The notes under the pieces were generated by a model. The model made no database searches, had not been told where the DNA came from, and saw only the letters and a list, made by a program, of their open reading frames with translations. 34,380 nucleotides of DNA, from NCBI GenBank assembly GCA_044347055.1, contig JBIIXZ010000003.1, forward strand, positions 1-34,380, written 5' to 3'. This DNA comes from Bdellovibrionia bacterium (GTDB lineage Bacteria > Bdellovibrionota > UBA1018). Below, piece by piece: positions 1 through 34,380 of this stretch. Every line of letters starts with the position of its first letter. Position 1 is the stretch's first letter. Both the position numbers and the translations under genes were made by a program.

Positions 1-2
1 TC

Positions 3-227
3 GAGCAGGAAAACGGACTTACGGACGAGGAAAAGGCCAACCTGAATCAGCTCGAGAAGCATCAGGAAAGCGCCTCGGAGCCCCAGCCGGAGCCGACGCC
101 CACTTCGGCGCCGGAAGCCTCGGAGCCGGAAGCCCCGAGTTCGGAAACAACGGACACGGAGCCCTCGGAGCCTTCCAGCGACGAGGAGCCGACGACGGAG
201 TCGACCGAAGAAGCCCCCGCATTCTGA
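3..227 (+). CDS. 3' end of a gene entering from the left; acidic Pro/Glu/Ser/Thr-rich low-complexity tail
   Basis: Open frame 3..227 reads EQENGLTDEEKANLNQLEKHQESASEPQPEPTPTSAPEASEPEAPSS...EEAPAF then TGA, 36 nt before dprA. Identity unknown (LysM proteins often precede dprA, but that cannot be shown here). Confidence 0.7.
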   Translation, partial: EQENGLTDEEKANLNQLEKHQESASEPQPEPTPTSAPEASEPEAPSSETTDTEPSEPSSDEEPTTESTEEAPAF

Positions 228-263
228 CCCATTTTGCGCACCGGTCTTGCAGCGTGGAGCTGA

Positions 264-1022
264 ATGCAGCTCCATCATCTCCGTCGATCTTCAGGAAGCT
301 TTCCCTGTCTGTGGCCCGTTCCTCGTCCGGAGCTTCAGGAGCTCTGGGTCCAGTCGCGCGACGAAAGCGCGCTCTCGCTTCTCGAGCACCTTCCGGAGCG
401 GGGCCTGGCGATCGTGGGCACCCGACGTCCGCTCGGGCGCTCCGAGTGGTTCACGCAGGAACTCGTGCGCGGGCTTCGCGGGTCGAAACTGATCATCCTC
501 TCGGGACTGGCACGCGGAATTGATCGAGTCGCCCATGAGTCGGCCATCGAGTCCGGAATTCCAACGATTGCCATCCTCGGTTCGGGCCATGAGCACGTCT
601 ATCCACCGGAATCACAGCCGCTGCGAGAGGCGATCCTCGACTCCGGGGGACTCGTGATTTCGGAGTTCGCTCCCTCCATGCATCCCGCCCGCCAGCATTT
701 CGTGCGAAGGAACCGCTGCATCGCCGCGTGGTCGCGCGCGACCTGCGTGATCGAAGCACCCGCAAAGTCGGGCTCGCTCCTCACGGCGGACTACGCCATG
801 GAACGGCATGCCACGGTTTTTTCGGTGCCGTCATTTCCGGGCGATCCGGCATTTGCAGGAAACCAGCGACTCATCGATGAACATGCGGCAATTCCGCTCT
901 GGGGATCGCATTCGCTCGGTGCCGTGTGGCTCGAACTCGCGACGATTCAACAGCCTCTCGCGCTGGGATTGAAAACGGACCAAAACGGACGGCACTTGAA
1001 AAATGATCGGGGTTCACTCTAG
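264..1022 (+). CDS. dprA: DNA-processing protein DprA/Smf (short, Rossmann-fold core only)
   Basis: Motifs AIVGTR, IILSGLARGID, AHESAI, VISEF, FVRRNRCIAA, VIEAPAKSGSLLTA; classic dprA-topA adjacency. Confidence 0.93.
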   Translation: MQLHHLRRSSGSFPCLWPVPRPELQELWVQSRDESALSLLEHLPERGLAIVGTRRPLGRSEWFTQELVRGLRGSKLIILSGLARGIDRVAHESAIESGIPTIAILGSGHEHVYPPESQPLREAILDSGGLVISEFAPSMHPARQHFVRRNRCIAAWSRATCVIEAPAKSGSLLTADYAMERHATVFSVPSFPGDPAFAGNQRLIDEHAAIPLWGSHSLGAVWLELATIQQPLALGLKTDQNGRHLKNDRGSL

Positions 1023-3689
1023 ATGAAGAGAATGGCTAAGACAGCGCTGGTCATCGTCGAGTCTCCGACAAAGGCCAAAACGATCCGAAAATTCCTTCCC
1101 AGGGCCTACACCGTCGAGGCCAGCATGGGCCACGTGCGTGATCTGCCGCAGTCTGCCGCGGACATTCCCGCCGCCCTGAAGGCGCAGGAATGGACCAAAA
1201 TCGGCGTGAACGTCGATCAGGACTTCGAACCGCTGTACGTCGTTCCGAAAACCAAGACCAAAGTCATCCAGGAGCTCAAGAAGAAGCTGAAGGATGCAGA
1301 AAGCGTCTACCTCGCGACTGACGAAGACCGCGAAGGAGAATCCATCGCGTGGCACCTCCTTCAGGTGCTGAAGCCCAAGGTTCCGGTCAAGCGCATGGTG
1401 TTCCATGAAATCACCAAGACCGCGATCGAGCGCGCGCTCCAGGAAGTGCGCGACGTCGATTCGAGGCTCGTGCGTGCGCAGGAAACCCGCCGCATTCTCG
1501 ACCGACTGGTCGGCTACACGCTGTCACCGCTCATCTGGAAGAAGATCGCCTTCGGACTATCGGCCGGACGAGTGCAGTCGGTGGCGCTTCGAGTGATCGT
1601 CGAGCGCGAACGCCAGCGCCTGAAGTTCGTGAAAGCCGACTACTGGGACCTCGAAGCCGAGCTCGCCAAGGGAGCCGAAGCCTTTCAGGCGAAGCTCTTC
1701 TCGGTCGATGGAAAGCGCATCGCGACCGGCAAGGACTTCGACGAAGACACGGGCAAGCTTCTCGCGGGCAAGGATGTGCAGCTGCTCGCGGAGGTCGACG
1801 CGCGCAAGCTTGTCGATTCGCTGAAGTCGACCCCATTCACGGTCCTCTCGGTCGAGGAAAAGCCCTCGACCTCGCGTCCCGCTCCTCCTTTTATTACATC
1901 GACCCTCCAGCAGGAGGCCAACCGCAAGCTCGGACTTTCTGCCAAGGAAGCGATGCGAACGGCCCAGTCACTGTACGAAGAAGGCTTCATCACCTACATG
2001 CGTACCGACTCGCCCAACCTCTCGCAGGAGGCGCTGAAGGCGGCTCGCGCATCGGTCGAGGAACTCTACGGCAAGGACTACCTCTCTCCGGAACCGCGCC
2101 AGTTCACTTCGAAGGCCCGCGGCGCGCAGGAAGCCCACGAAGCCATTCGTCCGGCTGGAGCTGAATTCCAGCATCCGAAGGACACCGGCCTCACCGGCGT
2201 CCACCTCGCGCTCTATGACATGATCTGGAAGCGAACGGTCGCCAGCCAGATGGCTGAAGCAAAGAAGCTGACGGTAACGGCGAAAATCGAAGCCGGACCA
2301 GCAGTCTTCACGGCATCGGGCACCCGAATCGTGTTTCCGGGATTCATTCGCGCCTACGTCGAGGGTGCTGACGATCCGGAAGCCGCGCTCGAAGATCGCG
2401 AAGTTCTTCTGCCGAACCTCCAGGCAAAAGATTTGCTGAAGCCGAAGTCCATCGAGGCGCTCCAGCACGAAACCAAGCCCCCCGCACGCTTCACCGAGGC
2501 GAGCCTGGTGCAGATGCTCGAAAAGGAAGGCATCGGCCGTCCCTCGACCTATGCTTCGATCATCGGCACGATCGTGGATCGAGGCTACGTCCGCAAGATC
2601 GGTTCGGCGCTCGTGCCGACCTTCACCGGATTTGCGGTCACTCAACTGCTCGAAAGGCACTTCCAGTCCCTGGTCGACACGGGCTTCACGGCGAAGATGG
2701 AAGAGTCGCTCGATGAAATCGCGGAAGGCAAGCTCGAGTACCTGCCGTACCTGCGTGATTTCTATCTCGGAAAAGCAGGCCTTCGTGAACGGGTCAAGAC
2801 CCAGGACAAGAACATCGATCCCGAGGAGTCGCGCACGGTGATGCTCCATCACCTCAAGGGCATCGACATCAAGGTGGGCAAGTTCGGTCCCTACATCATC
2901 AAGTCGAAGGGCGCGAAAAAGGCCGACGAGGTGCATGCCTCGATTCCGGAGGACATTGCTCCCGCCGATCTTTCGGTCGAGAACATCCACGAGATCATCG
3001 AAGCGTCGGAAAAAGGACCGCAGTCGCTCGGGAAGGATCCGGCAAGCGGACTGGATGTGTACTGCCTGACGGGCCGTTACGGAGCGTACGTGCAGCTCGG
3101 CGAAACTCCGCCGAAGCCTGAGAAGCCGGCTGCGAAGCCGAAGAAGTCGAAAAAGAAGGATGCCGAAACAGGCGACTCCGGCACTGATTCGAAGGCTGAT
3201 GCGAAGGCTGAGCCAAAGGCACCCGAGGTCCCGAAGCCTCGCCGCGCCTCGCTTCCGAAAGGAATCCATCCTCGTGACGTGACGATCCAGATGGCGCTCA
3301 AGTGGCTTTCGCTGCCGAAGGTTCTCGGGATCCACCCGACCTTGAAGCTTCCGATCACTGCGAATAATGGACGCTTCGGCCCGTACGTGGTCGTCGACAA
3401 CCAGTTCCGCTCGCTCAAGAAGACGGATGACGTCTACACGATCACTCTCGAGCGCGCGCTGGAACTCCTCGCCGAAGAGAAAAAGGGCCGCGCCGGAAGC
3501 ACGATCCTCAAGGAGCTCGGCAATCACCCCAAGGACAAGAAGCCCGTCCAGCTGCTCGAGGGCAAGTACGGCGTGTACGTGAAGCACGGCAAGATCAATG
3601 CGACGGTGCCGAAGGAAACGTCGCAGGACTCCGTCACTCTCGAGATGGCGCTCAAGCTCCTCGAAGAGCGCGCAGGACGGAAAAAGTAG
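1023..3689 (+). CDS. topA: DNA topoisomerase I (type IA) with C-terminal G(R/K)(F/Y)GxY repeats; start may be 1032
   Basis: LVIVESPTKAKTI, ATDEDREGESIAWHL, LSAGRVQS, catalytic ITYMRTD, AQEAHEAIRP, GIGRPSTYA; four C-terminal repeats (GKFGPY, GRYGAY, GRFGPY, GKYGVY) and no Cys zinc ribbons. Confidence 0.98.
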   Translation: MKRMAKTALVIVESPTKAKTIRKFLPRAYTVEASMGHVRDLPQSAADIPAALKAQEWTKIGVNVDQDFEPLYVVPKTKTKVIQELKKKLKDAESVYLATDEDREGESIAWHLLQVLKPKVPVKRMVFHEITKTAIERALQEVRDVDSRLVRAQETRRILDRLVGYTLSPLIWKKIAFGLSAGRVQSVALRVIVERERQRLKFVKADYWDLEAELAKGAEAFQAKLFSVDGKRIATGKDFDEDTGKLLAGKDVQLLAEVDARKLVDSLKSTPFTVLSVEEKPSTSRPAPPFITSTLQQEANRKLGLSAKEAMRTAQSLYEEGFITYMRTDSPNLSQEALKAARASVEELYGKDYLSPEPRQFTSKARGAQEAHEAIRPAGAEFQHPKDTGLTGVHLALYDMIWKRTVASQMAEAKKLTVTAKIEAGPAVFTASGTRIVFPGFIRAYVEGADDPEAALEDREVLLPNLQAKDLLKPKSIEALQHETKPPARFTEASLVQMLEKEGIGRPSTYASIIGTIVDRGYVRKIGSALVPTFTGFAVTQLLERHFQSLVDTGFTAKMEESLDEIAEGKLEYLPYLRDFYLGKAGLRERVKTQDKNIDPEESRTVMLHHLKGIDIKVGKFGPYIIKSKGAKKADEVHASIPEDIAPADLSVENIHEIIEASEKGPQSLGKDPASGLDVYCLTGRYGAYVQLGETPPKPEKPAAKPKKSKKKDAETGDSGTDSKADAKAEPKAPEVPKPRRASLPKGIHPRDVTIQMALKWLSLPKVLGIHPTLKLPITANNGRFGPYVVVDNQFRSLKKTDDVYTITLERALELLAEEKKGRAGSTILKELGNHPKDKKPVQLLEGKYGVYVKHGKINATVPKETSQDSVTLEMALKLLEERAGRKK

Positions 3690-3747
3690 GCCCTCCTCCT
3701 GCTGAACAGCCCTTGATGATCCTGCACTGAGCTGCCACGATTTCGGC

Positions 3748-4854
3748 ATGGCTCACGGACGATTCAGTCGCACTCTCGGCGCGGTCACGGTTTCCATTGC
3801 GTTACTCGTCTTTTCGGCTGCGAACACCCACGCACGCACGACCCCCAGGTCGCCGGAGGCTCGCGCGCTCTACCAGAAGCTCGAACGCGTCCGCGGCAGG
3901 GCCGCTCTCTTCGGCCACCAAAACGCAACGTGGGAAGGCAGCTTCGGCTGGCAGGGGTCGCAGCCTCCGGGCACCTACCTTTCCGATGTGTTGTTCGTCA
4001 GCGGTGACTACCCCGCGCTCTACGGCTGGGATCTCCTCGATATTTCCGACGACCTTCGTCGCCACATCGTCGCGGCCCACGAACGCGGTGGAGTGAACAC
4101 CATCAGCTGGCACATGCCGAACCCCGTGACCGGCGGACCGTACACCGATACGACTCCTGCACTCGCGACGATTCTTCCTGGTGGCGAGGACCACTCTGCC
4201 TTCGTGGCGCTCCTCGATCGCGCCGCCGACTTTATGGATTCGCTCCGCGATTCGCAGGGCCGGCGCATTCCGATTATTTTTCGGCCGTTCCATGAGCACA
4301 ACGGCTACTGGTTCTGGTGGGGACTCCAGCACGGAACAGCCGCGGACTTTGCAGCCGTGTTTCGTTTCACGGTCGACTACCTTGTCGAAGTGCGCGGGCT
4401 CGATTCGCTGATCATCGCCTACTCACCGGATGCGACTCCGGTCTGGCAGCCGTTCCTGCCGTTCGTCGGCTACCCCGGCGATGATGTCGTCGATATTGTC
4501 GGTCTCGACATGTACGGCGATGTGGGCCGCGACACGCTGGGTCTCATCAACGCGCCCGTGGTGCGTGCGAAGATGGCGGAAATCACGAGCTTCGCTCGTG
4601 CCCGTGGCAAGCTTGCCGCCCTCACCGAGACCGGCTTCGAGGGCATTCCGGATCCTCAGTGGTGGACGAAGCTCCTTCTGCAGACGCTCGATCCTTCCGA
4701 GCTGAGTTACGTCATGGTCTGGCGCAATGCGCACGAGAATGCGTCGCACTACTACGCTCCGAAGCCCGGCCACGCTTCCGTTCCGGATTTCCTGCTGATG
4801 AAGGCGAGCGGAAGGTACTGGTTCAATCGCGACTTTGCAGGAGCAACGCCTTGA
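3748..4854 (+). CDS. Secreted glycoside hydrolase family 26 (beta-mannanase-like)
   Basis: Signal peptide (…AANTHA); GH26 motifs GDYPALYGWD, TISWHMPNP, FRPFHEHNGYWFWWG (acid/base Glu), YPGDDVVDIVGLDMY, AALTETG (nucleophile Glu), YVMVWRN. Confidence 0.92.
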   Translation: MAHGRFSRTLGAVTVSIALLVFSAANTHARTTPRSPEARALYQKLERVRGRAALFGHQNATWEGSFGWQGSQPPGTYLSDVLFVSGDYPALYGWDLLDISDDLRRHIVAAHERGGVNTISWHMPNPVTGGPYTDTTPALATILPGGEDHSAFVALLDRAADFMDSLRDSQGRRIPIIFRPFHEHNGYWFWWGLQHGTAADFAAVFRFTVDYLVEVRGLDSLIIAYSPDATPVWQPFLPFVGYPGDDVVDIVGLDMYGDVGRDTLGLINAPVVRAKMAEITSFARARGKLAALTETGFEGIPDPQWWTKLLLQTLDPSELSYVMVWRNAHENASHYYAPKPGHASVPDFLLMKASGRYWFNRDFAGATP

Positions 4855-5348
4855 TCGCCCGTTTGCTGTCCGCGGCACTGTTCCTCACCGCTCCTGCAGC
4901 GCTCGCTGCGAGGACGGACCTTCCCCTGGCTGCGAGCCTGGAAGTCATGGGAAGAAGCATCGTCTACGGCGTGCAGGTGGATCGCGCGCTCAACGAACGT
5001 TGGGCCGTCGGACTCGGATTCTCGCGGGTAAACGTCCAGTCCTCGCCCGACCGGCCCGACGCCGCTGCACTCCTGTTTCCATTGCATGCGAACTATTACC
5101 TGTCTGACGAGCCGGTGTCATGGTTCACCACTGCAGGACTGACTCCGTTCACGAATTCGGAAAACGTCGAGCAGCGCGAGGCGATCCTCGGCACGCTGCG
5201 ATTTTCATCCCTGCCGATCCTGCTGACGGCGGGAGCCGGCATCGAGCTTCGCCAGCAGGAGGGGTTTCTGTTTCGGCTCCAGGGGCTCATCACGCGAGGG
5301 GCATCGACCTCGCTGTCGACCGGGTTCCACCTCGGCTACTGCTTTTAG
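4851..5348 (+). CDS. Small outer-membrane beta-barrel-like hypothetical protein
   Basis: TTG start overlapping the GH26 stop (TTGA); signal-like N-terminus LIARLLSAALFLTAPAALAA; alternating beta-strand pattern; C-terminal GFHLGYCF beta-signal-like end. Confidence 0.65.
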   Translation: MIARLLSAALFLTAPAALAARTDLPLAASLEVMGRSIVYGVQVDRALNERWAVGLGFSRVNVQSSPDRPDAAALLFPLHANYYLSDEPVSWFTTAGLTPFTNSENVEQREAILGTLRFSSLPILLTAGAGIELRQQEGFLFRLQGLITRGASTSLSTGFHLGYCF

Positions 5349-5359
5349 CGGCACGAGGC

Positions 5360-6661
5360 CTAGAACCGCAGGATCAGCTGGCCATTGCCGCCTTCCCACG
5401 CGCGTGGAGTGCCGTACTCGTCGAGATCGCCATTGGCTTGGAGACGGAGGACCGCCTGGTCGCCGAAGACGAAGTCATACCCCACGCTGAGCCGATGTTC
5501 CGTCACGTCTGAAATTTCTGATTCAGCGAAAAGCGCCCGTGTTCCGTCGCTTTCGTGCAGCGTCTGGATGATGCCGATGCTCCAGCGATCCCGGCGGGTG
5601 CCCGATCGAAATCCGGGCAGACTCAGCGACACGAGCGGAAGGAGATCGCGATAGCGCGCATTTCCAAGCTCGGTCTGCCACCAGCGAAGCGCCGTCATGG
5701 CCCCCACTCCGAGCTCCCAGTCGCCACGGGGCCCCAGCCCTGAGAACGTGGCGCGCAGATGGCTGATGAATCGCCGCGTCCTCCAGTCTCGAGGAGTCAC
5801 CGGGCTCGTTCCCGATGATGGCTCGCGGGTTTCGCGCTTGTCATCGAACTGTGCGCGGCCGCTCAGGCGCACGTCAGGGCCGAGGCGCCTGCTGAAGAAT
5901 ACCGATCCGAAGGCCTTCCGAAAACCATGGATGAGCTCATCCTGCGGAAAGAGCCAGCGAGTCCTCGTGTCGAAGCGCAGGGCGTATTGCAGGAAGTCCT
6001 GCGATCCGGACTCGATGCTCGCCCAGAGCCTTCCGACAAGGCCGCGCGAATACGGAAGGTCGGGCTCGATGAACGTGTCCGGACGATCGTTTCGCTTGAG
6101 GCGCGTGACGTCGACGAAGGTATTGAAGAAACGAATCTCGTGCCGAGGGGCGGGGCGCCAGGTCAGCGCCAGTCCGGTATCATTCCTCCGCTTGGAAAAA
6201 TCCGGATCTCCGTAGGCACTCAGGCCGATCTTCGGAAACGGCCAGTACACGAACTCGAGCACATGGTGGACGGACTTCTTCTCAAAGTCGCGGTCGTCGA
6301 GAAAAAGAAAACGAAACTCGAACTTTTCACTCAGAGGAGCGTGGATCTTGAGGCGCGTATCCATCAGGAACTGCGTGGCGTTCAGGCTGCCGATGCTCAG
6401 ATCCAGCAGTCGCGGCCGCGAGATCCAGTCGTACTGCCAGGTCTCCGGCTTCATGTAGGAAAAGACGTCCGACTGATACTCCGAGCTCAGCAGGTCCGGA
6501 CCCTCGAACCGGTCCGGCTCTTCTTCAAAGAGACTTTCGAATTCGGGAACATCCTCACGCGCGTGAACCGGCGCAAGCAACGCGCTCGAACACGAGAGCA
6601 GAAACAGGCTGGCGAAAAGGAATGACGGCAGCTTCGAGGAAACGTCTCGGAAGCCGTTCAT
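5360..6661 (-). CDS. Hypothetical exported protein, probable outer-membrane beta-barrel
   Basis: ATG at 6661 directly after the upstream stop; signal peptide ending APVHA; aromatic-rich beta-strands; terminal Phe (GQLILRF). Confidence 0.7.
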   Translation of the reverse strand: MNGFRDVSSKLPSFLFASLFLLSCSSALLAPVHAREDVPEFESLFEEEPDRFEGPDLLSSEYQSDVFSYMKPETWQYDWISRPRLLDLSIGSLNATQFLMDTRLKIHAPLSEKFEFRFLFLDDRDFEKKSVHHVLEFVYWPFPKIGLSAYGDPDFSKRRNDTGLALTWRPAPRHEIRFFNTFVDVTRLKRNDRPDTFIEPDLPYSRGLVGRLWASIESGSQDFLQYALRFDTRTRWLFPQDELIHGFRKAFGSVFFSRRLGPDVRLSGRAQFDDKRETREPSSGTSPVTPRDWRTRRFISHLRATFSGLGPRGDWELGVGAMTALRWWQTELGNARYRDLLPLVSLSLPGFRSGTRRDRWSIGIIQTLHESDGTRALFAESEISDVTEHRLSVGYDFVFGDQAVLRLQANGDLDEYGTPRAWEGGNGQLILRF

Positions 6662-6662
6662 C

Positions 6663-7106
6663 TCATTCCTGCCGGCGATAAACGGCCTGGGCTCGGTAGA
6701 TCGAGCTGCCGTCACGGGTGATGTCGAGATCCTCGATGAGATCTCCGTTGGAGCTCAGGCTCCAGCGGGCGTGGGTGCCGATTCGGACATTCTGTCGAAG
6801 GTAGTGCTCCTCCAGATGGACGTTCAGCCCACCCTCTCTCCAGTCGCTCCACTCGACGGCGTCCACGCCTTCTCCCCGCCCCAGCGGGCGCCGAGCACCA
6901 TCCGGAATCAGGTCGCGCTTCACGCGCGTCCCCTCGCCCGGGTCCATTTCCAGCTTCACCAGGCCGCATCCCTGCTGCGACAGGATGAGCAGGGTGCTCG
7001 CACCGTCACCTTCCCAGCGATAAGCGCCACTGATCGATGGGCAGTCCATGGCCGGGGCCGCGACAGGACCCAGAAGCAGGAGAACGATCAAGAACAGAAA
7101 CTTCAT
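6663..7106 (-). CDS. Hypothetical secreted protein (small beta-rich, two Cys)
   Basis: MKFLFLIVLLLLGPVAAPA signal peptide; CPSISGAY...QQGC; co-oriented with ddl and the next gene. Confidence 0.75.
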   Translation of the reverse strand: MKFLFLIVLLLLGPVAAPAMDCPSISGAYRWEGDGASTLLILSQQGCGLVKLEMDPGEGTRVKRDLIPDGARRPLGRGEGVDAVEWSDWREGGLNVHLEEHYLRQNVRIGTHARWSLSSNGDLIEDLDITRDGSSIYRAQAVYRRQE

Positions 7107-7150
7107 CCACTGCCTGCTACGTCAGTTCGGGAATTCCGGCAAGAGTACGG

Positions 7151-8281
7151 CTATTTTTCGCGCTTGAGCGCGAGCTTCCGACGATGGCGTTCCAGCGCCA
7201 GATCGACGAGCTCGGAGAGGAGCTTGGCATAGGGCAGGCCCGAGGCCTCCCACATCTTCGGATACATGCTGATCGAAGTGAAACCCGGAATCGTGTTCAC
7301 CTCGTTGAAGTAGAACTGGCCGGTGACCTTATCGAGGAAGAAATCCACGCGCGACATGCCCTCGCATTCGAGCGCCTCGAAGACCTTCACGGCAATCTGC
7401 TGGACGGTGGCCAGCTGCTCCGGAGAAATCCGGGCTGGAATCAGGAGTGCGGCACCGTCCTCATCGAGGTACTTGGCCTCATACGAGTAGAACTCGTGCG
7501 ACGGAATGATCTCGGCGGCAACACTCACGCGCGCCGGCTCGCCGTGCTCGCGACTCTCGAGCGCCGACACTTCGATCTCGCGCGCGGCGATTGCCTTCTC
7601 GACGAGCACCTTGGTGTCATACTGAAACGCATCGTTCATGGCGGCATCGAAATCCGCCTCGGTCTTCACCTTGTGCACGCCGACGCTCGAGCCCATGTTC
7701 ACGGGCTTCACGAAGCACGGAAAGCCGAGTTCCTTCTTCACCTGCGCGCGGATCTCCGAGGCTCCCTTCTGCCAACGACCGGCACGAGCGAGGACGAATG
7801 GCACAATCGGAATGCCCGCATCGCGGGCCACCCGCTTGGCCATGTCCTTGTCCATGCCGACGGACGAAGCGAGCACGCCGCAGCCCACGTAGGCGACTTC
7901 GGCCAGCTCTAGGATTCCCTGGATCGTGCCGTCCTCGCAAAGTGGACCATGAAGCACAGGAAATACGGCCTCTGCTGTGGCGGCAACGGATCCATCCTTC
8001 AGGCTGACGAAGACGGCCTTGCCCTTTCCACGGGTGGGATCCGGGGGAAGGACCACAGGAAGCGCCGCAGCAGGAATGCTCAGTGTGGAGCCCTGGGCCT
8101 CTTTTTCGGCGAAATCGCGGTCAACCAAGTGCCACTGCCCCTGCTTGTCGATGGCAATCGGGACGATCTCAAACCGAGACCTGTCCAGATTGCGGATGAC
8201 GGAAGCGGCCGACCGAAGCGAGATTTCATGCTCGCCGGATCGACCCCCATACAGGACGGCAACTCGGATTTTCTGGCTCAT
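7151..8281 (-). CDS. ddl: D-alanine--D-alanine ligase (DdlA-type)
   Basis: [82 protein letters not shown]. Confidence 0.97.
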
Positions 8282-8309
8282 CGGAAAAAAGCGTAACCGA
8301 GCAACATCC

Positions 8310-8338
8310 TTGATTCACTCAAAAAAGCGCACTAAGGT
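8310..8338 (+). promoter_or_regulatory. Putative sigma-70 promoter of the glutamate dehydrogenase gene
   Basis: TTGATT (8310-8315), 17-nt spacer, TAAGGT (8333-8338); SD-like AGAGGAGA at 8358-8365 before ATG 8376. Confidence 0.5.
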
Positions 8339-8375
8339 CCGTGCCTACGCAATAAAAAGAGGAGACAGACACATC

Positions 8376-9683
8376 ATGTCCAACAACCACCATGAAGTTC
8401 CCGGCGCCGACATCTGGTCCGCGAGCGACCTGTACCGCAATGCGGTCCAGCAGCTCCACGAAGCTGCTGGCGTGATGAATCTCGACCCGAACGTCGCCGC
8501 GCGCCTGAGCGTGCCGAAGCGCGCTCTCGTGGTCAGCGTGCCGATCCGACTGGATAACGGCAACATCAAGGTTTTCGAAGGCTATCGCGTCCAGCACAAC
8601 ATGACCCTCGGGCCTGGCAAGGGCGGCATCCGCTTCCATCCGGAAGTAACGCTCTCCGAGACCGCCGGCCTCGCCATGCTCATGACCTTCAAGTGCTCGC
8701 TCGTCGGACTCCCACTCGGCGGCGCCAAGGGCGGCATCCGCGTGAATCCGTCGGAGCTTTCGCGCCAGGAGCACCAGGCGCTGATGCGTCGCTACACGAC
8801 CGAGATCAACATGATCATCGGTCCGGACAAGGACATTCCGGCTCCGGACGTCGGCACCGACGGCCAGCACATGGCCTGGATGATGGACACGTTCTCGCAG
8901 GAACGCGGCTTCGCGATTCCGGGCGTGGTGACGGGCAAGCCGGTGGAAATCGGCGGCTCTCTCGGCCGCGCGGAATCCACGGGCCGTGGCGTGGTCTACA
9001 CGACCGTGCACGCAAAGAAGTACCTCGCTGACAAGGGACGCGGCTCGGCCCGCATCGACTCGTCGACGACGGTTGCGGTCCACGGCTTCGGCAAGGTCGG
9101 CGCAGTCGCCGCTCTCGAAATCCATGCTCTCGGTGCCAAGGTCGTGGCCATCGGCGATTACGCCGGCGGCCTCTACAACAAGAACGGCCTGAACGTTCCG
9201 GAAGTGTACGCCTATTTCCAGAAGAACAGGACCCTGGTCGGCTATCCGGAAGCGGAAGCGATCAAGGCCGAGGACGTGCTCACGCTCGACGTCGAGATCC
9301 TCATGCCGTGCGCGATCGACGGCGTGATCACCGACAAGAACGTTCACGGCGTGAAGGCCAAGATCATCTCCGAAGGCGCCAACGGCCCCTGCACGACGAG
9401 CGCAATGAAGGTGCTCGAAGAGAAGGGCTCCTTCATCATCCCCGACGTGCTTTGCAACGCCGGCGGCGTGATCGTGTCGTACTTCGAGTGGGTCCAGGGC
9501 CTGCAGAACTTCTTCTGGAGCGAAAAGGAAGTGAACGCCAAGCTGGCTGAAGTCATGGAGAACGCCTTCAAGAAGGTCGTCACCATCCGTGACCAGCACG
9601 ACTGCGGCATGAAGACGGCGGCGCTGATCGCCGGCGTCGATCGCCTCGACAAGGCCATGCGCCTGCGCGGCCTCTTCCCGTAA
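8376..9683 (+). CDS. gdhA: Glu/Leu/Phe/Val dehydrogenase (glutamate dehydrogenase)
   Basis: [72 protein letters not shown]; start re-called at ATG 8376 behind an SD. Confidence 0.95.
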
Positions 9684-9687
9684 AAAT

Positions 9688-9722
9688 GGTCGGGCCCACC
9701 TTTTGGTTCAGGGCTGCGTCAT
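9688..9722 (+). repeat. 35-bp dispersed REP-like repeat, copy 1
   Basis: ggtcgggcccaccttttggttcagggctgcgtcat; 32/35 identical to the reverse complement of 31207-31241, first 24 nt identical. Confidence 0.85.
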
Positions 9723-9730
9723 AAAGAAAG

Positions 9731-9769
9731 AAACGCCTCGGGTGGAAACACCCGGGGCGTTTTTGTTTT
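9731..9769 (+). terminator. Rho-independent terminator after gdhA (possibly bidirectional)
   Basis: aaacgcctcgggtg-GAAA-cacccggggcgttt stem-loop followed by ttgtttt; A-rich on the 5' side. Confidence 0.88.
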
Positions 9770-9775
9770 GAGGCA

Positions 9776-10882
9776 GTGGCACACGCGCTGCTCTGCGGTC
9801 TTGTCGCGACTCGCGCAACGGGCTACCTTGAACCACTCATGCCGCCCTTCCAGAACCGCATCATTGACCTGACTCCATGGGTTCGCGCACCCGGCTCTGG
9901 CGTCGGTATCACGGCCTGGCACTCGTTCCAGGTCATCCACCGGATCGACCCTTCGGTCCAGGGCGCCTGCCGCGCGCGCGGCGGCCGCTTTCATTGGATC
10001 CACCCGCTCGAGCGCATGATGGGTCGAAAGAAAACGCTCTACCATTCGTTCGAGCACCGCATGCCGCCGCTGATCAAGGGCACCCGCCTCCTGTCCATCC
10101 ATGATCTGTGGACGCTCCGCGAAGGAAACGCATGGCAGTCTCCCGAGTTCCAGCAAAGGCAGGCCCCGTTGCTCGAGCAGGCCATTCGCCGGGCAGATTG
10201 GATCACGACGCCGTCACGCGCCGTGCTTCGCCAGCTTCACGAGCGCTTTCCGGAGACGAAGATTCGTTCGCAGTGCGTGCCGTGGGGCCCGACGATCTCT
10301 CAGGAGGCCGTCACCGCAGCCGACTCCATGGTTCGTCCGATCGAACGCCCGTATTTTTTGACCGTCGCGAATTTCGAGACGCGCAAAAACCTGCCGTTCA
10401 TCCTCGAGTCCCTCCGCGATCTCGCGGGCTTTGACTGGGTCTTTGCCGGACGGCCCGGTCACGGATCGGACGATGTCCTTCGACGGATTCGTGAATTCGC
10501 GAGCAAGTCCAAGATCGGCTTCCACCTCCTTCAGGAGCTCTCGGCGGCGGAGCTGATGAACCTCTACCGCCACTGCGAAGCGGTGGTCCTTCCATCGCTC
10601 GACGAAGGCTTCGGACTTCCCGCGCTCGAGGCGGCAACGCTCGGACGCCCGCTGTTGCTCTCGAATATCGAGCCGTTTCGAGAGATCGCCATCGATGCGG
10701 CCCTGTATTTCGACCCGGTTCACGGCACGGAGGCCCTTCGCGGCCACCTGCTCCAGCTTCTCGAAGATTCGGCCCACGGTCGCAGGCTCGCGACCCAGGC
10801 CTCGCTCCGCGCCCAACTCTTTACCTGGGAGAAAGCCGGATCGAGCTTTATCGAGATCTATCGACGCCTCGGGGGTCCGTGA
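9776..10882 (+). CDS. Glycosyltransferase family 4 (GT-B); start uncertain (9776 GTG or 9839 ATG)
   Basis: LSIHDL, RADWITTPS, YFLTVANFETRKN, VLPSLDEGFGLPALEA, SNIEPFREI, FTWEK. Confidence 0.9.
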   Translation: MAHALLCGLVATRATGYLEPLMPPFQNRIIDLTPWVRAPGSGVGITAWHSFQVIHRIDPSVQGACRARGGRFHWIHPLERMMGRKKTLYHSFEHRMPPLIKGTRLLSIHDLWTLREGNAWQSPEFQQRQAPLLEQAIRRADWITTPSRAVLRQLHERFPETKIRSQCVPWGPTISQEAVTAADSMVRPIERPYFLTVANFETRKNLPFILESLRDLAGFDWVFAGRPGHGSDDVLRRIREFASKSKIGFHLLQELSAAELMNLYRHCEAVVLPSLDEGFGLPALEAATLGRPLLLSNIEPFREIAIDAALYFDPVHGTEALRGHLLQLLEDSAHGRRLATQASLRAQLFTWEKAGSSFIEIYRRLGGP

Positions 10883-10934
10883 CTGGCGGGCGCCTTCTTG
10901 CGGGCACAATACGACTCGTGCAACTCTTGTCGAC

Positions 10935-11717
10935 ATGACGAAGCGCAACCGACCCCTCGCCCTGCTGTTCTGGTCCCTTGCCGCAGCCTCGGCCTTCGAA
11001 CCTGCCATCGCCGGCATCCCCACCAAAACGATCCAGGACACCGTGGTATTTCGGGTCTCCGATGACGGCAGCCCTTATCCTGCAGGAAAGCTCTCAGTGG
11101 GCAATCAGGTCGAGATCCTCGGGTTTCGGCCCGACTTTGACTGGGTGAGAATTGCCTTCGAGTCCGACGAAGGCTACGTCGCCAAGGAAGCACTGTCGGA
11201 TCTCGAATTTCCGACGACGGAATATTTTGATCCTGCAGCCGAAAAGCTGGGCCGCAAGAACAGCGCGAACTACAGGCTTGCCCTCATGAATGCCACCAAG
11301 CGCTCAGGAGCGCGGCCGGCCTTTTCATTGATGCTTTCGTTCCAGAAGGACAACGCCACGGGTATTGGCGGATCGGCAATGTATCGCGCGTTCTCGAGGG
11401 CCCCGACCGGATTCGACCTGGGCATCGAGGGGCTGCTCTACATGTCGACGCCCGGAACGCCATTTTCGCTTTCGGCCTTCTATCGGTACTGGATCGGCAG
11501 GCAGGTCAAGTTCGGGATGGAGGCGCTCGCGACGGCCACCTTTGTCAGGGTCCAGACCGAAGGCGGAACGGGCACGGCCACCAGCAGCGCGCTGGGCATT
11601 GGGGCGCTTGCAGGAATTCCAGTGAAGGACAAATTCGTCCTCACTCCCGGAATACGCTTCAGCTTCGTCGCTGGCACGACCCCGTCGTACATCCTCGCTG
11701 GAAGCTGGTCGCTCTAG
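10935..11717 (+). CDS. Exported protein with an SH3b-like domain and a C-terminal beta-barrel-like region
   Basis: Signal-like N-terminus; GKLSVGNQVEILG...DWVRIAFESDEGYVAKEAL resembles bacterial SH3; Gly/aromatic beta-strands ending YILAGSWSL. Confidence 0.65.
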   Translation: MTKRNRPLALLFWSLAAASAFEPAIAGIPTKTIQDTVVFRVSDDGSPYPAGKLSVGNQVEILGFRPDFDWVRIAFESDEGYVAKEALSDLEFPTTEYFDPAAEKLGRKNSANYRLALMNATKRSGARPAFSLMLSFQKDNATGIGGSAMYRAFSRAPTGFDLGIEGLLYMSTPGTPFSLSAFYRYWIGRQVKFGMEALATATFVRVQTEGGTGTATSSALGIGALAGIPVKDKFVLTPGIRFSFVAGTTPSYILAGSWSL

Positions 11718-11720
11718 GCT

Positions 11721-13127
11721 TCACTCCTCGGAGTCGTCGCTTCGACGAAGCCCCAGCTCCTTCATTTTGAGCTGCAGTCCCTTGCGCGAGAGTCCGAGCG
11801 ACTCGGCAGTGCGAGTCACGTTTCCGGAATTTCGGCTCAGCTCCTCTTCGATCAGCCTGCGCTCGAGCTCCTGCGTCTGAAGCCGCACCTTCTCCTTGAA
11901 GCTCAGCTCTGGCACGTCGGCAGCGGGCAGGCCCGTCGCCTTGCCGATTTCCTCGGGAAGGTCCGCGACCGTGAGCGACGCGCCTTCGCACATCACCACC
12001 ATGCGCTCGATGACGTTCTCGAGCTGGCGAATATTGCCAGGCCAGCTGTAGCGCCGCAGCACCATCAGCAGCTCGGCGTCGATCGCAGTGACGATTCGGT
12101 TCACCCGGATGCAGGCCTGCTTGAGGAAATATCGCGCCAGCGGCTCCAAATCATCGATTCGATCACGAAGCGCGGGAAGATGGATCGGAACGACGTTCAA
12201 TCGATAAAAAAGATCCTCCCGGAATTTTCCAGCCCGGATTTCCTCCTCGAGGTTCCGATGCGTTGCAGCCACGACGCGGAAATCGGCATGGAACGATCGA
12301 ACGCCGCCGAGTCGCTCGAAGGTCTTCTCCTGGAGAACGCGAAGCAGCTTGGCCTGCATGTCGACGGGAATCTCGGCGATTTCGTCGAGAAACAGCGTTC
12401 CCTGATGGGCAAGCTCAAACCGACCGGGCTTGGAAGTCACCGCGCCGGTGAAAGCTCCGCGCTCATGTCCGAAAAGCTCGCTTTCCATCAGGTGGATCGG
12501 AATCGCGGCACAGTTGAGCTTGATGAAGGGCCCCGAGCTTCGGTCGGATTGCAGGTGGATCCTGCGGGCCACGAGCTCCTTTCCGGTGCCGCTTTCTCCG
12601 GTCAGCAGCACGGTGGAGTCTCCCGCAGCCACCTTGCTGACGAGACGAAGCACCTCCTGCATCGCTTCGCTCGAACCAACGAGAGCACCGAGTGATTCCG
12701 TGCCCGCGGACGAGGCGGCGCCCGCCCGGCGCTCGGAAATTCGGGGCTCGCGAGACTGCTCGCGTGAAGAGGCCACGGCTTTGCGAATCGACGCCAGCAG
12801 CTCCTCCTGGTCGAAGGGCTTGGTGACGAAATCGGCAGCCCCCCGCCGAAGCGCTGCCACCGCCGAATCCACGGTTCCATACGCGGTCAGCAGGATCACC
12901 GGAACTTCCGGGCGAAACTTTCGACAGAAGTCGAGGATCGCCAGGCCATCCATGCCCGGCATCGCGAGGTCGGTGACCACGGCATCGAGAGCATCGCTCT
13001 CGAGCGACTCGAGCGCCTTTTCCGGATCATTGAAAGCCAGCACCTCGAAACCCGCGCGAGAGAGGATTTCCTTCAGCACCAGGGTCAGGTTCTTTTCATC
13101 GTCAACGACCAGCACACGTCCGTTCAT
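11721..13127 (-). CDS. Sigma-54-dependent response regulator (NtrC/AtoC family: REC-AAA+-HTH)
   Basis: VLVVDDE, TDLAMPGMDG, GESGTGKE, ESELFGHERGAFTGA, LFLDEI, FREDLFYRLNV, WPGNIRQLEN, Fis-type HTH. Confidence 0.96.
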   Translation of the reverse strand: MNGRVLVVDDEKNLTLVLKEILSRAGFEVLAFNDPEKALESLESDALDAVVTDLAMPGMDGLAILDFCRKFRPEVPVILLTAYGTVDSAVAALRRGAADFVTKPFDQEELLASIRKAVASSREQSREPRISERRAGAASSAGTESLGALVGSSEAMQEVLRLVSKVAAGDSTVLLTGESGTGKELVARRIHLQSDRSSGPFIKLNCAAIPIHLMESELFGHERGAFTGAVTSKPGRFELAHQGTLFLDEIAEIPVDMQAKLLRVLQEKTFERLGGVRSFHADFRVVAATHRNLEEEIRAGKFREDLFYRLNVVPIHLPALRDRIDDLEPLARYFLKQACIRVNRIVTAIDAELLMVLRRYSWPGNIRQLENVIERMVVMCEGASLTVADLPEEIGKATGLPAADVPELSFKEKVRLQTQELERRLIEEELSRNSGNVTRTAESLGLSRKGLQLKMKELGLRRSDDSEE

Positions 13128-15130
13128 TCAGAACCTCCGAGCGGAAGACGAATCCGAAAGCATGCGCCGCGACCGCGAACTTCAACGGCCTCGATCCTTC
13201 CACCATGGCTCTCCACGATGCGCTGGCTGATCGAAAGCCCCAGGCCGGTTCCGGCTGGATTCGTCGTAAAGAAGGGAACAAAAAGCTTTGAAAAATCGGC
13301 AGGCGCAATGCCCCTGCCATTGTCGCGGATCTCGAGAATCACTGCCTGCGAATCCGCCGATGTTCCTGAGGAAATCTCGATCTCGGTGGCGCCCGCCTGG
13401 ATGCTGTTATGGACCAGGTTTTCGAGGACTCGGTAAATCGCTTCCGGATCCATCTCCGCCGCCAGCGGTGTTCCTGAATCCGACCATTCACGGACCATCA
13501 CAGGCGTGCCGGGATGCGAGAGTGAACAACCGGAGCGCAGTCGCTCGATCGAGCGTTTCATCCACGGGCCGATCTCGACGCATCCTGACTCCACCGGAGA
13601 CTTCCTGGAGTAGACCAGAAACTGGCTCACGACATGATTGAGGCGCCCCACCTCTTCGCGAATGATGCGGGTCCACGGACCGAGCTCGGAAGTTTCCGGA
13701 AGCAGCTGGGCCGCGCCCTGGATCGCCCCGAGCGGGTTTCGAATCTCGTGCGCCAGTCCTGCCGCCATCTCGCCGAGCGTCGCCAGTCGCTCGCGCTCGG
13801 CTTCATCATGGATTCGAAGCAGGAGCGCCAGATTTCTTCCCGCTTCTCCCAGGTACTCCTCCACTTCGCGAAGCTGCCGCCAGGTGCGAAGTCCCTTCGG
13901 CGCAGCTCCTGGTCCTTCCATTTCGAGCCGGACCAGCACCCAGCCCAGAATCCGGCGATCGAAGACCGGAAGGACTGCATTGAAATCGCCCCTGCGGAGC
14001 TCGGCTCGCACTGCCTCGAGGCGTGCATTGAGCTTTTGATCCGATGATCGACTGATTTCTGCCTGCAGAAGTGAATCCACCAGGATCGTCAGGCGCCCTT
14101 GCTCGCGCCGTGACTGGATCTCGTCCAGGAGCAGCGAGGAACGCTCGGCAATGTCGCGATGGATGAGCACGAGCTTCATTGCCGAGCAGGACAACGCCCC
14201 TTCCAGTCCCGCAGCCAAGGCGTTCTGCCATTCCGAAATGCCTGATGCGGTCCGGACCTCGAGCATCGCGCGCTCCAGGCGAGTCCTCCATTCCGCATCG
14301 CGAGAGGCCAGCACTCGGTCCGTCAGCGCAGAAATCCAGCGCTGAAGCGGATTGATGAGGTTCACGATGAGAAAGGACGCGGCGAAGGAGTTCAGGAAGA
14401 AAAGAACGGGATTGTGCTCGATCCAGGACACGAGCGTCAGATAGAGGCCCGTGAGCAGCAACGCGAGAACGAGGAGCACCGCAAATCGCGTCACGAGAAG
14501 AGGAACATCGACGAGCTTCTGCTGACGAATCGCCTGCCCCAAGAGGATCAGGTAGATGCACAAAAGAAGATTGCCGAGCGACGGGACGACATGGCCCAGC
14601 CACGGCACATGATCGAGGGTCGAGAGCGAAAGCACCGCGAGGGCGCCACCGAACACCACTCCCTCGCGAAGCGGCAATGGCCGGCGGGTGGCCAGGATCA
14701 CCAGAAGCTGCAGCACCACCGGCGCAGGAGAAAAGAACATCAGGTCGCGCAGGAACGATGGAGCGATGCCTCCTTGGGGCCAGAACCCGAGCCAGGCAAC
14801 CGACAGCCCCACGGACGACAGCCAGCTGAGGGTCCATACGGCCTGCGACAATCGCCCGGTCCAGCCCGAGGGCGCCCGTCCGATCCACACTCGGATGAAG
14901 TACAGGCAGGCCGGGCCCAGCCAAATTCCTGACAGCAGATGGAAGTAGTAAAACCAGCCCCCTCCAAAGACCTTTTCGAGGAAAAACAGCAACGACCAGG
15001 CAAAGACCACCGAGCAGGCGGCGGAAAAGCTCAGCATCAGCTTGTTCTGAAGCTGCCGAGGAAGGACGGAGAGTCCCATTCCGAGGCTCGTCAGGGCCAC
15101 GAGGAGGGCCGTCTGGGCAAGCAGGTTCAT
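13124..15130 (-). CDS. Multi-TM sensor histidine kinase, partner of 11721-13127
   Basis: Long hydrophobic N-terminal region; H-box AHEIRNPL; intact N-box ENLVHNSIQA, G1 DNGRGI, F-box FVPFFTT, G2 GTGLGL; ATGA overlap with the regulator; start re-called at ATG 15130. Confidence 0.93.
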   Translation of the reverse strand: MNLLAQTALLVALTSLGMGLSVLPRQLQNKLMLSFSAACSVVFAWSLLFFLEKVFGGGWFYYFHLLSGIWLGPACLYFIRVWIGRAPSGWTGRLSQAVWTLSWLSSVGLSVAWLGFWPQGGIAPSFLRDLMFFSPAPVVLQLLVILATRRPLPLREGVVFGGALAVLSLSTLDHVPWLGHVVPSLGNLLLCIYLILLGQAIRQQKLVDVPLLVTRFAVLLVLALLLTGLYLTLVSWIEHNPVLFFLNSFAASFLIVNLINPLQRWISALTDRVLASRDAEWRTRLERAMLEVRTASGISEWQNALAAGLEGALSCSAMKLVLIHRDIAERSSLLLDEIQSRREQGRLTILVDSLLQAEISRSSDQKLNARLEAVRAELRRGDFNAVLPVFDRRILGWVLVRLEMEGPGAAPKGLRTWRQLREVEEYLGEAGRNLALLLRIHDEAERERLATLGEMAAGLAHEIRNPLGAIQGAAQLLPETSELGPWTRIIREEVGRLNHVVSQFLVYSRKSPVESGCVEIGPWMKRSIERLRSGCSLSHPGTPVMVREWSDSGTPLAAEMDPEAIYRVLENLVHNSIQAGATEIEISSGTSADSQAVILEIRDNGRGIAPADFSKLFVPFFTTNPAGTGLGLSISQRIVESHGGRIEAVEVRGRGACFRIRLPLGGSE

Positions 15131-15195
15131 GCCCCACCCTTGTACCAGACAATGCGGCTCAAGGTGAGCCGGGATGAGGTCGATAGGGACACTGT

Positions 15196-15669
15196 ATGGC
15201 AAACCGCCTCAACCCTATTGAACTGGTCATCTTTGCAGTGGTCGCCACCGGATTCGGACTTTCGGCCTATCGCCTCCTTCAGGAGCAGCCCGGAACGGGC
15301 TCCGCCATGCTGGCGCCGATGGCGTCGAACCCGGTCTCGGAGCAATCGGATCGTAGCCCAGCATCCATTTCGCCGCTCTTTGGACATGTCGACTTCGGCT
15401 GCAAGGCCGGACAGGAGACCACCGTCAAGGCCTCCAAGATCCGGATCTCGGGTCCGATCTGCGGCATCGAGCCCGGTGCCGCGATTGTCTCATCGAACAT
15501 CACCAACTCGGCCAACCAGTTTCATGCGACCGTGTTCACGGACATGAGCACCGGGAAGTTCTCGACCGATTACATCCCCTTGAATTCAGACAAGAACTCG
15601 ATTCGCGTCGAATTCAAGTTCGCCAACGGCAAGATCGTCTCGCACGACCTGACGCTCCAGAAGCAGTGA
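15196..15669 (+). CDS. Hypothetical protein, single N-terminal TM plus Ig-like beta domain
   Basis: One hydrophobic segment, linker with DRSPAS, two Cys, beta-rich C-terminus; divergent from the kinase. Confidence 0.8.
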   Translation: MANRLNPIELVIFAVVATGFGLSAYRLLQEQPGTGSAMLAPMASNPVSEQSDRSPASISPLFGHVDFGCKAGQETTVKASKIRISGPICGIEPGAAIVSSNITNSANQFHATVFTDMSTGKFSTDYIPLNSDKNSIRVEFKFANGKIVSHDLTLQKQ

Positions 15670-15723
15670 TCGCGGGCCACCGCTTCCGCCGCTTCGGTGC
15701 GGAACTTGATGATTCGAGCAGCC

Positions 15724-16440
15724 ATGACTGCTCCGATTCACTCGCTGGATCCCTGGAACACCCTGCTCGGTAAATCTGCGACGCGCACGCTTTTTTCCGA
15801 CCTCGCCCGCGGGCTGAGCACTCCCTCGCAGGTTCATGCCCTGTTTTCGAGCTACGAGCTCAATCCTGAACTCTTCGAAAGGCGGCTCAAGGCCATGAGA
15901 CCCGGGCTTCGCCGCCGGCTCGGATCAGCCCTGGCCATCGCACGCGAGTACGCCCTGTTTCGCGAACGGGCATTCCAGGACGGTCGCGAAGACCTGGGCT
16001 CGGACTTCGACGTCGAGGACGAGGAGCGGCAGCTGATCCGGCGGATTCCGGCTGAAGCCCGGCTCGAAGCGCGCGAATGGATCGGGTTCTGGGCCCAGTA
16101 TCGCCAGGGGCACTGGAGCGAGCTCGAGTGGGTGGAGCGCGGCGTTCGAACCCACGTGAACTTCGATTCGAGCGAGTTCTTTGCCCGCCTGCTGGCGACC
16201 CGGCCGCGTGCCTTCGTGCTCGTCCACAACCATCCCTCTGGGATGACCGCGCCTTCGTGGGTCGATTATCAGCTCACCGAGCGGATTGCTGCCATGGCGC
16301 GGCAGTTTGGCATTGAACTCAAGGGACATTGGATTGTAGGCCCTCACTCCGAGGACTGGATTCCGGCGGATTTTTCCCGCCGCGAGCTCCAGGAAAAAAC
16401 CCGTGACTCCTTCCTGTCCGCAGTGCCAAAAGCCGACTGA
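15724..16440 (+). CDS. radC: RadC-like JAB/MPN domain protein; start uncertain (15697-15724)
   Basis: VLVHNHPSGMTAPSWVDYQLT fits H-x-H-x7-S-x2-D; downstream HWIV; divergent N-terminal half. Confidence 0.75.
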   Translation: MTAPIHSLDPWNTLLGKSATRTLFSDLARGLSTPSQVHALFSSYELNPELFERRLKAMRPGLRRRLGSALAIAREYALFRERAFQDGREDLGSDFDVEDEERQLIRRIPAEARLEAREWIGFWAQYRQGHWSELEWVERGVRTHVNFDSSEFFARLLATRPRAFVLVHNHPSGMTAPSWVDYQLTERIAAMARQFGIELKGHWIVGPHSEDWIPADFSRRELQEKTRDSFLSAVPKAD

Positions 16441-17071
16441 TCTTTGTGTGTGTTCGTCGGTGAAGAAATTCGCTAGCCCCCTGAAAGTGCTGGTGCTCCA
16501 GCACCCTCAGGAGCCCGACCATGAAATCGGCTCCGCCTGGCTCGCCACCCAGTGCCTGGAAAACGGACGACTGAAGGTTGGACTCAGCTGGCCGAACCTC
16601 GCCAAGGCGTGGGGCGAACCGGTGGACGCCACGCGCTGGGGAGTGCTCTACCTCGGCAGCGGTCCCAAGGGGGCGGCCCCGACGGGTGAATCTCTGTTCT
16701 GCGTGGATAAAAAGGGAACGCCGCTCGAGGCGGCTGCAAACTCCGCAAAACTTGCGAAGCTCGAAGGCGTCATCGTCCTCGATGGAACCTGGAGCCAGGC
16801 CAAGACCCTCTGGTGGAGGAACGCCTGGCTGCTGAAGCTGCAGCGCCTGATGCTCTCGCCGAAGCAGCCGTCGCTCTATCGCGATCTCCGACGCGAGCCT
16901 CGTCGCGAATGCCTCTCGACGCTCGAAGCGATTGCCGAAATTCTCGAAGCCCAGCGCCAGACTCCCGAAGGTGTGGCGCACCTGCGCGCGTCGTTCTCGG
17001 ATCTGCTCTCGCGTTATCGCAGGCGTCGGCAGCAGGCTCGGGCTGCGGCGAAGGCGACGCCTGCAACGTAA
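16403..17071 (+). CDS. tapT: DTW-domain tRNA-uridine aminocarboxypropyltransferase (TapT/YfiP family)
   Basis: N-terminal CPQC...CVC, LQHPQE, IVLDGTWSQAK, LRREP, LSTLEA; overlaps the radC-like gene by 38 nt. Confidence 0.85.
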   Translation: MTPSCPQCQKPTDLCVCSSVKKFASPLKVLVLQHPQEPDHEIGSAWLATQCLENGRLKVGLSWPNLAKAWGEPVDATRWGVLYLGSGPKGAAPTGESLFCVDKKGTPLEAAANSAKLAKLEGVIVLDGTWSQAKTLWWRNAWLLKLQRLMLSPKQPSLYRDLRREPRRECLSTLEAIAEILEAQRQTPEGVAHLRASFSDLLSRYRRRRQQARAAAKATPAT

Positions 17072-17078
17072 TTCTCAG

Positions 17079-17320
17079 CTGCGCGGAATACTGAAAGTGT
17101 CCGCTCGACGCACATCCTGTGCTCTCGCTTTCGGCATCCTGCCTCGCGAGACTCGGGACACTTCCAGTGTTCCGCACAGACACGATCGCGCGCTTGGTCG
17201 CACGGGATGATCCGGAAGAGGTGCGTCCACGAGTTCCCTGCGAAGCAGGGTTGTCCGAAGTGGACGTCCTCTTTCGGTCAGTCCGTGCGAGAGCACACGA
17301 CGTGCGTCGAGCGGACGCTT
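17079..17320. repeat. Intergenic nested inverted-repeat element (REP/MITE-like or structured RNA)
   Basis: IR-A 17079-17102 / 17156-17179; IR-B 17095-17128 / 17287-17320 (31/34); IR-C about 17198-17230 / 17260-17290 enclosing ccctgc-gaa-gcaggg (17236-17250). Confidence 0.75.
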
Positions 17321-17369
17321 CGAGGAATTCGAGCTGGTATCTCGTGATAGTTGATCTGAGCCGAGCGCC

Positions 17370-17633
17370 TCAGCGCTTGCGGTTCATGTTCTGGAGCATT
17401 TCCATCGCCTGGCGGAGCTGGGCGTCCTTGCCGCCGCCGGCACCGGGACGACCGCCGCGCATTCCCGCCATCTGGGCCTGCATCCGGGCCATGGCTTCCT
17501 GCATGTTCTTTGCGCCAGGAAATGCCACCTGCATCATCTGCTCGGCAGCCTGCTTGAGCTTCAGGAACACGAACACGTTGACCGCGGTCAAGATGGCTAC
17601 ACCTACCCAGCTGAGAATCGTCCAGATCGACAT
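17370..17633 (-). CDS. Small membrane-anchored Met/Gln-rich protein (87 aa)
   Basis: C-terminal part of ORF 17370..18452 from ATG 17633: MSIWTILSWVGVAILTAVNVFVFLKLK TM segment, then Met-rich helices; typical GC3-rich codons. Confidence 0.8.
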   Translation of the reverse strand: MSIWTILSWVGVAILTAVNVFVFLKLKQAAEQMMQVAFPGAKNMQEAMARMQAQMAGMRGGRPGAGGGKDAQLRQAMEMLQNMNRKR

Positions 17634-17861
17634 GGACCGATGATTGTCACACTCGCTCCAGGGTTTCAAGGCACCCCTGGCCGACGCAATCTGCACGATC
17701 CGGGTTGCAGGATCAGCGATCCGCCCCCGAAATCCTGGCCACGTCCCTTCCCAGACCTTCCATGAGGGCTCCGCCGCGCTTTTTTGCGCGAGCACAGCGG
17801 TTGCTATGCCGTCCGCGACAGTGCCGCTCGCTGTCCTATTCCAATCAGAGAAGGAGAATCC

Positions 17862-18770
17862 ATGTCCCGTTTCAAAACTTGTCAAAACCAAGCACTGCTT
17901 CTGCCTGCCTCGGCGGGCGTCCTCCTGGCCATTGTCAGCGCCTGCTCGCCGGCGTCTGCTCCGGTGGCCGGCGAAGCCCAGCCCAGCGTTCCGCGAGAAT
18001 TCAGCTTTCGTGTGGCCGGAGCCGCCCCGACCACCGACGGCACTTCGGTGAGCTTTGCAGAACATGGAGTCCATTTTCAGCTTGCTGGAAATCTGGAGAT
18101 CGGGCCCGCCCCCAACGGACAGATCCACAAGCGTAAACTTGCTGGCGACGAGCGGGAACTTCTCCAGAACTCCTGGAAGGACTGGCTCAAGTCGGGTTTC
18201 ACCGCCGCCGAAAAGTGCGTGACGGTGGATCCTTCTTCCGAACTCGCCAGCGTGAATGCCCGAATCTCGATCCTGCAGAACGATCGTGAAGCCGCTCTGA
18301 TCCGAGTGGATGGCGGCCAGATCTGCGGTCCTGCCGAACCGCCGGCGCTGGAGCAGTTCACGAAGACCCTGGTCTTCCTGAGCCGCGCCCATTACCCCCG
18401 TCGCTTTCCAAGCGAATGCCTCGCTTCCACGGATGCGCTGGAAGCAGCTCACGAATCGCTGCTCTCCTGCCAGTCAAACGAGGACTGCTCGCATGTGGAT
18501 TCGCAGTATTCGGCAATCGCACCGGGCGAAGTCCAGTTCGTTTCGCTGAAGAGCTGCTCGCTTCTTCCGCGCGTGACTGCGGCAAATCCTTCGCTGCTGA
18601 ACTCCAGCCGCAAGGCACTCCTGAAGGCTCGTGAAACCGCGAAGCAGGCTTGCGCGGAGGAGATCCGCGAGCTCACGTGCACGGCCGAGGCGGATTTGGG
18701 ATTCCAGAACCACCGCCATCCTGCTCGATGCGTCGCCAACCAGTGCGTTCCGGGAAGGACCCTGCGTTAA
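17862..18770 (+). CDS. Lipoprotein with a Cys-rich C-terminal domain
   Basis: SD AAGGAG at 17851; lipobox VSAC; C-terminal C...CQSNEDC...C...C...C...CVANQC. Confidence 0.8.
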   Translation: MSRFKTCQNQALLLPASAGVLLAIVSACSPASAPVAGEAQPSVPREFSFRVAGAAPTTDGTSVSFAEHGVHFQLAGNLEIGPAPNGQIHKRKLAGDERELLQNSWKDWLKSGFTAAEKCVTVDPSSELASVNARISILQNDREAALIRVDGGQICGPAEPPALEQFTKTLVFLSRAHYPRRFPSECLASTDALEAAHESLLSCQSNEDCSHVDSQYSAIAPGEVQFVSLKSCSLLPRVTAANPSLLNSSRKALLKARETAKQACAEEIRELTCTAEADLGFQNHRHPARCVANQCVPGRTLR

Positions 18771-18789
18771 GAAATCGCGTCATCCGTAC

Positions 18790-18805
18790 TGGCATCGGGG
18801 TTGCT
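18790..18805 (+). promoter_or_regulatory. Sigma-54 (-24/-12) promoter
   Basis: TGGCAT-CGGGG-TTGCT matches TGGCAC-N5-TTGCW; intergenic, 35 nt upstream of GTG 18841. Confidence 0.75.
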
Positions 18806-18840
18806 CTCTCCGGAATCAACTTTTCCGAAGGAGCAACCCC

Positions 18841-19653
18841 GTGTCGTTTCATCGCCCCTTGAATCGCGTGCTGTCATCTGCCCTGCTGGCCCTATCCGCT
18901 GTCGCCTGCTCGATGGAGCCGCGAGGCTACACGCGGGCAACACCGGATCCGGAATTCGTGCCCGCAGATTCCTGGAGCTCGATGACGCTGGTCATCTCGG
19001 GCGCACGGACGGTGGTCTCCAGCAACGGTCACTTCACGACGGTGCCGAATGCCTGCTACCGACGAGAGAGCGGTGCCCTCGACCTGGAGCTCTGGAACCG
19101 TGTCGCCCAGGCCGTCAACAGGATGCTGGAGCAGAACTGGCTCGACGAGCCCTCCTGCGCTCCACGGCCGGCCGGGGCGGCTGACCTCTATCAACCCGTG
19201 ATTCTCGCCATGCGTGACCGACAGACACGCGAGCTGCTCACTTCCAGCGGTGGAAAATTCTGCTCACGCTCCGCCGACCTCACCGCTGCAGCCGATCTGC
19301 TCGTCGCCCTTTCCGAGGTCGCGTACAAGGCCAAGCATGAGGGCTGTCCCGCGCGCGGGTCCTTTTGGGACGAGTCCGGCCTCTTCCTCGACGGACCCAG
19401 CGATTATGAAAACGCCTCGGATCGAGAGGATCGCCCTGACCGTGACCATCGGGATGACGACGATCGCGAAGAGCACGAAGACGGCCGCCCCGACCATTGG
19501 CCTCGTCCGCACCCGCGCCCCACGGTTCATCCGACTCCCCACCCCACGCCGCGTCCGACTCCGACGCATGAGCCCAAGAAGGAACATGACCGTGGCCACC
19601 ATCGGCCCGATCAGAAGGGCAAGCAGGAAGGTTCAGAGTGGTGGAACGACTAA
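18841..19653 (+). CDS. Lipoprotein with a His/Asp/Pro-rich low-complexity C-terminal tail
   Basis: SD AAGGAG before GTG 18841; lipobox-like AVAC; tail DRDHRDDDDREEHED...PHPRPTVHPTPHPTPRPTPTHE. Confidence 0.8.
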   Translation: MSFHRPLNRVLSSALLALSAVACSMEPRGYTRATPDPEFVPADSWSSMTLVISGARTVVSSNGHFTTVPNACYRRESGALDLELWNRVAQAVNRMLEQNWLDEPSCAPRPAGAADLYQPVILAMRDRQTRELLTSSGGKFCSRSADLTAAADLLVALSEVAYKAKHEGCPARGSFWDESGLFLDGPSDYENASDREDRPDRDHRDDDDREEHEDGRPDHWPRPHPRPTVHPTPHPTPRPTPTHEPKKEHDRGHHRPDQKGKQEGSEWWND

Positions 19654-20384
19654 TTCGGATCGCGTGAGAGTTCTTCGAGGGCTGCCAGCATCCTCGATCG
19701 GCTCTCGTCGGCCAGTCGGCCGACATCAGCCGTAGTCAGGCCAGTCGTGGAAATGGGCTCCAGCACTCGAACCCGGATGACTCCGGGAGTGAGCCGCCGC
19801 TCGCGATAGTCGAGCACCTTGCGAACGGGCGAAGCCACCAGGGGTACGAGTGGAAGGCCGGCCTCGATGGCCATGTGGAAGGCGCCCTTCTTGAACGGAA
19901 GCAGCCCCTTTCCCGACTTGTTCCTCGTGCCCTCCGGAAAGATCATCACGCTGACGCCCTTCTCGCGAATCTTCCGCCCGGCATCGCTGATCCCTTCCAC
20001 CGCCCGGCGGTGCCGCTTGCGATCGATGAAGATGTTTCCAGCAGCAAAGTAGAACAGGTTGAAAAAAGGAATCCAAGCCAGCTCACGCTTTCCGATCACG
20101 ATCGTCCGTCGCGGAAAGATCGAGCCGAAAATGTGCACGTCGAAGTTGTCCTGATGGTTGCCCAGATAGATGCACGGCTGGAGGCTCTCGAGCGACGAGG
20201 CTCCCTCCATTTCGATTCGGACTCGCGTGATCCTGCGAAGGCCCCAGGTGCCAAACCGGGCGAGCGCTCGATTGAAATCCAGGTTTCCGAACATCACCGG
20301 AATCAGCAGCACCCCCACCACGGACATCAGAAGAAGCCACGCGAGCGACAGGATGTAGCGAAGCAGAAAATCCACGGTGCGCAT
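19650..20384 (-). CDS. plsC: 1-acyl-sn-glycerol-3-phosphate acyltransferase
   Basis: NHQDNFD (HX4D), FIDR, IFPEGTRN, LLPFKKGAFHMA. Confidence 0.93.
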   Translation of the reverse strand: MRTVDFLLRYILSLAWLLLMSVVGVLLIPVMFGNLDFNRALARFGTWGLRRITRVRIEMEGASSLESLQPCIYLGNHQDNFDVHIFGSIFPRRTIVIGKRELAWIPFFNLFYFAAGNIFIDRKRHRRAVEGISDAGRKIREKGVSVMIFPEGTRNKSGKGLLPFKKGAFHMAIEAGLPLVPLVASPVRKVLDYRERRLTPGVIRVRVLEPISTTGLTTADVGRLADESRSRMLAALEELSRDPN

Positions 20385-20422
20385 CCAGCAAGAACACCAC
20401 GGCAGGCGACTTCACTCAAGAG

Positions 20423-21391
20423 CTACTGAAACCGGGCCCGTAGCCAGTCGGAGTCCAGATCGACGTTGAGGCTGCGGACCGACGAAGAGGCGCCCGGCTC
20501 GACCCAGGTCACGAAATCCGGATGGTCGCGCACGCTTCTCCCGCTCCATTTTGCTCCGTGGACCTCGTAACCGTCCGGAACAGGATGGGCCTCCAGTACA
20601 TACTGGTATTCCAGCACGGGAGCGAGGCGCTCCGTCGAATCGCGATCATCGTCATACGGAAAGACGGCGTACACCCACGCACGGACATGGAATACATCAG
20701 CTCGCTCCGGATCGCGGCGAATGGTCCAGCGGGCTCCATCGACCGGCGTGTTCCAGACCGGAGGACGTGGATCTCGATCCATGATGAACGGCACTCGCCG
20801 ATCCTGAAGCATCACCTGCAGGACGCGGTGGAACTCGGCGGGCGAGATGTCCTCGAATGAGCTTCCGCCGTTTCCGTCGTTTCGCTCCCCGACCGTTCCT
20901 CGGATCGACGGGTCGACCACTTCATGCGCATAAATCCAGAGAGCCTTCTGTTCCGCGACAGAAAAAACTTCGCGGCGCCCCTCCACCTCGACCACTTTCG
21001 GGACCAGGGGTTCGGGCTGCAGGATCGAGGCAATCGCCCAGGCATCACAACGCCCTTCCCAGGGCAGGAACGGCCGTGCCTCGCTCCGGATCCTCTGCTC
21101 TTCGCGCGCAAGCGCCTCTTTTCCCGAGAGTCGATCGTATTTTTCCAGCGCCGAACGTGCATCGATTCGAGAGAGCGGATGCCAGTATCCCGACCACGGC
21201 CTGATGGAGGCCTGGCCCGAGAACTCACCTTCGTGGATGACGGCCGGGCCATGGCTCATGCTGAAGGAGCCGAGGTCGCGCGGATAGGTTCGGAGGGTTG
21301 TGGAGGGAGGAGCCCCGCACGAGGACAGGCAAGCCGTCATGATGACGAGAATTGTCCACCTCGCTGCGAGGCTCCTGCCAGGGAAGTCCAT
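20423..21391 (-). CDS. Lipoprotein of the transglutaminase-elicitor (GP42-like) family
   Basis: Lipobox LSSC; family-like motifs PWSGYW, LEKYD, WEGRCDAWAIASI.QPEP, SPAEFH, VWNTPV, YQYVLE, G.W....HPDF.W. Confidence 0.75.
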   Translation of the reverse strand: MDFPGRSLAARWTILVIMTACLSSCGAPPSTTLRTYPRDLGSFSMSHGPAVIHEGEFSGQASIRPWSGYWHPLSRIDARSALEKYDRLSGKEALAREEQRIRSEARPFLPWEGRCDAWAIASILQPEPLVPKVVEVEGRREVFSVAEQKALWIYAHEVVDPSIRGTVGERNDGNGGSSFEDISPAEFHRVLQVMLQDRRVPFIMDRDPRPPVWNTPVDGARWTIRRDPERADVFHVRAWVYAVFPYDDDRDSTERLAPVLEYQYVLEAHPVPDGYEVHGAKWSGRSVRDHPDFVTWVEPGASSSVRSLNVDLDSDWLRARFQ

Positions 21392-21398
21392 CTTCAGG

Positions 21399-21989
21399 TC
21401 ACTTCTGAATGATGGAGAGCTGGGCGCAGGTGTCGATGACCCGGCCGGTGGCGGCCACCTGGACTGCGGACTCGTTCTTGTCCTTCGACTCGTCGATGGC
21501 GTTCTGGCAAAGATCCTCGGCCTCGACCTTGTCGTGAAGGACCTGTTCGCAGGTCACCGGCACTTCCACGGCATACTGTTCGATCACTTCCTGGAAGCGC
21601 TGGCACGAGCCGGCCGCCTGGATGACGTCGACGTTCTTCGACACTTCTGCGACGCGGAACTTGTCCGAGATCACGGTCGTGGAAACCGTGCGGACGGACT
21701 TCAGCGGAATCTCGCCCGGTGCTGCGGCAAGCCAGGTGACTTCATGGTTCCGGCACACGAGCTTGATGTCCTGCGGAGCGCGCTGGATCTCGCTCTTGCT
21801 CGGATCGGCACACTGCTGCTTGAACTTTTCGAGGCTGACCGTCAGAACCGATGGTGCCTGCGGAGCGGCGCCACCCGCCGGAGCCGGCTCGGGACGAGGT
21901 CCCTCTCCCGCGACCGCCAGCAGCGAGCTGAGCGCAACCGCCGCAAACACCGAAACTGCCCAGTACCCATCATTCGAGATCTTCTTCAT
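21399..21989 (-). CDS. Hypothetical secreted protein with six Cys
   Basis: MKK start with SD-like GAGGGG; signal-like hydrophobic stretch; six Cys in the mature region; 7 nt before the transglutaminase-like gene. Confidence 0.8.
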   Translation of the reverse strand: MKKISNDGYWAVSVFAAVALSSLLAVAGEGPRPEPAPAGGAAPQAPSVLTVSLEKFKQQCADPSKSEIQRAPQDIKLVCRNHEVTWLAAAPGEIPLKSVRTVSTTVISDKFRVAEVSKNVDVIQAAGSCQRFQEVIEQYAVEVPVTCEQVLHDKVEAEDLCQNAIDESKDKNESAVQVAATGRVIDTCAQLSIIQK

Positions 21990-22042
21990 GCATACCCCCT
22001 CAGGTTGAACTTTCCGGCATCAGCCGGTCGGCAGCCGGGGGT

Positions 22043-22058
22043 TGCAACGCAGGTGCCA
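22043..22058 (-). promoter_or_regulatory. Sigma-54 (-24/-12) promoter for 21989-20423
   Basis: Minus strand reads TGGCAC-CTGCG-TTGCA, an exact match to TGGCAC-N5-TTGCW, in the 77-nt gap after the activator gene. Confidence 0.85.
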
Positions 22059-22066
22059 GCAAGCGG

Positions 22067-23488
22067 CTATTCGAGGCCGTACCTTCGACGCTTGCGCCAC
22101 AGCGTGCTCAAGTTGATGCCCAGAATGCTCGCCGCCTCCTCGAGAGTTTCAGACGAATTCAGGACGCTCTCGATATGCCGACGCTCGAGCTCCTCGAGAC
22201 TGACCTCCGCTGCCGAAAGATCGGCCTGGGTGCCGATCGATGCCAGAGGTGTTGCAGAAAGCGACGGAATCGCGCCGGAGATCGGCGAACTCATGCGATC
22301 TGCAGTCTTTTCTGCGGTCTTTTCCACGATGCGATCCGGCAGGTCATCGAGCGTCACCTGATCGGTCGAGCAGAGGATCGCTGCGCGCTCGAGGGCATTC
22401 TTGAGCTCGCGGATATTTCCTGGCCAGGGGTAGCTGTTGATCGCGCGGCTCGCCTCCTCGCTCAGCGGGCGCGCCGGACGATTCGCGGCGGCGAAGGCCC
22501 GTTGAAGAAGCCCTTCGGCAAGCGCCGGGATATCCTCGGGACGCTGCCTCAGGGAAGGCATGTGCAGATCGATGACGTTGAGCCGAAAGTACAGGTCCTC
22601 ACGGAACCGGCCTTCCTGGACTTCGCGCTCCAGGTCCTTGTTGGTGGCGGCAATGATCCGCACATCGACCCGAATGGTCTTCGTATCGCCGACGCGCTCG
22701 AACTCGCGCTCCTGGAGGAATCGCAGCAGCTTGGTCTGGAGCGCAGGCGAAATCTCGCCGATCTCATCCAGAAAAACAGTTCCGCTGTCTGCAAGTTGAA
22801 GTCGTCCGGCCTTGTCCTTGACGGCTCCGGTGAAGGATCCCCGGACATGCCCGAAAAGTTCCGACTCCAGCAGGTTTTCGGAAAGGGTCGCGCAGTTGAC
22901 CACTGCAAAAGGTCCCTTGGCGCGCTGGCTGGCGTCGTGAGTCGTCTTCGCAAGCAGCGTCTTTCCGGTGCCGCTCTCACCGGTGATCAGGATCGTGGAA
23001 TCCGTGGCTGCAACCTTCCGGGCCATGTCCAGCACCTTCTGCATTCGCGGATTGCGGGTCGTGATGGTGGAAGGCTCGGAAAGAACTTCAACAGTATCGC
23101 GCAGCCGGGCGTTCTCCGCGCGAAGCTTTCGAAACTCCTCGATTCTCTCCACCAGATGCTCGAGCTGCTCCGGAGTAAAGGGCTTGACGAGATAGTCGTA
23201 GGCCCCGCCCTTCATGGCGCTGATTGCCGTGTCGATGGTGCCGTATGCCGTCATGATGACCGGAGTCACGCCCGGAAAATACTCGCGCGCCTTGCCGAGC
23301 AGGTCGAGGCCGCTCATTCCATCCATTCTGAGGTCCGTGATCAGGATGTCAGGGCTCATGCGTCGCATCAGCGACAGGGCCATCTCACCACTGTCAGCAA
23401 CCTGGACCTCGTGGCCGGCCGCTGTCAGCGCCGCCTCCATCGTATTGCAGATCCCCTGTTCATCATCCACCACCAACAACTTCGCCAT
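22067..23488 (-). CDS. Sigma-54-dependent response regulator, AlgB-like
   Basis: LLVVDDE, ITDLRMDGMSG (phospho-Asp kept), GESGTGKT, ESELFGHVRGSFTGA, VFLDEIGE, FREDLYFRLNV; HTH LEEAASILGINLSTLWRKRRRYGL recalls AlgB; start re-called at ATG 23488. Confidence 0.93.
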   Translation of the reverse strand: MAKLLVVDDEQGICNTMEAALTAAGHEVQVADSGEMALSLMRRMSPDILITDLRMDGMSGLDLLGKAREYFPGVTPVIMTAYGTIDTAISAMKGGAYDYLVKPFTPEQLEHLVERIEEFRKLRAENARLRDTVEVLSEPSTITTRNPRMQKVLDMARKVAATDSTILITGESGTGKTLLAKTTHDASQRAKGPFAVVNCATLSENLLESELFGHVRGSFTGAVKDKAGRLQLADSGTVFLDEIGEISPALQTKLLRFLQEREFERVGDTKTIRVDVRIIAATNKDLEREVQEGRFREDLYFRLNVIDLHMPSLRQRPEDIPALAEGLLQRAFAAANRPARPLSEEASRAINSYPWPGNIRELKNALERAAILCSTDQVTLDDLPDRIVEKTAEKTADRMSSPISGAIPSLSATPLASIGTQADLSAAEVSLEELERRHIESVLNSSETLEEAASILGINLSTLWRKRRRYGLE

Positions 23489-25280
23489 TTCTGCCTCCCC
23501 TCTCTTCAAAAATACCTGCACGCCCCTGAGGCAACGTCAGGATGAATTCAGCCCCATCTCGATAGTCGGAATTCAGCGCCAGGGTGCCTCCATGCCCCAT
23601 GGCGATCTCGCGCGCGATCGCAAGGCTCATGCCCGTCGAGTTCGAACGTGCAACACGGAGATCGTAATGCGCAAAATTGCGTTGAAAGATGCGCTCTGTG
23701 AGGCCTGCCATTGCCGGCGATCCCACGCTTCGCACCACGATCCTCAGCGCATGGTTCGAGTCGATCATGGCCTCGGACATCCGCACCTCGATGCGCGAGT
23801 TTCGAGGCGAATGCCGCAGCAGGTAGGTGATCAGCTGCATCAGGCTCCACGAAATTCGCGGTGCGTCGGCTCGGGCCATGACCTCCAGCTCGCTGCAACG
23901 AAAGGCCAGGTCCATCGAAACGCCTCGGGCCTCCGCTTCGGCTCGCGTCGACCTCACGGACTGCGAGAGCAGTCGCCGCAGATCCACGACCCGGAAATTG
24001 AGTTTCTCGGCATCCAGCTCGAACCGGCTGGCTGCAAACAGCTCGTCGATCAGCTCGCGCAGACGCTCGACATCCCGTACGCTGGAGTCGACCAGCTTCT
24101 TCTGGACGGCATTGAGCGAGGAAGAAGAGCGCTGCAGGAGCCGCGTTGCCATGAGCAGGCTCGTCACAGGAGTCTTGACCTCGTGCGACAAGAGCCCGAT
24201 GAAATGAGTCTTGGCGTCTTCTGCCTGCCGAATCCAACTCACATCCTGGCCGACGACCACGGAGTCGAAATCCAGCTGTTCTCCCCAGTGGCGCCAGTCG
24301 GCATTGTTCTGGGTGAAGAGAAAGGCCTGGATCTCTCCCGGATCCTCCTTGTCCTGCACCCGCCACTCCACGGGAGTATCCTTTTTTCGGGCTCCGAGAA
24401 TGGCCCGCACCAGAGACTCCTGACGTGAACTGGAGCACAGGGCGAGATCCACGGGCAGCGTCGCGCTCCGCGAAGCAAGACCGAGAAGCTCCGCCCCGAG
24501 CCGATTGCACCAGACCACCCGAGTATCTCTGAGAAAATAGACGGCATCGCGAGAGGCAGACGCCAGAACCTCGGCGCGAGCCTTCTGCTCGACGAGGCGA
24601 TGAATATTGATGCTCCGAAAGTCGCGAACCCGGCTCACGAGGGCTTCGGTGCCGCGAAAGAGCTCCTGGACCTCCACGGCAGCATCGTCCACGCCGGAGC
24701 GCCGCCTCGCCTCCGAATCAACAAAAAGAGGAGTCACTTCTCGAGAGAGATCCATCGCCCTGAAGTACTGAGTCAGATATCGAACCGGACGTACTCCGTA
24801 GAGGTACATCTTGCGCCCGATCACCATGAAGAGCAGCGAGAACACCAGCCACGTCGTCCCTGCTTTCAGGAGCAACGACCGGAAGAGGGATTTCAGGTCA
24901 TCCACGAGCCTGTAGACTTCGTTGAGCTGGTACACGTGCCAGGCATCCGCAAGCGACCGGAGCGAGTTGCGGTCTCCTGCGGGAGAATCGAGCTCACGAA
25001 GGATTTCGGAGATGAATGCCAGGCTCGCCTGATCAGGCTCCGCCGAATCTCGCACGTTCTGAAGCGTGGGCGCCACCCTCTCCCATTCCCCGAGCTCAAT
25101 GAACGCTCCCACCTGGCCAGCCGCATTCGCGAGAGTATGACGGCGGATCTGCTCCTGGATGTACTTCTGGTTTGCCCGAAAGCCCTCCAGGCCGACGACC
25201 AGGAAGGAAGCGCCCGACAAACCGATGACCACGATTAGAATGATCACCAGCTTCGAAAAAAGCGAGTTGCTCGACAACAT
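23463..25280 (-). CDS. KinB-like membrane sensor with intact H-box but degenerate HATPase domain (probable pseudokinase)
   Basis: Two TM segments, HAMP/PAS-like linker, H-box LSHEVKTPVT; N-box reads MQLITYLLRHSP, G1 reads VRSVGSPA, G2 reads STGMSLAI. Confidence 0.85.
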   Translation of the reverse strand: MLSSNSLFSKLVIILIVVIGLSGASFLVVGLEGFRANQKYIQEQIRRHTLANAAGQVGAFIELGEWERVAPTLQNVRDSAEPDQASLAFISEILRELDSPAGDRNSLRSLADAWHVYQLNEVYRLVDDLKSLFRSLLLKAGTTWLVFSLLFMVIGRKMYLYGVRPVRYLTQYFRAMDLSREVTPLFVDSEARRRSGVDDAAVEVQELFRGTEALVSRVRDFRSINIHRLVEQKARAEVLASASRDAVYFLRDTRVVWCNRLGAELLGLASRSATLPVDLALCSSSRQESLVRAILGARKKDTPVEWRVQDKEDPGEIQAFLFTQNNADWRHWGEQLDFDSVVVGQDVSWIRQAEDAKTHFIGLLSHEVKTPVTSLLMATRLLQRSSSSLNAVQKKLVDSSVRDVERLRELIDELFAASRFELDAEKLNFRVVDLRRLLSQSVRSTRAEAEARGVSMDLAFRCSELEVMARADAPRISWSLMQLITYLLRHSPRNSRIEVRMSEAMIDSNHALRIVVRSVGSPAMAGLTERIFQRNFAHYDLRVARSNSTGMSLAIAREIAMGHGGTLALNSDYRDGAEFILTLPQGRAGIFEERGGRNGEVVGGG

Positions 25281-25987
25281 CAGGCACGCCTCTGCGGAGC
25301 AAGAATCCGCTCCGCACGGACGGACCAGATCGATGACGATCCGAGCTTCCGGACCTCACGAAGGAGGCCACTTCGTCCGAACAAATAGTACAAGGCTTTT
25401 GCGGCGATGAACGAAGCTTCCACATCGTGCTGATGGTCCCGTCGGAGCTGAAGCACCTGACGACAAAGGCTCATCGCCCGAAGAAAGTCGACGAGGCCCC
25501 GCTCGGCATTACCGGCGCTGAGCCATCCCTGCGCCCGGGCAATATGCCACCTGGCCAGGTGGAGCATCCGTCCAGACCCTCCCGAATCAGTGCGCGCGGA
25601 GGGAATGTCGAGACGAATATCCACGAGCGTTCGGCGCCAGCCCTCCCAGACACCACGGTGCGAAGCGCGTGCGCCGTGCTGAATCTCGATGAACCGGGAC
25701 AGCTCGCCTTCGATCTGCGGAATGGCTGCCCCTGCGAAAAACATCTGGAGAAGCATGAGCTGAGGCGTCTCCGATCCATGCTTGAGCGGCAGCAGGGACG
25801 GAAGGCGCCCCTTGTCCAACTCAGCCCGGATCTCCTGAATCTCGGATTCGAAAACCCGAACCATCGAGTCCGATCGCTTCGACTTCCACAGCTGGTTTGC
25901 CAGCACGGATGCCAGCAGAAAAACTGGAACAAAAGTCAGGATCCCCCAAACAGTGGGAGACCGGGTGAGTTTGCGGAGTCGAATCAT
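25280..25987 (-). CDS. Hypothetical membrane-anchored helical (TPR-like) protein, first gene of the sensor/activator operon
   Basis: One N-terminal TM segment; helical C-terminus; TGATG stop/start overlap with the sensor. Confidence 0.7.
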   Translation of the reverse strand: MIRLRKLTRSPTVWGILTFVPVFLLASVLANQLWKSKRSDSMVRVFESEIQEIRAELDKGRLPSLLPLKHGSETPQLMLLQMFFAGAAIPQIEGELSRFIEIQHGARASHRGVWEGWRRTLVDIRLDIPSARTDSGGSGRMLHLARWHIARAQGWLSAGNAERGLVDFLRAMSLCRQVLQLRRDHQHDVEASFIAAKALYYLFGRSGLLREVRKLGSSSIWSVRAERILAPQRRA

Positions 25988-26019
25988 TGGGTGGGCTTCC
26001 TACAGCAGCGCACTGCGAT

Positions 26020-26035
26020 GGCAAAGCGCGTGCCT
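26020..26035 (-). promoter_or_regulatory. Sigma-54 promoter upstream of the 25987-22067 operon
   Basis: Minus strand AGGCAC-GCGCT-TTGCC (GG-N10-GC kept), 32 nt from ATG 25987. Confidence 0.65.
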
Positions 26036-26101
26036 CAGGCCAACCCCTTACTTTTCAATCATTTCAACGAATGCTGACATTTCCGTAACGATTAAAAGGC
26101 G

Positions 26102-26133
26102 TGCACCACTGCACTTTGCACGTGCAAGGTGCA
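26102..26133. promoter_or_regulatory. Candidate enhancer (UAS) for a sigma-54 activator
   Basis: Five TGCA in 32 bp; 26110-26133 tgcactttgcacgtgcaaggtgca is a 24-bp palindrome with one mismatched pair; separated from the promoter by an AT-rich tract. Confidence 0.55.
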
Positions 26134-26169
26134 ATGCCCGGTTTACCGGTGGCCTGAATACCGGACAAT

Positions 26170-26544
26170 TCACCCGGCAGAACGCATCCGCGAGGCTTCA
26201 CGTTCACGGATCGACTGGCAACGCGTGCAGAGACGTGCCTCGGGAACGGCGAGGAGCCGCTTTTCGGGAATCTCCTCGTCGCAGTCTTCGCAGATGCCGT
26301 AGTTCAGGGTGGCGATCTTGGCGATCGCTCGATCGATGGCCTGAAGCTCTCGAAGCTCCTGCTCCTGCATCGAGGAATTTCTCCCCAGCTGTTCGAGGCT
26401 CTGGGCAATGTCAACCATCTCGGCCTGCGAGTCGACGCGATCCAACTCGCTCTGCTCCAGGTCGATTCGATTCAGTCCCTGGCCCAGCCGACTCCGTCGG
26501 GCCATCAGGGTCTCTCGGATTTTCTGCAAAGTGCTACGGTCCAT
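26170..26544 (-). CDS. TraR/DksA-family C4 zinc-finger protein
   Basis: Coiled coil with EMVDIA tip, AIAKI...YGICEDC..EIPEKRL.AVPEARLCTRCQ. Confidence 0.92.
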   Translation of the reverse strand: MDRSTLQKIRETLMARRSRLGQGLNRIDLEQSELDRVDSQAEMVDIAQSLEQLGRNSSMQEQELRELQAIDRAIAKIATLNYGICEDCDEEIPEKRLLAVPEARLCTRCQSIREREASRMRSAG

Positions 26545-26572
26545 GGGCCGGACGAAGCTGCAAGAGCCGAGC

Positions 26573-27508
26573 TTAGCACCGGGCAGCGTAAGCCATCAGG
26601 TAGCGGCTCGACAGCGGACGACCCATTGCTTGATGGAGCTTGAGGCTGGTGTCGCAGAGGCGATCGAGGTCGACGCCGGTGTCGATGCCCATGCCCTGGA
26701 GCATGTAGACGAGATCCTCGGTCGCGAGGTTTCCGGTTGCCGCCGGAGCAAACGGGCAGCCCCCCAGGCCGCCGGCGGACGAATCGACGTTCGTGATGCC
26801 GTACTCGAGCGAACGCAGGGTGTTGGCCAGAGCCGTGCCGCGAGTGTCATGAAAATGGACGGCGATTTTTGCGGATGGGTTTTTCGAAAGCAGCTTCGGA
26901 ATGACCTGGTCGACGCCCTTTGGAGTCGCCACGCCAATCGTGTCGCCGAGCGAGACCTGTTGAGCCCCCAGATCAAGCAGTCGCTGGGCGGCGTCGATCG
27001 CTCGTTTCGCCGGCATTTCGCCTTCGAAGGGACATCCAAAAACCGTCGAAAGATATGCACGAGTGTGGAGCTTGAGCTTTCGCGCCTCGCGAAGCACTTC
27101 GCGGATTTCGGCGAGCGACTCGGCGATCGTCATGCCGATATTACGCTGATTGAAGGTCTCGCTCGCTGCAGTGAATACTCCGATGGCTCGAGCGCCCGCT
27201 TCGAGCGCACGCTCAAGTCCGCGGCGATTCGGAACGAGCGCCCAGTACGTCGGACCGGTGTAGGGCTTTTCGAGTTTGATGGAGCGAAAGACCTGGTCGG
27301 AGTCTGCCATCTGCGGCACGCGATCCGGCCGAACAAAGGCCCCCGCTTCGATCTGCTTCAGCCCGGCGAGCTGGAGACCGCGAATGTAGTCGAGCTTCAT
27401 CGCGAGCGAGACCGTGCGACTCTCGTTCTGGAGTCCGTCGCGAGGGCCCACGTCATAAATCGTGACCTTGCGCGGAAACTTCGCGACCGGTCTCTGCTTA
27501 GCGGCCAT
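26573..27508 (-). CDS. hmgL: Hydroxymethylglutaryl-CoA lyase
   Basis: DVGPRDGLQNE, VPQMAD, ASETF, FGCPFEG, SLGDTIG, HFHDTRG, GGLGGCPFAPAATGNLATED. Confidence 0.95.
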   Translation of the reverse strand: MAAKQRPVAKFPRKVTIYDVGPRDGLQNESRTVSLAMKLDYIRGLQLAGLKQIEAGAFVRPDRVPQMADSDQVFRSIKLEKPYTGPTYWALVPNRRGLERALEAGARAIGVFTAASETFNQRNIGMTIAESLAEIREVLREARKLKLHTRAYLSTVFGCPFEGEMPAKRAIDAAQRLLDLGAQQVSLGDTIGVATPKGVDQVIPKLLSKNPSAKIAVHFHDTRGTALANTLRSLEYGITNVDSSAGGLGGCPFAPAATGNLATEDLVYMLQGMGIDTGVDLDRLCDTSLKLHQAMGRPLSSRYLMAYAARC

Positions 27509-28049
27509 TGCCGGCTCCGTTTACTGCTCCGCTGGCTGCTCCGTTGGGCGCAGCCTCGAAATCGACCATCAGGTCGCCCGGAGACAGCTGCTGGCCTTCC
27601 GACACGCGGATCTTACTCACCACCCCGGCACAGGGAGCCTGGATGGCGAACTCCATTTTCATGGCTTCGACGAGAAGCAGCTTCTGGTTTTCCGCGACAG
27701 CTTGCCCCTCGGCCACAAGCACCTTGCGCACCTTGCCCGGAAATTGCGCGGTGAAATCAGCGGCGCTGGCAGCGGCTCCCGCCGCCCCGCGCGAGGCATC
27801 GAGGCGCGACCACTCCCCAAAAAATGGCCCGTGGAAGCTCGAGCGATCCAGCCATTGAGCCGAAAACTTGCCCTTGCCTTGGACGGCGACACCTCGCACG
27901 CGCTCGATGCTTCCATCGGCACGGACACGTTCAGCGATCACCCATCCTCCCGGACGATGCGACAGTTTCCAGCTCGAAGCGTCGCGCGCATCTGGGGACT
28001 GGTCATCGGACGTGAATTTTTTTCCGGAAACCTTCCACTGATGCTTCAT
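27498..28049 (-). CDS. Biotin carboxyl carrier protein (stand-alone C-terminal part of an acyl-CoA carboxylase alpha chain)
   Basis: AQFPGKV, VEAMKMEF biotinylation motif, IQAPCAG; ATGA overlap with the biotin carboxylase stop. Confidence 0.88.
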   Translation of the reverse strand: MKHQWKVSGKKFTSDDQSPDARDASSWKLSHRPGGWVIAERVRADGSIERVRGVAVQGKGKFSAQWLDRSSFHGPFFGEWSRLDASRGAAGAAASAADFTAQFPGKVRKVLVAEGQAVAENQKLLLVEAMKMEFAIQAPCAGVVSKIRVSEGQQLSPGDLMVDFEAAPNGAASGAVNGAGNGR

Positions 28050-29536
28050 GACTGCCTCCACGGCGAGGGCTGGGTCGTCGTCGCGCCCGGAGCCGAGCCG
28101 CCCCCTGAAGCGGCCGGAGAGGTCGACACCGCGAGCCGGGTAGCCGTCGCCAGGTCGGCGGCAGAAACGACCGGATGAAAATCCGCGAACGCCTGGCCGA
28201 GATAGCCGGTGTGCATCCGCCCTGCCTTCACGTTCGCATCATTGGCGATAGCGAGCAGGTAGCGCTGGTTCGATCCCATTCCGGCCACGACCGTCTCTTC
28301 GAGCGCAAAGCGCATGCGCTCGACTGCGATTTCGCGCGTGGGCGCGTGCACGATGATCTTGGCCAGGAGCGAATCAAACTGGGTGCCGATCGTTTGTCCC
28401 TGCTCGATTCCCGCTTCGATGCGGATTCCGGTGCCGGTCGGCCAGCGCAGGAACTCCACCTTGCCCGGCGTCGGAGCAAACCCCATCGCCGGATCTTCCG
28501 CATAGAGACGCACTTCAATGGAGTGCCCGCGAGGTTCGGGCACTACGGGAAGACGAAAACCCTGCGGGTCGAGCGCAAGATGCAGCTGCAGATGCACCAG
28601 GTCCTGTCCGGTCACCTGTTCGGTAACGGGATGCTCGACCTGAAGACGCGTGTTCATTTCGAGGAAGTAGAAGCCGCCCTTCTCATCCACCAGGAACTCG
28701 AGTGTTCCGGCGCTGCGGTATTTGACCTCCGAAACGAGGCGCATCGAGGCTTCGAAAAGACCGTGGCGGGTTTCAGTGGAGAGATGCGGAGCGGGCGCCT
28801 CCTCCCACACTTTTTGGTGCCGTCGCTGGAGCGAGCACTCGCGCTCATGCAGATGCACGCCTCCGCCCTTGCCATCTCCGAAAACCTGGACTTCGATATG
28901 CCGCGGATTTTCGATCAACCGCTCGAGAAAGAGCGTGCCATCTCCGAATGCCGCCACCGCCTCGGCCGAGGCGCTTTCGGCGGCATCCTTCAGTTCGGAA
29001 GCCTGGTTCACGCGTCGCATGCCCTTGCCGCCTCCGCCTGCGGAGGCCTTGAGCAGCAGCGGATAACCGACCTTCGCGGCGGCAGCGGCCAGATCCTCTC
29101 CGGCCTTGACCTTGGCCCACGGCAAAGTCGGCACCTTGGCTTTTTCGGCCAGCTCCTTGGCGGCGATCTTCTCACCCAGCGCGCGCATCGTCTCGGCGCG
29201 TGGTCCCGCGAAGGCAATTCCCGCCCTCTCGCAGGCATCCGCAAACTCCGGACGCTCGCTCAAAAATCCGTAGCCCGGATGAATGATCGTCGCGCCGCTC
29301 TTTTTTGCGGCAGCGATCACCGACTCAATGTCGAGATAGCGCGATACGGGCTGCACTTCGTCGGCGTAGGTAACGTGGCGCGCTTCTTCATCTCCGGGCG
29401 CGCAGATGGCGATCGTGCGGAAGCCGAGCTCGCGGCAGGACTGAAAAACGCGGCACGCAATCTCAGAACGATTCGCGACGAGAACTTTGACGGCACGGCC
29501 CGTAGTGGTGGTCATTTCGAATCCTGGAGCACTCAT
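28046..29536 (-). CDS. Biotin carboxylase, probable 3-methylcrotonyl-CoA carboxylase alpha; start 29536 or 29515
   Basis: VLVANRSEIA, IHPGYGFLSE, KASAGGGGKGMR, RHIEVQ, ERECSLQRRHQK, FLEMNTRLQVEHPVTE; context with hydratase and HMG-CoA lyase. Confidence 0.92.
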   Translation of the reverse strand: MSAPGFEMTTTTGRAVKVLVANRSEIACRVFQSCRELGFRTIAICAPGDEEARHVTYADEVQPVSRYLDIESVIAAAKKSGATIIHPGYGFLSERPEFADACERAGIAFAGPRAETMRALGEKIAAKELAEKAKVPTLPWAKVKAGEDLAAAAAKVGYPLLLKASAGGGGKGMRRVNQASELKDAAESASAEAVAAFGDGTLFLERLIENPRHIEVQVFGDGKGGGVHLHERECSLQRRHQKVWEEAPAPHLSTETRHGLFEASMRLVSEVKYRSAGTLEFLVDEKGGFYFLEMNTRLQVEHPVTEQVTGQDLVHLQLHLALDPQGFRLPVVPEPRGHSIEVRLYAEDPAMGFAPTPGKVEFLRWPTGTGIRIEAGIEQGQTIGTQFDSLLAKIIVHAPTREIAVERMRFALEETVVAGMGSNQRYLLAIANDANVKAGRMHTGYLGQAFADFHPVVSAADLATATRLAVSTSPAASGGGSAPGATTTQPSPWRQS

Positions 29537-30336
29537 CAGCGAATCCATCCCGGCTTGCGCTTCTCGAGAAAAGCCTTGAGTCCTTCCTGTCCTTCCGGCG
29601 TCACGCGAAGTTCTGCGAGCGTGCGGGACACATACTCGAGACAGTCTCCCATTTTTTCGCGACGCTCAGGCCAGGTCAGGTCGAGAACCAGCTGCTTGGC
29701 GACCGACATCGCCTGGGGGCCGCACTGGAGCATGTTGCCGAGAATGCGCTCTCGCGAGGCTTCGAGTGCGGCCTGGTCGGCGACCACCTCATGAATCAGG
29801 CCGATCTCATGGGCGCGCTTTGCGCCGAAGCGTTCGGCGCTGATGAAGAGCGATCGTGAATGCGTGGCGCCGATCTTGGCGGTGACAAACGGGCCGATGC
29901 AGGCGGGAACAATGCCGAGGCGGACTTCCGAAAGGCTGAACTGCGTATCCTGCGTGGCCACGACCAGATCGCATACGCTCGTCAGGCCGACTCCGCCGCC
30001 GATCGCAGCACCGTGAATGAAGCCGATGAGCGGCTTCGGGCACTCGTTCATGAGCGCGAACATTTTCGAGAGGGTGCGGGTTTCGACCAGGTTCTGCTCG
30101 ACGTTGAGCTCGACCGAACGCTTCATCCAGTTCAGGTCGCCACCGGCCGAGAAGACCGGGCCTGATCCTTGGAGCGTGACGATCTTCACGTCGGGCTTCT
30201 TCACCTCGACCGAGAAGACGTGCGTCAGCTCGTCGATCATCGTCTCGTTGAAAGCGTTGCGAATGTCCGGACGATTCAGGGTGACATTCAGGACGCCAGG
30301 ATGCCGCAAGGAGTGCTCAAGCCGGAGGGTATTCAT
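29536..30336 (-). CDS. liuC: Enoyl-CoA hydratase/isomerase, probable methylglutaconyl-CoA hydratase
   Basis: LNRPDIRNAFN, FSAGGDLNWMK, HGAAIGGGVGL, FSLSEVRLGIVPACI, EGQEGLKAFLEKRKP. Confidence 0.85.
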   Translation of the reverse strand: MNTLRLEHSLRHPGVLNVTLNRPDIRNAFNETMIDELTHVFSVEVKKPDVKIVTLQGSGPVFSAGGDLNWMKRSVELNVEQNLVETRTLSKMFALMNECPKPLIGFIHGAAIGGGVGLTSVCDLVVATQDTQFSLSEVRLGIVPACIGPFVTAKIGATHSRSLFISAERFGAKRAHEIGLIHEVVADQAALEASRERILGNMLQCGPQAMSVAKQLVLDLTWPERREKMGDCLEYVSRTLAELRVTPEGQEGLKAFLEKRKPGWIR

Positions 30337-30360
30337 GCCCCCCGAAACTAACCCAAGGCC

Positions 30361-31140
30361 TTAAAGGCGGCAATCCTGCTTCAGACGCTCGGCCAGACCG
30401 CGCGAGGCCGACACTTCGAGACGGGTGATCTCGAGCTGGGTGAGGGCATCGGCTGCGAGTCCTTCGACATACCGGCGGTCATCGTGGCCGAAGGAGTACC
30501 AGCGGCTCCGAATTTCTCCGGTTTTCGGGTCCCGAAGCGTGTCGAGAAAGCGTTCGAAGTCCTGGCCGGCATGGCGACGGATCTCACTGAACTTCGACGC
30601 CACATGACTCGGAAGCCGTGCGGCGTCATCGAGCAGGTCTCGAAATTCTGCTTCAGTCTTGGCGTCGGCCAGCAAGTCCTCAAGGCTGAGCTTCAGATGG
30701 TTCACGCCGAGCTCGCGCCGATCGGAAGTGCGATACAGGTAGCGCACGCCGTAATACGACGCAGGAACTGCCACGGACGACGTCAACAGGCCCGCAGTGG
30801 TCACCTTGCCCAACGGCAGGGTGTAGGCTGCTACCCCTGGAATGAACGAAGCCGCCACGACACCCACGGCCGCGCAGGCGCTCGAGGTGTAGGCCACGAA
30901 GCGCGCCTTGCCGAGGAGCTTCTTGAAGTCCTCGACCGACTGCTCCTGCAATTGGGCCAGTGCCTCGCGATGCTCGGCGCGCTTGGTCAGCTTTTCGATC
31001 ACGCCATTCTGCTCGATCTGCAGGCAGTACTCGGCCACGCGCTGCGATCGCGCGAGCTCAAGCGGGCCTTGGGCCAGCGAAGTCGAAGCTGTAGAACTGA
31101 TCAGTGCGGGAACGGCCAGGATGGCAATGAAGCGTTTCAT
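30361..31140 (-). CDS. Hypothetical secreted protein with an internal hydrophobic hairpin
   Basis: MKRFIAILAVPAL...SLA signal peptide; central Ala/Gly/Val-rich hydrophobic stretch between charged helices; Cys near each end. Confidence 0.75.
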   Translation of the reverse strand: MKRFIAILAVPALISSTASTSLAQGPLELARSQRVAEYCLQIEQNGVIEKLTKRAEHREALAQLQEQSVEDFKKLLGKARFVAYTSSACAAVGVVAASFIPGVAAYTLPLGKVTTAGLLTSSVAVPASYYGVRYLYRTSDRRELGVNHLKLSLEDLLADAKTEAEFRDLLDDAARLPSHVASKFSEIRRHAGQDFERFLDTLRDPKTGEIRSRWYSFGHDDRRYVEGLAADALTQLEITRLEVSASRGLAERLKQDCRL

Positions 31141-31206
31141 GCCGGGGGTTCTACCTCATTTCCGACAAAAACGCTCAAATGATGTCAAGTTACTGATTTT
31201 AAAGGG

Positions 31207-31241
31207 ATGACGCGACTCTGAACCAAAAGGTGGGCCCGACC
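31207..31241 (-). repeat. 35-bp dispersed REP-like repeat, copy 2
   Basis: Minus strand ggtcgggcccaccttttggttcagagtcgcgtcat; 32/35 identical to 9688-9722. Confidence 0.85.
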
Positions 31242-31242
31242 C

Positions 31243-33090
31243 TTAGGGTGCACAGACCCCGCCGCAAGTGCTCGGCGTGCAGCCGGTTCCACTTCCGTAC
31301 CGATTTGAACAGGTCGGAAAGCAGCGGAAAGTGCTCTCATCAATGCGCTGCACTCGAGGCCCCCACTGCCACGTTCCTGAAATCACATAGGGGTCTGCAA
31401 CCAGCTTCTTTCCGGCCTCACAAGACACTTGGCAATGAGCTCCACCTCGCGTCGTGCAGCGCACCTCCTCCACTTCAGGCGATGGTGCAGAACAAACCGC
31501 CCCACAAACGGTGGCTTGGCACCCAGTGCCGCTGCCATAACGATTCGAACACGCAGCACTGCATGAAATCGTGGTGTCGTTGACCTTTCGAATGGCTGGC
31601 ACCCAGGCCAGGAGGCCACTGATGTAGTAGGGATTCGTCACGAGCTGCATGCCCGCCGAGCACGAGATCTGGCACGATTGGTTTCCGCCCGGAGTGCGGC
31701 ACGAAATCGCCTCGTTCTCGACAGGCTCGCGATAGCCCGCTGAAGAGCACCCCGCTGTTTGAAGCACGTACACGCGGCCAACCAGATAAATCTTTCGTCC
31801 CACTCCATGGTTCTTGTGCTCGGTACCCGTCAGCACCTCTTCGATGTGTCCATCGGCGAATTTGACCGTGAACGAGTACACGCGGCGAATCGCTCCATGA
31901 GTAGCGCCAATATAGTCGTGGCTCCGACTGGTATCGATCAGCTCGACTTCTGCAGGAAGCACTCTGGCCTGCCGAACCATCGCCCAGACCGCGTCATCCG
32001 GAAACGTCGTCGATTCGGACGAGCTGTCGGTGACCTGGCTCAGCTTGAGCTCCGGAAGCGGCATCTCGTTTGCGGTGAGATTCAGATTTCCGGGCTGAGT
32101 CAGATAGGGCGCCATCCTGGATTCGACATAATCCATGTTGGGATGGAGATTCGTCAGCTTCGTACATGCACAATATTTTCCGATCTCCTGGTAACTTGGA
32201 ACGAATGTGACAGCAGAGCTGCTGCCACTTGCCGAGACGAAGAAGGGTCCTGAGGCGGAGGACGAAGAAAGTGCCCCCATCCACGCACCACCACTGTTCG
32301 AGTAGCACTCGGTGTCGTTCGCGCGATTGCGCGAGCACATGAACCGATTGCTCATCGCAGTGGACCTGGACTCTGCACGAAGCCCGTCGAGAAACGAGGC
32401 CTGGGTCGATGAGGACTCGACCATGAGCTGGGCGACGTTAAACACCAATGTTTCGTTTCGACCCGAGCCTCTTGGCAAATCCGGAGTCGACTGAATGGTG
32501 GCGACCGGATCGACTTCGAAGGCCTCGCGGCCGCCCGTGAAGACCTTTCGCGAATCGAGCGTATAGAGCTTTCGCTCTCCCACCGTCCATTCCACCGCCG
32601 GCCACGGCGAGAGGTAAATGTACGAATTCGAGAGACCCGAATAAGTATAGGCCACCCAGTTCCAGCGCTCGGCACCACAGGGGCCGACTTCGGGTGCAGG
32701 CAACTGGACTGAGACCACCTGATAGCCGGGCTGGCCCGGCTGGCAGACCTTGCAGGCCTGGAGAATCTTGTCCGAACCGGCGGTAAAGCAGCGTGACGAG
32801 AGCCCAGCATCGGGTGAACCGGACGGCTCGGCGGAAAAGCTTGAGCCGGCAAGAGCGCCCGAGCACGGCGATGTGCTCATCGCCGCAGCGATCACAGCCT
32901 TCTTTTTGGCGTAGTTGACGAGCACCTGCTCACCCTCGCTGCTGGCGATCTTCCTCAAGGATTGATTGACGGATTGCGAGAGCATCACCCCGGTGACCGC
33001 CATGGCGAGTCCCGCACCCACTGCCAATCCGACAGCGGCATTTCCACGCTGGTCTCTCGTCAAAACCCCCAAGTGGGCCCTCGATCCCAT
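31243..33090 (-). CDS. Large pilin-like protein (615 aa) with two C-terminal 8-Cys repeats
   Basis: RDQRG|NAAVGLAVGAGLAMAVTGVML resembles a class III signal peptide without Glu5; Cys-rich; adjacent to two other prepilin-like genes. Confidence 0.75.
   Translation of the reverse strand: MGSRAHLGVLTRDQRGNAAVGLAVGAGLAMAVTGVMLSQSVNQSLRKIASSEGEQVLVNYAKKKAVIAAAMSTSPCSGALAGSSFSAEPSGSPDAGLSSRCFTAGSDKILQACKVCQPGQPGYQVVSVQLPAPEVGPCGAERWNWVAYTYSGLSNSYIYLSPWPAVEWTVGERKLYTLDSRKVFTGGREAFEVDPVATIQSTPDLPRGSGRNETLVFNVAQLMVESSSTQASFLDGLRAESRSTAMSNRFMCSRNRANDTECYSNSGGAWMGALSSSSASGPFFVSASGSSSAVTFVPSYQEIGKYCACTKLTNLHPNMDYVESRMAPYLTQPGNLNLTANEMPLPELKLSQVTDSSSESTTFPDDAVWAMVRQARVLPAEVELIDTSRSHDYIGATHGAIRRVYSFTVKFADGHIEEVLTGTEHKNHGVGRKIYLVGRVYVLQTAGCSSAGYREPVENEAISCRTPGGNQSCQISCSAGMQLVTNPYYISGLLAWVPAIRKVNDTTISCSAACSNRYGSGTGCQATVCGAVCSAPSPEVEEVRCTTRGGAHCQVSCEAGKKLVADPYVISGTWQWGPRVQRIDESTFRCFPTCSNRYGSGTGCTPSTCGGVCAP
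31246..31713 (-). repeat. Two tandem ~77-aa Cys-rich protein repeats
   Basis: Repeat 1 C.TPGG...CQISC.AG..LV.NPY.ISG...W.P...C...CSNRYGSGTGC....CG.VC; repeat 2 has near-identical Cys spacing and an identical CSNRYGSGTGC. Confidence 0.9.
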
Positions 33091-33172
33091 CCCTCGAGTT
33101 TATCATCTCGAACCAGGAAATCACGCATCTGACCTCGTTGATTCCTGGAGGCGCCTGCGCAAGACTTGGACC

Positions 33173-33694
33173 ATGCCCGCGCTTCCGCAAAGCAGGACTT
33201 CAAAACACGCTGGATTCTCGCTCCTGGGCGGCATGATCACGCTCGGAGTGATTGCCGTGGGAGTGTCCATGATGACCCAGTCGGCACTTCACTCCAGGCG
33301 CGCGAGCCGCGGTGTCGAATCTCGAATCGACGCGTCGCTCGTGGCGACGAGCGTGCTGAACGCCATCGCCACCACCCAGACGGCAGGAATCCACGCAATG
33401 GCCTCGAGCGCCCATCCACCGGGGAACTGGATCGACAAAACGAAGCCGACGCTGGCATGGCTCGGCAACTGGGAATCTCCCGGCGAGGTTCGAAACATCC
33501 GCGTGCGCTTCTCGGCATTTCAGGTCCTCGTCGGTCCGACCCCGGCGCTGACTCCAGTGCCCTATCCGAATCCGCTTCCGTCGCCCTCCTGGACACCAGA
33601 GCCCTCGCATCAGGTCGATCTGGAGCTCGAGCTCTCGCGTGACTCCGGAAAAACGTGGCAACCCTTTCGCGCATCGAAGTGGGTGGCCCGGTGA
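33173..33694 (+). CDS. Prepilin-type (minor pilin/pseudopilin-like) protein
   Basis: SKHAG|FSLLGGMITLGVIAVGVSMM class III signal (Gly at position 5 instead of Glu); start re-called at ATG 33173. Confidence 0.75.
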   Translation: MPALPQSRTSKHAGFSLLGGMITLGVIAVGVSMMTQSALHSRRASRGVESRIDASLVATSVLNAIATTQTAGIHAMASSAHPPGNWIDKTKPTLAWLGNWESPGEVRNIRVRFSAFQVLVGPTPALTPVPYPNPLPSPSWTPEPSHQVDLELELSRDSGKTWQPFRASKWVAR

Positions 33695-34293
33695 ACAGAA
33701 ATCAAGGATTCACCACGCTCGAACTGGCACTGGGCTCGGCGGTCGCCCTTCTGGCCACCCTGATCCTTGGAACATCGATTCGGTTTTTCAGCAGCGATGC
33801 ACGCCAGCACTCCATGCAGATCGAGCAGAATGCTCAGGCGCAGGCGTTCCTGCAGCTGCTAAAAAAGGACCTGACCTCGGCTTCGGACATCATTTCCACC
33901 GGCGGATTTCAGCTCCAGCAGAAGGTCCTGCGGGCGGGAAAAGTCGTCCAACAAAGCATCACCTACACCATCGGTGCGCCCACGACGTGCACCACCTCGA
34001 ACCAGAAATCCTTCTCCTGCGTGAAGGTGTACCGTCAGGTGGAGTCGAATGCGCCGGCAGAGCTGCCGAACGTGGTGGCGTTTCGATGGTGCTCCGTGAA
34101 GCTGAACAACACCGAATGCACTGCCCTCTCCGCACTCAACCAGCCTTTGCCAGCCACGAATGCCCGCTTCATCGGCCAGGTCGAGTTTCTGGCCTACCCG
34201 GATCGACCCGTCGGAAAGCAGACACGAATCGTGAACTTCGTCTTTGAGGCCGGAAACATCGGAAGCCCGCTTCAGGTACTGAAGACCGAATAA
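33691..34293 (+). CDS. Prepilin-type N-terminal cleavage/methylation protein (PilW/PulJ-like)
   Basis: GTG start overlapping the previous stop (GTGA); NRNQG|FTTLELALGSAVALLATLIL with Glu5; LLKKDLTSA amphipathic helix; four Cys. Confidence 0.85.
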   Translation: MNRNQGFTTLELALGSAVALLATLILGTSIRFFSSDARQHSMQIEQNAQAQAFLQLLKKDLTSASDIISTGGFQLQQKVLRAGKVVQQSITYTIGAPTTCTTSNQKSFSCVKVYRQVESNAPAELPNVVAFRWCSVKLNNTECTALSALNQPLPATNARFIGQVEFLAYPDRPVGKQTRIVNFVFEAGNIGSPLQVLKTE

Positions 34294-34307
34294 ACGTCCG
34301 CAATGAC

Positions 34308-34379
34308 TCAGAACTGGTTCTGAAGCACCTTTACCACGAGGCTCGGAAACCATTTCCGCTTCTGCTTTTCAGTGATGGG
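34308..34379 (-). CDS. Possible 3' end of a convergent gene entering from the right
   Basis: Minus-strand frame PITEKQKRKWFPSLVVKVLQNQF-stop ends 14 nt from the pilin-like stop; too short to identify. Confidence 0.4.
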   Translation of the reverse strand, partial: PITEKQKRKWFPSLVVKVLQNQF

Positions 34380-34380
34380 A

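Follow-up and report, generated by a model that had tools for sequence, protein, structure and literature searches.

It is common to call two-component sensors kinases on the strength of a domain match, and the sensor described here would be mis-annotated in that way. In the CA domain, the N-box Asn is the Mg-binding residue and the G1 Asp the adenine-binding residue, and both are, to our knowledge, universal in GHKL ATPases. The G2 box forms the flexible hinge of the ATP lid. EnvZ-N347D is reportedly kinase-minus and phosphatase-plus, and reverse phosphotransfer to its His is also said to occur. ChpT and Spo0B combine a DHp His with a CA-like domain devoid of ATP-binding residues.

Pseudo-histidine kinases and phosphatase-dominant kinases (KinB, DrBphP, EnvZ-N347D) are already published. 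A study of P. aeruginosa KinB describes it as the phosphatase of the NtrC-type regulator AlgB in vivo, with BphP as the kinase, and gives the H-box Pro as needed for KinB phosphatase activity; in the same study, the CA domain of KinB is active and the protein autophosphorylates in vitro (PMC6932827). Dephosphorylation of the partner regulator is given as the physiological output of Deinococcus radiodurans BphP and P. aeruginosa CopS in a review (PMC12471899). In Corynebacterium glutamicum, loss of CA function turned ChrS into a pseudokinase (ChrS_CA-fs) whose regulator is then phosphorylated by a paralogous kinase (PMC9491836), and the Streptomyces protein PsmA is described as having lost both the His and E-x-x-T (PMC12963549).

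The locus analysed here lies in a window of 34,380 nucleotides (the whole stretch of DNA that was analysed) from a Bdellovibrionia bacterium. Its sensor, P0001, resembles KinB in being a membrane HisKA sensor with two TM segments, a PAS region, H-E-x-x-T-P and a co-transcribed NtrC-family sigma-54 regulator, but it is without ATP motifs, whereas the CA domain of KinB is active. The likeness to EnvZ-N347D is that loss of the N-box Asn reportedly abolishes kinase and spares phosphatase activity; that variant, however, carries a single engineered substitution, whereas here the N-box, G1 and G2 have been lost naturally and the loss is maintained across a clade. D. radiodurans BphP and CopS would be alike by output, although their sensor domains and partners differ from those of P0001. 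DivL (Caulobacter), PsmA and RcsD share a histidine-kinase fold without kinase activity that is retained for signalling, but they have lost the phospho-acceptor His, whereas P0001 keeps the His, E-x-x-T and an intact cognate regulator. ChpT and Spo0B are small, soluble, receiver-fed and without a sensor domain, unlike P0001, a complete membrane sensor whose ancestor was a cognate kinase. Finally, ChrS_CA-fs is a laboratory-evolved frameshift that raises output, whereas the corresponding domain of P0001 is intact and conserved, with no paralogous kinase evident.

Results

The sensor gene is an open frame of 605 amino acids, and its main features are as follows.

23463..25280, minus strand: sensor histidine-kinase-like gene P0001 (ORF, Pfam, hydropathy, AF2 models)
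24018..24212, minus strand: HisKA/DHp domain, residues 357-421 (Pfam and alignments)
23526..23861, minus strand: HATPase_c-fold CA domain, residues 474-585, fold kept and ATP-binding motifs lost (Pfam, HK853 alignment, AF2, Foldseek)

By hydropathy, the N-terminal half contains two hydrophobic segments (residues 1-34 and 135-155) bracketing a helical extracytoplasmic domain of about 100 amino acids, and these are followed by a linker, a weak PAS-like region (~236-345), the DHp domain and the degenerate CA domain. Pfam HisKA matched residues 357-421 at 47 bits (cut-off 26.9), and His366 (codon 24183-24185) is aligned with the phospho-acceptor His of HK853. HATPase_c matched residues 474-585 at 40.2 bits (cut-off 26.4); ranked by score among the 21 HATPase_c matches of the genome, this domain came 19th (44.1 bits there; the best 16 scored 70-112). 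In a phmmer search of the PDB, residues 341-590 were aligned with HK853 (4jas/2c2a/3dge) at E 4e-18 to 1e-17, and the AF2 model of DHp-CA (pLDDT 83.5) returned HK853, ZraS, CpxA, DivL and RetS in Foldseek at E about 1e-15, DivL (4q20) being among both the sequence and the fold matches. By fold and domains, P0001 is a member of the HisKA-family sensors. On the evidence of the sensor domain, membership of the KinB family was rejected: the KinB_sensor Pfam domain was found neither in P0001 (E <= 0.1) nor in nine relatives (E <= 1), and the AF2 model of residues 32-134, all-helical with a pLDDT of 93, was without a PDB match at E <= 0.001. The pointers to KinB are by label, namely a JGI name ('NtrC-family ... 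KinB') on the canonical relative P0011 and the name of the Atlas cluster ranked ninth.

The first-pass annotation had described a sensor with all ATP-binding motifs replaced within an intact frame and scaffold, and the phmmer alignment with HK853 bears this out. The regions concerned are these.

23811..23855, minus strand: N-box helix, residues 476-490, ISWSLMQLITYLLRH (HK853 alignment and relatives)
23715..23747, minus strand: G1 region, residues 512-522, LRIVVRSVGSP (HK853 alignment and relatives)
23613..23672, minus strand: ATP-lid and G2 region, residues 537-556, AHYDLRVARSNSTGMSLAIA (alignments of relatives)

In the N-box, HK853 LLNLLNNGVKYS stands opposite LMQLITYLLRHS of P0001; in G1, EDNGIG stands opposite RSVGSP, and in G2, GTGLGL opposite STGMSL. 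Replaced are both N-box Asn (the first by Gln482, the Mg-binding one by Tyr486, where canonical relatives read SNLLTNALRH), the G1 Asp (by Ser518) together with its GxG, and two G2 Gly (GMSL where canonical sequences have GxGL). P0001 has none of the features of a competent kinase, i.e., the N-box Asn, G1 D-x-G-x-G and G2 G-x-G-L-G-L, and its CA domain appears to have lost Mg-ATP binding. Kept in the same domain are the F-box (RIF), part of G2 (T-G-M) and a G3-like HGG, and the scaffold strings ADAPRI, ERIF, LAIAREI..HGG and F.LTLP are all in the translation. A family-specific lid, YDLRVARS, is strongly conserved in degenerate and canonical relatives alike, and lid residues 538-546 are modelled at pLDDT <50. 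The H-box LSHEVKTPV is intact (H366-E367-V-K-T370-P371), so that the His, the E-x-x-T phosphatase motif and the next Pro of HisKA sensors are all present, as had been noted for His and E-x-x-T on first pass. Equally as first described, the second kinase of the window (about 13124-15202) has every motif (ENLVHNSIQ, RDNGRGI, GTGLGLSI), with a HATPase_c score of 89.2 bits.

Ten degenerate orthologues from separate assemblies (39-80% identical) were compared with 11 canonical relatives; conserved gene order (dksA, a gene without an assigned role, kinase, NtrC-type regulator) supports the orthology of the kinases. The two N-box Asn and the G1 Asp are absent from 10/10 orthologues and retained in the 11 canonical relatives; the second G2 Gly is lost in 9/10. 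Since the same catalytic positions were lost throughout the one set and kept in the other, the pattern of motif loss is not due to chance, and no close orthologue with normal motifs was found in the clade. The substitutes vary (the Mg-binding Asn is replaced by Y, F, Q, H or E, and the Asp by S, A, G or N), and within the clade G1 shows the lowest conservation of any region of the domain (mean identity 0.26 vs 0.46 in canonical relatives), which argues that no substitute chemistry has been conserved. A working kinase with non-canonical nucleotide binding could draw on the retained CA fold, RIF, T-G-M and HGG, and on the purifying selection that acts on the domain. We nonetheless regard it as very doubtful: the Mg-binding Asn and the adenine-binding Asp, universal as far as we know, are both missing, the residues in their place vary among the orthologues, G1 is the most relaxed region, and HATPase_c scores are 35-53 bits in degenerate members vs 81-102 in canonical family members.

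The remainder of the domain is under constraint. Identity within the clade is 0.71 in lid/G2 (0.65 in canonical relatives) and 0.71 in DHp (0.64 in canonical relatives). The His, Glu, Thr and Pro of the H-box are retained in 10/10 clade members, and the equivalent of His366 is also invariant in the other degenerate lineages. HisKA phosphatase activity alone does not strictly need the His, according to a recent study (10.1101/2025.06.23.661182); strict retention of this residue exceeds what a phosphatase needs, and it suits a phosphotransfer role equally well.

For the kinase gene as a whole, dN/dS was 0.139, and for its CA domain 0.157, values from one usable pair (L001 vs L002) in which CA dN (0.066) equals DHp dN (0.071) and in which dS in the CA domain (0.42) is far below that upstream (1.1-1.4), which widens the uncertainty of omega. 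Purifying selection on the gene is supported by these values. A decaying gene or an assembly error might be suspected, as the source genome is a fragmented MAG (320 contigs, 77% complete), but the frame is open, the same state is shared by 10 orthologues from separate assemblies, dN/dS is 0.14, and DHp is more conserved in the clade than among canonical relatives; we hold this explanation to be extremely improbable and rejected it. The earlier view of a maintained pseudokinase, as opposed to sequence error or recent decay, is thus upheld by shared losses and purifying selection. A conserved C-terminal tail of the kinase was discarded as a motif, since it overlaps the region of the regulator start codon in another frame.

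Canonical motifs are retained by sister orthologues in the same genus and by the majority of the family, whose members carry the labels Bacteriovoracaceae/Oligoflexia, Bdellovibrionota. Outside the main clade, loss is full in L019/P0171 (another genus) and partial in L017/P0013/P0156, representing one or two lineages. With the motif columns left out of tree building, at least 3 changes of motif state are needed. In AU tests a single origin for the degenerate states was not rejected (p 0.21 and 0.146), so repeated loss, although favoured by parsimony, is provisional. With further full and partial losses in the family, kinase activity looks dispensable in the system.

The genes around the sensor form a conserved module.

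22067..23488, minus strand: partner NtrC-family regulator, REC, sigma-54 AAA+ and HTH_8 (Pfam, alignment, omega)
22043..22058, minus strand: exact sigma-54 promoter consensus TGGCACCTGCGTTGCA, 8 nt past the regulator stop
21399..21989, minus strand: conserved secreted 196-aa protein, first gene behind the sigma-54 promoter
20423..21391, minus strand: TGase_elicitor-like protein (Pfam 44 bits), lipoprotein-like N-terminus by eye, next gene in the putative target operon
25280..25987, minus strand: 235-aa protein, hydrophobic segment at the N-terminus, stop overlapping the kinase start
26170..26544, minus strand: DksA/TraR-type zinc-finger protein, conserved upstream neighbour of the module

The kinase and regulator genes share 26 nt where the one stops and the other starts, and an NtrC-type regulator directly follows the kinase in 17/19 loci analysed, the remaining 2 being cut by contig ends. 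Several relatives have a homologue of the 235-aa protein upstream of the kinase. TGGCACCTGCGTTGCA is the only zero-mismatch sigma-54 consensus match in the window; a site with <=1 mismatch lies just past the regulator gene in 11/13 loci, degenerate and canonical, with the conserved secreted-protein gene behind it, and rpoN is present in the genome. The sigma-54 promoter would be the target of the regulator, and the 196-aa secreted-protein gene is likely its direct target. That protein had no family match, and in NCBIfam neither the kinase nor the regulator nor any of the three neighbours without an assigned role reached the cut-off of an equivalog.

The partner was said on first pass to keep its Asp, and its receiver indeed retains DD, D52, T80 and K102, along with the Walker A/B motifs and the GSFTGA loop elsewhere in the protein. 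Its omega is about 0-0.03 over REC and AAA+, and the receiver is nearly identical between degenerate and canonical genomes, with all active-site residues kept. Such strong constraint on the phospho-acceptor pocket argues that phosphoryl chemistry still matters in the pair. It thereby weighs against a phosphorylation-independent scaffold or sequestering partner, in which a dead core would bind the regulator or other proteins under modulation by the sensor domain. Known pseudo-histidine kinases do work in that way, as proposed for DivL (PMC4211667) and PsmA (PMC12963549), and conservation of the lid/G2 helix here exceeds the needs of nucleotide binding. However, DivL and PsmA are without the His, and PsmA also without E-x-x-T, whereas H, E, T and P are invariant here and His366 is kept in all clade members; we consider a scaffold quite unlikely.

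Discussion

We propose, with a probability of roughly 0.55, that P0001 is a maintained ATP-dead sensor whose main activity is the signal-gated dephosphorylation of its own regulator, the phosphate coming from another kinase. The CA domain of this membrane HisKA sensor would retain the GHKL fold while being unable to bind Mg-ATP, and the phospho-acceptor His and H-E-x-x-T-P would be retained along with the DHp surface on which the co-transcribed NtrC-type regulator docks. A non-cognate kinase would phosphorylate the regulator, and P0001 would remove that phosphate under control of its signal, so that the regulator is switched off rather than on; its dephosphorylation would in this way determine how strongly the adjacent downstream sigma-54 promoter is expressed. 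P0001 could in this respect be a natural equivalent of a kinase-minus/phosphatase-plus mutant. Both the phosphatase activity, which is deduced from the sequence, and the outside phosphodonor are putative elements of the proposal.

The invariance of His366 in the clade and in the other degenerate lineages, when phosphatase activity does not strictly need it, can also be read as the mark of a histidine phosphotransferase or phosphate sink. The His would then be charged by something besides its own CA domain (by reverse transfer from the regulator, by the receiver of another protein as in ChpT and Spo0B, or, within a heterodimer, by the CA domain of a different kinase), and the sensor would control a relay or drain. 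A DHp with a CA-like domain lacking ATP motifs is the layout of ChpT and Spo0B, and reverse phosphotransfer to EnvZ-N347D has reportedly been seen; the genome also has at least 6 single-domain receiver-sized frames and a second HisKA-only protein (on C97). Set against this, the genome, at 77% completeness, yielded no hybrid kinase, and its only Hpt domain lies in a CheA-like gene; there is no close paralogue with which to form a heterodimer, the nearest other kinase being only 29% identical in the core; and the ancestors of P0001 were ordinary cognate kinases of the same regulator. P0001, moreover, retains a full transmembrane sensor (605 aa, two TM segments and a sensor domain) and has no Pfam HPTransfase match, the domain appearing only at E 0.11 in one relative (P0014). 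Phosphotransfer as the main role seems unlikely to us.

Beyond the signal-gated phosphatase proposed for P0001, a broader scenario may be entertained tentatively, with the odds somewhat against it: the sensor family would have lost ATP binding two or three separate times while regulator, sigma-54 promoter and targets stayed fixed, the sensor being a signal-gated phosphatase or reverse-transfer sink and charging always non-cognate. If true, the kinase half would be dispensable family-wide, and the family would offer a natural, stepwise series from a bifunctional sensor to a dedicated 'off' enzyme. The locus in any case provides naturally matched pairs, within one genus, of an ATP-dead and a canonical orthologue whose partner regulator and promoter are identical. 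Such pairs bear on the role of the CA domain besides ATP binding, on the reach of phosphatase-only control of a sigma-54 regulator and on how sigma-54 regulators become charged when their own kinase is dead. The locus also points to a family-wide regulon of Bacteriovoracaceae-like predators comprising the secreted 196-aa protein and the transglutaminase-elicitor-like protein.

Several potential sources of the regulator's phosphate were considered, with the absences of ackA, hybrid kinases and Hpt taken as provisional in a genome of this completeness. Acetyl phosphate, which the first-pass annotation had offered as one source, is disfavoured: acetate kinase was found in 0/6 genus genomes (77-97% complete) and in 3/26 family genomes, and the genome's only PTA_PTB domain forms the end of a malic enzyme, with no true Pta found in the genus; the gaps in these genomes and the existence of other small donors temper this conclusion. 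A BphP-like donor, as for KinB/AlgB, was rejected with the PHY domain in 0/5 clade genomes. A stand-alone CA domain acting in trans was dismissed when the 136-aa HATPase_c frame on C165 proved to be a kinase cut by the contig end, and a hybrid kinase with an Hpt relay was set aside, as the tables hold no shared kinase/receiver frame and the single Hpt is within the CheA-like gene. An orphan PAS-GAF kinase (C92) is only a lead as donor. It has full-length orthologues in G003 and G002, a partial match in G005 and a core match only in G001, with no match in G004, G006 or G007; as a replacement donor it was rejected, its distribution tracking relatedness (one event at most) and its core being not specially close to P0001. 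Cross-phosphorylation by the intact kinase of the window (about 13124-15202), put forward for testing on first pass, is neither favoured nor disfavoured by the sequences. The H-box helix of that kinase reads LAHEIRNPLGAIQGAAQLL vs LSHEVKTPVTSLLMATRLL in P0001, and its regulator is 41% identical to that of P0001.

Results

Motif state and predicted fold of the sensor

P0001 is the product of a single open reading frame, with the degenerate part in its 3' two-fifths:

23463-25280, minus strand: P0001 gene, 605-residue open reading frame

Pfam places a HisKA domain at residues 357-421 (47 bits) and a HATPase_c domain at residues 474-585 (40.2 bits against a cut-off of 26.4), together with a sub-threshold PAS match; this HATPase_c domain ranks 19th among 21 matches genome-wide. 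A hydropathy scan marked residues 1-34 and residues 135-155 as hydrophobic segments, and the approximately 100 residues between them were confidently modeled (pLDDT 93) as an all-helical bundle, for which no PDB match was obtained at E <= 0.001. In a phmmer search against the PDB, residues 341-590 align with the Thermotoga reference histidine kinase HK853 (E 4e-18 to 1e-17), and the motif positions compared are those of the Asn that binds Mg, the Asp that binds adenine and the glycines of the lid.

ATP-binding motifs of HK853 and P0001 in the phmmer alignment
N-box: HK853 LLNLLNNGVKYS; P0001 LMQLITYLLRHS
G1: HK853 EDNGIG; P0001 RSVGSP
G2: HK853 GTGLGL; P0001 STGMSL

The first-pass annotation had described a sensor in which the N-box, G1 and G2 are all replaced while the H-box His and E-x-x-T are kept, in a window whose other kinase has every motif. 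The HK853 alignment confirmed the replacements as written, the H-box reads H366-E-V-K-T370-P371, and the other kinase does carry all of the motifs (HATPase_c 89.2 bits). Because P0001 has lost the N-box Asn and the G1 Asp, two residues that to our knowledge are universally required among GHKL proteins, its sequence indicates that it is almost certainly unable to use ATP in the canonical way. The DHp-CA fold, in turn, is predicted to be intact: residues 339-605, modeled with AF2 from a 32-row alignment (pLDDT 83.5), show a normal helical hairpin and alpha/beta sandwich, with pLDDT below 50 only in the lid (residues 538-546), and Foldseek matched the modeled region to HK853, ZraS, GacS, DivL, RetS and CusS (E 1e-16 to 1e-13). 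Residual kinase activity of a non-canonical kind appears unlikely.

Conservation and selection

Across 5.8 billion proteins, a word-indexed search recovered P0002-P0010 as nine closer relatives (39-80% identity) along with the more distant P0011-P0014 (28-35%); loci L001-L020 came from a search of 41 related genomes. The motif table comprises 26 rows of aligned DHp-CA parts, leaving out L012 and L018 (truncated at contig ends), four database proteins identical to loci, and L016, where no ORF matched the H-box pattern. Both the N-box Asn and the G1 Asp are absent from 10/10 members of the degenerate clade, and the second G2 Gly is absent from nine of them; H-box H, E, T and P are kept in all ten. 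The replacements vary, the Mg-binding Asn having become Y, F, Q, H or E and the Asp S, A, G or N. The 11 canonical relatives read SNLLTNALRH, (R/K)D(S/T)GPG and G-x-G-L, and score 81-102 bits for HATPase_c versus 35-53 in the clade.

The most relaxed part is G1, with a mean pairwise identity of 0.26 in the clade versus 0.46 in canonical relatives. By the same measure the lid/G2 helix (0.71 versus 0.65) and the DHp domain (0.71 versus 0.64) are conserved in the clade at least as well as in working kinases. A relaxed G1 beside a conserved lid and DHp is the pattern expected where nucleotide binding has been given up and the domain retains another role. That this role is purely that of a scaffold seems unlikely, with the phosphatase motif also kept throughout the clade. 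The ATP-lid segment Y-D-(L/I)-R-(V/I)-(A/G)-R-(S/T) (23613-23672, minus strand) is a signature of the P0001 family, kept in ATP-dead and canonical members alike. Such conservation is unusual, as histidine kinases normally vary here, and the segment possibly makes contact with the regulator or with DHp.

Selection on the P0001 gene (NG86, L001 versus L002, the sole pair close enough)
Whole gene: dN/dS 0.139
DHp: dN/dS 0.049, dN 0.071
CA: dN/dS 0.157, dN 0.066

The low dN/dS that the first-pass annotation had set as a check was found in this one pair, for the whole gene and for CA, and the CA protein sequence evolves no faster than DHp, given the dN values of 0.066 and 0.071. The CA ratio is to be read with the caveat that dS between the window and L002, the two closest genomes, falls within the kinase gene: it is 1.1-1.5 over the 5' two-thirds but 0.2-0.45 over the CA part (23463-24000), and in the regulator gene (22067-23488) it is 0.4-0.7. 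Recombination, codon bias or nucleotide-level constraint are possible causes of this fall. The conserved C-terminal tail of the kinase is explained by the overlap of its last eight codons with the regulator start. The regulator has an omega of 0-0.03 across its REC and AAA+ domains (L001 versus L002):

22067-23488, minus strand: NtrC-family regulator with REC, sigma-54 AAA+ and HTH_8 domains, overlapping the kinase gene by 26 nt

Gene order is conserved: an NtrC-type regulator starting M-A-(K/R)-L-L-V-V-D-D-E directly follows the kinase in 17/19 loci, the other two ending at contig ends. Receivers are nearly identical between degenerate and canonical genomes, and by eye the regulator has its DD, D52, T80 and K102. 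P0001 is maintained alongside a cognate regulator that is intact, and the earlier view of a maintained rather than decayed sensor holds, the losses being shared by 10/10 clade members and dN/dS being 0.139 in the one pair. Decay or sequence error is excluded for practical purposes.

History of motif loss

A careful maximum-likelihood tree of 26 rows and a quick tree of 25 rows and 206 columns, built without the motif columns, agree in placing the ten degenerate rows in one clade (support 100/100 and 100, respectively) whose stem is long (1.0 and 0.87 changes per column). The sister of this clade is a four-row group of the same genus (support 97-100), in which L014 and L015 are canonical and L017 and P0013 partly degenerate, with the second Asn changed to His, GxG lost and G2 reading G-S-S. 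Full degeneration is also seen in L019 (S..Y, K-K-S-G-P-E, P-K-V-G-L), which belongs to another genus and branches outside the clade formed by these 14 rows (support 98). At least three motif-state changes are required on the tree without motif columns. Trees uniting the degenerate groups were not rejected by AU tests (p values of 0.21 and 0.146), which leaves genus assignment and conserved synteny as the main grounds for independent loss.

When phmmer was run exhaustively against 1.84 billion cluster representatives, 63 proteins reached E <= 1e-30. The 57 rows aligned were chosen by H-box presence, so that its retention among them follows from the selection, and seven rows were left out as long or short; 12 show full loss (the ten clade members, P0171 and P0169), two partial loss and 43 are canonical. 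Species-representative genomes supplied a further 22 closest loci, of which 20 have a readable CA (L056 is truncated): L035, L036 and L054 are degenerate, 16 are canonical and L055 is unclear. These 22 loci carry the labels Bacteriovorax, Bacteriovoracaceae, Oligoflexia, Bdellovibrionia or Bdellovibrionota.

Proposed activity and sources of phosphate

The most economical mechanism, to which we assign a probability of roughly 55%, is that P0001 acts as a signal-gated phosphatase and so represents a naturally occurring kinase-minus/phosphatase-plus sensor. The conserved DHp surface, together with H-E-x-x-T-P and the CA/lid scaffold, would keep the regulator positioned for dephosphorylation. EnvZ-N347D is reportedly the classical mutant of this type.

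The invariant His could instead serve in phosphotransfer or as a phosphate sink, a conceivable but doubtful role. Possible sources of phosphate were sought in the incomplete source genome (77% complete), which contains 18 HisKA and 27 receiver matches and a single Hpt, in a CheA-like gene; no kinase and receiver were found in one frame, nor any close P0001 paralogue, the next best kinase being 29% identical over the core. Acetyl phosphate is disfavored as a donor: 0/6 genus genomes (77-97% complete) and 3/26 family genomes yielded an acetate kinase, and the sole PTA_PTB domain forms the C-terminal part of an 832-residue malic enzyme. No PHY domain, as in phytochrome kinases, was found in the five clade genomes. 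Other kinase-like loci are as follows:

11721-15202, minus strand: second, canonical kinase and NtrC-type regulator pair, about 8 kb away, AtoS/ZraS-like (NCBIfam, below cut-offs)
G000:C92:35202-37223 (= L034:1703-3724), plus strand: orphan cytoplasmic PAS-GAF kinase with canonical motifs
G000:C97:14756-16108 (= L033:1757-3109), plus strand: second kinase-like protein, 451 residues, soluble

The kinase of the first pair (13124-15202) has an H-box helix that differs from that of P0001, and its regulator is 41% identical to P0001's. No receiver lies on the 47-kb contig with the PAS-GAF kinase, full-length orthologues of which were found only in the degenerate-sensor genomes G003 and G002, with a partial one in G005 and none in the three sister-group genomes; this distribution simply follows relatedness, and a role as phosphate donor is only a lead. 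In the 451-residue protein, a low-complexity Thr/Lys-rich N-terminus accompanies a HisKA domain of 40 bits with the H-box LLSHELRTPLMS, and no HATPase_c domain is detectable.

Relation to known sensors

Pseudo-histidine kinases are an accepted category, and phosphatase-dominant sensors are known as well. A preprint (10.1101/2025.06.23.661182) cites a review of the former by Collins and Childers and finds, in its own survey, that 0.9% of HisKA domains lack the His. DivL (PMC4211667), PsmA (PMC12963549) and RcsD lack the phospho-acceptor His, whereas P0001 keeps His366, and ChrS_CA-fs is a laboratory frameshift (PMC9491836). KinB is phosphatase-dominant, acting on the NtrC-type AlgB, for which BphP is the kinase (PMC6932827), and DrBphP and CopS are named as further phosphatase-dominant sensors in a review (PMC12471899); the link of P0001 to KinB is by database label and architecture. 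The literature searched, largely outside subscription journals, yielded no natural membrane sensor combining a retained His and phosphatase motif with the loss of N, G1 and G2 and with an intact regulator in its operon. The main value of the present system lies in matched canonical and degenerate orthologues inside one genus.

Promoter and neighboring genes

The regulator gene is followed, after 8 nt, by the only exact sigma-54 consensus match in the window:

22043-22058, minus strand: sigma-54 promoter, exact TGGCAC-N5-TTGCW
21399-21989, minus strand: secreted 196-residue protein, conserved, of no known family
20423-21391, minus strand: TGase_elicitor-like (transglutaminase-elicitor) protein
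19650-20384, minus strand: PlsC-type acyltransferase

The three genes lie behind the promoter. At up to two mismatches the window gave 19 matches versus 13 expected, so that only the exact site is meaningful. Allowing one mismatch, a site directly past the regulator gene was found in 11/13 loci, degenerate and canonical alike, and not in G012 and G016; promoter and secreted-protein gene recur together in 11/13 related loci. The genome contains rpoN. From its position, the promoter would be driven by the regulator, and together with the downstream genes it likely represents a family-wide uncharacterized regulon.

A dksA-type gene also lies upstream of the kinase, as does a gene whose stop overlaps the kinase start:

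25280-25987, minus strand: hypothetical 235-residue protein with an N-terminal hydrophobic segment

Homologues of the latter, sharing a C-terminal S-(I/V)-W-(S/A)-x-x-A, precede the kinase gene in L002, L003, L006, L009 and L018, and the protein is possibly an accessory protein of the sensor.
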